Shown here: positions 1 through 64,000 of the stretch, piece by piece
Layout of the letters: each line of letters starts with the position of its first letter
How positions within the stretch are numbered: position 1 is the first letter of the stretch
IMG/VR virus record: IMGVR_UViG_3300002835_000092
Reading direction: 5' to 3' (one strand)
Length of the DNA: 64,000 nt
Source: an uncultured virus (IMG/VR IMGVR_UViG_3300002835_000092)
Lineage: Duplodnaviria > Heunggongvirae > Uroviricota > Caudoviricetes
The notes under the pieces: model-generated
Told to the model about the DNA's origin: nothing
Databases searched by the model: none
The model's input: only the letters and a program-made list of their open reading frames with translations
Translations under genes and position numbers: made by a program

Positions 1-81
1 ATGTTGTTAGCTGTTGTACTCATAATGTTGGGTAAGTATTATAATCCACTCCTGGCTTTAAAATGTTAGCATTATTGCTAT

Positions 82-358
82 TAATAAGTGAGGGTTTTGC
101 CCTATTGGTATTAGTACATTATATTATATTAACACATTAATATTAACTTTGGCTTCGCTCACAATCAAGTAGGAAGTTACAGATGAATATTTAATATAGT
201 TAATATGAATATGTACATACTAATAATAAGTGAGGGTTTTGAAATGTGCATCTGTTCTCAAGAGATACATATAGTAATATTAATATTCCGCCTTGAAAAA
301 TTTAGTGTTTAAAAGGTATAGGGGGATATTCGATTACTTAAAATGAGTGGGGGTTTTG
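82..358 (+). repeat. Three dispersed copies of TAATAAGTGAGGGTTTTG (82-99 and 224-241 exact; 342-358 variant AATGAGTGGGGGTTTTG)
   Basis: Direct sequence match in the non-coding region with no track ORF. Confidence 0.75.
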
Positions 359-451
359 TTTCAAGGTAGCATACACACTCAATATTTTCTTCAAAAAAAA
401 TACCAAAAAATTTTTTTACAAACTCCTTTATCAACTTCTAAATTACTTTCA

Positions 452-459
452 TACCTTTG
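452..459 (+). promoter_or_regulatory. Bacteroidota sigma70 -7 element (TACCTTTG)
   Basis: Matches TAnnTTTG; intergenic, about 30 nt upstream of ATG 491. Confidence 0.65.
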
Positions 460-490
460 TCAAAATTAATATTAATTAAAATTTATAACT

Positions 491-820
491 ATGAAAGATT
501 ATGTAAAACTTGTACAAGCTGAACAGTATCTTGGTGATAAAGAATCACTTAAAGAATTTGTAGGAGCTGAAAACTTTTTTGAAAAAGAAGATGTTATTTT
601 CATTCCAGAAGTAATTGGAGAACCAAGTATGAAATGGAAAGTGTTACCAAATGATTATATAGTTAAGACACATAAAGGTTTTGATGTATATAAACAAGAA
701 AGATTTGAAAAAGAATTTGATGAAGTAACTATTCAAGAAAGTTTAGAAGCTCCTATAGCTATTACTAAACCAATTGAAACTAAAGCTACTACTAAAAAGA
801 AAGTTGAAACTGAAAAGTAA
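491..820 (+). CDS. Hypothetical phage protein
   Basis: ORF with its own promoter and terminator; pattern VQAEQY...NDYIVK...FDVYKQERFEKEF. Confidence 0.7.
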   Translation: MKDYVKLVQAEQYLGDKESLKEFVGAENFFEKEDVIFIPEVIGEPSMKWKVLPNDYIVKTHKGFDVYKQERFEKEFDEVTIQESLEAPIAITKPIETKATTKKKVETEK

Positions 821-840
821 TACCAAGTTATTTTATATTT

Positions 841-879
841 AAGACCTATTAGACTTTGTGTTTAGTAGGTCTTTTTTTT
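841..879 (+). terminator. Intrinsic terminator
   Basis: AAGACCTATTAGAC...GTTTAGTAGGTCTT hairpin followed by a T-run. Confidence 0.8.
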
Positions 880-927
880 AGGTTATAAAATTTTTTATAT
901 TAATAGCCATTTTTTAATTTTTTATCT

Positions 928-935
928 TAACTTTG
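928..935 (+). promoter_or_regulatory. Bacteroidota -7 element (TAACTTTG)
   Basis: TAnnTTTG after the terminator, upstream of ATG 948. Confidence 0.65.
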
Positions 936-947
936 CTTCAAATTAAA

Positions 948-1352
948 ATGAATATGTTTTATAAAAAAATTCACAGACTTCCTATATATGATTCACACTT
1001 GTTTCAAGTAATTGTAGGAGATGAAACAGATAAAATAAATAAAGCTATAAATCAAAATCAAGAAGATTATTTTGCTTCTTGCTGGAGAAATAGTCATGGA
1101 CCAAGAAGACTTAAATGTATAACAATAGTTTTAGACCCAACAGATAAAAATAATCCTATTACTGCTGGTATTATTACACATGAATGTGTCCATGCTAAAA
1201 ATATGTTATTTGAGAAAATAGGTTTTAAACCTAAAACAAATAATGATGAAGCAGAAGCATATTTTATGGAGTATTTAGTAAATTATGTTACTGATTTTGT
1301 TAATAAAGTAAGAGAAAAAGAATCACTTTTAAAAACTAAAAAAGATGAGTAA
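948..1352 (+). CDS. Small zincin-like metallopeptidase domain protein
   Basis: HExxH (ITHECVHA) plus downstream EAEAY; ATG 948 preferred because TTG 933 lies inside the promoter motif. Confidence 0.6.
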   Translation: MNMFYKKIHRLPIYDSHLFQVIVGDETDKINKAINQNQEDYFASCWRNSHGPRRLKCITIVLDPTDKNNPITAGIITHECVHAKNMLFEKIGFKPKTNNDEAEAYFMEYLVNYVTDFVNKVREKESLLKTKKDE

Positions 1353-1668
1353 AGAAACATTAAACCAACAAGAAGAAATTATTACTCAACAAGATGAGAT
1401 TAATTTAGAATCATTTAAAGGGGAGTTACCTACTACCTTTATGAAAGAAGACCTTCCTGCTCCAGATTATATAATTCTTTCTGGAAAAACATTGAGGAGA
1501 AATTTTATATATCAACAAAGAGATGAATATATAAATGAACATAAAGTAGCTCCTGATGAAGATAAAATGGAAGAGTTTGCAAACAATGCGAGAAGAAAAT
1601 ATATACAAGAAGGAGATTATTCTTTAAACAAAATAACAGGAGAAGCTGTTTCATTAGGAAAATTTTAA
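1345..1668 (+). CDS. Hypothetical protein
   Basis: ORF overlapping the upstream stop, in the operon. Confidence 0.65.
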   Translation: MSKETLNQQEEIITQQDEINLESFKGELPTTFMKEDLPAPDYIILSGKTLRRNFIYQQRDEYINEHKVAPDEDKMEEFANNARRKYIQEGDYSLNKITGEAVSLGKF

Positions 1669-1678
1669 ATTAAATTAT

Positions 1679-2038
1679 ATGAGAATAATTCAAAAAACAA
1701 TGATACTTGAAAAAGAAAAGTATTATGAAATGCATTTGAAGATAATAAATTCACTTATACCAGCACCATTAAGTAATATGGAAATTAAGGTACTTGCAGG
1801 ATTTATGTCTTTAAGTGGAGATTTAGTGGAAGTAAATAGATTCAATGGTGCTGCCAGAAAATTAGTGGCATCACAACAATCCCCACCTATTTCTTCTGCT
1901 GGTATGAGCAACTACATTAAATCTCTTGAACAAAAAGGAGCAATTTATTATAATATTGATAATGTTTTAGAAATAGCTAAAATATTAGTTTGTGAAAATG
2001 AAGAGCAATTTTATCAATTTAAAATTAAGAAGAAGTAA
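1679..2038 (+). CDS. Putative winged-helix DNA-binding protein
   Basis: LSNMEIKVL...ISSAGMSNYIKSLEQKGAI resembles a wHTH. Confidence 0.5.
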   Translation: MRIIQKTMILEKEKYYEMHLKIINSLIPAPLSNMEIKVLAGFMSLSGDLVEVNRFNGAARKLVASQQSPPISSAGMSNYIKSLEQKGAIYYNIDNVLEIAKILVCENEEQFYQFKIKKK

Positions 2039-2358
2039 TGAAGATTGAAAGTCAAGAATTAATGATTGAATTTTATGAAAAGAACAAAGAATCTTTTCCA
2101 GGATTGACATTTGAACAAATGAAAGAATGTTGTGGAACTCAATATTTATATGCTAAAAAAGAAATAGAAAGTGGAAAGTTTCCTACTATTAGACTTAAAT
2201 ATTTTGGTACATTTTTAGTTTATCCTAAAAGAGCAGAAGCTATTTTAAGAAGATTAACAGTTCAATTTAAAGAATTAAAACTTGATGCAAAAACATACTT
2301 TGAAAAAAAGACTTTAATTGAAAATTTTTTACAAGATGGTACAGAAGAAAAAATTTAG
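2038..2358 (+). CDS. IHF/HU-like DNA-binding protein
   Basis: TIRLKYFGTFLV matches the HU/IHF I-x-L-x-x-FG-x-F motif; TAATG coupling. Confidence 0.55.
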   Translation: MKIESQELMIEFYEKNKESFPGLTFEQMKECCGTQYLYAKKEIESGKFPTIRLKYFGTFLVYPKRAEAILRRLTVQFKELKLDAKTYFEKKTLIENFLQDGTEEKI

Positions 2359-2638
2359 TGATATATTTGCATATTTTCAGGGTTACTATAGATATAATTT
2401 GTATTATAGCAAACACTTTAAATGGTTAATTAGGAAGCATATCTTTGAACAAATTGTTTGGAGAATAAGTGTAATGGATATTGAATGCTATGAGAAAGGA
2501 AGTTGTAAATTATGTGGTTGTGATACTACTGCTTTACAAATGGCTGACAAACAATGTGGTAAACCTTGTTATCCAAATATGATGAATAAAAAAGAATGGT
2601 TAAAATTTAAACAAAATAATTATGGAAAATTGGATTAA
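2336..2638 (+). CDS. Cys-rich hypothetical protein (possible Zn-binding)
   Basis: CKLCGC...CGKPCYP; in-frame ATG at 2336. Confidence 0.6.
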   Translation: MVQKKKFSDIFAYFQGYYRYNLYYSKHFKWLIRKHIFEQIVWRISVMDIECYEKGSCKLCGCDTTALQMADKQCGKPCYPNMMNKKEWLKFKQNNYGKLD

Positions 2639-2918
2639 TAAAGTAATCAAGGTTGGTAACATTAGACAAAATAAAATATTACCATTATCTTTTGTTGCTA
2701 CCCCATATATAAAAGAAATAACTTTAATAGTTCCTGGTTGTGGGTGTACTACCTGTGAATATGATGATAAAAAAAGAATGTTAAATGTAGTATTTAAAAC
2801 AGGTAACATACCTAATCATATAATAGGAAATCAAGAATTTAGTAAAATAATAACAGTTGTATATAAAGATGGTTCACAAGATGAATTATTTATAAATGGC
2901 ATAAAATTAAGAGAATAA
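2622..2918 (+). CDS. DUF1573-like Ig-fold protein
   Basis: PGCGCT motif in a short beta-rich protein typical of Bacteroidota DUF1573. Confidence 0.5.
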   Translation: MENWINKVIKVGNIRQNKILPLSFVATPYIKEITLIVPGCGCTTCEYDDKKRMLNVVFKTGNIPNHIIGNQEFSKIITVVYKDGSQDELFINGIKLRE

Positions 2919-3499
2919 TGGGAGCAAAAGTATTAGTAAATGATTATGTAAGATTAGCAAAAGCTAATCCAACAATAGAAAAAGAATTTGAATATTTTAA
3001 AGAATTTATATTCAATAGAACATTAGTTTGGGAAGGAGTATCTAATCCTAAAGCTGGAGGTAATCTTCACAATGTTGCTGGTGATACTGGTGGTTGGACA
3101 TTATGGGGAATTGCTTATAATTCTAATTCTGGTTTATTTAAAAATTTTGATGATTTTAAAGATACCACTTATGAAGAAGCAGCAGCTATTGCTTATACAA
3201 AATATTACAGAGCTATTAATGCTTTCATACTTCCTTTAGAAGCAAGACTTATGTACTTTGATACTGCTTATAATATGGGTAATATGAGAGCAATTAAAAT
3301 TATGCAATCTTGTGCAGGAGTTCCTCAAGATGGAGTTATTGGTCCTGTTACAAGAGAAAAAATGCAATATGTAACAGAAGAATGTTTGTTCAATAAAAGA
3401 AATACTACTTACAACAACATAGTAAGAACTAATATTAAAATGAATAAATTTATTAAAGGTTGGTTGAATAGAAGTTTAGCAATATTTAAAATCAAATAA
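2918..3499 (+). CDS. Endolysin, glycoside hydrolase family 108 with peptidoglycan-binding C-terminus
   Basis: WEG...DTGGWTLWGI, FDTAYNMG, DGVIGPVT, FIKGWLNR. Confidence 0.85.
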   Translation: MGAKVLVNDYVRLAKANPTIEKEFEYFKEFIFNRTLVWEGVSNPKAGGNLHNVAGDTGGWTLWGIAYNSNSGLFKNFDDFKDTTYEEAAAIAYTKYYRAINAFILPLEARLMYFDTAYNMGNMRAIKIMQSCAGVPQDGVIGPVTREKMQYVTEECLFNKRNTTYNNIVRTNIKMNKFIKGWLNRSLAIFKIK

Positions 3500-3500
3500 T

Positions 3501-4070
3501 ATGAGTTTATTATTTACAGTAGAAAATAAAATTGTAAGACCAAATGTTGAAACTCTTTTGATATTTCCTTTTTCAGAGATATGGGATAGAGATGATTTAC
3601 CTGGAAAACAATTAGCTATAGAAGATTTTGCTTATATAGAATTTGTTACATCAGCTAAAAAATCAAATCCTTATGCTGGTTATGCTGAAAATGTCAGAAG
3701 AGAAAAAGTTATTGCTGATATTATTACAAGACCAGACTGGATAGAAGATGATTTGATTAAACTTGCAATTGAGAAAATGATTCAGTTTCAAAAAGAAGCA
3801 TCTGTTACTTATAATTATTATATGTCAGCTAAAATTGCTGCTGAAAAAATACAAGATTTTTTCAATACATTTGATATGAAACTTGTAAACTTGAAAACAG
3901 GTTTACCTTTGTATAAACCTAAAGAAATAACTTCAACTTTAATTGATACTTCTAAAGTATTAGAAAATCTTAATACTTTGAAAGATAAAGTAGATACAGA
4001 AATATTTGAAGAAGTAAAAAATCGAGGTCAAAAAGTGGTAAGTCCATTTGCAGACCCAAACAGTTTATAA
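3501..4070 (+). CDS. Conserved protein upstream of TerL; terminase small-subunit candidate
   Basis: Position directly before terL; helical C-terminus; function inferred from synteny only. Confidence 0.45.
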   Translation: MSLLFTVENKIVRPNVETLLIFPFSEIWDRDDLPGKQLAIEDFAYIEFVTSAKKSNPYAGYAENVRREKVIADIITRPDWIEDDLIKLAIEKMIQFQKEASVTYNYYMSAKIAAEKIQDFFNTFDMKLVNLKTGLPLYKPKEITSTLIDTSKVLENLNTLKDKVDTEIFEEVKNRGQKVVSPFADPNSL

Positions 4071-4073
4071 TGT

Positions 4074-6299
4074 ATGGATATTTATGATGATGGTAAATTA
4101 GATGGTATTAGAAATCCAGATGGTATTTGGATTAACTCTCAAGTATTTAGAGAAGAAGCTCTGAATTTCAAGAAGTATAATATGTACTGTTCATCACCAG
4201 CTAATTCACCTGATTGGTTAAAATATTGGACAGAACAAAGAAGAAGATGTTTAAATGGTTATTCTGTTGGAGGAGTAAGGATTACAGGAGACCATTATTT
4301 TTATTTGAACTTCTGTCCTATTATGAAAACAGAAGAAGATGATAATGGTTTAATTAAAAATAAAAGAGCAAAGAAAGGTAAGAAAGAATTAGATTTTCCT
4401 GACTTTTGGGATGGAGATTATAATTATTATTGGTGTAGAGAAATTGCAAGAAATGGTATATTAGATTCAGGTTTAATTTTACCAGAAGAAGCAGATGAAA
4501 TATACAGTTTACCTGATTTAGAACAAGCACTTAAAATGAAAGAAGTGTTTGATTCTCTACATCTTGATGTTAAAATTGAACCAAATTATCTTTATGGTGG
4601 ATATAATCTTATAGTAGGTAAATCTCGAAGAAAAGGTTATTCATTTAAGAATGCTTCTATTGGGGTAAATAATTATCTTACAAAACCTAATAAACTTACT
4701 ATATTTGGTGCAGAAGATAAAAAGTATTTGTACCCAAAAGGTATATTTACTATGGCAAATAATTACCTTAACTTTATTTCTCAACATACTCCTTGGGTAT
4801 ATCCAAGAGATGTTATTAATCAGATAAGTAAAGGACATATCAGAGCATCTACTTTAGAAATAAAAGCAGGTGTACCTATTGAGAGAGGATTTATGTCAGA
4901 AATAATGTCTTTAACTTTTAAAGATAATCCCGATTCTGCAAGGGGAAAAGATGCTTATGACTTAATATTTGAAGAAGCTGGTTCTTTTGGTACTCCTGGT
5001 TTATTAAAAGATAGTTATGTTGCATCAGAAGATTGTGTAATGGATGGTGATATTAAAACTGGTCTTATTACAATATTTGGTACATCTGGAGATATGACTG
5101 GTGGTACAGCAGATTATGCTGAAATGCATAGTAGTCCTTTAGCATTTGGATTACTTCCTTTTCAAAATGTTTGGGATAAAGATAGTGAAGATATGAAGTG
5201 TGGTTTCTTTCATCCTATATCTTGGAATATGCCAGGACACTATGATGAACAAGGAAATTCAAATAAAGCATCAGCTATTTCATCTGAATTAGCTACAAGA
5301 AAATTTCGTGTTGATAATGGAGCAACTAATGCTGCTATGCAAAAGAGAATGCAAGAAAAACCTCTTGGTCCTTTTGAAGCATTTGGTATGGTATCAACAA
5401 ATAATTTTCCTATCATTGAATTGAAAAGAAGATTAGAAATTGTTAGAAGTAAAAATTTACATTTAATAAAAGGAACACCTGTTAATCTATTTTTTGATGC
5501 TGGTAAAAGTAAAGTGGTAGCAGAACCTATTTTAGATGGTAGTGCTAATCCTGTATATAAGATGAAACCTGATAATATTTCATTAGAAGGTTGTCCAATT
5601 ATATATGAATATCCATCAGAAGTTCCTGTTCCAGGAGCATATAAAATAGGTTATGACCCTTATAGGCAAGATAAAGGTACTTCGTTAGCAGCAATAATTG
5701 TATATAAAACTATTATAAAAGGTTCATTTACAAGAAGAAAAATAGTTGCTGAATATATAGGAAGACCAGAAAGTGCAGATGATGTAAATCATATTGCTAA
5801 ATTGTTTGCTGAACTTTATAATACTCAAGTAATGTATGAAAATGAGGTTACTCATGTAAAAGATTACTTTAGAAGAAGAAAATGGTTACACTATTTAGCA
5901 TTACAACCTGATGCTGTAATATCTAAAAATGTTAAAAATAGTAGAGTAGCAAGGGTATATGGTTGCCACATGAATGAACAATTGAAAGATGCAGGAGAAA
6001 AATATATCAAAGATTGGTTAAATGATGTTCAAGATTTTGATGAAGATGGTAAACCACAAACTACTATAGACCAAATTGATTCAATTGGTTTATTAGAAGA
6101 ATTGATTGCATATAATAGAAAAGGAAACTTTGATAGAGTTATGGCATTGATGCAAGTTATGTTTCAAGAACAAGAATCTTTATTAGGTAAAGAATATGAT
6201 GAAAAAGCTACACCAAATAAGAATGCAAAAAAACTTGTATCAATGATGGGTAATATGTATAATAAAAATAGTAGTGCATTTTATAAAAGATTAAATTAA
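4074..6299 (+). CDS. terL: Terminase large subunit
   Basis: Walker A KSRRKGYS, Walker B IFEEAG, nuclease IGYDPY, C-terminal GNFDRVMA typical of crAss-like TerL. Confidence 0.93.
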   Translation: MDIYDDGKLDGIRNPDGIWINSQVFREEALNFKKYNMYCSSPANSPDWLKYWTEQRRRCLNGYSVGGVRITGDHYFYLNFCPIMKTEEDDNGLIKNKRAKKGKKELDFPDFWDGDYNYYWCREIARNGILDSGLILPEEADEIYSLPDLEQALKMKEVFDSLHLDVKIEPNYLYGGYNLIVGKSRRKGYSFKNASIGVNNYLTKPNKLTIFGAEDKKYLYPKGIFTMANNYLNFISQHTPWVYPRDVINQISKGHIRASTLEIKAGVPIERGFMSEIMSLTFKDNPDSARGKDAYDLIFEEAGSFGTPGLLKDSYVASEDCVMDGDIKTGLITIFGTSGDMTGGTADYAEMHSSPLAFGLLPFQNVWDKDSEDMKCGFFHPISWNMPGHYDEQGNSNKASAISSELATRKFRVDNGATNAAMQKRMQEKPLGPFEAFGMVSTNNFPIIELKRRLEIVRSKNLHLIKGTPVNLFFDAGKSKVVAEPILDGSANPVYKMKPDNISLEGCPIIYEYPSEVPVPGAYKIGYDPYRQDKGTSLAAIIVYKTIIKGSFTRRKIVAEYIGRPESADDVNHIAKLFAELYNTQVMYENEVTHVKDYFRRRKWLHYLALQPDAVISKNVKNSRVARVYGCHMNEQLKDAGEKYIKDWLNDVQDFDEDGKPQTTIDQIDSIGLLEELIAYNRKGNFDRVMALMQVMFQEQESLLGKEYDEKATPNKNAKKLVSMMGNMYNKNSSAFYKRLN

Positions 6300-6305
6300 A
6301 AATGT

Positions 6306-6313
6306 TACTTTTG
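6306..6313 (+). promoter_or_regulatory. Bacteroidota -7 element (TACTTTTG)
   Basis: TAnnTTTG in the gap before the portal gene. Confidence 0.55.
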
Positions 6314-6346
6314 CAATAATTTAATTAACAATATTAAATATAAAAA

Positions 6347-8773
6347 ATGGCTGAATTAAATACAAATTTTGATACTCATAGACTTACTCGTAAAGAGAAA
6401 GAAGCTAATGATTTTCAATGGTATAAAGAAAAGATAGACAGTTATGACAAGGAAGCTAATAATACTGCTTCTGGTTATGGTGGTATTTCTGAATACAAAA
6501 GAATGAAAGTCAATTGTGATTTATATAATAATATTATTGACTTGGCTGATTTTGCTTATGTATGTACTCCTTTTGGAGCAGAAGTAGGAGAATTACCTGC
6601 AAATATGGTCAATAGAGATATTAGTTCTTATAGAATTAAAGCTCTATTAGGTATGGAGATGAAAAGACCTTTTGGTTATAAAGTATTAGCTACAAATGTA
6701 GAAGCTACAACAAGAAGAGAAGAAGAACAAAGTAAAAGAATTAGAGATTATGTAATTGAACAAATAATGTTGCCAATCAAACAACAAGTTGAATTACAAT
6801 ATCAAGAACAAACAAAAGGGCAAGAATTAACCCCTCAAGAAAAAAAAGATATACAAGACCAAATTGCTCAAGCTATACAAGCTCAAACTCCACCAGAAGT
6901 TAAGAGATATATGGAAAGAGACCATCAAGACCCATCAGAAGTTCAAGGACATCAGATAATGGAATACTTGATGAAAGAGCAAGATATTAAAAGAAAATTT
7001 AATAATGGTTGGAAATATGGTTTACTTACAGCTTATGAAGTATATTGGGTAGGTATTGTAAATAATAAACCTGTATTAAAAGTAGTTAATCCTATAAGAT
7101 TCAATTGTGATAAATCTCCTGATTTAGATTATATTGAAAATGGAGAATGGGCAGTAGCAGAATGGAGAATGTCTCCTTCTGATGTAGTTAAAACTTTTAA
7201 ATTAACTGATAAAGAAATTGATGATGTATATAAAAATCATCATAACTATAATGAAACTTATTTAAGAGAGAACTTACATGATTTCAGTAATTCTCATGTA
7301 GATATAAATCATCATACTGTAAAAGTAATTCATGTTCAATTTAAAGGATTAAGAAAAGTTGGTTGGTTAGATTATATTGATAAAGATGGTAATTTACAAA
7401 CAAGATTTCTTGTTGATGAACAATATAAATTAAATAAAGAAAATGGTGATGTAAAAATTGAGTGGGAATGGATTCCTGAAACTTATGAAGGATATAAAAT
7501 AGGTGCAGACATATATAAAAATATGCAACCTGTTCCTGGACAAACTAAAGATGTAGATACTATTTATGAATGTAAACTTTCATATCATGGTGTAATATAT
7601 GATAATACAAACTCTCAACCTACTTGTCCTATGGATAGAATGAGAGTGGACCAATATTATTATAATATTATATGGTATAGAATAGAATTACTTATGGCAT
7701 CTGACAAAGGTAAAAAAGTATTAATGAATATTAATGCTATACCTGAAAGTGCTGGTATTGATGTTGAAAAATGGCAATACTTTTTTGAAAGTACACCTTT
7801 TATGTGGTATAATCCTGATGAAGAAGGAATGACACAACAAGATGTAAATACTATTGCTAAAACTATAGATTTATCGTTAGCTTCTGATATAAATAATTAT
7901 ATCAATTTAGCTATGGCAATAGATAATAGATGTGGTAAATCTGTTGGTGTTACTGACCCTGTATTAGGACAAACTTCTGCAAGTGAATCAGTTGGGAATA
8001 ATCAACAAAATTTAATTCAAACTTCACATATATTAGAACCTTATTTTGATTTACATGCTTCTGTTAAAAAGAATGTTTTAAATTCTTTATTGACTGTGGC
8101 TAAAATAGCATACACTAATTCTAAATTAGAAGTATTAAATTATGTACTTGATGATATGTCAAGAAGAATACTTGATATAGATGTTAATTTACTTGATAAT
8201 TCTACTTTAGGTTTATTTATTGAAGATAGTGGAGAAGCACAAGAATCTCAAGAATTAGTTAGAAATCTTGCTCATGCTGCAATGCAAAATCAAACTATTG
8301 AATTATCTGATGTTTTAGCTGTTGTTAAACAAAAAGGTACTCAAGAAGCAGAAGAAGCTCTTAAAGCTGCTGAAAAAGCAAGACATGAAAGAGAAGATAC
8401 TAATGCTCAAAAACAAAGAGAATTTGATTCTGAACAAGCTGATAAAGCAAGAGAGCATGAAAAAGAAGTTTGGGCAAATGAAAAAGATAATATTATTCTT
8501 AAAGAAGAAGAAAGAAGAAAAACTGTTGTTCAAGCACAAGCTATGATGTCTATGGGATTCAATGAAAACAAAGATGTTGATAATGATGGACAATTAGATA
8601 TTATTGAAGTAATGAAAAATGCTAATGCTGTTCAAATCCAAATGGAAAAAACTCAATTAGAGAATAGAAAATTAGACCATACTATAGAAAATGATAAAGA
8701 AAAAAATAGTATAGAAAGGTCGAAAATAAATATGAATAATAATTTACCTAAAAAAACAAGTCCTAAAAAATAG
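6347..8773 (+). CDS. Portal protein
   Basis: 808 aa, directly after TerL; coiled-coil C-terminus; crAss-like gene order TerL-portal-X-MCP. Confidence 0.85.
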   Translation: MAELNTNFDTHRLTRKEKEANDFQWYKEKIDSYDKEANNTASGYGGISEYKRMKVNCDLYNNIIDLADFAYVCTPFGAEVGELPANMVNRDISSYRIKALLGMEMKRPFGYKVLATNVEATTRREEEQSKRIRDYVIEQIMLPIKQQVELQYQEQTKGQELTPQEKKDIQDQIAQAIQAQTPPEVKRYMERDHQDPSEVQGHQIMEYLMKEQDIKRKFNNGWKYGLLTAYEVYWVGIVNNKPVLKVVNPIRFNCDKSPDLDYIENGEWAVAEWRMSPSDVVKTFKLTDKEIDDVYKNHHNYNETYLRENLHDFSNSHVDINHHTVKVIHVQFKGLRKVGWLDYIDKDGNLQTRFLVDEQYKLNKENGDVKIEWEWIPETYEGYKIGADIYKNMQPVPGQTKDVDTIYECKLSYHGVIYDNTNSQPTCPMDRMRVDQYYYNIIWYRIELLMASDKGKKVLMNINAIPESAGIDVEKWQYFFESTPFMWYNPDEEGMTQQDVNTIAKTIDLSLASDINNYINLAMAIDNRCGKSVGVTDPVLGQTSASESVGNNQQNLIQTSHILEPYFDLHASVKKNVLNSLLTVAKIAYTNSKLEVLNYVLDDMSRRILDIDVNLLDNSTLGLFIEDSGEAQESQELVRNLAHAAMQNQTIELSDVLAVVKQKGTQEAEEALKAAEKARHEREDTNAQKQREFDSEQADKAREHEKEVWANEKDNIILKEEERRKTVVQAQAMMSMGFNENKDVDNDGQLDIIEVMKNANAVQIQMEKTQLENRKLDHTIENDKEKNSIERSKINMNNNLPKKTSPKK

Positions 8774-8850
8774 CTAAAAGCAAGAAATGGCTATTACACA
8801 TCAAATGATAAAAGTTCATTTTTTATTTGATTAATATAAATAAATAATAT

Positions 8851-8858
8851 TAAATTTG
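8851..8858 (+). promoter_or_regulatory. Bacteroidota -7 element (TAAATTTG)
   Basis: TAnnTTTG 7 nt upstream of ATG 8866. Confidence 0.6.
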
Positions 8859-8865
8859 TACCGTT

Positions 8866-10011
8866 ATGAGTAAAGAAACACAAAACAACGAAGAAATTGC
8901 AAACAATCAGTTTGCTGAATGGGAAACAGGAGAAACTGCTTTTTTTGAAAATACAGCAGTTGTACCTGAAACAGTAGTAGAAGCAGCATTAAAAGATGAT
9001 GTTGTAACAACTACAGAACCAAAAGAAGTTCCTGAAAAACAAGAAACACCAGCAGCTAAAGAAGATTATGTCTTTGATTTTGCTGGAGAAAATACTCCAG
9101 AAGAAGAAGTACCAGCTACTACAACTGATGATAAAACAGTCAAAGTAAAAAGTAAAGATACTTTAGAGTTCTTAAAAGAAAAAGGTCTTGTAGATTATGA
9201 ACTTGAAGAAGGTACTGAATTAACAGATGATTTAGCTGATGAGATTTTAGAAGATAATTGGGATGCTTCTATTATTGCTGGTGTAGAAGAAACTATTAAA
9301 GACCTTCCAGATGCTTTAAAAGAATTGATTAAATATTCTGCTAAAGGAGGAGATTTTACTGAATTGCTTTCTAAAATGACAACTCAAACAGTATCAGGTA
9401 TTAATAAAGATACTGATATGGAAGTTGAATCAAATCAAGTTTTAGCAATATCTTTAGATTTAAAAGACCAAGGTTATGACCAAGAATATATAGATACTCA
9501 AATTGAGTTCTTAAAAGAGAGTGGTAAATTAGCAGGAATTTCTAAAAAAGCATTTGAAAAGAAAATAGCTAAACAAGATAGTGATATTCAAGAAACTATT
9601 AAACAAGCTGAAAAAAGAAAAGAAGTTGAAAAAGAAGCACAAAAAACTTATAAAAAAGATATAACTGTGCAAATAAGTTCTTTAAATGATATTAAAGGAT
9701 TAGTGTTAAATAAGCAAGATAAAGAATCTTTACCTTCTTATATATCAGATGCAAATATAAAACTGCAAGATGGTAGAACAGTAACTAAATTTCAACAAGA
9801 ATTGTTTAGTATATTTGGAGACAAAGAACAAACAATATTGTTAGCTAAACTTGTAAAAGATAAATTTGATTTTTCAAGTATTACTAATAAAGAAATTACA
9901 AAATTCTCAAAAGGAATTAAAGAAGAAATACAAAATAATCAAGTTATTATAAAAGGGTCAAAAGGAAGTTCACAACAACCAAAGAAATCTTTAGCAGATT
10001 TACTTGACTAA
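8866..10011 (+). CDS. Putative capsid scaffolding/assembly protein
   Basis: Very acidic N-terminus and coiled coil; lies between portal and MCP. Confidence 0.6.
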   Translation: MSKETQNNEEIANNQFAEWETGETAFFENTAVVPETVVEAALKDDVVTTTEPKEVPEKQETPAAKEDYVFDFAGENTPEEEVPATTTDDKTVKVKSKDTLEFLKEKGLVDYELEEGTELTDDLADEILEDNWDASIIAGVEETIKDLPDALKELIKYSAKGGDFTELLSKMTTQTVSGINKDTDMEVESNQVLAISLDLKDQGYDQEYIDTQIEFLKESGKLAGISKKAFEKKIAKQDSDIQETIKQAEKRKEVEKEAQKTYKKDITVQISSLNDIKGLVLNKQDKESLPSYISDANIKLQDGRTVTKFQQELFSIFGDKEQTILLAKLVKDKFDFSSITNKEITKFSKGIKEEIQNNQVIIKGSKGSSQQPKKSLADLLD

Positions 10012-10040
10012 TATTAATTAAAATTAATCTATAAACAATT

Positions 10041-11498
10041 ATGGCTACATTAGGAAATAAACTTATTACCAAAGAAATGGAGTGGATGTCAGGAATGACA
10101 GAGCAAAACCATTTAGGTAGAGCATTGTTAGCAAAACCTGCAAGGTTAGCTGGAACAATGGACAAATTATTCTCTTCCGAAAACTACTATGCTGATAACC
10201 CTATTAGTTCTACCTTGATGGGTAGTCCAAGAACAGAGGAAACTATCACAAGTACCTCTTGGGAATGGGAAATGAAAGGTGCTAATACAAGACCACTTGT
10301 AGTAGTAGAGAATGTTGAACCTGTTTCAAACTTGACACCAGGTAAATTCAAGAAAACTTTCAGAATTAAATTGGATGAAAATTGGTATTTACCAGGGGAT
10401 GTTTTAAGTCCAGGTACTTCTGATAAAAGATTCCAGGTTCGTGTACAAAATCAAGTTCAGAAACATGGTGATGGATTTGTTTATGTAGTAAGAATGAACT
10501 CTGATGACCCTCAAGCATTTATTCCTGCTAAATATTTATCTCCAGGTTCTCAATGGGGTAAATTATTTTCTCAATATGAAGAAGCTGCTGAACAATCTGG
10601 TTCTACTACTTTCAGTACACCAATTGCTTTCATCAACAAGATGTCTAAATACAGAAAAGAATACAGAATTACTGACTATGCTTCTCAAGAAGTTTTGTCT
10701 GTAGCAATTCCAGATTCTAAAGGTGGTTATCACAATTCTTGGATGAAGTATGCAGAAGTTGAATATTGGTTACAATGGTACAGAGAAATTGAAAGAGGTT
10801 ACTGGTATTCAAGAAGTGCTGAAACAGTTCTTGGTGCAAATGGAAGACCTGTAAGAATGGGTGCTGGTATTCAAGAACAACTTGAAGATTCACATGTTCA
10901 CAGATATTCTCACTTGACTGCTAAATTGATTGAAGAGTATCTTCAAGATATTTTCTATTCAAGAGTTAAACCTGGACAAGGAAGACAAATCAAAGGATAT
11001 ACTGGGGAATATGGTATGATTCAATTCCACAGAGCTATTCAAGATTGGCAAAATAAATCTGGTTTCATTAAAAATGTTGAGGTTTATACTGATAAAGTAA
11101 AATCTGATGTTCATACAAATGCTTTACAAGCTGGTTATCAATTTGTTAAGTACAACATGGCTAATGGTGCTTCATTAGAGTTAGTTCACAATCCTCTTTA
11201 TGATGATAGAGAAATTAACTTTGAAATTGACCCTGTAACTGGTTTCCCTATGGAATCTCAAAGAATTACATTCCTTGATTTCTCTGGAGAAAACAAAGCA
11301 TCAAACATTAAAATTATGAAGAAAAAAGATTCTTCTACATTTACTTATGTTTGTGGTACTCAAGGTCCATGGGGTCCTGTTAATGGAGGTATGTCAGCTC
11401 ATGCTGGTGATTACTATGAAATGCATGTTGGTATTTCAGCAGGTATTCACATTCAAGATGTTACTAAATGTGGTGAATTGATTTTATCAAGAAACTAA
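10041..11498 (+). CDS. Major capsid protein
   Basis: 485 aa; synteny; biased codon usage; followed by a strong terminator; resembles crAss-like MCP (G-x-G-I-x-E-Q-L, HNPLYDD). Confidence 0.85.
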   Translation: MATLGNKLITKEMEWMSGMTEQNHLGRALLAKPARLAGTMDKLFSSENYYADNPISSTLMGSPRTEETITSTSWEWEMKGANTRPLVVVENVEPVSNLTPGKFKKTFRIKLDENWYLPGDVLSPGTSDKRFQVRVQNQVQKHGDGFVYVVRMNSDDPQAFIPAKYLSPGSQWGKLFSQYEEAAEQSGSTTFSTPIAFINKMSKYRKEYRITDYASQEVLSVAIPDSKGGYHNSWMKYAEVEYWLQWYREIERGYWYSRSAETVLGANGRPVRMGAGIQEQLEDSHVHRYSHLTAKLIEEYLQDIFYSRVKPGQGRQIKGYTGEYGMIQFHRAIQDWQNKSGFIKNVEVYTDKVKSDVHTNALQAGYQFVKYNMANGASLELVHNPLYDDREINFEIDPVTGFPMESQRITFLDFSGENKASNIKIMKKKDSSTFTYVCGTQGPWGPVNGGMSAHAGDYYEMHVGISAGIHIQDVTKCGELILSRN

Positions 11499-11508
11499 CA
11501 TAGGAAAT

Positions 11509-11545
11509 AAAAACCTACTCTATAAATTTAGAGTAGGTTTTATTT
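11509..11545 (+). terminator. Intrinsic terminator after MCP
   Basis: AAAACCTACTCTA/TAGAGTAGGTTTT hairpin plus T-rich tail. Confidence 0.85.
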
Positions 11546-11557
11546 AAAATTTAATCT

Positions 11558-11565
11558 TATATTTG
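11558..11565 (+). promoter_or_regulatory. Bacteroidota -7 element (TATATTTG)
   Basis: Context TTAATCTTATATTTG identical to 33686-33700. Confidence 0.7.
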
Positions 11566-11590
11566 CACAAATAATTCAAAAATAGAAATT

Positions 11591-12427
11591 ATGGCAGAAA
11601 AACAAATAGCTAAAACATTTAGCTTACCAAAAACAAAAACATTGGTTGAAGTTAGACCAATTGAAATTAAAAAATGGCATGGTAAATCAGGACAAGAAAG
11701 TTTTACAAGACCTAAAAGCTCACAAGCATTAGTAAATGGGGAATCAATGACCTATGATACAGGCTTGACAAAAGAAGAAATTGAAGCATTAGAAAAAGTA
11801 GTTAAGTATGATTTAACTAATCATTTTAATACAGAAGAACCACATCCTTTTTGGGATTCTCCAATGAGTAAAGTAAAATTGGAAAACAATACAATGTTCT
11901 TTGATATATCACAACCTTTAAATTACATTAAAGTAAAAGTGATGAAAGCAAGTAAATATGTAGCAAACTCAATGACAGATTATGAAAATGGTTTGTTTCC
12001 AGAAGCTACACATGTTATATTTGATGAAGCTGAACAAGCAGAAGTTTTAGCTACTAAAGTACAACAAGAAGAAGATGCTATTATTGCTGCATCAAGTATG
12101 AGTAAAGATAGAAAAATAGAATTAGTATTAGCTCTATCTGGTAAAAATTTAAAAGGTCAAAGTGATAATTTTGTTAAAGTAGAATTAAACAAAGTAATCA
12201 AAAAAGATACAGCAGAATTTTTAAGACTTAATACAATGGATAAAGAAGAATTATCTAACTATTCATTAGTATTAGAAGCATTACAAAAAAGTGTTTTAAG
12301 AAAAGATGGTCATAAAATTCTTTACCATGATTCTATTTTAGGTATGGAAGAATTAGAAGTAGCAAAATATTTGATGCTTGATGACAATCAAGAGTTGAAA
12401 TTAAGAATAATGGCTCAAGTAAACTAA
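11591..12427 (+). CDS. Conserved crAss-like virion-module protein
   Basis: Synteny downstream of MCP. Confidence 0.55.
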   Translation: MAEKQIAKTFSLPKTKTLVEVRPIEIKKWHGKSGQESFTRPKSSQALVNGESMTYDTGLTKEEIEALEKVVKYDLTNHFNTEEPHPFWDSPMSKVKLENNTMFFDISQPLNYIKVKVMKASKYVANSMTDYENGLFPEATHVIFDEAEQAEVLATKVQQEEDAIIAASSMSKDRKIELVLALSGKNLKGQSDNFVKVELNKVIKKDTAEFLRLNTMDKEELSNYSLVLEALQKSVLRKDGHKILYHDSILGMEELEVAKYLMLDDNQELKLRIMAQVN

Positions 12428-12433
12428 TATATT

Positions 12434-13141
12434 ATGTCAATCAAAAATATGCACTATGACTTCAAAATGAAGTTTAATAAGATTGATAGTCAAAACAATA
12501 GGAATTTATTAGTTCCTGAAATTGATTGGCTACTTAATCAAGCTGCAAATTTGTTTGTAAGTATAATAGCAGAACCAAGATTAAAAAAGCAATTAGGATT
12601 TGAAACAAATCAAAGAACAATTGATGATATAAGAGCAATAGTAGTCAGTAATGACAATAACTGGCTACCTGTTGCTTCTAATTCAGTTGCATTACCTATA
12701 GATTACTGGTATTTCGTTAAAGGAAATGTTAGAATGACAAAAGGTACATGTAATAGAATTAAAGCCAGAGTTCACATTAAACAACATGATGATATGTTTG
12801 AAGAAAGTTCTTTTAACAATTCATCTTTTGAATGGAGAGAAGTTAATGCATTATTTTATGATGGTGGTTTAAAATTCTTTACAGATGGAACTTTTACAAT
12901 AAATGATTTTTGTATTAACTATATTCGCAAAATGACTTATATGCACAATGCCGAAGCATTTCGGGTTGGAGGTTATAAGTTACCAAATGGTCAGATATTA
13001 ACAGGTTTTAGTAATTGTGAACTTCCTGAAACCACCCATTCTGAAATTGTGGATATTGCAGTATTATTAGCTGCTGGTCAAATACAAACTTCAGATTACC
13101 CATTGAAAATGGAAAAATTAAACATTAATCAAATAATTTAA
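12434..13141 (+). CDS. Putative head-tail ring/adaptor protein
   Basis: EIDWLLNQA, GFETNQRTIDDIR, CELPETTHSEIVDIAV resemble crAss-like ring proteins. Confidence 0.6.
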   Translation: MSIKNMHYDFKMKFNKIDSQNNRNLLVPEIDWLLNQAANLFVSIIAEPRLKKQLGFETNQRTIDDIRAIVVSNDNNWLPVASNSVALPIDYWYFVKGNVRMTKGTCNRIKARVHIKQHDDMFEESSFNNSSFEWREVNALFYDGGLKFFTDGTFTINDFCINYIRKMTYMHNAEAFRVGGYKLPNGQILTGFSNCELPETTHSEIVDIAVLLAAGQIQTSDYPLKMEKLNINQII

Positions 13142-13152
13142 AACTTATAATT

Positions 13153-14367
13153 ATGAGTAATAGAAACAATGATGTATTCCAAGTTCTTGTAACTAAAGGA
13201 AATCAAGCTGTTTTACCTGCTGGACAAGCAGTAGAAACTTTAGCTGTTGGTCAAATTGGTGTTTTTGATGCCAATACAAACCTTTCTGTTGCTACCGCAC
13301 CAAGAGAGTTCTACTTCGCAGTAGGAGTAAACAGAAGTGGTGGTACAGCATTGGAAGATATTAAAACATCAGCAGGACAACTTATACAAAAGAAAGGTAT
13401 TGTAAATAACTCTTTTGTGGCACACACAGCATCACAACCTATGATTGTGAAAGTTGGTGATTACAATGCTGAATGTGAAACTGATTATGCTGTAAAAATT
13501 GAATTTAGAAATTCAAGAATTTATAGAACACAAGGTTTCAATCAATTTAGTAAAACCTATGGAATAACAACTTCTTGTTGTGATTGTGAAGTAGGTTGTG
13601 GTTCAGGAGATGCTAATGAAATAACTAAACTTTTAGTTAATGAAATTAACATGGAAAAAGATGGATTGGTATTGGCTCAACCAATAGCAAGACAAGCTAT
13701 TACTGCTGCTACACATGGTACTTCTGTAAACTATGCTGTTGGTGAGGTAATGACTATAGCAGATGTAATTGCTTTAATTGCTTATAATGCTGTTCCAGCT
13801 AACAATGCAACAAAAGTATTTACAGATATTAGTTTAACTGCTGTACCTTTAAAATTGAAACAATTCTGTGATATTAATTTAGGTTTCCACAAATTTGTAG
13901 AAACTGTATTAGTAGTATCATTAGTAGATGGTTTTGCTTGTACTGGGAAAGTAACAACTACACAAGAAATTGTGTTTGAAGAAGGAACTGGAAACAATAT
14001 TCGTCAAAAAGAATATCATGCTTCTGGTTGGAATGGAGCAGGTCCTTATCCTGTTTCTGCTGTAACTGGTATGAGTTTAGGTAATATTAATTATGATGCA
14101 GATGTTAATGGTAAATATGACCAATTTATTTTGGAATATAATCAAAAATCTGAATCAGGTTGGTTAGAGTATGAAAATACTTTAAGTACAATTTTTGCTA
14201 TCCCTGAAACTGATGTAACAACAAGAAATGGTTTAGCTACTGTTTTAGATGTATTAACAAATGGTGGTAATTTTGAAGCTCTTGCTGATGATGCTGCTGT
14301 AGCAAATGTTAATCCATTAGCTGTAGAACCTGTAGTTGCAGATGTAACTAAAGATGGTATAGCATAA
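13153..14367 (+). CDS. Abundant structural protein (auxiliary capsid/decoration candidate)
   Basis: Ala/Val/Thr-rich, biased codons, followed by a terminator. Confidence 0.5.
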   Translation: MSNRNNDVFQVLVTKGNQAVLPAGQAVETLAVGQIGVFDANTNLSVATAPREFYFAVGVNRSGGTALEDIKTSAGQLIQKKGIVNNSFVAHTASQPMIVKVGDYNAECETDYAVKIEFRNSRIYRTQGFNQFSKTYGITTSCCDCEVGCGSGDANEITKLLVNEINMEKDGLVLAQPIARQAITAATHGTSVNYAVGEVMTIADVIALIAYNAVPANNATKVFTDISLTAVPLKLKQFCDINLGFHKFVETVLVVSLVDGFACTGKVTTTQEIVFEEGTGNNIRQKEYHASGWNGAGPYPVSAVTGMSLGNINYDADVNGKYDQFILEYNQKSESGWLEYENTLSTIFAIPETDVTTRNGLATVLDVLTNGGNFEALADDAAVANVNPLAVEPVVADVTKDGIA

Positions 14368-14380
14368 AAAATAAATTTAT

Positions 14381-14410
14381 AAAAGGGTTATGTAATGTAA
14401 CCCTTTTTTA
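14381..14410 (+). terminator. Intrinsic terminator
   Basis: AAAAGGGTTA/TAACCCTTTT hairpin plus T-run. Confidence 0.8.
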
Positions 14411-14411
14411 T

Positions 14412-14419
14412 TAACTTTG
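14412..14419 (+). promoter_or_regulatory. Bacteroidota -7 element (TAACTTTG)
   Basis: TAnnTTTG directly after the terminator, before ATG 14432. Confidence 0.6.
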
Positions 14420-14431
14420 CTAAAAAATAAT

Positions 14432-15148
14432 ATGAACTATACAATATTAAGAGAAAATAACTTATTTACCATTACTAATACTGGTGTAGATTTGATATAT
14501 ATAACTGTATATGTTCAAACTTTTTGTGGTTCTAATCAATGGGATATATTAATACCAGAACAATCTACAGATGATGTATTACAAATAACATTACCTAATA
14601 AAGATAACTTATATAAAATAGTTATAAGTGATAAAAAAAATTCAACAGAAACAATTTATGTTTCTATATATAGTGAATTTTTAAAATCTTTTGTTGATAG
14701 TGTAAATAATATATTATGTGGTTGTCCTTGTGAAGAATGTGATGATTGTGATAAAAAAGAAAAAGATTATCTTTCAGCTATAACTAAATTATTATCTTAT
14801 AATATCATTAATAATGGTATATATAATCAATATTTAACAGCTACAAATGATTGTATAAAATGTAATATACTTGATTCAAATCAATGTGTATTAATGAAAG
14901 AAACAATCCTTGGTAATGCAGATAATACATTGTTGATGAAACAATTAATAGCATACTATTATTTAGTATTTTATTATACAGATTTATCTTTAAACAATGG
15001 TTCAAATATTGTTACTGAAAAATATAATTTCAATAATATAGTTAAGTGTATAAAAAAATTAGGTTTAGATATAGATTGCATTAAAGATGCTATACATATA
15101 GAGCCACAAGGAATATATACTTTTGAATTTAATAATACCTTTATGTAA
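14432..15148 (+). CDS. Cys-rich hypothetical structural protein
   Basis: CGCPCEECDDC cluster; ATG 14432 preferred. Confidence 0.6.
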   Translation: MNYTILRENNLFTITNTGVDLIYITVYVQTFCGSNQWDILIPEQSTDDVLQITLPNKDNLYKIVISDKKNSTETIYVSIYSEFLKSFVDSVNNILCGCPCEECDDCDKKEKDYLSAITKLLSYNIINNGIYNQYLTATNDCIKCNILDSNQCVLMKETILGNADNTLLMKQLIAYYYLVFYYTDLSLNNGSNIVTEKYNFNNIVKCIKKLGLDIDCIKDAIHIEPQGIYTFEFNNTFM

Positions 15149-15149
15149 G

Positions 15150-15971
15150 ATGACAAAGCAAGAAGTAAAAGATAATATTGACCAAGATATAGCATTAAAA
15201 TCAACAGCTAATAGTATTTCTCCTACTAATGTAGGAAAAAATATGAAAGACATTGTTGATTTAATACCTGATTTATCAAATCAACAATTAATTGATTCAA
15301 TGAATTTAAAAATATCTTGGAAAAATGGAGATACTACAAAAACAAAAACTCCATCTGAATATTCAATAGGGGTTCAAAATGCTTGGGTATTTACAAGAAA
15401 TGGTTTTCTTTATTCTAATAAGCAACAAGCTGGTTTACAATATGATGGTGTCAGAATTAAATCAATAGAAAAACCTATTGTTAATATTGATAACATTAAG
15501 AATTTACTAATTAATGTAAAAGATTTTTCTAAAATAAAAGATTTTAGTCCTAAATTAGTTATTACTAAATATAAACCAAGTAAAAGTAAAGGAGTAGGTA
15601 GTGAAAATAATGATTGGAGAATTGCTGGTTTTAAAGATAGCAAACAAAATAATCCATTTAAACCTTCAAGAATAACTCTATTAGGTATAGATAATATAAT
15701 TGATTTTGGACAAGAATATTATTTTTATAAGTCATCAAATAATAGATTAGAAGCAAAAGGTGTAGGAGGAAGATACAGTATAGATAATAGAAGAACAAGC
15801 AGATTAGATACACCAAGTGCCTACATATACATACAATTAGGTTTAAGTATAACTATTAATGGAAAAGAATATATAAGTAAATATTCGACAACTTTAAAAA
15901 TGACTTTAGATGGTATAAGAGATAAGTCAGGTTTCTTTACAACTTCAACAATAAATTTTAAATTTGCATAG
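15150..15971 (+). CDS. Putative fibre/structural protein
   Basis: ATG one nt after the upstream stop; N-terminal I...NSISPTNVG resembles a recalled Bacteroidota phage structural-protein motif. Confidence 0.5.
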   Translation: MTKQEVKDNIDQDIALKSTANSISPTNVGKNMKDIVDLIPDLSNQQLIDSMNLKISWKNGDTTKTKTPSEYSIGVQNAWVFTRNGFLYSNKQQAGLQYDGVRIKSIEKPIVNIDNIKNLLINVKDFSKIKDFSPKLVITKYKPSKSKGVGSENNDWRIAGFKDSKQNNPFKPSRITLLGIDNIIDFGQEYYFYKSSNNRLEAKGVGGRYSIDNRRTSRLDTPSAYIYIQLGLSITINGKEYISKYSTTLKMTLDGIRDKSGFFTTSTINFKFA

Positions 15972-16120
15972 ATATATATAAATAAGTGGAACAAGTAGAA
16001 ATTTACCCTATATGAAACTGGGGGTATAAGTAGAAACAACCTTGAAAAAAATTGATTGGTTTATTAGAAATATTCCATCTATTATATATATTTATGTAAA
16101 TTTTTTAAAAAAGAATTGAA

Positions 16121-17560
16121 ATGAAAAAAATATTATTTGTAACAAAAGATTTAAAATCACATTGTGATAAAGATTGCTCTCCAGTAGAGGGAACTTTAGC
16201 TGTTGGTAATCTATTTAATACTGCTGTTACTATAATAAAAAGAAAAATTAAATTTTTATTATTTAATAAATTACAATTTAATGTTAGTAATTATACAGGT
16301 AAATGTGATACAGCTTATGTAGAATTAAATCCTGATTTCATTGAAACTTTATTAGATAAACAAAATAATAAATTCATAAATGTAGAATTAGGTAGTGATT
16401 ATAGTGGTACACCATTAGAACAATTAGTAAGTGTTATAAATGATACAAATGGTTTTATTGTTAATAATGATGAAAATTATATTTTTACTTTATCACCTGA
16501 TGAACAAATTCATAAAATTCAATACTTATTCAAATTAGGTAAAGGAACATGGGGAGATTCAGGAGTACCTATTACAGTAAATGATTTTATAGAAATCATA
16601 CAACCTACTTTAATTACTGGTTCAACAGATAATCCATTAGCAGATAATGGAATACAAGTTATTACACCAAATGTAAAAAATATTCTTGTATATAATCAAC
16701 AATTAGAATTTGTAAATTCAGTAGTTGAACCTAATACCAGCACATTAAAACTTAAAGATTCTTTTGTTGATTCATTATTAACACAAGAAGAAGACCCTGT
16801 TTTTACAGCATCTCCTGCTGCTTCAATAGAACAAAATGATATAGATAATTGGAATAATAATAACATACCTGCTGCAACTTCTATATCAATAGGACTTCCT
16901 CCAAACATAAGTAATGCACCTGCTTTTTTCTATGACCCAAGTAATCTAAATCATTATTATAGAGATAGAAATGGTAACAGAATGACTTTTTGGTATTTAC
17001 AAGGTATAAATGGAATAACAACGGCTAATAATAAGACAGAATTAGGGGGTGTTCTATATAAAAATACAGAAATTAATACTGCTGGTTTTACTTTTAAATT
17101 ATCAAATTTAACAAATGCACAAGGAGATTCTACATTTACAAAACAAGTAGTAGCTAAACCAGATGGAACTTTTGGAGTTGAAGATAAATCATCAGCTTCA
17201 ATAACTCAAACTATTTTAAATCTAAATGATGGTTTTAATAAAAATGATGCTATTAAAGTAATAAAAACAGGAAAGCAAGTAACTTTTAACTTCAATAGAT
17301 ATATAAGTTTTACAGAATTAACAACTGCTTTAGCTGGAAGTGGCTATGTAATTCTTTGTACATTACCTGTTGGTTTTAGACACAATATGGTACAATCTGA
17401 AATTAGAACTACAATGAATGGGTATCATGGTGTTTATTTAGCAAGATTTATAGATAGTGGAGAAGTTTATATTTATCCATCAAGTTCTGGATTAATATCA
17501 GGAAATGTTCCAACAGGAGATTCACAATTTAACCTAAATATAAGTTACCAAGTAAATTAA
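16121..17560 (+). CDS. Putative tail fibre protein
   Basis: EEDPVFTASPA motif and beta-rich C-terminal tip (KTGKQVTF...LCTLPVGFR). Confidence 0.6.
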   Translation: MKKILFVTKDLKSHCDKDCSPVEGTLAVGNLFNTAVTIIKRKIKFLLFNKLQFNVSNYTGKCDTAYVELNPDFIETLLDKQNNKFINVELGSDYSGTPLEQLVSVINDTNGFIVNNDENYIFTLSPDEQIHKIQYLFKLGKGTWGDSGVPITVNDFIEIIQPTLITGSTDNPLADNGIQVITPNVKNILVYNQQLEFVNSVVEPNTSTLKLKDSFVDSLLTQEEDPVFTASPAASIEQNDIDNWNNNNIPAATSISIGLPPNISNAPAFFYDPSNLNHYYRDRNGNRMTFWYLQGINGITTANNKTELGGVLYKNTEINTAGFTFKLSNLTNAQGDSTFTKQVVAKPDGTFGVEDKSSASITQTILNLNDGFNKNDAIKVIKTGKQVTFNFNRYISFTELTTALAGSGYVILCTLPVGFRHNMVQSEIRTTMNGYHGVYLARFIDSGEVYIYPSSSGLISGNVPTGDSQFNLNISYQVN

Positions 17561-17566
17561 AAAATT

Positions 17567-18049
17567 ATGATAGCAATACAATCAAATAAAAAATTACAGT
17601 TTCCACCTGCAAATGTAGGGTATGTAAAAATGGAAATAGATTTAATTCAAAACAAACCAAGTGAAGAAGTTTATGAATTAAGAATTATAGATACTTGTTT
17701 TGACAAGGTAATAGAAAAACAACTTAAAAAAGATTATATTTTACAAATAACACCTGAAAAACCTATAAATTTAATAGAACCAAAAGAAGAAGATTATGAA
17801 GATGTAGAGGTAATTAAAATACTTGGAACTAATACAAGATTAAAAAAATACACTTATGCACAATTAAAAGAATTATCTATACAATTAAATGTGGATTTTT
17901 CAGATAATTCATTAACTTTGCAAAACATTAATGAATTATTTCAAAAAGGTTTATTAATTATCATACAATTAGAATGCCAACAAGGTATTTCTGGAAAAGA
18001 TAAAGGAATGTATTTTAGTAAAATTGAAGATTGGCAAATTTTAAAATAA
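17567..18049 (+). CDS. Hypothetical protein (possible fibre chaperone)
   Basis: Directly follows the fibre gene. Confidence 0.5.
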   Translation: MIAIQSNKKLQFPPANVGYVKMEIDLIQNKPSEEVYELRIIDTCFDKVIEKQLKKDYILQITPEKPINLIEPKEEDYEDVEVIKILGTNTRLKKYTYAQLKELSIQLNVDFSDNSLTLQNINELFQKGLLIIIQLECQQGISGKDKGMYFSKIEDWQILK

Positions 18050-18056
18050 TATTATT

Positions 18057-18899
18057 ATGGGATTAGATAGTGAAATAAAAAATTCTGATTTCAGTCAGAA
18101 ACAATTAAGGTATTTAAAAAACTTAATTAGCAGAATCAAAGTTGGTTTTGACAATTTAACAAATAGTCAAGCTAAACAAATAGCTAATGCTATTGGTAAT
18201 ATTACAGGAGGATTTATTAGAATATATAGATATAATAATGGTAATGGAATTGTTCCAAGTGTACCTTTATTAATTAATAATACTGAAACTATTGTATTAA
18301 GAAGCACAAATAGTACAGAAGCTAAATTTTATCTAAATTCTGAATACCCTCTACAAATTAAAACAAAAGAAGATATGAACTTAAACTTACCTAATGGTAA
18401 GTATTTAAGAATATATACTCAAGTTGATAACATATATGGAGTTGGTAAGTTATTTAAGAATATTACTAAAGATACTCTAATAGGAAACTTTGCAGTAGAT
18501 GCTTATTTTCAAGTTGGTATAGAAAATTATGGTAATGATTTAATACAAGCACAACCATATAATATCACAATTGAAAATAATACATCTGTACTTCCTAAAA
18601 TTAGAATGGAAGCACAATATGCTGGACTATCTGATGAAGTGGCAACTAATGGTAAAGTATTAACTGTTATTCCTTTTCAAAATTGGGATTATACTTATCC
18701 TTATTGGGGAGGTTTAGATATGACAAATCAATCACAAGGTATTAAATTACAATTATTTACTAATGATGGTAATAATAATTTGTTAGGAACAGGTTATGCT
18801 TATGCAGGGAATAACTATTCAAATACAAATAACTGGATAGGACAAATACAAAATGGGTATGGAACAAGAAATTTTAAAATAGTAATTTCTAATATTTAA
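18057..18899 (+). CDS. Hypothetical beta-rich protein (possible receptor-binding/fibre)
   Basis: Asn/Gly/Tyr-rich, in the fibre region. Confidence 0.5.
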   Translation: MGLDSEIKNSDFSQKQLRYLKNLISRIKVGFDNLTNSQAKQIANAIGNITGGFIRIYRYNNGNGIVPSVPLLINNTETIVLRSTNSTEAKFYLNSEYPLQIKTKEDMNLNLPNGKYLRIYTQVDNIYGVGKLFKNITKDTLIGNFAVDAYFQVGIENYGNDLIQAQPYNITIENNTSVLPKIRMEAQYAGLSDEVATNGKVLTVIPFQNWDYTYPYWGGLDMTNQSQGIKLQLFTNDGNNNLLGTGYAYAGNNYSNTNNWIGQIQNGYGTRNFKIVISNI

Positions 18900-18903
18900 T
18901 AAT

Positions 18904-19497
18904 ATGAAACTAAAAATATTTAAACATAATCCTTGGTTAGAAACCAAACATCCAGAAGAAATAATGGCTACTCCAGTAGAAGTATTAAATGGTATTACTA
19001 AAGGAGACCCAGAATTTGTTAAAGGTGTAAAGATTAAAACAGAATTTTATTCTGATGAAAAAGATAATGTGGTAGTTAGACAAACTTATACAGATGTTTT
19101 AGATAACAATGGATTTCTTATAGGTATTAATATGAAAATAGAATGGTTAGATGAAATGGGAAATCCTGCTTTGTTTAAAACTGTTACTAATTCATTACCT
19201 ATTTCAAGTGCATCAGAAGAAATTAGAAGTAGAAGAAAAAGACAAATTAACTATTTACAAGAAGCAGGTACAAGATTGGGTATTAAACAATATATTGATA
19301 TGTTGTTTGGATTTTATTCTGCAAGAGTAATTAGTGGAAAAACTTTAAATTTCCTAAATAATTATATTGAAAATGGTTCAAAAGAATTTGAAAATGCAAT
19401 TAAGTCAGAAACCAATGAACAAATATTAGCAATATTAAATGCTAAATTACCTGATAATGTAACTGTTAAAGATTCAATCTTAAATCAAATTGTGTAA
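18904..19497 (+). CDS. Hypothetical protein
   Basis: ORF in the operon. Confidence 0.6.
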   Translation: MKLKIFKHNPWLETKHPEEIMATPVEVLNGITKGDPEFVKGVKIKTEFYSDEKDNVVVRQTYTDVLDNNGFLIGINMKIEWLDEMGNPALFKTVTNSLPISSASEEIRSRRKRQINYLQEAGTRLGIKQYIDMLFGFYSARVISGKTLNFLNNYIENGSKEFENAIKSETNEQILAILNAKLPDNVTVKDSILNQIV

Positions 19498-20009
19498 TGG
19501 AAAATACAAAAGATGTTAAAAGATTAGAAGTATTAGTAGCTTTTTTATTAATATTTATTCCAATAATATTAAGATTATTTGATGGTAGTTGGAGACCAAG
19601 TATAAGTGATTATGCTTATAGTGAATTTAATTATTTATTTGCTTTCTTATTAACATTAGCTGGTTCAATGTTTCTATACAATGGAGTTGGTTATAAAAGA
19701 CATTGGTATAATGGTATATTAGGTATATCATTATTTGGTGTTACTTTAACTCCTCATTTGGATTATCCCTTTTTTCATTATATATTTGCAAGTATATTTT
19801 TTATTGGTAGTATTTTATCAATTGGATTAAGTTCTAATATTGCATTCAGAAGTTTTAAATATTTTGTATCAGGAATAGTTCTAATTGGACTTACATTACA
19901 TTTTGTATTTAATCTGTTTAGTTTATTAGTAGCTGAATGGATTGGAATTGTACCAATAGCTACACATTTTATAATCAAATCACAAGTTACAAGTAAAGTT
20001 TTAAAATAA
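19497..20009 (+). CDS. Multi-pass membrane protein
   Basis: About 5-6 hydrophobic segments; SISDY motif; TAATG coupling. Confidence 0.65.
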   Translation: MENTKDVKRLEVLVAFLLIFIPIILRLFDGSWRPSISDYAYSEFNYLFAFLLTLAGSMFLYNGVGYKRHWYNGILGISLFGVTLTPHLDYPFFHYIFASIFFIGSILSIGLSSNIAFRSFKYFVSGIVLIGLTLHFVFNLFSLLVAEWIGIVPIATHFIIKSQVTSKVLK

Positions 20010-20016
20010 CACTAAT

Positions 20017-20604
20017 ATGAAATCCCAACTAATGACAGATTTATTTATATACTTACAATATTTTGGAAAAATAATTGTAAACGCAAAAACTTTATTGACA
20101 ACTAAAACAGGAGCAACAATTTTAGTACCAACTGTAAGTTATTATGCAATATCAAATGACTTAACAAATGCCTGGAAATTATTAGGTATAGTTTTTTTTA
20201 TAGACTTTGCTACAGGAATATATGCTTCTTTTATAGAGAATAGGAATCTCAAAAAGAAAAAAGGAGAATTGAAGTTAGGTTTCTTGAACAAATGTCTTTT
20301 ACTTATTGAAACAATTACAAGTGAAAAGTTGAGAAAATCTATAGTTAAGGGAATCGGTTATATTATTTTTACATTGCTGGTATATGGAGTAGAAAAAGTA
20401 TTTTTAATTAAATCTTTTACATTCTTTAATATATCTGATAAAAATTGGACAATCACATTAGTTACTTTAGCTTTTTGTACAGCTATTGAAATATATTCAA
20501 TTGTATTTGAAAATATTAAAAGAGCAGGTTATGATATAGCAGGGTCATTTGTAAAAATGCTTACCCAATATAAAACAATTAAAGAAGAAGTTAAAGATAT
20601 ATAA
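20017..20604 (+). CDS. Holin (Phage_holin_4-like)
   Basis: IDFATGIYAS, ITSEKLRKSIVK, EIYSIVFEN motifs with TM segments. Confidence 0.7.
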   Translation: MKSQLMTDLFIYLQYFGKIIVNAKTLLTTKTGATILVPTVSYYAISNDLTNAWKLLGIVFFIDFATGIYASFIENRNLKKKKGELKLGFLNKCLLLIETITSEKLRKSIVKGIGYIIFTLLVYGVEKVFLIKSFTFFNISDKNWTITLVTLAFCTAIEIYSIVFENIKRAGYDIAGSFVKMLTQYKTIKEEVKDI

Positions 20605-20614
20605 AATTATTTTT

Positions 20615-20622
20615 TATCTTTG
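20615..20622 (+). promoter_or_regulatory. Bacteroidota -7 element (TATCTTTG), probably giving a leaderless mRNA
   Basis: TATCTTTG-TGGC-ATG; only 4 nt between motif and ATG. Confidence 0.6.
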
Positions 20623-20626
20623 TGGC

Positions 20627-21337
20627 ATGGAACAAATGATAAAAAATATAAAATCAAACTTTGAAAAACTCACTTTTGATGAAGATAAACATCAATATAG
20701 TGTAGATTCTATTAAACTAAAAGGTTCTGTATCATCAAAAATTGATAAATTTGTTGAGAAGGTAAACTTTGATGAAAAAGCTGAAAATAAAGCTATAAGA
20801 TTAGGAATATCAAAAGAATCTCTTTTAGCTCAATGGGAAGAGGAAAAAAATATAGCTTGTACTACAGGAAACAGAGTTCACTTATTTGGTGAACTCTACC
20901 CATTTAATAGAACTATGAAACCTTCTTGTCCTCAAGAAGTTGCTGTAACAAAATTTTGGAATGACCTTCCTTCTCATATAGTTCCTGCTTGTTTAGAATT
21001 AAGAATGTATCATTTATATTTTATGTTTGCTGGTACATCAGATATATTATTATTTGATACTATAAACAAAACTTTTATCATTGCTGATTATAAAACTAAT
21101 AAAGACTTATTTAAAAATTTTAAGAAAAAAACTTTATTAGCTCCTTTTGAAAGATTATTAGATTCTCCCTTTAATAAATATCAAATACAACTTTCTTTTT
21201 ATCAACTTCTATTTGAACAAACAGGATATAAAGTTTCATCAAGAAAAGTTATTTGGTTATTAAAAACAGGAGAATATATTATGTATGATTGTGAAAATCT
21301 TACAAAAGAATTGCTCCAAGAATTAAATAAAGAATAA
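20627..21337 (+). CDS. PD-(D/E)xK nuclease
   Basis: GNRVH, AGTSDILL, IADYKTNK, YQIQLSFY. Confidence 0.8.
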   Translation: MEQMIKNIKSNFEKLTFDEDKHQYSVDSIKLKGSVSSKIDKFVEKVNFDEKAENKAIRLGISKESLLAQWEEEKNIACTTGNRVHLFGELYPFNRTMKPSCPQEVAVTKFWNDLPSHIVPACLELRMYHLYFMFAGTSDILLFDTINKTFIIADYKTNKDLFKNFKKKTLLAPFERLLDSPFNKYQIQLSFYQLLFEQTGYKVSSRKVIWLLKTGEYIMYDCENLTKELLQELNKE

Positions 21338-21338
21338 G

Positions 21339-22052
21339 ATGGCAAATACAATAGGAGAATTAATTGAAAGAGTACAATCTGCTTATTCTAAAGGAGTAAG
21401 GAGTGATGATTCTCGTTTATCTAATAGACATATTTACAGTAAACTTAAAACTGTAAGAAATAAATTAATTTCTCAACAGCTTAAAAAAAGACAAAAGATA
21501 AGTGATTGGAATTTTGTTATACTGCCTTGTGTTGAATTAATTCAAGTTGAAAAACATGATTGTCCTTGTTTACCTCCTATTGGTTGTAAAGTGTATAGAA
21601 CAAAAGAAAAATTACCTAAAGTTTTAACTGATTTGGATAAACATATCATTCAATGGGTTATGACTATTGAAAGTAGTAAAATCATTACTGAAACAACAAG
21701 AGAAGCATATTTATATTCAGATGGTAATAAATATACTAAAAAGAATATGAATTATATTTTAGAAAATGGATATATTTATGTTTATGGAGAACATGTACCA
21801 AAATTAATTAAAATTAAATTATTACCTGAAAATCCAATTGAAGCATATAATTTTCCATCTTATTGTAAACAAGATTGTACAGATTGTGAAGATGATTGTG
21901 GTAGTATGTTAGACAAAATATTTCCTATGGATGGAGATATGATAGAAACATTATTAGAAATGTCTTTTCCAGAATTAATAAATATTTTTTCTCAAATGAC
22001 AGAAGATATAACAAATAACACATCTGACACAAATGATAAAAACAGACAGTAA
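21339..22052 (+). CDS. Putative tail ring protein
   Basis: Synteny in the crAss-like tail block; LPCVELI motif. Confidence 0.5.
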   Translation: MANTIGELIERVQSAYSKGVRSDDSRLSNRHIYSKLKTVRNKLISQQLKKRQKISDWNFVILPCVELIQVEKHDCPCLPPIGCKVYRTKEKLPKVLTDLDKHIIQWVMTIESSKIITETTREAYLYSDGNKYTKKNMNYILENGYIYVYGEHVPKLIKIKLLPENPIEAYNFPSYCKQDCTDCEDDCGSMLDKIFPMDGDMIETLLEMSFPELINIFSQMTEDITNNTSDTNDKNRQ

Positions 22053-22518
22053 TATTAGAAAAAGTTATAGATTATATAAACAATTACATACTAAAGAAGA
22101 CAATCATTTAATAGTAGATATTAAAACTTACATAGATATAGCAAATAAATATAATAAATTTTTACTGGATAAAGTTTTAGATGGAGAAGAAGTAACTTTA
22201 CCTGCTAAAATGGGTACAATTTATATCAGAGGTAGTAAACAAAAAATCAGATTTGATGAAAATGGTTTACCTTTGTTAGCTCCTGATTGGACAAAAACAT
22301 TAGCTTATTGGAAAAATAATCCTCAAGCTAAAGAAGATAAAAAATTATTATATTGTACTAATGAACATACTGATGGAGTAAGATATAAAATTATTTGGTC
22401 TAAAAAAAGAATTATGGTTGAAAATAAAACTCTTTACAGTTTAAGATTAACCAGAACTAATAAGAGAAATATAAGTGCTACTATTAAAAAAGGAAAAGAA
22501 TATCTAATTAAAAAATAA
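22033..22518 (+). CDS. IHF-like protein (crAss-like tail block)
   Basis: GEEVTLPAKMGTIYI; PDWTKT; NEHTDG. Confidence 0.6.
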   Translation: MIKTDSNIRKSYRLYKQLHTKEDNHLIVDIKTYIDIANKYNKFLLDKVLDGEEVTLPAKMGTIYIRGSKQKIRFDENGLPLLAPDWTKTLAYWKNNPQAKEDKKLLYCTNEHTDGVRYKIIWSKKRIMVENKTLYSLRLTRTNKRNISATIKKGKEYLIKK

Positions 22519-22523
22519 ATATT

Positions 22524-22805
22524 ATGTCAGCATTAGAAACAAGTAAAGCAATTGAATCAGCAGAATTTGAAGGTAAAAGAGAATTTAAGTTACCAGAAGG
22601 AGCAACTATTATTAAAAATAGTCATACCATAAGTGTAAGAGAAATCGAAAATGGTTTTATATTGAGAAAATCTTATGATATAAAATGGATGTTAGGAGAT
22701 GATTCAAACTATGAATATTTCAGTAAAGAATGGTGGTCTAAAGAAAACCCTTTAAAAATAACAATGCCTAAAGAAGAAAAATCTTTAGCTGATAAATTAG
22801 ATTAA
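22524..22805 (+). CDS. Hypothetical protein
   Basis: ORF in the operon. Confidence 0.6.
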   Translation: MSALETSKAIESAEFEGKREFKLPEGATIIKNSHTISVREIENGFILRKSYDIKWMLGDDSNYEYFSKEWWSKENPLKITMPKEEKSLADKLD

Positions 22806-22806
22806 T

Positions 22807-23775
22807 ATGCAAAAATTTCAGTTTGTAAAAATAGATTCAATCCTTGCTAAATTTCAAAGAGATTTTAAAGGTCTTGATATAAATGAAGATGATGCTATTG
22901 AATGGATAGGAGAAGCATTAGGTTTTATGAAAATAGTTAGTGCATCAGAAGAAGCTATTGCTTTCATTGAAGTAAAAAACTATCATGCTTCTATACCACC
23001 TGGTCTTCATTATATAACTCAAATAGCAAGAAATAATGATTGGGAAAAACCAGAAGACACAAATAGTTGTGCATCTAATACTATTGCTCAAATTGAAACA
23101 GAAATTAATTGTTGTAATGAACAACCTAAACATTTATCAAATGAACAAGTTTCAGTTACATGGGATGAAGAACAATCTCAATATGTAGTGGAATTAAATT
23201 TACCATTATCTTTTCAAAATTGGATTGGTTCAACATATAAAAAAACTAAATATACTCCTGTAAGATTAGCTAATCATTCTTTTTTAAATACATTAGTTTG
23301 TAAAGAAAAGGATATGGAAGATGTGTATTGTAGAGATTGTGATGATAGAGATGAATATACAATAGTACAAGACCAATTGAGATTTAATTTTAAAAGTGGT
23401 CTTATAGCTTTAGCATATATTAGACAAATGATTGATTCTGAAACTGGTTATCCAATGATACCTGATGATGAATCAGCAAGAGCAGCTATTACTTATTATC
23501 TTGGTTGGAAAGTAAAAGAAACAGAAGCATGGAATCATAGAGAAGGTGCTATGCAACTTGCTCAAATAGCTGAACAACATTGGTTAAAATATATTAAGCA
23601 GTTTAAAAATAAAGCTAAAATGCCTACAGGTGTGGACCAATATCAAAATTTAATGGAACAATCAAATTATTTGATTCCTAATCATAATAGATATTATGGT
23701 TTCTTTGGTAAATTAGGTACTGCTGAAAATAGAACATTTAATGGTTCAAGAAAAATAACAAACTATGCGAGATAA
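22807..23775 (+). CDS. Tail tubular/ring protein (P22 gp4-like)
   Basis: IEWIGEAL, GYPMIPDDES motifs; precedes the muzzle gene as in crAss-like phages. Confidence 0.65.
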   Translation: MQKFQFVKIDSILAKFQRDFKGLDINEDDAIEWIGEALGFMKIVSASEEAIAFIEVKNYHASIPPGLHYITQIARNNDWEKPEDTNSCASNTIAQIETEINCCNEQPKHLSNEQVSVTWDEEQSQYVVELNLPLSFQNWIGSTYKKTKYTPVRLANHSFLNTLVCKEKDMEDVYCRDCDDRDEYTIVQDQLRFNFKSGLIALAYIRQMIDSETGYPMIPDDESARAAITYYLGWKVKETEAWNHREGAMQLAQIAEQHWLKYIKQFKNKAKMPTGVDQYQNLMEQSNYLIPNHNRYYGFFGKLGTAENRTFNGSRKITNYAR

Positions 23776-26700
23776 TAATACAGTAATTCAACCTGGAGGA
23801 TTAAGTACAGATACCTCTTATGTAAATCAACCTCAAGGAGCAACTACATTTGTTTTAAATGGAGTAAATGAAACAGTTGAAGGAGATAAAGGTTTCATTG
23901 CTAATGAAGAATCTAATGAACCATGTTATCCTATACCTCAAGGTTTTACACCAATAGGTAAAGTTTATATTGGTAATGATGAAACATTATTGTTTTTATG
24001 TTCAACTAATGGTGATTCAATGTTAGCAATAGTTGATAGAGAATGTAATTTTTCTATTCAAGTAAGTGATGTAAATCAAACTGAAAAATTTGGATTTAAA
24101 ATAAGTCAGCAAATTGATGCAACTTTTAGATTGAGAAAAGGTTGTGAAAGAGTTATATATTGGATTGACCCTAAACCAAGAATATTTATATTAGAAAAAC
24201 CAGAAAAGTTTCAAGATAATAATACAGGAGATTGGGATATTTCAAAATTCAATTTATTTAAAATTTATAAAACAATACCTAATTTTGATGAAATTGAAGT
24301 ATTAAATAATGGAGGTAACTTATTATCAGGCAGTTATAATTTTTCTATTCAATATTTAGATGAGGATTTGAATCCTACAGAATTTATAACAAGTAGTGAA
24401 ACAGTTCAAGTATATAATAGTGATTTTACATTACCTTTTAAAGATATAAGAGGTTCTACAAATACAGTAACAGAATATCAAAATTTTGGAAGGTCAGATA
24501 AAGCTATAAAAGTAGTATTATCTAATTTAGATGAAACTTTTCCTTTCTATAGATTAGCTATTACAGAAGCTACAGGTGGTACAGGACAAATTACTGATAC
24601 TAAATTTACACAAGAAATTTCTACTCAAAATAATGTGTTTACATATACAGGAAATAATTTTGAATCTTCTGGTACACAATCAGATGTATTAGTATTTAAA
24701 AATATTATAGAGAAAGCAGAAAGTATTGAACAAGTAGAAAATACATTATTATTAGGAAATGTAAAAGGTAAAGAAGTAAATTTATGTAATCTACAAAAAT
24801 ATGCCAGTAAAATCTGTGCTGATATGGTTACAAAAAAAGTAGCTTTAAATAACTTAATAGAGGGTAATAGTAAACATGCTTCTGTTAATTTAGAAGGATT
24901 AGGTTACATGCCAGGAGAAATATATTCTTTTGGTATTGTATATATATTTGATGATAATACTTTAACTCCTGTTTATCATATACCAGGAAAAAGCAATTTG
25001 ATTGCAGCAGATACTATATTTGATGCTGGTCAAAACATATATCCTATGGCACTTAATAACACAAGTGCTGATAATGAATATACTGATAATGATAGTTGTG
25101 GAGGAATTAATTATTGGGGAGTAGATTCAGAAGGTACACAATTAACAGGTCAATTAGTAAGACATCATAGATTTCCATTAAGAACAGATGTTAATATACC
25201 ATTAATAGAAAGAATTAGCTCAAACTCAACAACAAATGTATTTAAAAGAATAAAGGTAAATATTGCAGGAAGTATTCCTACACCTACAACTTGTCCATTA
25301 GAAGATGAACCAGGATATGACCCAGCTTGTGTACCTATAGTTGCTAATACATTTCAGTATCAAATTAATTATACTAAAGATGGTGCAACAGAATTAAATG
25401 AATTTATAGGACAAGTTAGACCTTCTGATTATGCAAGTAGTAATCCTTCATATATAATATCTGAAAATGATTATTCTAATATAATAGTTGCTGCATTAGT
25501 AACTTTTATAACTCTTGATGAAAGTCAAGAGAATGGAGATATATTAAGAATTACTGGTACACTTTCAGGAGGAGTTTTTACAGCTACTTCTACAAATGGA
25601 GATTTATTAAGTCCTACAACAGGATTACCTACAGGTACTATAAAACCAGGTAGAAATTTAACTTATACAATATCATTATCAAATGATGTAGTTGAAACTA
25701 AAGATGAACAATTTACTTCTGATATTTTTGGTATTCATTTTTCTAATATAGAAATTCCTTCTGAATTGGAATTAAATGGTAATAAAATAGTAGGTTATTA
25801 CATTGTAAGAAATGAAAGAATTGAAGATGAAAAAACTATATTAGATAGTGCAGTTTTAACTTCAACTATACAAAATGCACAATTTGTATCTTCTGGTTTA
25901 TTGATGCCAGAATTGAGTAATGATGCAAGAGTTAAAAAAGATATAGTAAGTTTAATTAATCCAGAGTTTAAATTCAATGATAAAAAATATAAAAATGTAA
26001 CTAAAATAATTCAACAAGGTAGTTTTACAAGACATGAAGCTATTCATAGTAGAACAAAAATCATTGATGTTCAAGATGGTAATTCATATCAAAGTGGTAT
26101 GAAAGATGCTGAAAATGGTAGATTTCAAGGTAATGGTAATAATGGTCCTGATGGATTTCTATTACAAATAAAAACAAGAGATAATATTACTGATTTTGCA
26201 AATAAAAATTCTTTTGAAATTGATGCTTCAAAAATCAAAGAAATATTTTATTTACCAGCTTTAGGAGATAAATTAATACAGGATTCAAATGATGTAGGTG
26301 TAGATGTATTTAATCTTGGTTGTGATAACAAAGTAGGTATAATGTCATTAAATGAAAATATTACCTTTCCTATTGTAAATGATGTACCTTATGTGTATTT
26401 GATAAAAGATAATGCTAATCCATATAATAATTTTAGATTAACACCTTATTACAAAGAAACAAAAAATCCTATATATTTTACTTCCACAGAATCAAAATGT
26501 GATGTATTTAATGGGGATAGTTATATAACACCTTTGAGATATACAAATAGTATATTTTATAATAATAGATTAAGAAAAAGAGCTGCTAAAACTTCTGTAT
26601 GGAATTATATAGTAGCAGGATTACTTGTTATAGTTGCTGTAGTAATTGCTATCTTTACTTGGGGAGCAGGAACAGCAGGAAGTATAGCTTTAATTGGTGT

Positions 26701-29650
26701 AGCAGCAGCTATGGTAGGTGGAGCAGCAGCACTTGTAGCTTCTGGTATAAAACAAGATGCTTGGGCAAGAGCATATAGTGATTTATATGATAAAGGTTTA
26801 AGAGAAACAATAGTAGATAATTATATTCTATATGATTCAGACCCTAATAATGGAGAACAAAGAGGTTTTGCTAAAAATCCACCAGATGATGAAATTCAAT
26901 GGTTAGGAGAATGTTTAAATTTATGGTTTGAATCTAATGTAAATATGAATTTAAGACAAGGTGCTACTGATAATACACCTGACTTTCTTAATGCTCCTGG
27001 TAATAGAGAATTAGGAACTTCTTATGGAGAATGGGATGAAGAATACTTTGGAATACATTCAGTTGGTTCAAGAGAAATTGCTCCTACAAATTCTTTAGAT
27101 ATTCACATGGTTAAAAAATTAACTTATTTAAATAGTGGTAGAAAAGGAGGTAAATCATATATAGGATTAGCATTAGCTGAAATATATCAAATCAATCAAG
27201 ATTATAAAAGAAGAAACAAAGAAAAAATATATAACCATTTACCATTAGAATATGATTGCTGTTCAGATTGTACTGAAACTTTTCCTCATAGACTACATTG
27301 GTCTCAACAAGCATTTCAAGAAGAATTAACAGATAATTTTAGAAACTTTTTACCAAACAATTATAAAGATATTGAAGGAGAAACAGGAGTAATAACTGAT
27401 TTATTCAGAATACAAAATAATCTTTATATTCATACAGAAGAAGCATTATGGCATCAACCACAAAATTTTCAAGAAAGAGTAACAGATAATATCATTTCTT
27501 TCATTGGAACAGGAGAATATTTTAATATACCACCAAGAAAAATTGTTGATGATAATAATAGTTCTTCTGGTAATACTCATAAATGGGGTAGATTGAAAAC
27601 AAAAAATGGAGTATTGTTTCCTTGTCATAAAGAGAAAAAATGGTACTTGTTTAATGGGCAATCTCTTCAACCAATTTCTGATACATACAACTCTAATTAT
27701 TTTAGAGAAAATATGAAATTTAGAATGGCTGAAAGTTATTATAATGCTAATCATATTAATTATCCATATAATAATAATCCATCAAATCCTATTGGTGTTG
27801 GTTATATATCTACTTATGATACTAAAAAAGAAAGATTGATTATAACTAAAAAAGATTTTGATATTGCTGGTTTACCTGATGGAGATTATCAATTATGCAA
27901 TGAAGGTTTAGGAACAGTAATATTTCCTAACTTGTCTCAAATTATTGCTAATAGATTAGCTAATGGTTGGAATTATATTGGTGTAGAGAATTGTAAATTA
28001 AAATTTGAAAAAACAGTAATAGAAACAAGAATAGAAATAAGAACAATAACTACTAATGTTCCTAATAATAGTGATATAGTTATACAGTTTGATAGGTCTG
28101 GTAGTTTTGGTAATGCAGGAGTTGCTAATGTCAAAGTAGCTGTATTAGCTTGGTTTACTCAATTTAAAATTGATAATCCAACATTTACAGGAAGATTGAT
28201 TTATGTTTTAGCTGTTGAAAGATGTAGTGGTCAAGCATGGTTGAGTGTATTAAGATGGTTACAAAACAGTCAGCAAATATTTTTAGTAGATAATTCAGCA
28301 AATCCTTTAGTTGGTGTAGAAACACCAATAACTAATTTTAATACTATAAGTAGAAACATAATCATAGTTTCTACTGTAAATGAAGCAGCTATTAATAATT
28401 GTGGAGGTACTGGGGAATATCATACAAGTGGTATTAGTAATCCTACAGATGCTCCTTCTACAGAATATATTAATGATTTTAATGATTACAATACAAGATA
28501 TGATGCATTAATTGCTGCTGGATATAGTATTCATGGATTACAATACCCTATTGTTTATACAAGTATTCCTGGTCCTACAAGAGGTATGTTACAACATAGT
28601 ATATCTGCTATTACAGGTAGAACATTAAATGCAACGGAATTAGCTTTTTTAACAGCTAATATTAATCCTTTTGTTCCAACAGGAGATTATGCTTTATTAT
28701 TAACAGCATTAGCAGGAGTAAATCCATATCCATCAGGTTTAAGTCAAAGAAATTGGCAATATAAACATACAAGGGGTTGGGATGGTACTGGAGATATAAT
28801 TACTCCTTTACAATTTGCTACCGATATAAATGGTTTTCTTGGAAGTTTAACTACAACAACACAAGTTGAAGTAGAAGTACAAGTACCAGTAATGACTTAT
28901 GAATATGAGAATGGTATTCCATTAGAAACTAATTTATTAAACAATAGTTTTACAATGAGTTATTCATTGAAAGATACAAAATGGATTTCTTGGCATTCAT
29001 ATTTACCAAGTTTCTATATGCATGTTCAAGAGAAGTTTTATTCTTGGAGAGAAGGTTTATCAAATATTTGGAGACATGGTAGAAAGAATCATTATCAGAA
29101 TTTCTATGGAGAAAGACATCCTTTTATAATAGAGTATGTTGATAATTCAAATGCTTTGATTAGTAAAATATATGATGCAATCAAATTTCAAACAGAAGCA
29201 AAACAGTATGATATTGCTACAGATAGTTATGTTGATAAAAGATATATAACTTTTAATAAAGTGATGGCTTATAATACCCATCAAATAAGTGGTATTCTTG
29301 ATATGCTGGTAAAAGATGTTGATTTAGAATATATGAACAATCAAGTAGAAAATTCAGCAGGATTTATTAATCTTGATAGAAATGAAAGAGATTGGTGCAT
29401 TAATGATTTAAGAGATTTGTCTGTAAATCCTAATGTATCTATATTCAATAAAAACTTAACAAGTTTACAAGCAGATTATTTTATAGATAAAATAGTTAAT
29501 AGTAATAGAATTGACTATAATAAAGATTGGACTGAAATGGAAAGTTTTAGAGATAAATTCTTGGTGGTTAGATTGATATTTGATACCTTTGACACCACAA
29601 GATTAATTATGAACTTCTCTGTACAGGATTCAAAAGTATCTGAAAGATAG
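23765..29650 (+). CDS. Tail stabilization/muzzle protein (P22 gp10-like) with vWA insertion
   Basis: 1961 aa; GYMPGEIYSFGIVY, FNGDSYI, WISWHSYLP; internal DRSGS MIDAS motif. Confidence 0.7.
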   Translation: MRDNNTVIQPGGLSTDTSYVNQPQGATTFVLNGVNETVEGDKGFIANEESNEPCYPIPQGFTPIGKVYIGNDETLLFLCSTNGDSMLAIVDRECNFSIQVSDVNQTEKFGFKISQQIDATFRLRKGCERVIYWIDPKPRIFILEKPEKFQDNNTGDWDISKFNLFKIYKTIPNFDEIEVLNNGGNLLSGSYNFSIQYLDEDLNPTEFITSSETVQVYNSDFTLPFKDIRGSTNTVTEYQNFGRSDKAIKVVLSNLDETFPFYRLAITEATGGTGQITDTKFTQEISTQNNVFTYTGNNFESSGTQSDVLVFKNIIEKAESIEQVENTLLLGNVKGKEVNLCNLQKYASKICADMVTKKVALNNLIEGNSKHASVNLEGLGYMPGEIYSFGIVYIFDDNTLTPVYHIPGKSNLIAADTIFDAGQNIYPMALNNTSADNEYTDNDSCGGINYWGVDSEGTQLTGQLVRHHRFPLRTDVNIPLIERISSNSTTNVFKRIKVNIAGSIPTPTTCPLEDEPGYDPACVPIVANTFQYQINYTKDGATELNEFIGQVRPSDYASSNPSYIISENDYSNIIVAALVTFITLDESQENGDILRITGTLSGGVFTATSTNGDLLSPTTGLPTGTIKPGRNLTYTISLSNDVVETKDEQFTSDIFGIHFSNIEIPSELELNGNKIVGYYIVRNERIEDEKTILDSAVLTSTIQNAQFVSSGLLMPELSNDARVKKDIVSLINPEFKFNDKKYKNVTKIIQQGSFTRHEAIHSRTKIIDVQDGNSYQSGMKDAENGRFQGNGNNGPDGFLLQIKTRDNITDFANKNSFEIDASKIKEIFYLPALGDKLIQDSNDVGVDVFNLGCDNKVGIMSLNENITFPIVNDVPYVYLIKDNANPYNNFRLTPYYKETKNPIYFTSTESKCDVFNGDSYITPLRYTNSIFYNNRLRKRAAKTSVWNYIVAGLLVIVAVVIAIFTWGAGTAGSIALIGVAAAMVGGAAALVASGIKQDAWARAYSDLYDKGLRETIVDNYILYDSDPNNGEQRGFAKNPPDDEIQWLGECLNLWFESNVNMNLRQGATDNTPDFLNAPGNRELGTSYGEWDEEYFGIHSVGSREIAPTNSLDIHMVKKLTYLNSGRKGGKSYIGLALAEIYQINQDYKRRNKEKIYNHLPLEYDCCSDCTETFPHRLHWSQQAFQEELTDNFRNFLPNNYKDIEGETGVITDLFRIQNNLYIHTEEALWHQPQNFQERVTDNIISFIGTGEYFNIPPRKIVDDNNSSSGNTHKWGRLKTKNGVLFPCHKEKKWYLFNGQSLQPISDTYNSNYFRENMKFRMAESYYNANHINYPYNNNPSNPIGVGYISTYDTKKERLIITKKDFDIAGLPDGDYQLCNEGLGTVIFPNLSQIIANRLANGWNYIGVENCKLKFEKTVIETRIEIRTITTNVPNNSDIVIQFDRSGSFGNAGVANVKVAVLAWFTQFKIDNPTFTGRLIYVLAVERCSGQAWLSVLRWLQNSQQIFLVDNSANPLVGVETPITNFNTISRNIIIVSTVNEAAINNCGGTGEYHTSGISNPTDAPSTEYINDFNDYNTRYDALIAAGYSIHGLQYPIVYTSIPGPTRGMLQHSISAITGRTLNATELAFLTANINPFVPTGDYALLLTALAGVNPYPSGLSQRNWQYKHTRGWDGTGDIITPLQFATDINGFLGSLTTTTQVEVEVQVPVMTYEYENGIPLETNLLNNSFTMSYSLKDTKWISWHSYLPSFYMHVQEKFYSWREGLSNIWRHGRKNHYQNFYGERHPFIIEYVDNSNALISKIYDAIKFQTEAKQYDIATDSYVDKRYITFNKVMAYNTHQISGILDMLVKDVDLEYMNNQVENSAGFINLDRNERDWCINDLRDLSVNPNVSIFNKNLTSLQADYFIDKIVNSNRIDYNKDWTEMESFRDKFLVVRLIFDTFDTTRLIMNFSVQDSKVSER

Positions 29651-29684
29651 TAAATATTAATTTGTAAAAAAATTCATTTTCATT

Positions 29685-31487
29685 ATGAAAAAAAAATGTG
29701 CTACAAAAAAGAAATATGGTTATGGTTCAAGTGGAGTTGGTAGTAACTATATAGAAAATCCTGCTACAACTATAGCTAAAGGAGATATAATGAATGCAGA
29801 AGCAGAAAGAAAAGCTGCTAACAATCCCTGGATTCCTATTACTTTAATGGCTGGTCAATTGGCTTCTACAGCTATTTCTGCTGGAGCAGGAAAAAGTGGT
29901 AGTGCATCAAGTAAAAGTCCTCAAATATCAGGAGAAGGATTAGCTCCTGATGCAATACCTGCTTCTAATAATTTTAATTCAGGAACTTTTATGTCTCCAC
30001 AGCAACAATCTGTATTTGAAGATAGAACTATAGCAGCTATGGGAAATAACAATGCTTCTGGTCCTATTGAAGTAGAAGGTGAAGAAGTTATTGAAACACC
30101 AGCAGGAGAAGTAGCAGAAGTCAAAGGTGCATCACATGAAGAAGGAGGAGTAGATATGAATGTTCCAGAAGGAACTAAAATATACTCTAAAAGAATTGAG
30201 AAGTTTGGTGAAACTATGGCTGAAAGAAAAAAAGTCAGAGAAAAAAAACTAACCAATCTTAATAAATTATTAGAAAATTCTAAAGGGGATATTGCTGTAA
30301 AAAATGCTCATGCAAGAAGTGTTGAAGCACTTAATGAACAAGAACAAGCTGATTTACAAACTCAAGAAATGTATGGAGTTATGGCTGCTGTACAAGAGTA
30401 TGCTTTTGGTACAGATGAGAATGGTGTTAGAAAATATTGGAATGGAGGAGAAGTGGAATTTGATGAATTTGGTAATCCTATTCCAAATAAAAATATTTTC
30501 AACATTAAAAATCAAATTATTACTCCAGGTGTAGTTGGTACTGGAAAATCAGTAAATAAAAAATATGCTACTGTTGAGAATAAACCAAATTCACCATTAC
30601 CAACTTTTGCTAATAACTTTGGAGAAAGTTTACCAGCAAGTAAAGATTATGGTGCAGGAGATTTTATAAAAGGATTTGATAAAGGTGAACCTGATACAAT
30701 ATCTTTAACTGATGAACAAGTATTAAACAAGAATGGTAAATATGATGGTTATTCTCATCCTGAATTAGCACCAGAAAAACAAACTGTAGATAAACCAGGT
30801 AGTGTAGCAAGTAGATTTATAGATGGTGCTGGAAAATTTGTAGATAAATCAGGTTTTGAAATGCCTGGTACTGGAGATTTAGTTGGTATTGCTGGAGATT
30901 TAATATCTACATTTAGTCCAATGAAAAATACTTTAGAAAATAGAGCAGGAGATACACCTAATATAAATGCTTATAAAGATTTTGGTAAAGATGCATTAGA
31001 AGCCAATTTAGCTGCTATGGAAATGAGTGCTGGTCAAAAAGCAGAATCATTAAGAAAAATAACAGCAAGTGCTAATGGTGCTAAAAGAATTGGTAGAAAT
31101 TCAGCAAGAGGTATTAACCAAATGAGAGCATTAGATTTAGCAACTGATATAAATGCTAATGAAGCAAATCAAGGTGCTGTTGATAGTTTTCAAAGAACAA
31201 TGCAAGAATTACTTGGACAAAAAGCTGGTTTAGAAAACCAACAAGACCAAGCTGTAATGAGTGGAGAACAAGAAAGAGATTTGAATGATAGAAAAGATAG
31301 AGATAATTTTTATACTCAATTAGGTAAAGATAAATCTACTATGGGAGAAGGAGTTCAAAATATTGGTAAAGATTTGAATGCTATGAAGCAAAATAAAATG
31401 ATGACAAATGTTATCAATCAATTATCTAAATATGGATTAGCTTTTGATGAAAAAGGTAATCTAATTGAAAAACCTAAAACAACATAA
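29685..31487 (+). CDS. Virion cargo/ejection protein
   Basis: IEVEGEEVI...GASHEEGGV motif recalled from crAss-like cargo proteins; Ala/Gly-rich. Confidence 0.6.
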   Translation: MKKKCATKKKYGYGSSGVGSNYIENPATTIAKGDIMNAEAERKAANNPWIPITLMAGQLASTAISAGAGKSGSASSKSPQISGEGLAPDAIPASNNFNSGTFMSPQQQSVFEDRTIAAMGNNNASGPIEVEGEEVIETPAGEVAEVKGASHEEGGVDMNVPEGTKIYSKRIEKFGETMAERKKVREKKLTNLNKLLENSKGDIAVKNAHARSVEALNEQEQADLQTQEMYGVMAAVQEYAFGTDENGVRKYWNGGEVEFDEFGNPIPNKNIFNIKNQIITPGVVGTGKSVNKKYATVENKPNSPLPTFANNFGESLPASKDYGAGDFIKGFDKGEPDTISLTDEQVLNKNGKYDGYSHPELAPEKQTVDKPGSVASRFIDGAGKFVDKSGFEMPGTGDLVGIAGDLISTFSPMKNTLENRAGDTPNINAYKDFGKDALEANLAAMEMSAGQKAESLRKITASANGAKRIGRNSARGINQMRALDLATDINANEANQGAVDSFQRTMQELLGQKAGLENQQDQAVMSGEQERDLNDRKDRDNFYTQLGKDKSTMGEGVQNIGKDLNAMKQNKMMTNVINQLSKYGLAFDEKGNLIEKPKTT

Positions 31488-31490
31488 GAA

Positions 31491-33689
31491 ATGGGAAGAT
31501 TTTATCAAACATCAGATGCCAAATTTGTAGATGACAAAATGTTTGAAGCACCACATCAATTGATGGCACAGGTACTTCAAAATAAAGATAAGGAAATTGA
31601 TACAGAAATTACTTCTGCAACTGCTTATTTGGATAAACTTAAAGCTGATGTATTAACTCAAGATAGTCCTGAATTACAGCAAGAAATAAAAAATTATGAA
31701 GCTAAAATTACAGGTATTGTAGATAATATAAAATCTAATCCTTTAGAATATAATAAATACAGTTCAGATATAATGCATTTAGGTAGAGATATAAATGCTA
31801 ATTGGACTACTGGTAAAATTGGAACAATGCAACAATATAAAAAAAATGTTGTTGCTGAATATGATAAATTAGATGAATTAGCAAAGAAAGACCCTTCTAA
31901 ATATGATGCTGCTTACATAGCTGCTGAAAAAGCTAATATACTTGCTAAATATCAAGGTATTAATTGGAATGCTGATATGAATAAAGCAGGTGCATCACCT
32001 GATATTCAAAATGCTTATTATGCTGCTGATTTTGATGATAAGTTTTTACAACACATGAAAGCAAGTGGTTATTCTGTAGAAAAAGATACAAGAGGAGGAA
32101 ATGGTTATATTTATAGACATAAAGAAGGTGGTAAACAATTAACTAAAGAAGAAATAGCTAATGCTATGTATTCTCAATTAACAGCAGATAATGATTATCA
32201 ACAAGCTGTTGAAAGAAGAAAACAATTAGGTATTAGTGGTTATGAAAATGCAGATTTGAGTAAAGCCTATGTTTATGAGAAAAATGAAAAAGGTATTCCT
32301 CAATTTAAAGGATTTAATACTGACCATTATGGTAAAATGATAAATGCTGCTGCTCAAACTTATTCACATAAAGAAACAGAAGTATCAGATACTATTCATA
32401 ATGATGAAGGATATTGGAAAACTTGGGATAGAGCTAATAAATTAGCTGATGATGCTAAAGAAGAAGCTGAAAATGTAAATACAAGTTATGAATCTGTATA
32501 TCAAGTAGGTACTAACTCTTCATCTAATTTTCAAAAAACTCTTACTCAAACTAACCAAAATCTTGGTGCTATTCAAGATAATATTAATACTCAAATTAAA
32601 AACTTAAAAGTTAAGCCTGGTAGTGATATGGAAAAACTTATCAAAAAAGGTAATGTTCAAGCTATGGTTGCTGCTGGTATGTCAGAAGCAAGTGCTATAG
32701 AATTATCTTCTCAATATAAGTCAGAATTAACTAAAAAGAATCTATTAAATGCTCAAGCTCAGGGATTTATAGAATATGCTAAAAAGACAGGAAGAAAATT
32801 TGATACTACTAAAAATGGTTGGTTAAATGACCCTAATGCTCAAAAAGCATATAATGAATATTTGACTGTAAATGGCACTAAAGAAAAAAACAATATTAAA
32901 GAAAATTTAGTAACTTTAAATGGTATAGGTTTAAATAAAAATACAATAACAGAATTGAAAGGTGTTATAGAACAAAGATTTGATGATGTTGCATTTAATA
33001 TAGACCAAACAGTAAAAGGTTCTCAATTAAAATTTGAAGATAAAAATGGTAATGAAATAGTTTATGTTGCTGCAAATGATAAAAGAGCAGGTAAAACTGA
33101 AAAAGTCAAAGCAGGAATAAAACCTGCTGTTGAAACAGGTTACTTTGATTTCAAATTAGATAAACCAGCAGAACAATTATATAAAACAAGAATTTATAAA
33201 GTTGCTCCTGGAGGTAAATTGTCTGTATCTCAATTAATTAGTGAAGGTGGTATAGAACAAAGAACTAATAAAGAAGGTAAAAAAATATATATCACAAGAC
33301 AAAATGGTAAAGAAGTTGGTTTACAAGTAGATGAAAAAACAGTTGGTTTAGATATGGCATTGGATAATGCTGGTCAAAGTAATTTAGGTATGAGTGTACA
33401 GATTGGAGATTATAGATTACCAGCATTGGTTTCTACTAATCAAATCAGTACACCAAGTATAGATAATTTTGTTTCTAAAAATAGACCAGAAATGGAATGG
33501 AGAAAAACAATGAATCAGACTAATATTAAAACATTAGGTAGAAGAACTGTACCAGCTATGAATGGAGAATCTTATGAAACAGACCATGGAAAAGCATATA
33601 TTATTCATAAAGATGGGAGTAGAACACAATTACTTAAATCAGAAGAAATAGATAAAGTACATCAAATTATTTATTCTGAACAAAATTAA
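31491..33689 (+). CDS. Virion cargo/ejection protein
   Basis: Large helical protein directly upstream of the vRNAP gene. Confidence 0.55.
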   Translation: MGRFYQTSDAKFVDDKMFEAPHQLMAQVLQNKDKEIDTEITSATAYLDKLKADVLTQDSPELQQEIKNYEAKITGIVDNIKSNPLEYNKYSSDIMHLGRDINANWTTGKIGTMQQYKKNVVAEYDKLDELAKKDPSKYDAAYIAAEKANILAKYQGINWNADMNKAGASPDIQNAYYAADFDDKFLQHMKASGYSVEKDTRGGNGYIYRHKEGGKQLTKEEIANAMYSQLTADNDYQQAVERRKQLGISGYENADLSKAYVYEKNEKGIPQFKGFNTDHYGKMINAAAQTYSHKETEVSDTIHNDEGYWKTWDRANKLADDAKEEAENVNTSYESVYQVGTNSSSNFQKTLTQTNQNLGAIQDNINTQIKNLKVKPGSDMEKLIKKGNVQAMVAAGMSEASAIELSSQYKSELTKKNLLNAQAQGFIEYAKKTGRKFDTTKNGWLNDPNAQKAYNEYLTVNGTKEKNNIKENLVTLNGIGLNKNTITELKGVIEQRFDDVAFNIDQTVKGSQLKFEDKNGNEIVYVAANDKRAGKTEKVKAGIKPAVETGYFDFKLDKPAEQLYKTRIYKVAPGGKLSVSQLISEGGIEQRTNKEGKKIYITRQNGKEVGLQVDEKTVGLDMALDNAGQSNLGMSVQIGDYRLPALVSTNQISTPSIDNFVSKNRPEMEWRKTMNQTNIKTLGRRTVPAMNGESYETDHGKAYIIHKDGSRTQLLKSEEIDKVHQIIYSEQN

Positions 33690-33692
33690 TCT

Positions 33693-33700
33693 TATATTTG
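33693..33700 (+). promoter_or_regulatory. Bacteroidota -7 element (TATATTTG) for the vRNAP gene
   Basis: TAnnTTTG in a 28-nt intergenic gap. Confidence 0.7.
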
Positions 33701-33717
33701 TAAAAAAATAAATTTAT

Positions 33718-36700
33718 ATGTTACCACCTAAAAGAAAGAGTGCAAGTTTAGATTTTTTAAACCAAAGTATAGAAAATAAAAAGAAAACATTTTCTTCACA
33801 AGTAGTTAATAATCAGCAAAATAATACTGCTAATGTATCACAAGAAGAGCTTACCTCTCAAGATATGAGTTTAGGTAATGTATCTGCTGGTACATTGGAT
33901 ATGATGTATAAATCTTCTACTGAAAGAGAAACAGAAGATTTTTTCAATTCTAAAGCTAAAAAAGAAGCTGAAAAATTAGCTAAAGCTAAAACTCTTGATG
34001 ATAATGGTGTTCTTGCTGAATTAAAAAATAAGGTAGGAGAAGAAAAAGCTATTGAATTTTTAGATATTGATGAAAAAATAAAAGAAAAAAGAAAGAAAAG
34101 TATTGATTTCATTGATGATAATGGAGTTAATATTTTTGCTCCTATTTATAAATTACATGATTATTTTGCTGATGATGAAAATAAATGGGGTAAAACAGCT
34201 AAAGAAGAAAAAGAATACAATGATTTAATTACATACAGAGATAATAAAATTATGCCTGTAATGAATGAAGTTAAAGAAAGTTTTAAAAATAGATTTAAAG
34301 AAATTGAAGAGAAAGCTAAAAAATATAGAGATGCTAAATTAAAAGATGATGCACAAATAGTATATCATAAAGATGGTAGTGTTGGTCCAAAAGCATCTGT
34401 TCCAGATAGACTTACTGGTTATCAAAAAAATACATCAGAAGATAATTATACTCCATATCAAGAAGAGGTAAATTATAATATTGCTAAAAAAAATTATGAA
34501 GAAGTAATAGAAACTTTAGAAGATTATACTACTGGTAATACAGGATTTTGGTCAGGATTTGGTACACAAAGTAAAGACTTAAAATCATTAGGGTTATATA
34601 GTATAGCTAAAGATATTAAGAGTATTCCTATTATTGAAAAACAAAATAGGATAATAAATGAAGTAACAAAGAATACAGATAAAAATGGTAATGTAAAAAA
34701 AGGTTATGTTCCTTCTGAAACACTTACTGATAGTGAACAAGCTGTTATAGAATCTATTGCTAAAAAACAAAATATTGAAGCAAGAGATTTAATGCATGAT
34801 AATAGATTATACAGAACAGGTAAAGGTGTTGCTACATCTGCTGTTATGATGGAGCAAATGATAGCTACTGCACCAATAGGAGGTCCTATAGAAACTGCTG
34901 TGGGTAAATTTGTTGCAAGAGATGCTATAGGATTAACTCTTAATACTGCTTTACAACAAGGTGGTAAGAAACTTGCTTTAAAAATGATAGGTGGAGAATT
35001 AGCAGGAGGAACAGCAAGTTTAGCTGTACAAGGACTTGTTAATCCTATGACTTATGGTGGTTATGCAAAAGACCAAATTGGTAATGTAGAAATATCACAT
35101 GATGAAAATGGTAAAGAAATTTATCTAACAAGTCAAGCAATCTATAACAAATATAAAAAAGACTTTAGTTTAAAGAATGTTCAAATAGATAGTCAAATAA
35201 ACAAATTATCTAAAAATAAAACAGAAGAAAATTTAGCTAAAATAGAAGAATTGCAAGGAATGAAAGATTCTTTAGCTGATGAATTATCTTTAATACAACC
35301 ACATAGTAAATTTGAATCAGCTTTGTTTGGTTATTCAGAATATTTAAAAGAAGCATTTGCTGAAAGATTTGTTGGAGAAGCACTTGGACCATTAGGTAAA
35401 TTAGCTAAATCTGAATCTACTATGTTAGGTAGAGGTTTAACTAAATTATCTGAAAGTAAGATAGGAAAAGGTTTATCAGTAATAAATGATAAATTTGTAA
35501 AGGGTAGAAATGCTATGAATAATTTAGCATTAGGTAAAATATCTACTCAAGCTATTGCTCATACAGGACAAATGAATATGTTAGATTCATTACCTGGAGA
35601 AGTATTAGAAGAAGTATTTACTGCTTTAGTACCTACTTATGGTCAAGATTATGGTAAACAATTAGAACAATTAAGTGATTCAGAATTTTATGAAGATGTT
35701 ATAGCTCAAACTCTTATAATGAATGGAGCTATGGGTAGTGTTGGTATGGGAATGAGAGCCAACAATTTCAGATTAGATAAAAAAGCAATTAGTAAAATTT
35801 ATAGAGATATTGATGCTTCTACAACAGATGAAGATTTAGCTACTCATATTAATATGAATACCTCTGGTAGTTTATATAGTCCATTGGAATATGATGCTAT
35901 GATAACTAAATTAAGAGATAATGGTAAAATTGAACAAGCTAATAAATTAGAAAAAACAAAATTTGAAAGATTAGCTGCTCATGCTATAAGAACAGGAACA
36001 ATAACTAATTTCCAAGAAACATTGGATAAAGTGTTATTAAAACCTGATACTGAAATATCTGCTGAAACTAAATTAAATATACAACTTGCTAAAAAGAGAA
36101 TAGATGAACTAAAACAAGTTTATGATGCACATTCAGAGAAACAAAATTTTGGAACAATATTCAATTTAGCTGAAAAAAAATTAGCAAATAAACAAACTAT
36201 TGAAGAATTAGATAAACATATTGTTGAAAATAAACAAAATGCTAAAGAAGAGATAGATGCTTTTATAACAAGAGAAGGTATCAAAATAGATTATTCTATT
36301 GATACTTTATTAGATAGACAATTTGAAAATGAAGAAGACCAACAAAAATATAATTCTTTTTTAGACAAATTAGAAAAAGAAAATCTATTAGCTGTAGAAA
36401 ATCATAAGAATGCTACAATGTTAAAAGATACTTTGAATAGTAATCAAAGTATATTATTAAAAAATTATAATGACCAAGTTCATCCTCTATATCAAAAGAA
36501 AATGGAGGAGAAAAAAGCTATTTTACAAGATTATAATTCTATTGTAGAACAAATAAAACAAGAAGGTTCTGAAAATGCAGAATTTAATTATCAAAATGAA
36601 TTACAAGAAACTCCTGTTTTAATTGAAAGTATAGTTGAAAAACTTAAACAAAAAGATATTACTGGAGAAAATAAAGATTTTATTAATGATTTAAAAGAAC

Positions 36701-39700
36701 AAAAATTACAAGAACTTAAAGTAAAGCAAGAACAAGTTCATAAAGAAAAAATAGCTAAATCTATAAAAGACTTGTTAGCTCAAAGACAAGAGAAAATAGA
36801 TGCTGGAGAAGTTGTTCCTGAAAATGAGCCATATATTACAATTGTAGATGAAGATGCTAAAGAAGAACATACTTCTTCTGTTGCTGGTAATTTACAAACT
36901 ATGGAAACTGTTTTTTCATTAGATGATAATTCCACAACTATAAACAATGACCCTGTATTTATCGCAGATGATTTCAATGATATGATTGGAAATACATCAT
37001 CTTTTACACCTCAACAGAGTAGTGTTGCTAAAAAAATTGTATTAGAAGATGTTAATAAAGTTAAAAATCTATTGAATAGAAATATTAGCTTTAGAGAATA
37101 TATGTCTCATTTAGATGAAATTGTAAATAACAAAGAACAATTAAAGAAATTATTTGATGGTTATGTAGAAGGTTGGAAACAAAACAATTTTGAAGCAGAT
37201 GACTATAATCAAGTTTATATGGATTTATTTAATCCTTTAGCTTCATTGGGTACTAATGCTTCATTGATGGCTCAAATGTTTGAACAACAAGTTCCTATTG
37301 AAGAAGCTAATACATTTGTAGAATTAGAAGAAAAAGTAGAAGAAATAAAAAAAGAAGTTGCTCAAAGAGAGGTTACTACTGTTGGTTATGATGAAGAAAA
37401 TATTCCTATTCAAAAAACAGCAGTAAATGAAATTGAATCTAAAAGAACTTTGACAATTACTCCTAAATTAGGATTCTCTTCTATTGCTTATGTTGAAGTA
37501 ATTGAAAATGGTATATTAGTTAGAAAAACAATAGGTAATGAATTAAATCATAAGTTTGGAGATTTAATTGATTTTAGAGAATTATTACATCCTGATATGC
37601 ATCCTTCTGGAAGTAAATTAGGAGTAAAAATTGCTCCTGAATCTTTATGGTCTCAAATTACTGTTTCTGATGGTAGAAATGCACAAGGAGCAGCTCAAAC
37701 AACTACTTTTGATAAATGGTTATCTGAAAAAGAAAAACAAAATCCTAATTTCAGAAACACACAAGAATTTATGAATAAAGTTCCTGTGTTCTATACTAAT
37801 AGTGCAGGTAAAGAATTAGCTTATGTTCAAGATACTGATTGGTATAATACATTCAATATAGGTAATCCTTTTGGAGATTCAAGTAATCCTAACTTACCTA
37901 CTCAAGAATGGATAAATCATATTAATGAAGGTAAATTAAATGCTCAAAATTTAAGAAATAGTATAGCTAATGGTTTAACAGAAGTTACAATAAATAAACC
38001 TTCTGATGGTATATTTTATGAAATACCTATGACAGAACCAAAAATTACACTAAATGAAGCTAATCCTCAAACAATTGTAACAGTACAAATTGGAGAGGAC
38101 TTATATATGGGTAATCAAATTTTTAATGCTGGAAAACTCTTAAATAAAGATAAATCTGGTAATGAAGGAAAATTTGATTTTAATAGTGTAGGTCATACTT
38201 GGGAAGTAAGAAGAATAGGTACAACATTAAATGATAAAGGAGAAATAGTACCAACATATAGAGCTTATCCTGTAGGAAGAGTTGTTTCTAATGAACAAAT
38301 AGAAACAGCAAGATTTGCTATGGCTGCTCATTTAGCTCTTAAAAAAGATGCAAGTTGGACAAGACACTTGAAAGGTACTATATATGAAATGACTTATGAG
38401 AAAGCTAAATCTATTCAAAAAGATGTGCATACTCAAATGGGTCTTGATATTGAAAATGGAAATGAAATAGTTCAATTTATAAAAACTTATTTTCAAGACA
38501 ATATTGCTGGAGATAATTTAGGTCAATACAAAAAAGGTTTGTTTGATGAAAATGTTATGAATAATGTTTCACAGCATACAAATAACAAACTTTTGAATAA
38601 CAGAAATGTAAAAAGTATAGTTCATATTACAAGAGAAGGAGTTACTCCTTTAAATCAAACTTATGACAATTATTTAAAAAATAATTTACTTACTAATATC
38701 AAATCTTTTAATATTGATGATACTGGAAAAAATCCTACTTATGTTACTATGATACAACCAATTATCACAGTAGATTACAAGGAAGTGGAGAAACCAGCAA
38801 CTAAAAATATTGAAGCAAGACAAGAAGCTGCTGCTACTGTAGTAGAGCAACTTAAAACATCTGTACCATTCAATTTAGAAAAACATACTGAATTTTTAAA
38901 TGATTTGGGTATTGACCCTAATGATTTTGATGAAAGTAATGATATGATTGCTAATACAGATAAGTTAGCTAACATTTTCAATGTTAGTGGAGATTTATCT
39001 ATAACTCAAGAAAAAAATGTAAGACAGTTTATATATCATAAAATTGGTAATAAAGTAAGTTTTGGTTATAAAAATAAAATATCAAAAGAAGCTATTCAAA
39101 ATGATATTAAATCAGAATTGAATTTACATCTTAATAAGATAGAAAAACAAGTATTATCAATGTTATCTGAAATTAAAAATCAAGATAACACTAATGGTGC
39201 TTTAAATCATTATATTGAAGCATATAATCAAACTTTAAAAAATATTAAAGATATTAAAAATAATTATGAAACAATATATAACAAAGCATTTGCTGATATT
39301 CAAAAACAAACTCAACTTACTTTAAATGAAAAAGAAGAAAGTGATATTGAACAAGATGATGTAGAATTAAGTGTTAAAGATTATAGTAAAGATTCTATTG
39401 AAGAATCAGGTAAAGCTAAAGCATCTTATAGATTAAGAAGATTTTTATCTGAAATTCCTGTATTTGATAGCAAAGGTGTAGCACAAAAAGGTTATTTAGG
39501 TATTCCTTTATATATGTCATTTAATGATGTATATAATGAATTAAGTAAAGTTTTAGCTCTTGGTTCAGAAGTTAAATCTGATTACAATACTATCATAGCT
39601 AAAATGAAACAAAGTAATAATGCTTTTGTAAAAAGTGTTTTAGCTAAATTAGAAAATGCTGACCAACAAATTAAAAACGAATTAGTTTATAATTTTGTCA

Positions 39701-42700
39701 GACATACTTTGTCTTCTAAATTTGCCATGTATGAAAACACTAAAAACAATGGTGTATCATTAAAAATCTATAATACTAATGCAAATGAAGCTACAAGAAT
39801 TATAGCTAAAAATTGGAAGAATGAAAATAAATCATCAGGTTTATATAACAAAAACCAATCTTTAAATGTACAATATGCTCAATCATTATTAGATGAATTT
39901 AATAAATGGGATAGACAAGATTATAGAAAAGTTCCTGAAAATGATTTGAGGAAATGGTTATCTAAAATAGGTTATACTTTTGAAGATACCTCTTGGAATC
40001 AAATTTATAATGAAGGTATTTTTAATGCTGGAAAACAAAATTCTTTCAATGTATTATATAGTCAAAATGCTGGTGGTTTATTTATTCCATTAAAAAATTG
40101 GTTAGAAAAAGCAATAGTTAATCCTGCTGATTTTAGTTTTGATAGTAAAGAAAGTGTATTTAATGATTTAGCTGGTGTTACAAAAGCATTAAGTTTAATA
40201 GAAGCAAAATATAACCCAACTCTAATAACTCTTTCTTTTAGAGATTCTGGTAAAAACATATCCACTTTAGTTCCTACTAAATATGTAACTGATATGGTTC
40301 AGAATCTTAAAAGAAGTATATCAGAAGATGGAAACAATTTAGTTGATGATTTACTATCATTATCACTATCTGAAAATTCTATAATTTTAGATATGTTGAA
40401 AAATGAACCTACTTTTAAAAGTATGTTTGAAATTTCACATACTTCTATTACAGCATTTAAAGAAAAAGGAGAACAACCATACAGAGCAAGTATTACTGAT
40501 TTAAGTGATATTGATTATGATATGGCTGGTATTACTGGTTTTCAAGATAGAAAGATTGATAAATTACCAAAAGGAACTAAATTTGAAGGTATATCAATGA
40601 GAATGGCTAATATGTTATTTCCTACTATGTCAGATAAAACTACTGGTATGTATATGACAACTGCTATTTTTGATTTCTTAAAAGATGGTAAAATAGATGG
40701 TATGTTTAATTTGACAGAAGAAGGTGTAGTACAAGGTATTGGACCAACTGTTAAAACTCTATTGTTTAATCAATTGGTGTTACCAGAACTAAAAAGAATA
40801 ATTAAATTTCATACAGAAGTTAAAGCAACAAATATTAAAGATTATGATAAAGGAGCAACTCTTTTTCATTTCTTACCTATAATGAATACTTTAAAAGATG
40901 AAGATGGTTTAAATATTGTAAATAAGTTAGCATTAACAGGTATTACAATAGATGAAGCTATTGAAAAATATCAATCTACTTTTGAAGATGCTATTGAAGG
41001 TGTAATAAAAAAAGAAGTAGAACATAAAAAAGGTATGTGGAGTAATTATTTAGAAGTAAATAAAGAAGGAAATTCATACTCTAAAATGTTTGATAATAAT
41101 TATTTTAAAGAAGAAGGTAAAAATCCTTCAACTGATTATGATTTAGCTGTTTATGATTTTGTATTAAATAATATGATTACTAATTCAGAAGTATTCAAAG
41201 TATTTGCTGGAGATATTGCTAATTATAGTAAAGATAAATTATACAAAGAAGAAGGTAAATCAGTTAATCCTTTTGATATAAAAGATGATAAAACTTATGT
41301 TTCTATTAATAAAGAAATTGGTGTAAATCTTGGTAAAAGGTTAGCACTACTTATTGCTCCTGGTAGTAAAATTGCTAATTCTTATGGAGAAAAATATAAT
41401 CAAATATTTCTTGAAGATTCTATAGATATTAGTGAAAATTCAGAATACTTAATTAAAAATTACTATGGTAAAAAAGGATTAGATGAAGCTCAACCTTTAT
41501 TAGATAAATATAAAAAAGCTGCTGAAATATTAAATAAACATGAACAAGGTATTTTAAGTTTAAATTCTGTTAGATATAATGCTATCAATAAAACATTATC
41601 TGATATTAGAAAATCTTTAGCTAATAAATTTCCAGCTATAGATGCTTACTTTGATATTGAATCTACTGATGCTCAAGAGTATTCAACAGCAACAGAGCAT
41701 ATATCTATTTTACATAGAATAGGTAGAATTTCTGATGAAGAATTTAAAGTAATAACTAATAAATTATTAACAGAAGGAGAAAAAGGTTATTTAACTAAAG
41801 AAGAATTAAAATTAGTATTTCAACCAATTAAACCTGTTCACACAGGAACATATACTAATATAAATCAAGATGTTAATAGAGTAGTTTATATTAAATCTTC
41901 TGCATTTCCTTTGATACCACAATTAACTGCTGGTACAAAATTAGATGCTTTAAGATTAAAAATGGAAGAGTTGGAAACTAATACAGGTAGATTCACAAGA
42001 GCTTCTTTTCAAACAGCTAACAAAGTAGGTGCTACAATAAAAACAGTAAAGCCATTTGATACAAATTCATTATCAACTATAAAAAATTATAATGCTGATG
42101 ATATAAATACTAATATGTTAGTATTGAACAGAGATAATTTTAGAATACAACAAGATGTACCTTTTAAATCTGATAAACATCAAGATGATAAAGTTTCTAT
42201 GGGTACACAGTTTTTTAAATTATTATTTGGTGATGGTGTAATTGATAAAGAAGGATTTACTATTGATGGTAAAGAACTTACTGGTAAAGAATTATATCAA
42301 CATTTTAATAAAGCATTTAGTGATATTGTAGATAGTAAAAAACAAGAATTATTTTTAGATTTAGGTTTAGATACAAATGGTCAAATTAAAAATGAACAAA
42401 ACTTTGTAAAAAACTTACAAGATTTATTAATAAAAGAAGCTACTTCAAGAGGTTATAGTGTAAAATCATTAGCAGGATTAAAGATTGAAAAATTAGCTGC
42501 TGCTGCTGGATTCTATTATGAATTTAAAACTCCTTTATGGTTATCTTCTGATAGTAATAGATATGAATCACTATTAAATTCAATTATCACTAACAAAATT
42601 ATGAAGCATAAAATGCCTGGTAATGGTTTTGTTGCTGGTTCTGAAAGTGGTTTTAGAATGAAAGAAAATCTTGAAGGTGTAGATAAATCAAGAATAATTT

Positions 42701-45700
42701 ATTTAGATTCATATAATGGTAAAGAATTACAAGGAACTCATACTTCAACAGATGAAAATGGAATAGTATTTCATAAAGCTCAAGTATTTATTCCTTCTAA
42801 ATTTAAAAATGATAAAAAAGAACTTATTGATTTATTTGAAGGATTTAATGGTAAAGAAGGAAAGTATTTAACAAGAAGAGAAAATGGTACATTAACTTTG
42901 AAAGAAGGTATGATAGACCCTGCTTTATTCAATAACTTCAGTTTTAGAACTCCTACTTCATCTCATAAATCAGGTTCATCTATTGAAATTGCTGGTATAT
43001 TACCTCCAGAAGTAGGGGATTTAATGATAGTACCTAAAAACTTTACTAAACAAAAAGGTCTTGATTATGATATTGATAAAGAATCTGCTTATCAATTAAA
43101 TCATATTATGACTAATGATGGTAAAATTAAAGTATTAGAAAACTCTGATATAGAAGATATTACAAGAAGTTTAACTAATAAAATAGAAGAATTTAATCTT
43201 GAAAATACAAGTGCTTCTGCAAAAAGTAATTTTGCTAATGAATTATTTAGAAGTTTCATAGCAGGTAAAGGAAGTTTATTAGATGAAGAATCTTTAGAAA
43301 CTTTATTATTACCTCAAGTTGATATTGTTGAAAAAATAAATAGATTAGAATTACAATTAAAAAGAAAATTAGCTGAAAATGAATTTATTAAATCTCATTT
43401 GGCTATATTCAATAATCCTAATTTAGATATTCAAAACAAAATCAATAGTGTTTTATCTATTGATTTTGCAAAAAGTCAAGCTGAACAGTTAGAAAAATTA
43501 AATGAAGCTGGTTACAGAAACAAGATGATTGCTGAATATATGGCTAAAGATGCTACATTATCTGATTTAAAAGCTAATGAGATGTATGAAGCTGACCAAT
43601 TGAATTTTACAATGCTTACAAATTCTTACCAAAAAAGTAAAATGAATTTAGGAGCTATTGGTAAAGTTGCTATTGGAGTATATGCTAATTATAGTACATT
43701 TAATGCTTTACTTCAACAACATCAAGGAGAAGATATTTATATTCAAGATGATTTAGGTAATCCAAAAACTATTCAAATTGGTCATTTTATTAGTGATGGG
43801 AAACTTGGTGCTATACAACATATAGAACCAACAGGTTTGTCTGAATCTAAATTAAAAGAATGGAGAGAAAAACACCAAAGAAATATTTCAGAAGCATTTG
43901 ATGAAAAAATTAATACTGGTACTGATAATGAAAAAGAGCAAGTTCTTGGTAGAGTTGGTGTAGATGAATTTACTATCAATGTAGATGCTAATACAGCATT
44001 GAGAGGATTTGGTAAAGATGAAAATGGTAATTCTATTTCTTATTTATTATTATCTCAACCAATTATTAAAGAATTAAATCAAAGAAGAAAAGAAAGTAAA
44101 GGAGTATTAGGAGAATTTATAAATGATAAAAAATTAATCAATGATTTAATTGAATCTTATGGTGCAAATTCAGAATTTGTTTTTGAATTAGGTACTGGAA
44201 TGGTTAGTGAAGGAACAGATAAAAATCAAGGAGCATTAGGGAAAACTTCTGATACAAGTGCTTTAACAGGTACAAAAATGTTAGAAGGAATAGAAAACAA
44301 TGGTAAAGATAGAGCAATGCAATTACTTGCTTTAGATGTATATTTAACATTAGAAGAAGAAGCTAAAAAAGTTGCTAAAGTTCAAAAAGTTATTAATACT
44401 AATACTCTTGGTAAATCTATGATTGAATCACAATTAAAATATGAAGGTTTGAAAAAACTTCCTGATAATGGAGTTATTACAAATGCTCATTTATTAATTG
44501 GAGATTATTCTGATACATCTGAAAATCAAAGTGGTGGTTATATGATTGGAAACTATTATGTTACACCAAGAACACCACAAGGACAAATTGTAATCAATGG
44601 TTTACATTTAGGTAATACTTTATATAGAGATTTCTTTCCATATCAAGATAAGTCAATAAATGATGTTGTGAAAGAGATATTGAAAATTCAAGGTAAAGAA
44701 GAAAATATTTCTGATAATGCTATAATTGAAAATTTTGAAGAAATTGTTGAAAACATTAAGAAATTAATTTATTCAAGAAAAGGAAATAATGTATTTAACA
44801 TTGACCCAAAAGCTAAAAGATATGAATTGTTTATTGATGATGAAAATAATACTTCTTTATCTACTTACTTAAAAGATTTATCTAAAAATGATGATAAACA
44901 ATTTAAGAAAGGAATAAAAGAAATGTCTCAAAATGCTTTATTAAAAAGTTTTCAATATGAAACAGGATTAGGAGAAGATGAATTATCATTAATCAAATAT
45001 AATAATACAGCTACTGATAATTTAGATGAAGAGAATTTGTATAATGCTATTCCTGAATTGGTTATGGCTAATAAACAATTACCTTTCAGAAATGGACAAC
45101 CTTATTCTACAGCAGATTTGGCAGAAGATTTAGTAGCTTATTCTTTCTTACAAGGAGGTATTCAAAAAGCAACTGAATTTGCAAAATTTGTTCCTATTGA
45201 AATGCTTGAAAGTATGGGTCAATATCAAGGAGATGTGTTTATGGCAGCAAATCAAAAATTGCAAATGTTTAATACTAAACATAACAGTTCTATTAATCTA
45301 TTTGGTAAAGTGTTAGGTATCAAAGAAGATAGTATGAGTACATTTACTAAACAATATTTCCAACATAACCCAAGTAAAGCTCCAAAAGCTAATTTCAAGA
45401 ATGTTAAAAATAAAAAACAAAATAGTTTTGAGTACAATGTAGAAGATAAAAAATATCCAGCTTTATTATCTGTAAAAGATAATAAAAGAAATATGCCTGT
45501 ATCAGTTTCTTTATTTGAACATATAGGTAATGGTTTATATCAAAAAATTGATACATTGGGTAATATGGGAGTTAGTGAATATGAATTTGGTAATGATAAT
45601 GTTTCTTCTATCAAGAATTTGAAAAAAAATGTAACACCTAATATTGCAACAGATGATAATATAGCTAATGTAAGCAAAAAAACATTTAAAGTTGATGAAA

Positions 45701-46623
45701 ATACTTCTGTAAAAGATTTATTGAATCAGGTGGCAAATACTGAATTATCAGCAGAATATTCTCATATAACAGAAGCTGCTAAATGGTTATTACCTATAAT
45801 TGGAAATGATAAATTAGTATTAGATTATAATTTAGATGCAGCAGGAAGAACAACAAAAAATAGTAAAGATGTTACTTTAAATCCTACTCATACATTAAAT
45901 GTATCAGATGATAAAGCAGCTATGACTTTATTACATGAAGTTATTCATACTGTTACAGTTAAAGAATTAAGTAATTATTTTGATGAAGCAGGAAATGTAA
46001 AAGCTGATGCTCCTAAACATGTTACTAATCTTGTAATAGTATTTAATGAATTTAAAAAATTGTTACAACCAGAAATAACAGCATTAATAGAGAAAAAAGC
46101 TCTTATAGATAATGCTAAAAAAACTGGTCAAACATTACCTTCTAATACTGAATATACTGAAAGAGAATTAGGTTTAATCTATGCTGGTACTAACATTAAA
46201 GAATTTATTACAGTTGCTTTAACATCTCCAATGTTTCAAGAAGAGATGAATAAAATACAATATAAAGCTACTGATAAATCTTTATGGGCAAAATTATCTG
46301 ATGCTATTTTAAATTTATTAAATAGTGTTTATCCAGGATTGATTAATAATAGTGTAGCTAAAGAATCTATTATGGCTTCAATGCAATTTATTAGAATGGA
46401 AAATAATTTTAGAGAAATTGAAAGTGTAGAAAATATACCTAATGATGTATTTATGGAAATGGAAAAAACTCAAGCACAAAGTATTCAGTATGCTCCATTA
46501 TCTGATAAAAATCAAGTTCAGTTTACTATAGGAGATAATGGTTTTGCTGAAAATGATATGATTGAAAATAATTTCCCTATCTTTGACCAAAATAAAAAAG
46601 AAGACCCATTTAATTGTAAATAA
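33718..46623 (+). CDS. Virion-packaged double-psi-beta-barrel RNA polymerase polyprotein with C-terminal zincin
   Basis: GLDYDIDK catalytic motif (43063-43077) preceded by RTP; STDAQ; HEVIH (45934-45948) plus KEFIT; architecture of crAss-like vRNAP (phi14:2 gp66 has DFDID). Confidence 0.88.
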   Translation: MLPPKRKSASLDFLNQSIENKKKTFSSQVVNNQQNNTANVSQEELTSQDMSLGNVSAGTLDMMYKSSTERETEDFFNSKAKKEAEKLAKAKTLDDNGVLAELKNKVGEEKAIEFLDIDEKIKEKRKKSIDFIDDNGVNIFAPIYKLHDYFADDENKWGKTAKEEKEYNDLITYRDNKIMPVMNEVKESFKNRFKEIEEKAKKYRDAKLKDDAQIVYHKDGSVGPKASVPDRLTGYQKNTSEDNYTPYQEEVNYNIAKKNYEEVIETLEDYTTGNTGFWSGFGTQSKDLKSLGLYSIAKDIKSIPIIEKQNRIINEVTKNTDKNGNVKKGYVPSETLTDSEQAVIESIAKKQNIEARDLMHDNRLYRTGKGVATSAVMMEQMIATAPIGGPIETAVGKFVARDAIGLTLNTALQQGGKKLALKMIGGELAGGTASLAVQGLVNPMTYGGYAKDQIGNVEISHDENGKEIYLTSQAIYNKYKKDFSLKNVQIDSQINKLSKNKTEENLAKIEELQGMKDSLADELSLIQPHSKFESALFGYSEYLKEAFAERFVGEALGPLGKLAKSESTMLGRGLTKLSESKIGKGLSVINDKFVKGRNAMNNLALGKISTQAIAHTGQMNMLDSLPGEVLEEVFTALVPTYGQDYGKQLEQLSDSEFYEDVIAQTLIMNGAMGSVGMGMRANNFRLDKKAISKIYRDIDASTTDEDLATHINMNTSGSLYSPLEYDAMITKLRDNGKIEQANKLEKTKFERLAAHAIRTGTITNFQETLDKVLLKPDTEISAETKLNIQLAKKRIDELKQVYDAHSEKQNFGTIFNLAEKKLANKQTIEELDKHIVENKQNAKEEIDAFITREGIKIDYSIDTLLDRQFENEEDQQKYNSFLDKLEKENLLAVENHKNATMLKDTLNSNQSILLKNYNDQVHPLYQKKMEEKKAILQDYNSIVEQIKQEGSENAEFNYQNELQETPVLIESIVEKLKQKDITGENKDFINDLKEQKLQELKVKQEQVHKEKIAKSIKDLLAQRQEKIDAGEVVPENEPYITIVDEDAKEEHTSSVAGNLQTMETVFSLDDNSTTINNDPVFIADDFNDMIGNTSSFTPQQSSVAKKIVLEDVNKVKNLLNRNISFREYMSHLDEIVNNKEQLKKLFDGYVEGWKQNNFEADDYNQVYMDLFNPLASLGTNASLMAQMFEQQVPIEEANTFVELEEKVEEIKKEVAQREVTTVGYDEENIPIQKTAVNEIESKRTLTITPKLGFSSIAYVEVIENGILVRKTIGNELNHKFGDLIDFRELLHPDMHPSGSKLGVKIAPESLWSQITVSDGRNAQGAAQTTTFDKWLSEKEKQNPNFRNTQEFMNKVPVFYTNSAGKELAYVQDTDWYNTFNIGNPFGDSSNPNLPTQEWINHINEGKLNAQNLRNSIANGLTEVTINKPSDGIFYEIPMTEPKITLNEANPQTIVTVQIGEDLYMGNQIFNAGKLLNKDKSGNEGKFDFNSVGHTWEVRRIGTTLNDKGEIVPTYRAYPVGRVVSNEQIETARFAMAAHLALKKDASWTRHLKGTIYEMTYEKAKSIQKDVHTQMGLDIENGNEIVQFIKTYFQDNIAGDNLGQYKKGLFDENVMNNVSQHTNNKLLNNRNVKSIVHITREGVTPLNQTYDNYLKNNLLTNIKSFNIDDTGKNPTYVTMIQPIITVDYKEVEKPATKNIEARQEAAATVVEQLKTSVPFNLEKHTEFLNDLGIDPNDFDESNDMIANTDKLANIFNVSGDLSITQEKNVRQFIYHKIGNKVSFGYKNKISKEAIQNDIKSELNLHLNKIEKQVLSMLSEIKNQDNTNGALNHYIEAYNQTLKNIKDIKNNYETIYNKAFADIQKQTQLTLNEKEESDIEQDDVELSVKDYSKDSIEESGKAKASYRLRRFLSEIPVFDSKGVAQKGYLGIPLYMSFNDVYNELSKVLALGSEVKSDYNTIIAKMKQSNNAFVKSVLAKLENADQQIKNELVYNFVRHTLSSKFAMYENTKNNGVSLKIYNTNANEATRIIAKNWKNENKSSGLYNKNQSLNVQYAQSLLDEFNKWDRQDYRKVPENDLRKWLSKIGYTFEDTSWNQIYNEGIFNAGKQNSFNVLYSQNAGGLFIPLKNWLEKAIVNPADFSFDSKESVFNDLAGVTKALSLIEAKYNPTLITLSFRDSGKNISTLVPTKYVTDMVQNLKRSISEDGNNLVDDLLSLSLSENSIILDMLKNEPTFKSMFEISHTSITAFKEKGEQPYRASITDLSDIDYDMAGITGFQDRKIDKLPKGTKFEGISMRMANMLFPTMSDKTTGMYMTTAIFDFLKDGKIDGMFNLTEEGVVQGIGPTVKTLLFNQLVLPELKRIIKFHTEVKATNIKDYDKGATLFHFLPIMNTLKDEDGLNIVNKLALTGITIDEAIEKYQSTFEDAIEGVIKKEVEHKKGMWSNYLEVNKEGNSYSKMFDNNYFKEEGKNPSTDYDLAVYDFVLNNMITNSEVFKVFAGDIANYSKDKLYKEEGKSVNPFDIKDDKTYVSINKEIGVNLGKRLALLIAPGSKIANSYGEKYNQIFLEDSIDISENSEYLIKNYYGKKGLDEAQPLLDKYKKAAEILNKHEQGILSLNSVRYNAINKTLSDIRKSLANKFPAIDAYFDIESTDAQEYSTATEHISILHRIGRISDEEFKVITNKLLTEGEKGYLTKEELKLVFQPIKPVHTGTYTNINQDVNRVVYIKSSAFPLIPQLTAGTKLDALRLKMEELETNTGRFTRASFQTANKVGATIKTVKPFDTNSLSTIKNYNADDINTNMLVLNRDNFRIQQDVPFKSDKHQDDKVSMGTQFFKLLFGDGVIDKEGFTIDGKELTGKELYQHFNKAFSDIVDSKKQELFLDLGLDTNGQIKNEQNFVKNLQDLLIKEATSRGYSVKSLAGLKIEKLAAAAGFYYEFKTPLWLSSDSNRYESLLNSIITNKIMKHKMPGNGFVAGSESGFRMKENLEGVDKSRIIYLDSYNGKELQGTHTSTDENGIVFHKAQVFIPSKFKNDKKELIDLFEGFNGKEGKYLTRRENGTLTLKEGMIDPALFNNFSFRTPTSSHKSGSSIEIAGILPPEVGDLMIVPKNFTKQKGLDYDIDKESAYQLNHIMTNDGKIKVLENSDIEDITRSLTNKIEEFNLENTSASAKSNFANELFRSFIAGKGSLLDEESLETLLLPQVDIVEKINRLELQLKRKLAENEFIKSHLAIFNNPNLDIQNKINSVLSIDFAKSQAEQLEKLNEAGYRNKMIAEYMAKDATLSDLKANEMYEADQLNFTMLTNSYQKSKMNLGAIGKVAIGVYANYSTFNALLQQHQGEDIYIQDDLGNPKTIQIGHFISDGKLGAIQHIEPTGLSESKLKEWREKHQRNISEAFDEKINTGTDNEKEQVLGRVGVDEFTINVDANTALRGFGKDENGNSISYLLLSQPIIKELNQRRKESKGVLGEFINDKKLINDLIESYGANSEFVFELGTGMVSEGTDKNQGALGKTSDTSALTGTKMLEGIENNGKDRAMQLLALDVYLTLEEEAKKVAKVQKVINTNTLGKSMIESQLKYEGLKKLPDNGVITNAHLLIGDYSDTSENQSGGYMIGNYYVTPRTPQGQIVINGLHLGNTLYRDFFPYQDKSINDVVKEILKIQGKEENISDNAIIENFEEIVENIKKLIYSRKGNNVFNIDPKAKRYELFIDDENNTSLSTYLKDLSKNDDKQFKKGIKEMSQNALLKSFQYETGLGEDELSLIKYNNTATDNLDEENLYNAIPELVMANKQLPFRNGQPYSTADLAEDLVAYSFLQGGIQKATEFAKFVPIEMLESMGQYQGDVFMAANQKLQMFNTKHNSSINLFGKVLGIKEDSMSTFTKQYFQHNPSKAPKANFKNVKNKKQNSFEYNVEDKKYPALLSVKDNKRNMPVSVSLFEHIGNGLYQKIDTLGNMGVSEYEFGNDNVSSIKNLKKNVTPNIATDDNIANVSKKTFKVDENTSVKDLLNQVANTELSAEYSHITEAAKWLLPIIGNDKLVLDYNLDAAGRTTKNSKDVTLNPTHTLNVSDDKAAMTLLHEVIHTVTVKELSNYFDEAGNVKADAPKHVTNLVIVFNEFKKLLQPEITALIEKKALIDNAKKTGQTLPSNTEYTERELGLIYAGTNIKEFITVALTSPMFQEEMNKIQYKATDKSLWAKLSDAILNLLNSVYPGLINNSVAKESIMASMQFIRMENNFREIESVENIPNDVFMEMEKTQAQSIQYAPLSDKNQVQFTIGDNGFAENDMIENNFPIFDQNKKEDPFNCK

Positions 46624-46629
46624 AAGATT

Positions 46630-49600
46630 ATGAGTTGTAATCCATTAAATAATGTAAAACAAGACCTTGTAGATAAAGGTCTTGTTTCAAAGGAAAAAAG
46701 CTATCTGGTAGATGAAAAGAACTACACAGAGGTTGAACAATTAATTAAAGACTATAATGAATTAGCTAAAGAAAAATATGGTTTTACAGATGAATTGATG
46801 ACTTTGAATCATGTGAAAACACCTGATGCAAAAAATGGTCATATAACAAATTTTCATATAAAATACAATGCTGAAAATTTTCAAAAATTTGAAAAAGTTT
46901 TAAATGATTATAATGAAGCAAGAACAAAAGCTGAAAAAGATTTAAGAAATGAAGGTAGAAAAATTCAAAATTTAGATGATGAATTAAATGATTTAGCTCC
47001 AACATTTACAGAAGATGATTTTGAAGATATGCCAAGTAACAGTACAAATACTCCTGTATCAAAAACTGTTATACAACCTAATTATAATGATGTTCTTGAA
47101 CACAAAAGAAAATTACTTATTAATGTTGATAAGACTATTACCAGATTATATAATGATAAAAGATTACATGATTCAGTTGAAATAACTAAAAAATTAGCTA
47201 AATTCAATTTAATCAAAGATTCTTTAGAAAAAGATATTAAAGATTTTAATAGTAACATTGATAAAGTTTCATTAATCAGAGATTTCTTTGAGAAAGATAT
47301 TCAGACCATAAATGAACTATTAGCAAATCCTACATTAGATAATGTATTTTTAGCAAAAACTATGTTTGATTATTTAGAAAAAACTAAAAAATCGGAAGCA
47401 AAAGATACTGATGTTTTTGCATTAAATAGCAAACAAGAGTTTGAAAAAGAAGTACAAGATATAATTGATTATATAGAAACACATTTAGAGAAAACTAAAA
47501 ACAATATTGATGAAACAGTAGATAATATATTCTTACAATTATTAGAAAAGAATGAAGATAATTTATCTAAATTATATCCTGGTTTAACTTTGGAAGAAAT
47601 TAAAGAGGAATTATTAAATAAATTACAAGATATAAACAAAGTTGAATCTTATTTCTTTACTCAAGGTACTAATTTATTATCAGAAAATAATATTATTGAC
47701 CAATTGATTACATTAGAATATAAGAGAGAAAAACAAACTCAAAATAATAAAATTCAACCTATTATTGAAAGTATTAATAATGGTCTTCCTGCTATTGAAG
47801 AAGAATTAAAAAGACAAGGTAAATTCTTTACATTTAGAAAAAAAACAGTATTTGATTACAACTGGTTATATAGAAAAGATAAAATTGCTGAACCAGAGCT
47901 AATTAGTAAGTTTTCAAAAACTTATGAGAATACTATACATAATCTTCAAAAAAAATATCAAGAAGATTTGTATCAAGCAAGAAGTCAAAAAGATTGGGCA
48001 GAAGTAGAAAGATTATTAAAAAATAAATTCAATGATTTGAATGATAAGGTAGAATTTCTAAACTTTACTTTATTACATGATATTTTTGATGACCCTATTT
48101 ATGATAGTTTTAAAAGAGGAACAACTCAAGAAGCTGATAATTATAAACAAGAAATTATAGCAAAAATAGGACAAGAAGAATATGAAAAAGCTGTGGAAAA
48201 TCAAAGAAACTTATTAGATAAGTATCTAAATGAAGCAGGTTTAATTATACAAGCCAAATTGGCAGATGAAAATGTAAATGACCAATCTCAATTATCAGCA
48301 GTAGCAAAAGAAAGTATAGAAAATTCATTACAAAGAATCAGTCCTCTTGCCTTCCTTGATTCTTTTTATGCTGGTCAATCTGGTATGGTAGAACTTAATT
48401 ATGGTACTCAAAAAGATGCAAAACCTTCTTATATAAAATTTAATGGTTATATTCCTAAAGTACAAAATAATTTAGGAATAGATACAGGATTTTTTGATGA
48501 AAATTTTAAAGACATTGAGAACAATCCAATTATGTATGATTTCTGGAAAAGAATGAAACAAGGTGTAGAACTAATAAATGAAAATCTTGTAGATTCAGAT
48601 TTAAAAGTAAAACACAATTCTATATTGAGTTTTAAAGAAGGTATAACTAAACAAGTATTAGATAAATCATTTAAAACACAGTTGAAAGAAGCATTTAGTA
48701 AATACACTAATTTACTTGGTTTATTTAAAAGTATAATTAGTGCAAAGAATTATAAACATAATGAATCAGAATATGTTCAACTTGCACATCAAATAAAAAC
48801 AATAGAAAGTGAGGTAAGTAAAGATTTTGCTTTATTAAAAACTGATGTATCTAATATTTTAGGTAAAACCTTGATGGATAACACAGTAATACATTGGAAC
48901 TCCTTATCTTTAGAACAACAAGATAAAATACTTGCTGTTACAGGTATGCAAAATGCTACTGAATTTTTAGATAATTTAGATTCTACAAATGGTATATTTG
49001 GAGCAGGAGATTTGAAAATATTTTCTAAAATAAAGAATATGGAACAACAATCTTTGAATTTACCAGCAGTAATAAAAGGATTGTTAGAGTTATCAGCAGA
49101 CCATAAAGCAAGAGCAGCATCAAAAAATGAGACAAACATTTATAGAATGAAAAGTGCTGACATTTTGACAAAAGATAATGGTTGGCATCAAAAAAAAGAT
49201 GATGTAAGAGAAAATGAACTAAAAAGACAAGATTTCTTCTATGAAAAAGTAATTCTTAATAAAAATCAAAAAGACCATCCAGGAGGAGTAAATAATATTA
49301 GTACAATATTAAGAACCTCATTAAACAAAGAACATTTTAATGCTCCTGTTGTAGGTAAAATATTTTATAAGAATTTCAATAAAGAAGAAAAAGGTATCTA
49401 TGATTCAGCTATTGAGAGAATAAAACAGTTAGAAAATGAAATTTCTCAAACTACTTCTCCTAAAAAAGTTGAACAATTAAATATTGAAAAAGCTGCTTTA
49501 CACCAAAGAATTGAATTACTTGGTAAAGACTATATGATTAGTGCTTTATTTGATAATATAGTAAATAAATTAAGAGTAAAAGTAGGTTTAGGATATAATT

Positions 49601-51378
49601 TACTTGCTGGAGTAAATAACTATAAACAAGGTTTTATTACTACATTAAATAGAGATGGAGTATTCTGGCAAAGAGGTAATATTTATCCTGTTCAACATTT
49701 TGTTGATTTAGGTTCAATAAGACATGTTAATCCTACCTATAAACAAAAATGGGAAACAGCTAAATTATTTATAGAGAAATTAGGTATTGTTGAAACAGGA
49801 ACTAATGAATTACAGAAAGCAGAAGCTGAAATAAAAAATAGAGCTGGTTGGATGCAACCTATGTTTATTACAGAAAAAGTAGAATATCGAAATCAAGCTA
49901 AAGGTATATTAGCTATGGCTATGGATGTTGAAATAGAACATGCTACTGAAAAAGATGCTAATGGAAATCCTGCTAAATATCCTTTATTTAATGGTAGTGA
50001 TTTTATACCTTATGTTAATAACAATGGTGTTTTAGAATTAAAACCTGAATTTGATACTCCAACAAATAGAGAACATTTAATTACTATGACTTCAAAAAAT
50101 ATTTCTGATTGGAAGTTAAATGTTAGAGCTATGAATAATAGTATGAATGGAGATTATACTAAAGAAGGTGTTACAAGAATTAAAGGTAGCTTATTTACAA
50201 GACCATTAATGACTTTTAAAACTTGGATTCCAGAATACATAGGAGCAAGATGGAAATATCAACAAAAAAATGTTCTTACTGGAGAAATTGAAACAGGTTT
50301 TATGTTATCAAGTTTACTTAATAAGAAAACTTCTGTTGCTGCTGGTTTAATGTTAGCAACTACAGGAGCATTAGGAATGGTAACAGCTTCACCTATTTTG
50401 ATTGCTGGTTTTGTTGCTTCTTTAGGATTTGGATTTGGTTATACAAAATATATAGCACATAAAAATAGAAACACAACATTAGTTAATAATACTGAACCTA
50501 TTGCTATAGTACAACAAGCAATGTATTGGTTAAAAATGATTAATCCTGTTGCTTTAGCTGAAATGCCTATAAATACTATATTTGGTAAAGAACTTATAAA
50601 ACCTGTTGAGTTTAAATCTGAACATAATCTTACTGACCAAGAAAAGAAAGATTTAAGAGCAATGGGTAGAAATATGCAACATTTAGCTATACTTATGTTA
50701 GTTAAGATTGCTATTCAAGCATTTCTTAAAGATAATGAAGATGATGAACCAAAAGGAGAAGAAGGTACAGAACAAAGAGCTAAATATGAAGCTCAAAAAT
50801 TAAGAAGAGCAGAAGGAAATCATACTTATAATTTTCTTGAAAATATGATTACTGGTACATTTAATGAATCTTCATTTGGTACAGACCCTGCTGCTTTATG
50901 GAAAGCTGGTTCAGAAGGTGGTATTGAAGGACAATTAAAAAGTATAATAAAGTTAGGTGTTGCTTTATGTAGTCCTACAGAAGAAATTCAAAAAGGACCA
51001 AGACAAGGACAAAATAAATTAAGAAATGCAGCAGCATCAATGTTTGTACCTGCTTTATTTAGAGATTTAGGACATGATACTTATAGATTTGGATTTGAAA
51101 ATTCTATGCTTACTGAATGGGATAAATCAGAAGGATTAGATGGTATATTTAATTCTGACTTTAAAGATGATAAGAAAGAATTGAAAGAAGAAAAACAATT
51201 AAAAATACAAGAACTTCTTGAAGAATATGAAACAGAAAATAATGTAGAATATGATGAATTACCAGAAGTAGAACAAGATGTAATTGATAAAGAAATTAAA
51301 GAAGAACTTGGAGATGAATTTAAAATAGACAGAGATAATTATGATGAAGAGCAAAATAAATCTGTAGATGAAGAATAA
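46630..51378 (+). CDS. Large virion cargo/ejection protein with membrane segment
   Basis: 1582 aa, helical; hydrophobic stretch VAAGLMLATTGALG...LGFGFG; acidic tail. Confidence 0.6.
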   Translation: MSCNPLNNVKQDLVDKGLVSKEKSYLVDEKNYTEVEQLIKDYNELAKEKYGFTDELMTLNHVKTPDAKNGHITNFHIKYNAENFQKFEKVLNDYNEARTKAEKDLRNEGRKIQNLDDELNDLAPTFTEDDFEDMPSNSTNTPVSKTVIQPNYNDVLEHKRKLLINVDKTITRLYNDKRLHDSVEITKKLAKFNLIKDSLEKDIKDFNSNIDKVSLIRDFFEKDIQTINELLANPTLDNVFLAKTMFDYLEKTKKSEAKDTDVFALNSKQEFEKEVQDIIDYIETHLEKTKNNIDETVDNIFLQLLEKNEDNLSKLYPGLTLEEIKEELLNKLQDINKVESYFFTQGTNLLSENNIIDQLITLEYKREKQTQNNKIQPIIESINNGLPAIEEELKRQGKFFTFRKKTVFDYNWLYRKDKIAEPELISKFSKTYENTIHNLQKKYQEDLYQARSQKDWAEVERLLKNKFNDLNDKVEFLNFTLLHDIFDDPIYDSFKRGTTQEADNYKQEIIAKIGQEEYEKAVENQRNLLDKYLNEAGLIIQAKLADENVNDQSQLSAVAKESIENSLQRISPLAFLDSFYAGQSGMVELNYGTQKDAKPSYIKFNGYIPKVQNNLGIDTGFFDENFKDIENNPIMYDFWKRMKQGVELINENLVDSDLKVKHNSILSFKEGITKQVLDKSFKTQLKEAFSKYTNLLGLFKSIISAKNYKHNESEYVQLAHQIKTIESEVSKDFALLKTDVSNILGKTLMDNTVIHWNSLSLEQQDKILAVTGMQNATEFLDNLDSTNGIFGAGDLKIFSKIKNMEQQSLNLPAVIKGLLELSADHKARAASKNETNIYRMKSADILTKDNGWHQKKDDVRENELKRQDFFYEKVILNKNQKDHPGGVNNISTILRTSLNKEHFNAPVVGKIFYKNFNKEEKGIYDSAIERIKQLENEISQTTSPKKVEQLNIEKAALHQRIELLGKDYMISALFDNIVNKLRVKVGLGYNLLAGVNNYKQGFITTLNRDGVFWQRGNIYPVQHFVDLGSIRHVNPTYKQKWETAKLFIEKLGIVETGTNELQKAEAEIKNRAGWMQPMFITEKVEYRNQAKGILAMAMDVEIEHATEKDANGNPAKYPLFNGSDFIPYVNNNGVLELKPEFDTPTNREHLITMTSKNISDWKLNVRAMNNSMNGDYTKEGVTRIKGSLFTRPLMTFKTWIPEYIGARWKYQQKNVLTGEIETGFMLSSLLNKKTSVAAGLMLATTGALGMVTASPILIAGFVASLGFGFGYTKYIAHKNRNTTLVNNTEPIAIVQQAMYWLKMINPVALAEMPINTIFGKELIKPVEFKSEHNLTDQEKKDLRAMGRNMQHLAILMLVKIAIQAFLKDNEDDEPKGEEGTEQRAKYEAQKLRRAEGNHTYNFLENMITGTFNESSFGTDPAALWKAGSEGGIEGQLKSIIKLGVALCSPTEEIQKGPRQGQNKLRNAAASMFVPALFRDLGHDTYRFGFENSMLTEWDKSEGLDGIFNSDFKDDKKELKEEKQLKIQELLEEYETENNVEYDELPEVEQDVIDKEIKEELGDEFKIDRDNYDEEQNKSVDEE

Positions 51379-51403
51379 AAAAAAGTAAAAGTGAGGTAAT
51401 AAA

Positions 51404-51453
51404 AAATGCACACATTTTCCGAAAATATAGTAAAATGGAAAATGTGTGCATTT
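51404..51453. terminator. 17-bp perfect inverted repeat between convergent transcription blocks
   Basis: AAATGCACACATTTTCC / GGAAAATGTGTGCATTT. Confidence 0.75.
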
Positions 51454-51533
51454 ATATTGTGTAAAAAACTACTCATTAGGGTGAACATCTTTTAATTATA
51501 GGATTCCTACCTATCCTAAATCTTGTAGTTTAG

Positions 51534-51606
51534 TGGGAAGACCAGGAGTTGAACCTGAATGGCTGGTTCTTCAAACCAGTGCATTGACCACCTATGCTAT
51601 CTTCCC
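51534..51606 (-). tRNA. tRNA-Phe(GAA)
   Basis: Cloverleaf: GGGAAGA/TCTTCCC acceptor, CTGGT-TTGAAGA-ACCAG anticodon arm, TTCAACT T-loop; no encoded CCA. Confidence 0.9.
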
Positions 51607-51704
51607 TTATAAAATAATAAATACCGAATTAATCAAAATTCTTATGTTGTATTGCTTCCAACCACTCATACAAAACCATTGGGTAGGTTATTTATTATTT
51701 TTTG

Positions 51705-51776
51705 TACTGCATAGGGGATTTGAACCCCTGACCTCACATAGAAAGTGTGATGTGATAACCCCTTCACTAATGCAGC
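51705..51776 (-). tRNA. tRNA-Glu(TTC)
   Basis: GCTGCAT/ATGCAGT acceptor, TCACA-CTTTCTA-TGTGA, AGGGG-TTCAAAT-CCCCT. Confidence 0.88.
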
Positions 51777-51782
51777 AAATTG

Positions 51783-51853
51783 TAAATCTAACTGGATTTG
51801 AACCAATACAAACAGCTCCAAAAACTGTTGTGCTACCATTACACCATAGATTT
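51783..51853 (-). tRNA. tRNA-Gln(TTG)
   Basis: AAATCTA/TAGATTT acceptor, ACAGT-TTTTGGA-GCTGT, ATTGG-TTCAAAT-CCAGT. Confidence 0.88.
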
Positions 51854-51943
51854 AATTTGATATACTATTTTTCCCATTAATTGTAGCCTATTTAGTTTAT
51901 CCACAGTTGCTTACTCCGTATATCAGGGAACACTATCTGTTTG

Positions 51944-52015
51944 CTGATGATGTAGGACTTGAACCTACAACCTTCTGATTAACAGTCAGATGCTCTACCA
52001 TTGAGCTAATCACCA
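51944..52015 (-). tRNA. tRNA-Asn(GTT)
   Basis: TGGTGAT/ATCATCA acceptor, GCTC-AATGGTA-GAGC, TCTGA-CTGTTAA-TCAGA, GTAGG-TTCAAGT-CCTAC. Confidence 0.92.
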
Positions 52016-52025
52016 ATTTATTTTG

Positions 52026-52094
52026 TGGGAGTAGAAGGCATCGAACCTACTATTTGAGCTTTTACAGAGCTGGTTTCTCCAAAGAATTACTCCC
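52026..52094 (-). tRNA. Atypical tRNA-Tyr(GTA)-like gene
   Basis: Perfect GGGAGTA/TACTCCC acceptor, AGCT-CTGTAAA-AGCT arm, TTCGATG T-loop; shortened D-arm, no long variable arm. Confidence 0.6.
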
Positions 52095-52130
52095 AAAACA
52101 AAAAATCCTCTATGTCAGTAGAGGATTTTT
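52095..52130 (-). terminator. Intrinsic terminator directly upstream of the tRNA cluster (attenuator terminator)
   Basis: Minus strand AAAAATCCTCTA-CTGACA-TAGAGGATTTTT-TGTTTT. Confidence 0.85.
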
Positions 52131-52150
52131 AAACAAGATATAAATATTAA

Positions 52151-52222
52151 TTATACCAAATCATCCTCCTTGAGATTGCTCTCATGGTTAAAATTGAATT
52201 GATATGATTGATTTGTTTTCAT
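52151..52222 (-). CDS. Leader peptide MKTNQSYQFNFNHESNLKEDDLV (23 aa; not in the ORF track)
   Basis: ATG...TAA, 72 nt, starting 4 nt after a TATATTTG promoter element; overlaps the antiterminator strand. Confidence 0.7.
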   Translation of the reverse strand: MKTNQSYQFNFNHESNLKEDDLV

Positions 52223-52226
52223 GCTG

Positions 52227-52234
52227 CAAATATA
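52227..52234 (-). promoter_or_regulatory. Bacteroidota -7 element (TATATTTG) driving the leader and tRNA cluster
   Basis: Plus-strand CAAATATA in the intergenic region. Confidence 0.75.
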
Positions 52235-52257
52235 TAAAGTTTTATTTAATAAAAAAA

Positions 52258-52446
52258 TTATTTATCTTTTTTTTGTAAATAATTATAAGTTCTTATATGT
52301 GTAATAGATTTTTCTTCTTCACATATACCACAAATTCCTTTATGAAATGTAGTACAACCTCCTTCTTCTTTTTGTTTATCAGTTAAATAAGGTACACCAC
52401 ATTCAACACAAACATAATCTGATTTTCTGTTTTCTACTGTATTCAT
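52258..52446 (-). CDS. Small Zn-finger-like protein
   Basis: CVECG...CGIC; ATG 52446 just after the upstream stop. Confidence 0.6.
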   Translation of the reverse strand: MNTVENRKSDYVCVECGVPYLTDKQKEEGGCTTFHKGICGICEEEKSITHIRTYNYLQKKDK

Positions 52447-52447
52447 T

Positions 52448-53032
52448 TTAAGGAATATATAAATTAGTTGGATTATCTTTATGAACTTCAATTTCTGGAT
52501 AATGAGAAGTAAATTCTCTTAAATCAAATGGTTTAGTTATAAGATGTAAACCTGATTTAGAAGGAATATACACAATAATCTTTTTATGAGGTGGTTCTGC
52601 TTTTTCAATTATTTCCTCCATCCTAAAAATTTCATTATAGTTCATTATTCCATCAATATCAAGAATCCATTTCTTTTCATCATCATTATGACCTAAACCA
52701 CAAGCTCTATCATAAGATGCTTTAAGAAATTGATATTCTCTATTAGACATTGTATTAGCTACATTTACCATAGTTTTAAATCCTACTTCTTCATAAGACC
52801 TTTTATTTAATCTAATAGAAGCTCTTGCATTAAAAACTTCACATAGTTTTTTAATTTCATCATAATGATTAATTAAATATTCTTCTGAATTAATATAGTA
52901 ATTTTTAATTACTCTACTATTACTACCGATTTGAGGGTTCTCTTTCTTTCTCTGTAAAACTTGAAGATAATAAAAATCATCTGCTGATTCAAATTTTAAG
53001 AAAGGTAATATTAATTTTAAATTATCTACCAT
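52448..53032 (-). CDS. Hypothetical protein, possible AEP/primase-like fold
   Basis: WILDID (DxD) and SKSGLHL (SxxGxH) motifs. Confidence 0.45.
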   Translation of the reverse strand: MVDNLKLILPFLKFESADDFYYLQVLQRKKENPQIGSNSRVIKNYYINSEEYLINHYDEIKKLCEVFNARASIRLNKRSYEEVGFKTMVNVANTMSNREYQFLKASYDRACGLGHNDDEKKWILDIDGIMNYNEIFRMEEIIEKAEPPHKKIIVYIPSKSGLHLITKPFDLREFTSHYPEIEVHKDNPTNLYIP

Positions 53033-53034
53033 AA

Positions 53035-53355
53035 TTAATTTTCTTTAAATTCTTTACATGCTTTCATTTGTAAAGTAACATCTTTTCCAGTTACAGCACA
53101 TTTATGCATAATTCTTTTATTTGGTTGAGTTTTTAATAGATATTTACAAGTTTTACACCTATGAGTTTGACTATAATCTGTTAGTAAAGATTTTAATAAT
53201 AAATCTTCATTGACAGTTAATTTGATACCTTTTTCATTTATAGAATTAAAGATATTTCTTAAATCTATTTCAATTTCTTTATGAGGTAAACTTCTAAAAA
53301 TAAAGATTGTATTATGGTCTTTCAGAGAATAACACCAAATAACTTCTTCCATCAT
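53035..53355 (-). CDS. Hypothetical protein with Cys cluster
   Basis: CKTCKY...C...AC; coupled ORF. Confidence 0.55.
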   Translation of the reverse strand: MMEEVIWCYSLKDHNTIFIFRSLPHKEIEIDLRNIFNSINEKGIKLTVNEDLLLKSLLTDYSQTHRCKTCKYLLKTQPNKRIMHKCAVTGKDVTLQMKACKEFKEN

Positions 53356-53576
53356 TCTAAAATTATAAAATGTTTTTTAATTTCAATTGGATTTCTAATT
53401 CTTGATTCTACATAACTAATAGAATATTCCCAACCTATATTAAACTTATCTCTTAATTGCTGCATACCATAATAATCTACCATAGTATTAATTGATTCAA
53501 TACATTTATAACAAGGTCTTTCTTTATTAGAAACTGTTTCATGTAAACTCATAATTAAAAAGCAATTAATTTCCAA
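53352..53576 (-). CDS. Hypothetical protein
   Basis: Fills the operon gap; start uncertain. Confidence 0.4.
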   Translation of the reverse strand: MEINCFLIMSLHETVSNKERPCYKCIESINTMVDYYGMQQLRDKFNIGWEYSISYVESRIRNPIEIKKHFIILE

Positions 53577-54316
53577 GTTACACCAATCCCAATAAATATT
53601 TGTGGTTGAAAGCTATTTCCAATTCCATAATAGACACCTGGTCCAATTGTTATTCTTTTAGCTGCTGGTTCTTTTGTACTATAAACTCTCATTTGCTTTA
53701 CTTCACTATAAGGATTTAATAATACTACATCAGCAAAGGTTTTACCTTTACCTAACCCAAGAAAACCTGTTTTTTCTTTACCTATAATCAGATTTAACTC
53801 TTCTTTATAAGTAAGTTTTATTGAGGTACTATCTTTTGTAGCAATTGTGCTTCCTTTTATCCAACCTTTTAAATTGAAATTAGAAGCATATACAGGACTT
53901 TTTATAGAATCTGATGGTAATATACTATCTATTACTTTTGTTGCAACTGTAGTACCTACATTTGTTTCTGTGTTGATAATTGATATGCTACCTTGTCTAT
54001 GTATTTTAGATTTATTACTTTCTACAAGTTTCTGTAATTTTTGTATAGTTGTGTCTTTTGTAGCTAAACTAATGAAATCTTTTTCCTTATCTGCTTCAAA
54101 TACTGATATTTTAGCAGCATTTAAACCATCTTTTGTTTTATAAGTATTTAAACTATCTTTCAAACTCTGATTTAATGCTACTGATATACCACCTTGTCTT
54201 TCCATTTCACATCCTCTAAATAATAATATAGCAATTACTATAATAGATATGATAATGTAAACTTTTCTCATTATTTTTAAATCTTTTTCAAATTCTATTT
54301 GTTCAAGTGTTGTCAT
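53555..54316 (-). CDS. Envelope-anchored protein, spanin candidate
   Basis: N-terminal TM/lipoprotein-like signal (IIVIAILLFRGC), coiled coil, C-terminal amphipathic beta-hairpin ending in F; alternative start 54271. Confidence 0.5.
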   Translation of the reverse strand: MTTLEQIEFEKDLKIMRKVYIIISIIVIAILLFRGCEMERQGGISVALNQSLKDSLNTYKTKDGLNAAKISVFEADKEKDFISLATKDTTIQKLQKLVESNKSKIHRQGSISIINTETNVGTTVATKVIDSILPSDSIKSPVYASNFNLKGWIKGSTIATKDSTSIKLTYKEELNLIIGKEKTGFLGLGKGKTFADVVLLNPYSEVKQMRVYSTKEPAAKRITIGPGVYYGIGNSFQPQIFIGIGVTWKLIAF

Positions 54317-54320
54317 ATTT

Positions 54321-54638
54321 TTATTTTTTACAATGTTCCATTAAATAAATTTGAATGACATCCCAATTAATACCAATATTGGCATCATGTTTATGAATAA
54401 TCATTTCTAAAACTTCTTCAAATTTTGTCTCATCAAAATCTAAATCAGGACTAAAACCTTTTAAATTTTCAGCTTGATGTTTAAGGTCTTCTACAGACCA
54501 AGATATACTTCGAGATTTTGGATAGTAATCATTTTCAACTAATTCTATGACTTTCATCATACCATAACCTTTAGCTTTTTCTCTTGAATCTCCAAAATCT
54601 AATAATTCTTGAGCTTGTTCTTTTAATTCTGTTAGCAT
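54321..54638 (-). CDS. Hypothetical protein
   Basis: ORF; HDANIGINWDVI motif. Confidence 0.6.
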   Translation of the reverse strand: MLTELKEQAQELLDFGDSREKAKGYGMMKVIELVENDYYPKSRSISWSVEDLKHQAENLKGFSPDLDFDETKFEEVLEMIIHKHDANIGINWDVIQIYLMEHCKK

Positions 54639-54650
54639 AATATGATATTT

Positions 54651-54676
54651 ATAAAGAGGAGTATTTCTACTCCTCT
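54651..54676 (-). terminator. Hairpin, probable weak terminator
   Basis: Minus strand AGAGGAGTA-GAAA-TACTCCTCT then TTAT. Confidence 0.55.
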
Positions 54677-54682
54677 ATAAGA

Positions 54683-55261
54683 TTATTTTTCTAATTCCAC
54701 TCTTTCAGCTTCTAAATTTCTATTTAAAGCAGCTTCATTAGTAAATTTTTCAGGGTACCTTACTTGTAATTTGTTAATATTATTTGTAAGTAATTGATAA
54801 AAATCAAATTGCCAAAAATCAGAAAGAAATTTAGTTACTGTAAGTAAATCAAAAGTGTTCAACATATCAAGATTACCAAAGAAATCTTTGTAAAATTGAA
54901 TAGTAAAATTAACTTTAACATCAGTAGTTCTTTCAGGAATTTTAATAAAATCATCATAAACACTACATAGATTCAACCATAAAGTCTCATCAACTTCTGT
55001 AATATCATCTAATAAAATTAATCCTTCAAGATTAGCTTTATTAGCAATATACCACATTTTATCAGCAATTTCTTCTCCTATATTAACTACATCAACAAGT
55101 TTTGAATAAGCTAAATTCTTTTTACATACATCAAGTATTTCTCCAACTTCTGTAGTAATTCCTAACCACATGTGATTTTGATTCTTGTCATAAGATTCTA
55201 AATCTACACAAGTTCTTTTTGCTAATTGCTGATAATCAGCAATTGTTTTAATTTTTTCCAT
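54683..55261 (-). CDS. mazG: MazG-like nucleoside triphosphate pyrophosphohydrolase
   Basis: YQQLAKRT, EVGEILD, EEIADKMWY, NINKLQVRYPEKF. Confidence 0.8.
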   Translation of the reverse strand: MEKIKTIADYQQLAKRTCVDLESYDKNQNHMWLGITTEVGEILDVCKKNLAYSKLVDVVNIGEEIADKMWYIANKANLEGLILLDDITEVDETLWLNLCSVYDDFIKIPERTTDVKVNFTIQFYKDFFGNLDMLNTFDLLTVTKFLSDFWQFDFYQLLTNNINKLQVRYPEKFTNEAALNRNLEAERVELEK

Positions 55262-55274
55262 TTTGAATTTTTAG

Positions 55275-55559
55275 TTATTCTACACCAATAATTTCATCAT
55301 AGAATACAATAGTATGTAAAACAGTTTTCACATCTTTTGTTTCTTCTATAATTTTTGCTCCATGAAAATCCACATGTTTTGTAAAAATAGGTACATCTCC
55401 TATATTTATAACACCTTCTGGACATTCTTCTCCTAACTGTAAAACTTTAAAAGTTATATCAAATGTTTCCTCTGGAGCAGATTTACCAGTTAATATAATT
55501 TTAGTTTGTTTTTTAGTCATTGTTTGTTCTACAAGAACTCTTCTACCAATTACCTTCAT
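55275..55559 (-). CDS. groES: GroES-like co-chaperonin
   Basis: MKVIGRRVLVE...IIL...VLQLG...IGD...EIIGV pattern, 94 aa. Confidence 0.65.
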   Translation of the reverse strand: MKVIGRRVLVEQTMTKKQTKIILTGKSAPEETFDITFKVLQLGEECPEGVINIGDVPIFTKHVDFHGAKIIEETKDVKTVLHTIVFYDEIIGVE

Positions 55560-55588
55560 AATTTTTGTTTTTAAATTAAGTTTAGTGT

Positions 55589-56263
55589 TTATATTCTTTT
55601 AAAAATTTTACCTTTAAATGTTTTAGCTCTTGTTTTAGTAGATAATATATTACAAAGTAATGAAGAAGTAGTGTTTAACTCTTCAGCACATTCTTTAATT
55701 GTTTCCCATTGTTTAATTATTTCTCCTCTATCATTTATTTCTGCAATACTTACACCTTTTCTTTTTCTATAAGAAAATGGAATAAAATCATCTCCTAAAT
55801 ATCTCCAAACAAAATTATATGCTTTTCTTCTTTCTAATCTGCATACTTTAGTAATTTTAGAGCTATTAGTAAGACTTAATGTAGTCATAATATCTTGTAA
55901 ACAATTAAAAACCTGAATAAAATTACCATCTAAATCATATTGAATAATAGGTTTTCTTTTATTACTTATCAAACCATTTGTTCTTCCTGCTATTTGACAA
56001 CAATTATATTCAGGTTTTAAGGTATCAATATAATATTGTTCTCTTTCTAATAAATTTATTTCTTTACATAATTCTATTATTTCAAATTTTAAACTATTTT
56101 TTCCATATTTATTATATACTCTTTGTAGTATAGGGGAATGATGTTTATTATTCTTCAACATTGAAAGATGTAAATACTTTCTTGCTTTTATATCTACAGA
56201 AGAGCCAATATAAATTTTATTATTTATAGAGTTCGTAATTTTATAAATACCTATAACTTTCAT
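55589..56263 (-). CDS. Free-standing GIY-YIG homing endonuclease with NUMOD1-type repeats
   Basis: GIYKITN...YIGSS, REQYYID, PIIQYDLDGNFI. Confidence 0.9.
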   Translation of the reverse strand: MKVIGIYKITNSINNKIYIGSSVDIKARKYLHLSMLKNNKHHSPILQRVYNKYGKNSLKFEIIELCKEINLLEREQYYIDTLKPEYNCCQIAGRTNGLISNKRKPIIQYDLDGNFIQVFNCLQDIMTTLSLTNSSKITKVCRLERRKAYNFVWRYLGDDFIPFSYRKRKGVSIAEINDRGEIIKQWETIKECAEELNTTSSLLCNILSTKTRAKTFKGKIFKRI

Positions 56264-56283
56264 AAAAACCTTTAAAATTTTTA

Positions 56284-56291
56284 CAAATATA
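56284..56291 (-). promoter_or_regulatory. Bacteroidota -7 element for the GIY-YIG gene
   Basis: Minus strand TATATTTGTAAAAATTT. Confidence 0.65.
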
Positions 56292-56888
56292 CTACAAATT
56301 TATATTATTATCTACAAAATAACGATAATTTATAAATCCTTTTAGATTATTACACCAACCCAAATCTTTTTGTACAATTGCTTTTTCTCTGTTTAATCCT
56401 TTTACAGTCTTTACAGCAGTAAAGTATTCTTCATCACTCATAGCTCTTGCACAATGTTCAAAAGGACTTGAATGAGGTGGGTCTTGAGTTAATAATCTAT
56501 CATGCAAACCAATTAAGTTTTCATAATTGATTTCTTTTTCTTCTCCTACTACTGTATAAGAAGTTCTTGCTGCCATAGCTACTGAAATTTTAATATCATT
56601 CAATTGAAAATCTTTTACTAATTTATCAATATCATCAGCATTTGCATTAGAATAACTTTCAAAACTATCTACAAATGGAACATGCCATTCACCAGCTTTT
56701 AATTGTCTTGGAGTAGATTCATTTACTGCATCATAAATACATTCAGCAAGTGCCATCATGTGAATTTCAGCTTGACCTTTATTTAGAGATAGCCACTTTT
56801 CTTCTGACCAATTTGAAGTATCTATACCTTTAGTAGAAAGAAATTCAGTAACTTCTTTTCTACTTGAAAATCTTTTTATATTACCCAT
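56292..56888 (-). CDS. thyX: Flavin-dependent thymidylate synthase, C-terminal fragment
   Basis: QAEIHMMALAE, GEWHVPF, SVAMAARTSY, HSSPFEHCA, NLKGF typical of phage Thy1/ThyX C-halves. Confidence 0.8.
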   Translation of the reverse strand: MGNIKRFSSRKEVTEFLSTKGIDTSNWSEEKWLSLNKGQAEIHMMALAECIYDAVNESTPRQLKAGEWHVPFVDSFESYSNANADDIDKLVKDFQLNDIKISVAMAARTSYTVVGEEKEINYENLIGLHDRLLTQDPPHSSPFEHCARAMSDEEYFTAVKTVKGLNREKAIVQKDLGWCNNLKGFINYRYFVDNNINL

Positions 56889-57202
56889 TACTTTAATTGT
56901 TTTCCTTCTACATTCCTTTTCAATCTATCTTGTGTTCTTTTATTAAGCCACATTAAAGATTCTTCAAGTTTTGTGATTACAATTGCATTTTCTCTACAAG
57001 GAAATTTAGATTGTAAGAAATTCATTCTGTCAATCAATACTTCTAAAACTTCTTCATTTGTAGTACCATCAGCAATAGTAACTAATTCAGTAGAACCTTC
57101 TTCTTTTGGTTCTTTGTGAATAAATTGTAAAATTTGACCTTGTTGGTCTTTGTTTTCAAAATTAGACAACTCATATTGGTGTCCTACAACATTATTTTTC
57201 AT
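56888..57202 (-). CDS. tad1: Tad1-like anti-defence sponge protein
   Basis: GTTNEEVLEVLIDRMNFLQSKFPCRENAIVITKLEESLMWLNKRTQDRLKRNVEG follows the recalled Tad1 core (DRL..FQ...F..REN..A.T..EEALMW.N.R..DR..RNV.G); N-terminal H-x-Y. Confidence 0.8.
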   Translation of the reverse strand: MKNNVVGHQYELSNFENKDQQGQILQFIHKEPKEEGSTELVTIADGTTNEEVLEVLIDRMNFLQSKFPCRENAIVITKLEESLMWLNKRTQDRLKRNVEGKQLK

Positions 57203-57860
57203 ACACTATTAATTTATATTTATTATACAATTTACATCTTGGGTCTTGTTTTTTCATTCTAATAAGAGTTGGATAAGCTATTGGACAAATTTTAGATAAC
57301 TCTTTTATGGATTTTGCACTCCAAATATTACCTGTTTCTAAATCTTCTAAAGAAGCTGAGATAGACCTATATGAATTGTCTTTAGCAAGATTTCTTCTAT
57401 ATTCAATTTTTTCAGGTTTGTTAGCAATTTCTTTTTGAATATTAGATAACTTTTGTTTTAATTCAGGAGTATAATTAATATTAGAATAACCTCTTTTTCT
57501 TTTGGCTTTTTCAGAGATTTTTTGTATAGCTTCTTGAGTATGTTTATACCCTAAATTAGATTCTCCACCTAAAGTTAAGTTAGCTAAACAACCTGTTTTA
57601 TCACATTTTCTACCATATTTAGCAATTAAATCTATTTCCATCTGTTCTACTTCTTTTCTATCATCAGCTTCAAAAAGTATTTCAAATTTCCAATTAGTTT
57701 TATCAATTATTTTAAGCCAAATATTATTATCTATGTGTTTAGAATAAGCTCTACTATAAGTACTACATTTTAAATCTTGTTTAGATTTTGTACCAATACC
57801 TATATAAAATATCTCATTCTTATCTTCTCTTATATGTTGATAAACATAATATTTTTTCAT
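57192..57860 (-). CDS. GIY-YIG-family homing endonuclease with NUMOD3-like motif
   Basis: YYVYQHIR...IFYIGIG, E..LIAKYG, LANLTLGGE, GYKHTQEAIQKISE. Confidence 0.8.
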   Translation of the reverse strand: MKKYYVYQHIREDKNEIFYIGIGTKSKQDLKCSTYSRAYSKHIDNNIWLKIIDKTNWKFEILFEADDRKEVEQMEIDLIAKYGRKCDKTGCLANLTLGGESNLGYKHTQEAIQKISEKAKRKRGYSNINYTPELKQKLSNIQKEIANKPEKIEYRRNLAKDNSYRSISASLEDLETGNIWSAKSIKELSKICPIAYPTLIRMKKQDPRCKLYNKYKLIVYEK

Positions 57861-57876
57861 CTTTTATAAATTTTTA

Positions 57877-57884
57877 CAAAGATA
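57877..57884 (-). promoter_or_regulatory. Bacteroidota -7 element inside the split thyX locus
   Basis: Minus strand TATCTTTGTAAAAATTT. Confidence 0.65.
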
Positions 57885-57910
57885 AAGAAATTATCCCAAA
57901 GTACAAAATT

Positions 57911-58399
57911 TTAATCTTTTAAACTTTCAAGATTATCTAAATCAATCTCATAGACTGGGTTTCTTAATCTAAAGAAATTATCCCAACCTTCTCTACTACC
58001 AGTAATTAACATAGTAGTCCACATAAATGGCTCTATTAATCTATTACAAAGTTGTTTAGTTACTTTATTAGCATGTAAATCTTTTGCTCCTTCTATAGCT
58101 CTATCTCTTGAGATTAACCAACTTTCTCTTAAATCAAGTATTTCATGTTCTCCTTCCCAATATTCAGTTCCTTGCATTCCTTTATGTTCTTTTTGCCAAG
58201 CAATAGGAATAAAAGGATTTTCTTGTACCATTTCTAACAGTTTATCAAATGGAATTGCTCTACTTGATGAGGTATTTTTACTCAACATTCTGTGAGTATT
58301 GACCTCTGCTAAAATATGTCTTGGAAATGTTGCCAATACTGTAATTAATTCATCTCCTTGTGGACTTTTTGAATGCCCAACTATTTCTGCTCTAATCAT
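57911..58399 (-). CDS. thyX: Flavin-dependent thymidylate synthase, N-terminal fragment
   Basis: FPRHILAEVNTHRMLSKNTSSSRAIP (ThyX motif xHRx7S), KQLCNRLIEPF, NFFRLR. Confidence 0.85.
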   Translation of the reverse strand: MIRAEIVGHSKSPQGDELITVLATFPRHILAEVNTHRMLSKNTSSSRAIPFDKLLEMVQENPFIPIAWQKEHKGMQGTEYWEGEHEILDLRESWLISRDRAIEGAKDLHANKVTKQLCNRLIEPFMWTTMLITGSREGWDNFFRLRNPVYEIDLDNLESLKD

Positions 58400-58593
58400 A
58401 GTTCTTGATTTATTGTTGCTTTTAATTCTATACTAAATTCTTTTTCAGAACTTATAGATACTGTTTTTTTATCAGTAGCTATTGTAAAATTACATACAAC
58501 ACCTTCTGCATGTAATTCTTTTAAACCTTCTTCTAATGCACCTAATATAATTTTTATACCTTGCACTTTTTCTTTAGTTGTTATATCACTCAT
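58396..58593 (-). CDS. Hypothetical protein
   Basis: ATG 58593 overlaps the upstream small ORF; ATGA overlap with thyX. Confidence 0.55.
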   Translation of the reverse strand: MSDITTKEKVQGIKIILGALEEGLKELHAEGVVCNFTIATDKKTVSISSEKEFSIELKATINQEL

Positions 58594-58708
58594 CTTTAAG
58601 TTTTTTATTGATACAATCTTCACATTGTAAAGGTAAATGTAGATTACAATCTTCTACATAAATTATTTTATTACAATTAGAATTTATACATTCTTTTGGT
58701 TTACTCAT
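58586..58708 (-). CDS. 40-aa Zn-ribbon-like protein (not in the ORF track)
   Basis: MSKPKECINSNCNKIIYVEDCNLHLPLQCEDCINKKLKDE; overlaps both neighbours and fills the gap. Confidence 0.6.
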   Translation of the reverse strand: MSKPKECINSNCNKIIYVEDCNLHLPLQCEDCINKKLKDE

Positions 58709-60200
58709 CTTCTGATTTTATTATTAAATAATAAAGTTCCTTTTTTGCTCTGGTTCTTGCTACATATTTTAAATTTTGTTCCTGTTCTAATTGCATTGGT
58801 GATTTAGCAAATTTAGATGGAATTAAAAATTCATTTAAAATATATACTACATCAGCTTCTAATCCTTTAGATTTATGAATAGTACATAATGTAATAACTG
58901 ATTCATCATCTGTTTCAGCAAATAATTGTTTTAAAGATTGTAATAAAACTTCTATTTTGTTATCTCCAATAACTAAATGAGTTATTAAAAGAATAAAATT
59001 AGAATAATTTTGTTTCAATCTATAAAGTTTGAATCTTTCATCATCATTCTTATTTTCAATTCTTTCTAATCTTGTTAATTCAGAAGCTATTTTTCTTTTA
59101 GTTTCATCAACAGTTTTATAAGAATATGGTTTTAAGAATTTAGTTATAGAAGCTAAAATATCATCACCTTTAATAAATACTTTTTTATTCAATGATAATA
59201 ATTGAAAGTATAAATCAATAAGAGGAGTAGAGTTTCTACAAATAACCATAGAACCTTCTTGAATTAATGAAACATCTGTAATGTTATCAACAATTCCTGG
59301 TTCTTGCTTAAATCCTTCCATTACATTATATACTTTATTTGCTTCATCTACAACTAATTGAGGACATCTATAACAAACATCTAATGGTAATTCAATTACA
59401 TTTGGTTCTTCTTTGATTAAATCAAAAGAATTACCATAAGCACCTGAAAATCCATAAATTGATTGTCTTCTATCTCCAATTTTGACCCATTTTTCTATAT
59501 CACCTTGATTTACCAGCAAATGAATAAATTGATGTTGTGCAAAACTTAAATCTTGAACTTCATCAATCATTAAATAATAAGGTTGAACTGCTATCATAAT
59601 CTTCTCTCTTACAACAAGATATATCATATCATTGAAATCAATTTCAATTTTACTACCAGTATAAGTTTGCTCTCTTAAAGTAATAAATTCATTCCATAAT
59701 TGTTCAAGATTTGGATGTTCAAAATAAAATTTGTCCATCTGTTTCATAAAACCAAAAAGTTCTTTCATATCATTGGTAAGAAAAACTCTTGACAAGTCAT
59801 TCATTTCCATAATAGTCATACTAATTTTAGCTCTTTCTTCCCAAATAAGTGAACCAAATAATCTTTTATTAAACCTTTCTAAATCTTTCATAAGTTGCCA
59901 AGATTTGTTATTATTTATAATAACATTTCCTGAACCATAATGATTTCTAATTGAAAGTAAACCTAAAGAATGGATAGTCATAGCTTTAGCATGTGCATAT
60001 CCATTCTGTTCAATTTTACCTTGAATTTCTTCTTGAATTGATTTATTAAAAGCTAAAAATAAAGTTCTATATTCACATCTTTCTAAAATACCCATCAAAG
60101 TAGTTGTTTTACCACTTCCTGCTACTGATTGAATAAGTAAGTTATAGTCTGTAGTAGTCCAAGTATCATATACAGTTTGTTGTTTTATACTTGGTGTCAT
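58701..60200 (-). CDS. UvrD/Rep-like superfamily 1 helicase
   Basis: AGSGKTT, IDEVQD, GDRRQSIYGF, YRCP, TIHKSKGLE, YVARTRAK. Confidence 0.92.
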   Translation of the reverse strand: MTPSIKQQTVYDTWTTTDYNLLIQSVAGSGKTTTLMGILERCEYRTLFLAFNKSIQEEIQGKIEQNGYAHAKAMTIHSLGLLSIRNHYGSGNVIINNNKSWQLMKDLERFNKRLFGSLIWEERAKISMTIMEMNDLSRVFLTNDMKELFGFMKQMDKFYFEHPNLEQLWNEFITLREQTYTGSKIEIDFNDMIYLVVREKIMIAVQPYYLMIDEVQDLSFAQHQFIHLLVNQGDIEKWVKIGDRRQSIYGFSGAYGNSFDLIKEEPNVIELPLDVCYRCPQLVVDEANKVYNVMEGFKQEPGIVDNITDVSLIQEGSMVICRNSTPLIDLYFQLLSLNKKVFIKGDDILASITKFLKPYSYKTVDETKRKIASELTRLERIENKNDDERFKLYRLKQNYSNFILLITHLVIGDNKIEVLLQSLKQLFAETDDESVITLCTIHKSKGLEADVVYILNEFLIPSKFAKSPMQLEQEQNLKYVARTRAKKELYYLIIKSEDE

Positions 60201-60358
60201 TCAGTCAAAATTTTAGAAATTTCCATTGCAGTTTTCTTGTTATGAGCTACTTCTTTCTCAAGTATAGCAATCATTTCATTGATTTCACCAATTTCATCAG
60301 AACCTATTCTGTCAGACCATTGCTTCATAGCTTTTAATCTGTTAATTACTTCTATCAT
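60197..60358 (-). CDS. 53-aa hypothetical protein (not in the ORF track)
   Basis: MIEVINRLKAMKQWSDRIG...KILTE; ATGA overlaps at both ends. Confidence 0.6.
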   Translation of the reverse strand: MIEVINRLKAMKQWSDRIGSDEIGEINEMIAILEKEVAHNKKTAMEISKILTE

Positions 60359-60711
60359 AATTCCTCAATACCTTTAAGTTCATAAACATCTACCCATTTT
60401 TTACCACAATCCTCTTCATTACATTTGACAATTCTACTACAAGAATTTGTATCAAAATCTGGATGGTATGCTGTAATATCTCCTGAATAACAATATGGAC
60501 ATTCATCTGGATTTTTCAGATAATGTTCTTTTTGTTCTTGTGTTAATTTAGCCATTATTGACAATATTTTAATTTGTTGTTTCCAATATGAAATTAATGT
60601 ATAAGCATTATCACAATAATCTTTAAATTCTTCTTCATTTAAAGATAGTTCAATTTCTTCAATAGATTTCTCTATTTGACCAATGATTTGATTAATTTTT
60701 TGTTTTTCCAT
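60355..60711 (-). CDS. Hypothetical protein with Zn-ribbon
   Basis: CPYC...CNEEDC. Confidence 0.6.
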   Translation of the reverse strand: MEKQKINQIIGQIEKSIEEIELSLNEEEFKDYCDNAYTLISYWKQQIKILSIMAKLTQEQKEHYLKNPDECPYCYSGDITAYHPDFDTNSCSRIVKCNEEDCGKKWVDVYELKGIEEL

Positions 60712-61501
60712 TAATTTTAGAATTTACAATTGATAGTAAAGCATGAGGATTACATATACCATAACCTGCACTCATAACATCATTAACAGATAAACAAGGT
60801 TTGTTAAGTAAAATAAATTCTTGAGCAGCTTCTTTTGTTGAAAATCTCCAAGTAGCATTGTCTAACTTATAATTTTCTATTGCTTCTTGTTCTAAATATT
60901 TAAAATCATAAAATACAGCACAATAATTATCTCCTTCATAAATTTCTTCTCCATCTACAGTTGTAAATAGATACTCTACCTTTTTGATATTTTCTAATCT
61001 ATAGTGTATTCTACCACCATTAGGTTCAGATAAATCTTTTAAACCATCAATGAAGACTATATCTTTTATGATACTTATTCTGTTTATATGATATTTAGTA
61101 AAAGCAGAAGTAATTCTATTAGTTAAACTGAATACTTCTCCATCAGATAATCTTTTAACTGAATAAATAGACCAATGTTCCATCTTAACAAGACCTTCTT
61201 CTCCTTCCCAAGTTAAAATATTATCACCTTTATATTGACCATTTTCTTGCTTGGTAATAATTTCGCCTTTTATTAACTCATTAAAGTTTTGATTACACAT
61301 AAAAGATAAAATTTCATAATCTTTCTTTTCAATTACTTCTTCCCAATATTCAGGATAATTTTCTACATAATTTTGTGAAACAGTCATATTTACATTAGGA
61401 CTATTTATATCAAAATATACAAAAACACCTCTTCTATCCACAATAGTACCTAATTTAGGTGAACCTGGATATTCTTTGATTAATTTATACTTTTTTGTCA
61501 T
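60692..61501 (-). CDS. Hypothetical protein
   Basis: YKLIKEYPGSP N-terminus; coupled ORF. Confidence 0.65.
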   Translation of the reverse strand: MTKKYKLIKEYPGSPKLGTIVDRRGVFVYFDINSPNVNMTVSQNYVENYPEYWEEVIEKKDYEILSFMCNQNFNELIKGEIITKQENGQYKGDNILTWEGEEGLVKMEHWSIYSVKRLSDGEVFSLTNRITSAFTKYHINRISIIKDIVFIDGLKDLSEPNGGRIHYRLENIKKVEYLFTTVDGEEIYEGDNYCAVFYDFKYLEQEAIENYKLDNATWRFSTKEAAQEFILLNKPCLSVNDVMSAGYGICNPHALLSIVNSKINGKTKN

Positions 61502-61788
61502 CTTATTTCAACATTTAAGTGTACCCATTCATCAACAGTTTCAATATCAGTAGATATTTTACCTCTATATTTATCAAGAAGAATTTTCTCAATTCTTTTT
61601 GCATCTTGATAATCAATATCAGAGTGTTCTTCATCTCCAATATTACCATTTTCTCTTGTAGAGAAATTAATGAAATCATAATCATCACTACATACAGTTA
61701 AATTTGTTTTTTCATCTGATGTAACAATGTTTCTAATATCATGGATTATTTTTTGAGCTTCTATTGCTTTTTCCTCTTTATGATTCAT
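61498..61788 (-). CDS. Hypothetical protein
   Basis: In-frame ATG 61788 near the upstream stop. Confidence 0.55.
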   Translation of the reverse strand: MNHKEEKAIEAQKIIHDIRNIVTSDEKTNLTVCSDDYDFINFSTRENGNIGDEEHSDIDYQDAKRIEKILLDKYRGKISTDIETVDEWVHLNVEIR

Positions 61789-62107
61789 AATCTTCAATTT
61801 TGTCTTTAATAGATGCTTCACATAATATAAGATAATTAATTAAATCTCCAATTTTTTCATCTACTTTTTCAGTAGAAGGGAGAATATTATTATCAATATC
61901 ATTAAGAATATCAATAAATGATACATAATGTTTTAGAGCAAATCCCCATAATGCTTTTTCTCTTGAAACATTATTTATTCTTGCTGCTACATTAAAATTA
62001 TGTAAAGGGTCATTATTTCTAATATACTCTTTACCTTTAATTAATAATGTTTCTTTGATTTTTTGTAATCTGTTTTCAATTACTTTGTCAAATTCCTCTT
62101 GTGTCAT
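61778..62107 (-). CDS. All-alpha nucleotide pyrophosphatase-like protein (DUF1599-like)
   Basis: KGKEY...DPLHNF...KIGDLINYLIL. Confidence 0.5.
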   Translation of the reverse strand: MTQEEFDKVIENRLQKIKETLLIKGKEYIRNNDPLHNFNVAARINNVSREKALWGFALKHYVSFIDILNDIDNNILPSTEKVDEKIGDLINYLILCEASIKDKIEDYES

Positions 62108-62346
62108 AATTCTACAAATTCTATAGATTCTTTATGTAATTCAGTCATTACCATTAAATCTTGATTATCAAATTTTTCATTAGATTCATCCATAGATTCT
62201 TGTATTAAACCTACTTCATATTGACCAGATTTCCCAGAAATATTATCATCATTTTGCATTGCTGGTGTAACTTGTTCTCTTATGAATCTTTTAAATCCTG
62301 GAGTAAATTCTGGATTTAATGCTACTTTAAATAGTGATTGCCACAT
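62104..62346 (-). CDS. Hypothetical protein
   Basis: ORF with ATGA overlap. Confidence 0.55.
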   Translation of the reverse strand: MWQSLFKVALNPEFTPGFKRFIREQVTPAMQNDDNISGKSGQYEVGLIQESMDESNEKFDNQDLMVMTELHKESIEFVEL

Positions 62347-62359
62347 AATTTATAATTTT

Positions 62360-62398
62360 AAAAAAATCAAAGTGAAGCATTTCTACTTCACTTTGATT
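62360..62398 (-). terminator. Intrinsic terminator after HU
   Basis: AATCAAAGTGAAG/CTTCACTTTGATT stem with minus-strand T-run. Confidence 0.8.
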
Positions 62399-62411
62399 AT
62401 AATTTATAAAA

Positions 62412-62666
62412 CTATTTAGCTCCTTTGAAACTAAATACTTCTCTTGCAGCAATAGTAAGAGTTTCTCCTGTTTTAGGATTTCTACCTTGTCTTGCAGCTT
62501 TCTTAACATTTGAGAAAGTACCATAACCTTGAATGGTTAATTTACCATCTTCAATAGCAAGATTTTTACAAGAAGTTAATACAGCTTGAATGTTTTTTTC
62601 AGCTTCATCTTTTGTCAAACCTGTAACTTCTTGTACAGCTTTTGTTAGTTTTGCATTATTATTCAT
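62412..62666 (-). CDS. hup: HU family DNA-binding protein
   Basis: LTIQGYGTF...ARQGRNPKTGETLTIAA. Confidence 0.92.
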   Translation of the reverse strand: MNNNAKLTKAVQEVTGLTKDEAEKNIQAVLTSCKNLAIEDGKLTIQGYGTFSNVKKAARQGRNPKTGETLTIAAREVFSFKGAK

Positions 62667-62687
62667 AATAAAGATTAGAGGTTTCCT

Positions 62688-63278
62688 TTACTCCTCAAGG
62701 TTCTTATAATTAAAAAATTCTTTTTGTTTTTCAGGAGGGAAGTCATATTCTATTCCTTCTCCTTTCAAGTCATTATGTGTCAAAAGTGTACCAAATGAAT
62801 CATTTACTTTTTTGATAAATATGTCTCTCATACTTAAAGATTTAGTTAAAACTTTTTTAGCTTCCGAATCTTTTGGAAAAAATTGTTCTAATTCATCTTT
62901 ACAATACATTTTACTGTATTTACCTTCATTGAATTTATCATAAACATCACTATGACTTTCTGGAAATTTAATAACAACCATGTGTTTTCTACCTCTTTCA
63001 ATATCATCATAAGCATAATCAGTAACATAATATTCCTGATGTTTAAGATAATTTAGAAAGTTTTGAAATTTTGCAGGTTGATACAACTTGTCTGATAAAA
63101 TATAAATCAATCTTTGTTGTTCAAAATCAGTACCATCTAATAGACAGTCATGTATTCCAAATGCTAAATTAAAGACAGAATTTAATTTTACTACAAATGT
63201 TGGACCATGCAGTTTTAAACAAGGTAATAAATATTTATAAGTTTTATTTACATATATTTTTCCTAATTCTATTTGCAT
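62688..63278 (-). CDS. Hypothetical protein
   Basis: GKYSKMY motif; ORF in the operon. Confidence 0.6.
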   Translation of the reverse strand: MQIELGKIYVNKTYKYLLPCLKLHGPTFVVKLNSVFNLAFGIHDCLLDGTDFEQQRLIYILSDKLYQPAKFQNFLNYLKHQEYYVTDYAYDDIERGRKHMVVIKFPESHSDVYDKFNEGKYSKMYCKDELEQFFPKDSEAKKVLTKSLSMRDIFIKKVNDSFGTLLTHNDLKGEGIEYDFPPEKQKEFFNYKNLEE

Positions 63279-63281
63279 AAT

Positions 63282-64000
63282 TTATACATTTATAATACCA
63301 TTCCAATCAACAATTAAATGTTCATTTTTTTCATCAGCTTCTATAATATCTTTATCCATTTCCCATCCTTTTTCTGTATGGTATATAAATAAATCAATTA
63401 ATTGGTCAAAACCATCAATTTTAGACAATATAACATATTGTTCTGGAATACTTGTTGAAAATGAAGTATCAACAACAGTATAAGATGGTCTTCCCTCTTT
63501 ACCTATTTTCAATAATGTTTCTGACATTTGATAAATAAGTGGTTTTCCAGGATTTATAGTAGATTCTACTATGAATTTGAAAGGTTTTAGTACATCAAGA
63601 TTATTTTGTAAAGCATAATAATCAATTAATGCAGCAGAATACCAAGCACCTTGAATATCATATCTATAAGATTTGATACTACTCAAGAAATCAACAGTAT
63701 TTCCAGACATTGTTTTTAAATCAATACCTTCAACACTAATAATTTTACCTTGTTCATCTCTAACTACAACAACTAAATCTAATAGAGCTTTACATTCTAC
63801 ACCTTTATAATTAAAATATATAGGCATTTGATAAATAAATGTTACATTCTCAAATTCTGATTGTGATTCTCTATCAAAATATTTAGCTGTTCTCCAATGT
63901 GTTTTCAAAGAAGAAGTTATATTCAATATTTTATTATGAGTAGTAGAATCAATAATAGTTTTACCAAAAGATTTTGATAAATCTTGAAAATACTCTGTTC
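63282..64000 (-). CDS. RecE/exonuclease VIII-like PD-(D/E)xK nuclease, 5'-truncated by the window
   Basis: CKALLDLV, IDLKT, YRYDIQGAWY; frame stays open to the window edge. Confidence 0.7.
   Translation of the reverse strand, partial: TEYFQDLSKSFGKTIIDSTTHNKILNITSSLKTHWRTAKYFDRESQSEFENVTFIYQMPIYFNYKGVECKALLDLVVVVRDEQGKIISVEGIDLKTMSGNTVDFLSSIKSYRYDIQGAWYSAALIDYYALQNNLDVLKPFKFIVESTINPGKPLIYQMSETLLKIGKEGRPSYTVVDTSFSTSIPEQYVILSKIDGFDQLIDLFIYHTEKGWEMDKDIIEADEKNEHLIVDWNGIINV

Follow-up and report, generated by a model that had tools for sequence, protein, structure and literature searches.

A candidate ribosome-mediated attenuator before a phage tRNA operon, with leader codons that match the tRNAs encoded downstream

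A short element on the minus strand of the window (the whole stretch of viral DNA that was analysed, 64,000 nucleotides) is read here as a putative ribosome-mediated (leader-peptide) transcription attenuator that would gate a five-gene phage tRNA operon. The probability of this reading is put at roughly 0.78 on the basis of sequence comparison and fold modelling, and the phage probably makes the cassette tRNAs only when ribosomes read the matching codons slowly. Six sequence-distinct leader classes were found in phage and metagenome contigs. They shared the promoter, the start codon, a short ORF and a terminator before tRNA clusters, and each of the six spelled its own downstream tRNA set. The case for an attenuator rests on these comparative data, because the codon and antiterminator statistics of the window taken by itself were weak. 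Phage tRNA genes are commonly treated as passive cargo that shifts codon usage or makes up for tRNAs which host defences destroy. If the codon-matched gate is real, the phage gauges decoding speed for each codon and makes only the tRNAs that are needed. Ribosome-mediated attenuation would then be at work beyond metabolic operons, in the translation apparatus itself and in viruses. Furthermore, a leader could predict which tRNAs an unannotated cluster encodes, and vice versa. The features of the element are collected in Table 1.

Table 1. Coordinates of the candidate attenuator, the tRNA cassette and adjoining features in the window.
Feature	Position	Strand	Basis
Whole cassette, ~0.8 kb: promoter, leader, putative attenuator, five tRNA genes	51455..52257	-	boundaries by eye
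-7 box, Bacteroidota sigma-A type, TATATTTG	52227..52234	-	sequence read
Leader ORF, 23 codons + TAA, MKTNQSYQFNFNHESNLKEDDLV	52151..52222	-	ORF call
Regulatory codon run N4-E14 (NQSYQFNFNHE)	52181..52213	-	9/11 codons read by downstream tRNAs
Small hairpin TGAGA-GCAA-TCTCA, tip of 1:2 structure	52171..52184	-	RNAfold, -4.9 kcal/mol folded alone
Strand 2, GGAGGATGATTTGGTATAATT, includes stop codon	52149..52169	-	fold
Strand 3, TTATATC + terminator 5' arm ATCCTCT	52120..52143	-	fold
Intrinsic terminator hairpin 52130-52101 + T-run	52095..52130	-	terminator scan, fold
tRNA-like gene, anticodon GTA (Tyr), short variable arm	52026..52094	-	Rfam, ARAGORN 90%, covariation
tRNA-Asn (GTT)	51943..52015	-	ARAGORN default; Rfam 75.4 bits
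tRNA-Gln (TTG)	51782..51853	-	ARAGORN default; Rfam 64.5 bits
tRNA-Glu (TTC)	51704..51776	-	ARAGORN default; Rfam 60.8 bits
tRNA-Phe (GAA)	51533..51606	-	ARAGORN default; Rfam 61.8 bits
Long hairpin between tRNA cluster and convergent 1582-aa gene	51397..51459	.	sequence read

The sequence-only reading, an earlier account of this DNA, had described a promoter element followed after 4 nt by an ATG-initiated ORF on the minus strand, and this arrangement was found in place. The nucleotides CAGC (52226-52223, minus strand) lie between TATATTTG (52234-52227) and the ATG (52222-52220), and the spacing from box to ATG was identical in every module found. An excerpt of the transcriptome study of Flavobacterium psychrophilum places a TAnnTTTG box at -12 to -5 (PMC9723704). 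According to this box position and the 4-nt spacing, transcription is predicted to start on the A of the leader ATG. The window leader mRNA is thus predicted to be leaderless, with the RNA 5' end at the AUG or within a base or two of it, and an apparently usable short ORF stands at the 5' end of the predicted transcript, as in leader-peptide attenuators. A sigma-70 promoter scan, the model of which is not suited to Bacteroidota promoters, gave 16 sites against 20.5 expected. The word TATATTTGCA with at most one mismatch was not enriched in the window (16 found, 20.1 expected), and TANNTTTGNNNNATG occurred 6 times against 2.5 expected. The window leader ORF was identical in 13 other loci. In a variant of ~95% identity (run X9), the ORF carried one synonymous change and an additional in-frame GAT codon, and the frame was kept. 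The nearest virus record (G001) was 100% identical to the window over the region and hence added no variation. A run search gave 9 runs, and those of RNA type contained 5-8% of the sampled words. The contigs of these RNA-type runs agreed with the window at 90-95% likeness over stretches of tRNA size only, their loose ends differed from it, and they were assigned to other organisms.

The leader contains a run of codons that corresponds to what the putatively regulated genes would supply, as in leader-peptide attenuators. The counts given earlier for these codons were correct: 9 of the 11 codons in NQSYQFNFNHE and 11 of the 23 overall specify amino acids of the downstream tRNAs. All 11 matched codons were readable by the cassette anticodons under strict wobble, and the run overlaps strand 1 (52209-52186) of the leader hairpin. 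The Ser and His codons within the run have no matching tRNA in the cassette, and an Rfam scan of the 89-nt and 97-nt cassette spacers for hidden tRNAs gave no signal at E up to 10. With 11 of 22 codons matched, the leader exceeded the background of the window proteome (0.284; binomial P = 0.026). Among 455 short ATG ORFs in the window, 4.0% matched as well as the leader and 0.7% reached a run of 6. For the window alone, codon enrichment over chance ORFs, which the sequence-only reading had named among its refuting conditions, was therefore only marginal, by the binomial and by the empirical comparison (0.04) alike.

The downstream tRNAs had been listed as Tyr, Asn, Gln, Glu and Phe. Asn, Gln, Glu and Phe were recovered by both ARAGORN and Rfam, whereas the Tyr element scored below the Rfam gathering score (RF00005, 25.6 bits against 29; 27.8 bits for its Gundel_1 copy), with a cloverleaf backed by homologues. 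Its D arm is reduced to a 3-bp stem and a 4-nt loop, and ARAGORN called Tyr(gta) only at the 90% threshold. Across 5 homologues, the cloverleaf comprised 19 pairs with 96.8% of cells paired; 7 pairs were changed on both sides, and none of 500 shuffles reached as high a value. GTA-like elements also occurred without any leader in three contigs (L003, L006 and L053). The cassette is missing from the otherwise syntenic phage FpV4. The MAFFT alignment of the window with FpV4 showed a gap of ~0.8 kb with the distal hairpin misplaced, and the cassette boundaries were set by eye. The long hairpin at 51397-51459, homologous to a hairpin directly 3' of the 62-aa gene in FpV4, is likely a two-way terminator that ends the tRNA operon. 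The Rfam matches of microRNA type at this place arose only because of the long hairpin. Neighbouring proteins matched only families of unknown function in Pfam, NCBIfam and PHROGs, with no link to tRNA repair or nucleases.

The intrinsic terminator that the earlier account had placed against the first tRNA was found at 52130-52101, with only 3 G-C pairs among its 12, a loop of 6 and a following T-run. The predicted free energy of the hairpin was -12.5 kcal/mol, and a 3-kb scan gave 2 terminator-like sites against 0.7 +/- 0.8 in shuffles. The T-run stops a single base short of the first tRNA-like gene, which places the predicted terminator between the leader and the putatively regulated genes, and a terminator with a T-run was present in all modules folded. 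Strand 2 was predicted to pair either with strand 1 (anti-antiterminator) or with strand 3 (antiterminator), and strand 3 either with strand 2 or with strand 4 (terminator). In nascent RNA of 75-92 nt, leader nt 14-37 paired with nt 54-74 (-15.1 kcal/mol), so that the modelled anti-antiterminator includes regulatory codons, as in known attenuators. RNAfold also reproduced the TGAGA-GCAA-TCTCA hairpin (52184-52171), which may serve as an RNA polymerase pause hairpin. The proposed GAGGAT/ATCCTC antiterminator, together with the inner stem GGTATAA/TTATATC, was reproduced on RNA cut before the terminator 3' arm.

A co-transcriptional series of folds, the predictions being thermodynamic and not kinetic, passed from 1:2 (-15.1 kcal/mol) to 2:3 (-18.0 kcal/mol with the small hairpin) and then to 1:2 plus 3:4 (-28.7 kcal/mol). 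Folding with the ribosome footprint masked, which the sequence-only reading had called for, kept the antiterminator for A-site positions up to codon 14, the end of the regulatory run; it disappeared from codon 16 onwards and with the ribosome at the stop. A switch point at about codons 14-18 was also seen in Gundel_1 copies 1 and 2, L014, L017 (part), L086, L136 and L022. The modelling thus points to an antiterminator that excludes the terminator and depends on ribosome position. In the window, the antiterminator duplex had -8.8 kcal/mol against -5.3 +/- 1.8 in shuffles (z = -2.0), and 6.2% of shuffles were as good.

From sequence and modelling, we infer transcription start, leader translation, stalling and read-through in the window module as follows. 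Transcription would start at the Bacteroidota sigma-A type promoter, and the RNA would begin at or near the leader AUG. A ribosome would translate the 23-codon leader, of which codons 4-14 are nearly all Asn, Gln, Tyr, Phe and Glu. With fast decoding, the ribosome would reach the stop codon and, since this codon lies inside strand 2, would cover that strand. The 3:4 terminator would then form, and RNA polymerase would stop one base before the first tRNA gene. If any of the matching charged tRNAs were scarce, the ribosome would stall on strand 1 and leave strand 2 free. The free strand 2 would pair with strand 3 through GAGGAT/ATCCTC and GGTATAA/TTATATC, no terminator would form, and the tRNA genes would be transcribed. 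Because the tRNA product would relieve the stall, this arrangement would amount to negative-feedback supply control for exactly the cassette tRNAs. The natural cause of the depletion would be a mismatch with host codon usage, starvation or host defences that cleave tRNAs; a link of the attenuator to anticodon nucleases is speculation.

A homologous module in a cultured phage was that of Tenacibaculum phage Gundel_1, with 71% identity over window positions 52258-52021. Its copy 1 leader, MKTKLYSYSCFSSWFKNRAG, precedes Tyr-like, Trp, Phe, Ser, Cys-like and Ser tRNAs. The Gundel_1 terminator hairpin has a different sequence at the same place as that of the window, and strands 2, 3 and 4 have changed together (AGCAGGA/TCCTGCT/AGTAGGA in Gundel_1 vs GAGGAT/ATCCTC/GAGGAT in the window). 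The copy 2 leader of the same phage, MKTNNLHIQQNNLPVFLEGFLYM, precedes Pro, Gln, Met, Asn and Leu tRNAs. The pair of Gundel_1 and Tenacibaculum sp. AHE14PA, which carries both modules, makes the idea directly testable. In L017, the leader MKTKRLHLEQLEQP... stands before Pro, Glu, Gln, His, Leu, Leu and Arg tRNAs, and L196(+) has the leader MKNLRLHLELEQPLP... before the same seven. The leader stretch RLHLEQLEQP goes with this set of seven. Family A (L014, L034, L055, L081, L086, L136 and L196(-)) has leaders such as ..FNSFWSYSNCSSCNC.. before Tyr, Ser, Ser, Asn, Trp, Phe and Cys tRNAs, and the L203 leader MKITSTYSSLSLLYS precedes Leu, Leu, Ser and Tyr tRNAs. The modules were gathered by a shared promoter and start word, so the members of family A are relatives and only 5-6 classes are independent. 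The family A ORF extends 9-12 codons beyond strand 2, and the simple form of masking, with the ribosome at the stop codon covering strand 2, therefore fails there. Two counter-examples were found: L022 has a family A leader and only a Phe tRNA within 1.5 kb, and L199 has a 25-codon ORF at the same promoter with no tRNA within 1.6 kb. In a second L017 module, the candidate leader MMTITGVTAIDRTKGKPLGRQSI stands before Ala, Lys, Ile, Gly, Met and Asp; 12 of its 23 codons were matched and four Thr codons were unmatched, and it was excluded from the statistics.

The co-variation of leader codons with tRNA content that had been proposed for related phages was borne out, since the six leader classes match their own sets. 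For 5 classes at the amino-acid level, the true pairing of leaders with clusters was the best of 120 permutations, by the fraction matched and by the longest run alike. For the two Gundel_1 leaders, the matched fraction was 0.53 and 0.55 with the own cluster and 0.11 and 0.14 with the other one. All 8 leaders tested contained each amino acid of their tRNA set. Under strict wobble, codon matches were readable in 11 of 11 cases for the window, 9 of 10 for Gundel_1 copy 1, 11 of 12 for copy 2, 9 of 11 for L017 and 18 of 20 for L014. The matched codons were concentrated from codon 4 to about codon 21, and the 3' third of the leader, which forms the antiterminator strand, was mostly unmatched. Across 10 modules, the antiterminator had z values of -1.4 to -5.0, and for 6 classes the pairing of the antiterminator strand with its own terminator was the second best of 720 permutations. 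Moreover, the promoter word TTGTATATTTGCAGTATG was found in 49 distinct instances. Six of the 7 followed by an ORF of 15-32 codons precede tRNA clusters. A tRNA within 1.6 kb was present for none of the 33 with an ORF of more than 50 codons and for none of the 9 whose ORF has at most 9 codons.

The co-variation also bears on the alternative that fared best, according to which the attenuator is real and reports amino-acid supply or the general state of translation (starvation, host shut-off, or ribosome availability for a leaderless mRNA). On this view, the tRNA operon would simply be a further translation-related target, comparable to the operons of aminoacyl-tRNA synthetases. To a stalled ribosome, an absent tRNA and an uncharged one look alike, and his and trp genes in hosts stand under the same layout. 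The truncated, untranslated window RNA was also predicted to fold into the antiterminator, so that a lack of translation could open the gate. Against these points, the leaders track the tRNA set by codon, also for the rare Trp and Cys and for the split codon boxes of Leu, Ser and Arg, and the two Gundel_1 modules each follow their own cluster. A general sensor does not need such specificity, and set-specific leaders thus argue against it. This alternative is considered unlikely.

A second alternative takes the hairpin as a terminator of the upstream block or an insulator and the 23-codon ORF as a chance product of an AT-rich spacer, with the tRNAs made by constitutive leak-through or from an unrecognised promoter. 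The marginal window-only statistics are compatible with it, and between the upstream 62-aa gene and 52130 there is no other terminator. The same tRNA-like gene also occurs in L006, behind a coding gene and a terminator and with no leader. Furthermore, TATCTTGT in the spacer fits, by eye, the alternative-sigma box TAnnTTGY as given in an excerpt of the F. psychrophilum study (PMC9723704). On the other side, the ORF recurs before tRNA clusters in unrelated contigs, with the same start context and length class and with set-specific codons, and the runs of 10-15 consecutive matched codons seen there were reached by none of the 455 short ORFs of the window. The T-run and the tRNA-like gene also lie too close together for a promoter to fit between them. 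Chance placement is accordingly judged very improbable.

Slightly less credence still is given to the view that the hairpin and leader form a processing or stability element of the tRNA precursor (an RNase E/P entry site or a protective 5' structure) in place of a transcriptional switch. In the window, Gundel_1 and L006, the hairpin does lie directly against the first tRNA at its mature 5' end. However, the T-run typical of intrinsic terminators follows the hairpin in every module, and an HNH gene lies between hairpin and tRNAs in Gundel_1 copy 2. Such an element would also leave unexplained why strand 2 repeats the terminator 3' arm; in Gundel_1 copy 2, for instance, the repeat is exact over 11 nt (TGGAAGGATTT). 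The least probable account is that the short ORF encodes a functional micropeptide (e.g., the Cys-rich family A peptides) with its own terminator and stands before tRNAs incidentally: the ORF length and the start MKT(K/N) are conserved and the family A peptides show a CxxCxC-like pattern, but between classes it is the match to the tRNA set and not the peptide sequence that is conserved, the Cys codons are explained by the Cys tRNA of the family A clusters, and MKT(K/N) also begins host his/trp leaders and many ordinary genes.

The preferred reading, a codon-matched attenuator, was compared with known systems. In Chitinophagaceae, L219 and L230 have leaders with ..HKFHHH.. and ..HVHHH.. and a terminator before hisG, and L062 has a W-S-W leader and a terminator before a TrpB-like gene (NF009057, 466 bits vs a cut-off of 366). 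These Bacteroidota his/trp attenuators share with the window the TAnnTTTG box, the 4-nt spacing and the ATGAAAACAAA start. Their leaders have 16-20 codons, the antiterminator strand overlaps the stop codon and the terminator carries a T-run, like the phage modules. They differ in that one amino acid (His or Trp) is sensed and that the targets are host chromosomal biosynthetic genes. None of the 55 distinct instances of the ATGAAAACAAA start word in bacterial genomes precedes a tRNA cluster. An excerpt of the F. psychrophilum transcriptome study reports clues for leader-peptide attenuation upstream of amino-acid operons (PMC9723704). The co-variation, the fit of each antiterminator to its own terminator, the fold geometry and this host his/trp layout together support the ribosome-mediated attenuation that the sequence-only reading had suggested. 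In a wider form, which we regard as fairly likely, Bacteroidota phages carry portable "sensor plus tRNA" cassettes, in which a multivalent leader gauges decoding speed and opens a terminator on shortage. Control would be homeostatic for each cluster, a phage may carry several cassettes with their own sets (Gundel_1, L196), and the design is apparently borrowed from host his/trp attenuators. In its boldest form, such a cassette would be a counter-measure to defences that cleave or deplete tRNAs.

Enterobacterial attenuators include the multivalent thrL (Thr, Ile) and ilvL (Ile, Leu, Val), and also trpL, hisL, pheL and leuL. Like the phage element as modelled, they have a translated leader, a regulatory codon run, strands pairing as 1:2, 2:3 and 3:4, and a terminator before the genes; ribosome position selects the fold, and one leader can sense several amino acids. 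In contrast, the genes downstream of the phage leader are five tRNA genes and not biosynthesis or aminoacyl-tRNA synthetase genes, which is a departure from the known kind. The output would be the molecule whose shortage is sensed. Moreover, the phage leaders sample five to seven amino acids, their mRNA is probably leaderless, and the cassette is portable and carried by phages. T-box riboswitches resemble the phage element in that a terminator competes with an antiterminator in response to the state of specific tRNAs. They are untranslated and recognise uncharged tRNA directly, by means of a specifier codon and a T-box loop, whereas the phage element would be read out by a translating ribosome. 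Rfam returned no T-box match on 51440-52240 (E up to 10) or on 50500-53500 (E up to 1). The presumed benefit of phage tRNA clusters is to sustain translation of phage genes under codon-usage mismatch or under depletion or cleavage of host tRNAs. Published accounts, as far as full-text searches show, treat the clusters as cargo with no codon-matched sensor upstream. No description of a leader-peptide attenuator on phage tRNA genes was found in full-text searches of papers that can be read without a subscription. In the pheST operon of Escherichia coli, with its pheM leader, leader-peptide attenuation acts on a part of the translation apparatus that is dedicated to the amino acid being sensed. 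Unlike the phage element, pheST is a host operon that responds to one amino acid and encodes an aminoacyl-tRNA synthetase as the target. The best non-tRNA match in Rfam was Phe_leader (RF01859), the full model of which aligned to 52223-52097 with 27.1 bits (E = 0.032; gathering score 55); this match is only a resemblance of layout and does not denote membership.

The coordinates and counts behind the proposed leader-peptide attenuator upstream of the phage tRNA cluster were all correct on re-examination. On the minus strand, the small-gene block upstream, syntenic with Flavobacterium psychrophilum phage FpV4, ended in a 62-aa gene (stop 52258), and the GTA element was followed by tRNA-Asn, Gln, Glu and Phe, all four unambiguous (60.8-75.4 bits). 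Two terminator-like sites were found in a 3-kb scan, versus 0.7 +/- 0.8 in shuffles. Codons for Asn, Gln, Tyr, Glu and Phe made up 11 of the 22 non-initiator leader codons (binomial P = 0.026, with the window's own proteome as background, five residues at 0.284). This match was equalled by 4.0% of the 455 short ATG ORFs in the window, and a run of six occurred in 0.7%. By the refutation criterion set in the sequence-only reading, codon enrichment no greater than in random ORFs, the window alone was borderline. The duplex between RNA strands 2 and 3 reached -8.8 kcal/mol versus -5.3 +/- 1.8 in shuffles, 6.2% of which were equally good. By itself the window was unconvincing and its statistics marginal, and the comparison with other loci was decisive.

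Features of the window's element and of the compared loci
Feature	Locus	Position	Strand	Remarks
Promoter box TATATTTG	Window	52234-52227	-	4 bases before leader ATG
Leader ORF MKTNQSYQFNFNHESNLKEDDLV	Window	52222-52151	-	23 codons, ATG start
Hairpin and T-run	Window	52130-52095	-	12 pairs, 3 G-C; dG -12.5 kcal/mol
tRNA-like gene, anticodon GTA (GTA element)	Window	52094-52026	-	Starts 1 base after T-run
GTA element copy	L003	1501-1572
GTA element copy	L006	1501-1572
GTA element copy	L053	1487-1558
GTA element copy	L001 (Gundel_1)	2662-2733
Spacer within tRNA cluster	Window	51854-51942	-	89 nt
Spacer within tRNA cluster	Window	51607-51703	-	97 nt
Long two-way hairpin	Window	51397-51459		Past tRNA cluster, facing convergent 1582-aa gene
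62-aa gene	Window	52261-52446	-
62-aa gene	L002 (FpV4)	2501-2679
194-aa ORF	Window	52451-53032	-	Between 106-aa and 62-aa genes
HNH endonuclease gene	L001	3393-3899
Cys-like tRNA	L001	2983-3056
Cys-like tRNA	L055	~2765-2838
Cys-like tRNA	L086	26-99	-
Module, leader MKTKLYSYSCFSSWFKNRAG	Gundel_1 copy 1			Tyr-like, Trp, Phe, Ser(TGA), Cys-like, Ser(GCT)
Module, leader MKTNNLHIQQNNLPVFLEGFLYM	Gundel_1 copy 2			Inserted HNH gene, then Pro, Gln, Met, Asn, Leu
Module, leader MKTKRLHLEQLEQPIIFGRDKYVM	L017			Pro, Glu, Gln, His, Leu, Leu, Arg
Module, leader MKNLRLHLELEQPLP...	L196		+	Pro, Glu, Gln, His, Leu, Leu, Arg, as L017
Module, leader MKNFSTYCNSNWSFS...	L196		-	Convergent; Tyr, Ser, Ser, Asn, Trp, Phe, Cys-like
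Family A modules, leader such as MKTKNTFNSFWSYSNCSSCNC...	L014, L034, L055, L081, L086, L136			Tyr, Ser, Ser, Asn, Trp, Phe, Cys
Module, leader MKITSTYSSLSLLYS	L203			Leu, Leu, Ser, Tyr
Host-type his/trp attenuator	L219	1812-2000	+
Host-type his/trp attenuator	L230		-
Host-type his/trp attenuator	L062		-

The shared promoter/start word was searched in viral contigs (37 loci), metagenome contigs (82 loci, 72 distinct) and bacterial genomes (58 loci, 55 distinct), and the promoter word alone in viral contigs (70 loci, 49 distinct). The same layout recurred with very different leaders: a -7 box, an ATG 4 bases on, an ORF of 15-34 codons, a terminator and a tRNA cluster. Among the 49 distinct viral instances, a tRNA cluster lay behind six of the seven promoter words with a 15-32-codon ORF; no tRNA was found within 1.6 kb where the ORF exceeded 50 codons (0/33) or had at most 9 codons (0/9). 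Each amino acid of the tRNA set was present in its own leader in all eight leaders tested. The matched codons lay at codons 4 to ~21, before the antiterminator strand, and runs of 10-15 consecutive matched codons occurred in none of the window's 455 short ORFs. In a permutation test on five classes, matching each leader to its own cluster gave the single best of 120 arrangements (fraction matched, 2.70 versus a mean of 1.37 for derangements; longest run, 47 versus 12.5), only 5-6 classes being independent and all having been found via one shared start word. The test proposed in the sequence-only reading thus came out positive: leader ORFs and terminators precede tRNA clusters in related phages, and the leader codons co-vary with tRNA content. 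The match persisted at the codon level, down to the choice of Leu, Ser and Arg boxes. Shared phage codon usage as its cause was ruled out, because the two Gundel_1 leaders fit their own clusters (0.53 and 0.55) and not each other's (0.11 and 0.14).

The predicted folds of the RNA described a switch among four strands. In the window, the nascent RNA was predicted to form first the 1:2 hairpin between the regulatory codons (nt 14-37) and nt 54-74 (-15.1 kcal/mol), and then, once the 5' arm of the terminator emerges, the 2:3 antiterminator (-18.0 including a small hairpin). The full-length RNA was predicted to carry the 1:2 hairpin and the terminator (-28.7). When the bases under the ribosome were masked, the antiterminator was kept as long as the A site was no further than codon 14 and was lost with the A site at codon 16 or beyond, as well as at the stop codon, which falls within strand 2; among the results listed, the other modules folded had the same switch point. 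A strong hairpin and T-run closed every module, and towards its 3' end each leader contained a copy of the terminator's 3' arm, in Gundel_1 copy 2 an exact 11-nt duplicate. Strands 2, 3 and 4 had changed jointly between the window and the homologous Gundel_1 copy 1. The 2:3 duplex had z values of -1.4 to -5.0 versus shuffles in 10 modules, and the pairing of antiterminator strands with their own terminators was the second best of 720 permutations for six classes.

The best explanation of the sequence elements, the predicted folds, the conserved layout and the co-variation of leader codons with tRNA sets is trp/his-type ribosome-mediated attenuation placed before tRNA genes. If the codons of the set were decoded slowly, the ribosome would stay on strand 1, the antiterminator would form and the tRNAs would be transcribed; with fast decoding, the ribosome would reach the stop, cover strand 2 and transcription would end. 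Negative feedback would thereby act on precisely those tRNAs that the cassette supplies. We infer the start site, leader translation, stalling, read-through and natural trigger in this scheme; a link to host anticodon nucleases would be speculative. The F. psychrophilum transcriptome study (PMC9723704) puts a TAnnTTTG element at -12 to -5, counts 5.5% of mRNAs as leaderless and reports indications of leader-peptide attenuation 5' of amino-acid operons; this element position places the window's predicted start on the A of the leader ATG. The classical Bacteroidota his/trp attenuators had the same -7 box, 4-nt spacing and ATGAAAACAAA start as the phage modules, which suggests that a leaderless leader peptide is standard in Bacteroidota. 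In two Chitinophagaceae genomes, hisG was preceded by a terminator and the leader MKTNMHKFHHHFLPLG or MKTNTHVHHHVTCLQR, and MKTNYSYIWSWRSIFVKAVF with a terminator preceded a TrpB-like gene on metagenome contig L062. A tRNA cluster followed the start word in none of the 55 distinct bacterial instances. Within the literature covered, full-text search yielded no description of tRNA genes regulated by a leader peptide; of two candidate papers, in the accessible text, PMC3082878 speaks of a tRNA operon with a different meaning and PMC2965389 lacks the term 'tRNA gene'. The mechanism class is known, and the target, the multivalent codon-to-cluster matching and the phage cassette form are not known from that literature.

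Several observations count against the attenuator reading. Locus L022 kept a family-A leader, but Phe was its only tRNA; L199 had a similar short ORF and no tRNA; and the family-A ORF extended well beyond strand 2. The Ser and His codons of the regulatory run had no tRNA in the window's cassette. The two spacers within the cluster could be decayed tRNA genes for these codons; at E up to 10, neither tRNAs nor members of other RNA families were detected in them. Furthermore, the atypical first tRNA occurred without a leader in L003, L006 and L053. This GTA element scored 25.6 bits, under the Rfam cut-off of 29, was called by ARAGORN at a relaxed threshold only and had a reduced D arm. Its four helices were backed by five homologues of different contigs: 96.8% of cells were paired and 7 of 19 pairs had changed on both sides, a level reached in none of 500 shuffles. 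The element had 69 nt and a short variable arm and was ~91% conserved over five different contig contexts. It lay within Lys-tRNA clusters in L003 and L053, the latter with a canonical long-arm tRNA-Tyr in addition, and alone in L006, 3' of a coding gene and terminator.

The tRNA cassette is an accessory unit. In FpV4, a two-way hairpin directly followed the stop of the 62-aa gene, and the ~0.8 kb with promoter, leader, terminator and tRNAs was absent. Flavobacterium phages made up 28 of 30 rows among the matches listed (29 Flavobacterium records counted in all), and the match was limited to the 62-aa gene (90.5% DNA identity to FpV4-type records). The cassette head (window 52258-52021) matched, at 71% identity, a segment of Tenacibaculum phage Gundel_1 that likewise lies before tRNA genes. 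The 62-aa gene had paired Cys motifs, was unannotated in the FpV4 record and gave no match in the family search. The adjacent 194-aa ORF belonged to phrog_14949 (function unknown), had no Pfam or NCBIfam match and lacked an FpV4 counterpart at the same position.

A possible second, weaker module was seen on the L017 contig (L137, G002:C1:1-2400; minus strand) between tRNA-Arg and tRNA-Ala. It comprised a 44-aa hydrophobic ORF, the 23-codon ORF MMTITGVTAIDRTKGKPLGRQSI, a terminator and Ala, Lys, Ile, Gly, Met and Asp tRNAs; 12 of 23 codons matched, and four Thr codons were unmatched. The Gundel_1 HNH gene, with its own promoter-like box, lay between the second attenuator's terminator and its tRNAs and looks like a homing-endonuclease insertion in a regulated operon. 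The Cys-like tRNAs had a GCA core and irregular anticodon stems or loops; their 'anticodons' in the ARAGORN output had 2 or 4 bases, and the Gundel_1 copy is annotated as undetermined in its record. They aligned with regular tRNA-Cys(GCA) genes in L014 and L034. Nine GC-rich viral contigs (L010, L011, L012, L015, L018, L023, L030, L033 and L038) carried a conserved 15-codon ORF (MKTKNPNVSI...) after the same 19-nt word, with a quite different upstream context and no tRNAs downstream. Public sequencing run X9 contained a ~95% variant of the window's module (seen over 51546-52240), with a synonymous change at leader codon 15, an in-frame GAT inserted after leader nt 63, several changes in the spacer and terminator loop, and 134 other letters in place of the stretch of the 97-nt spacer and tRNA-Glu.
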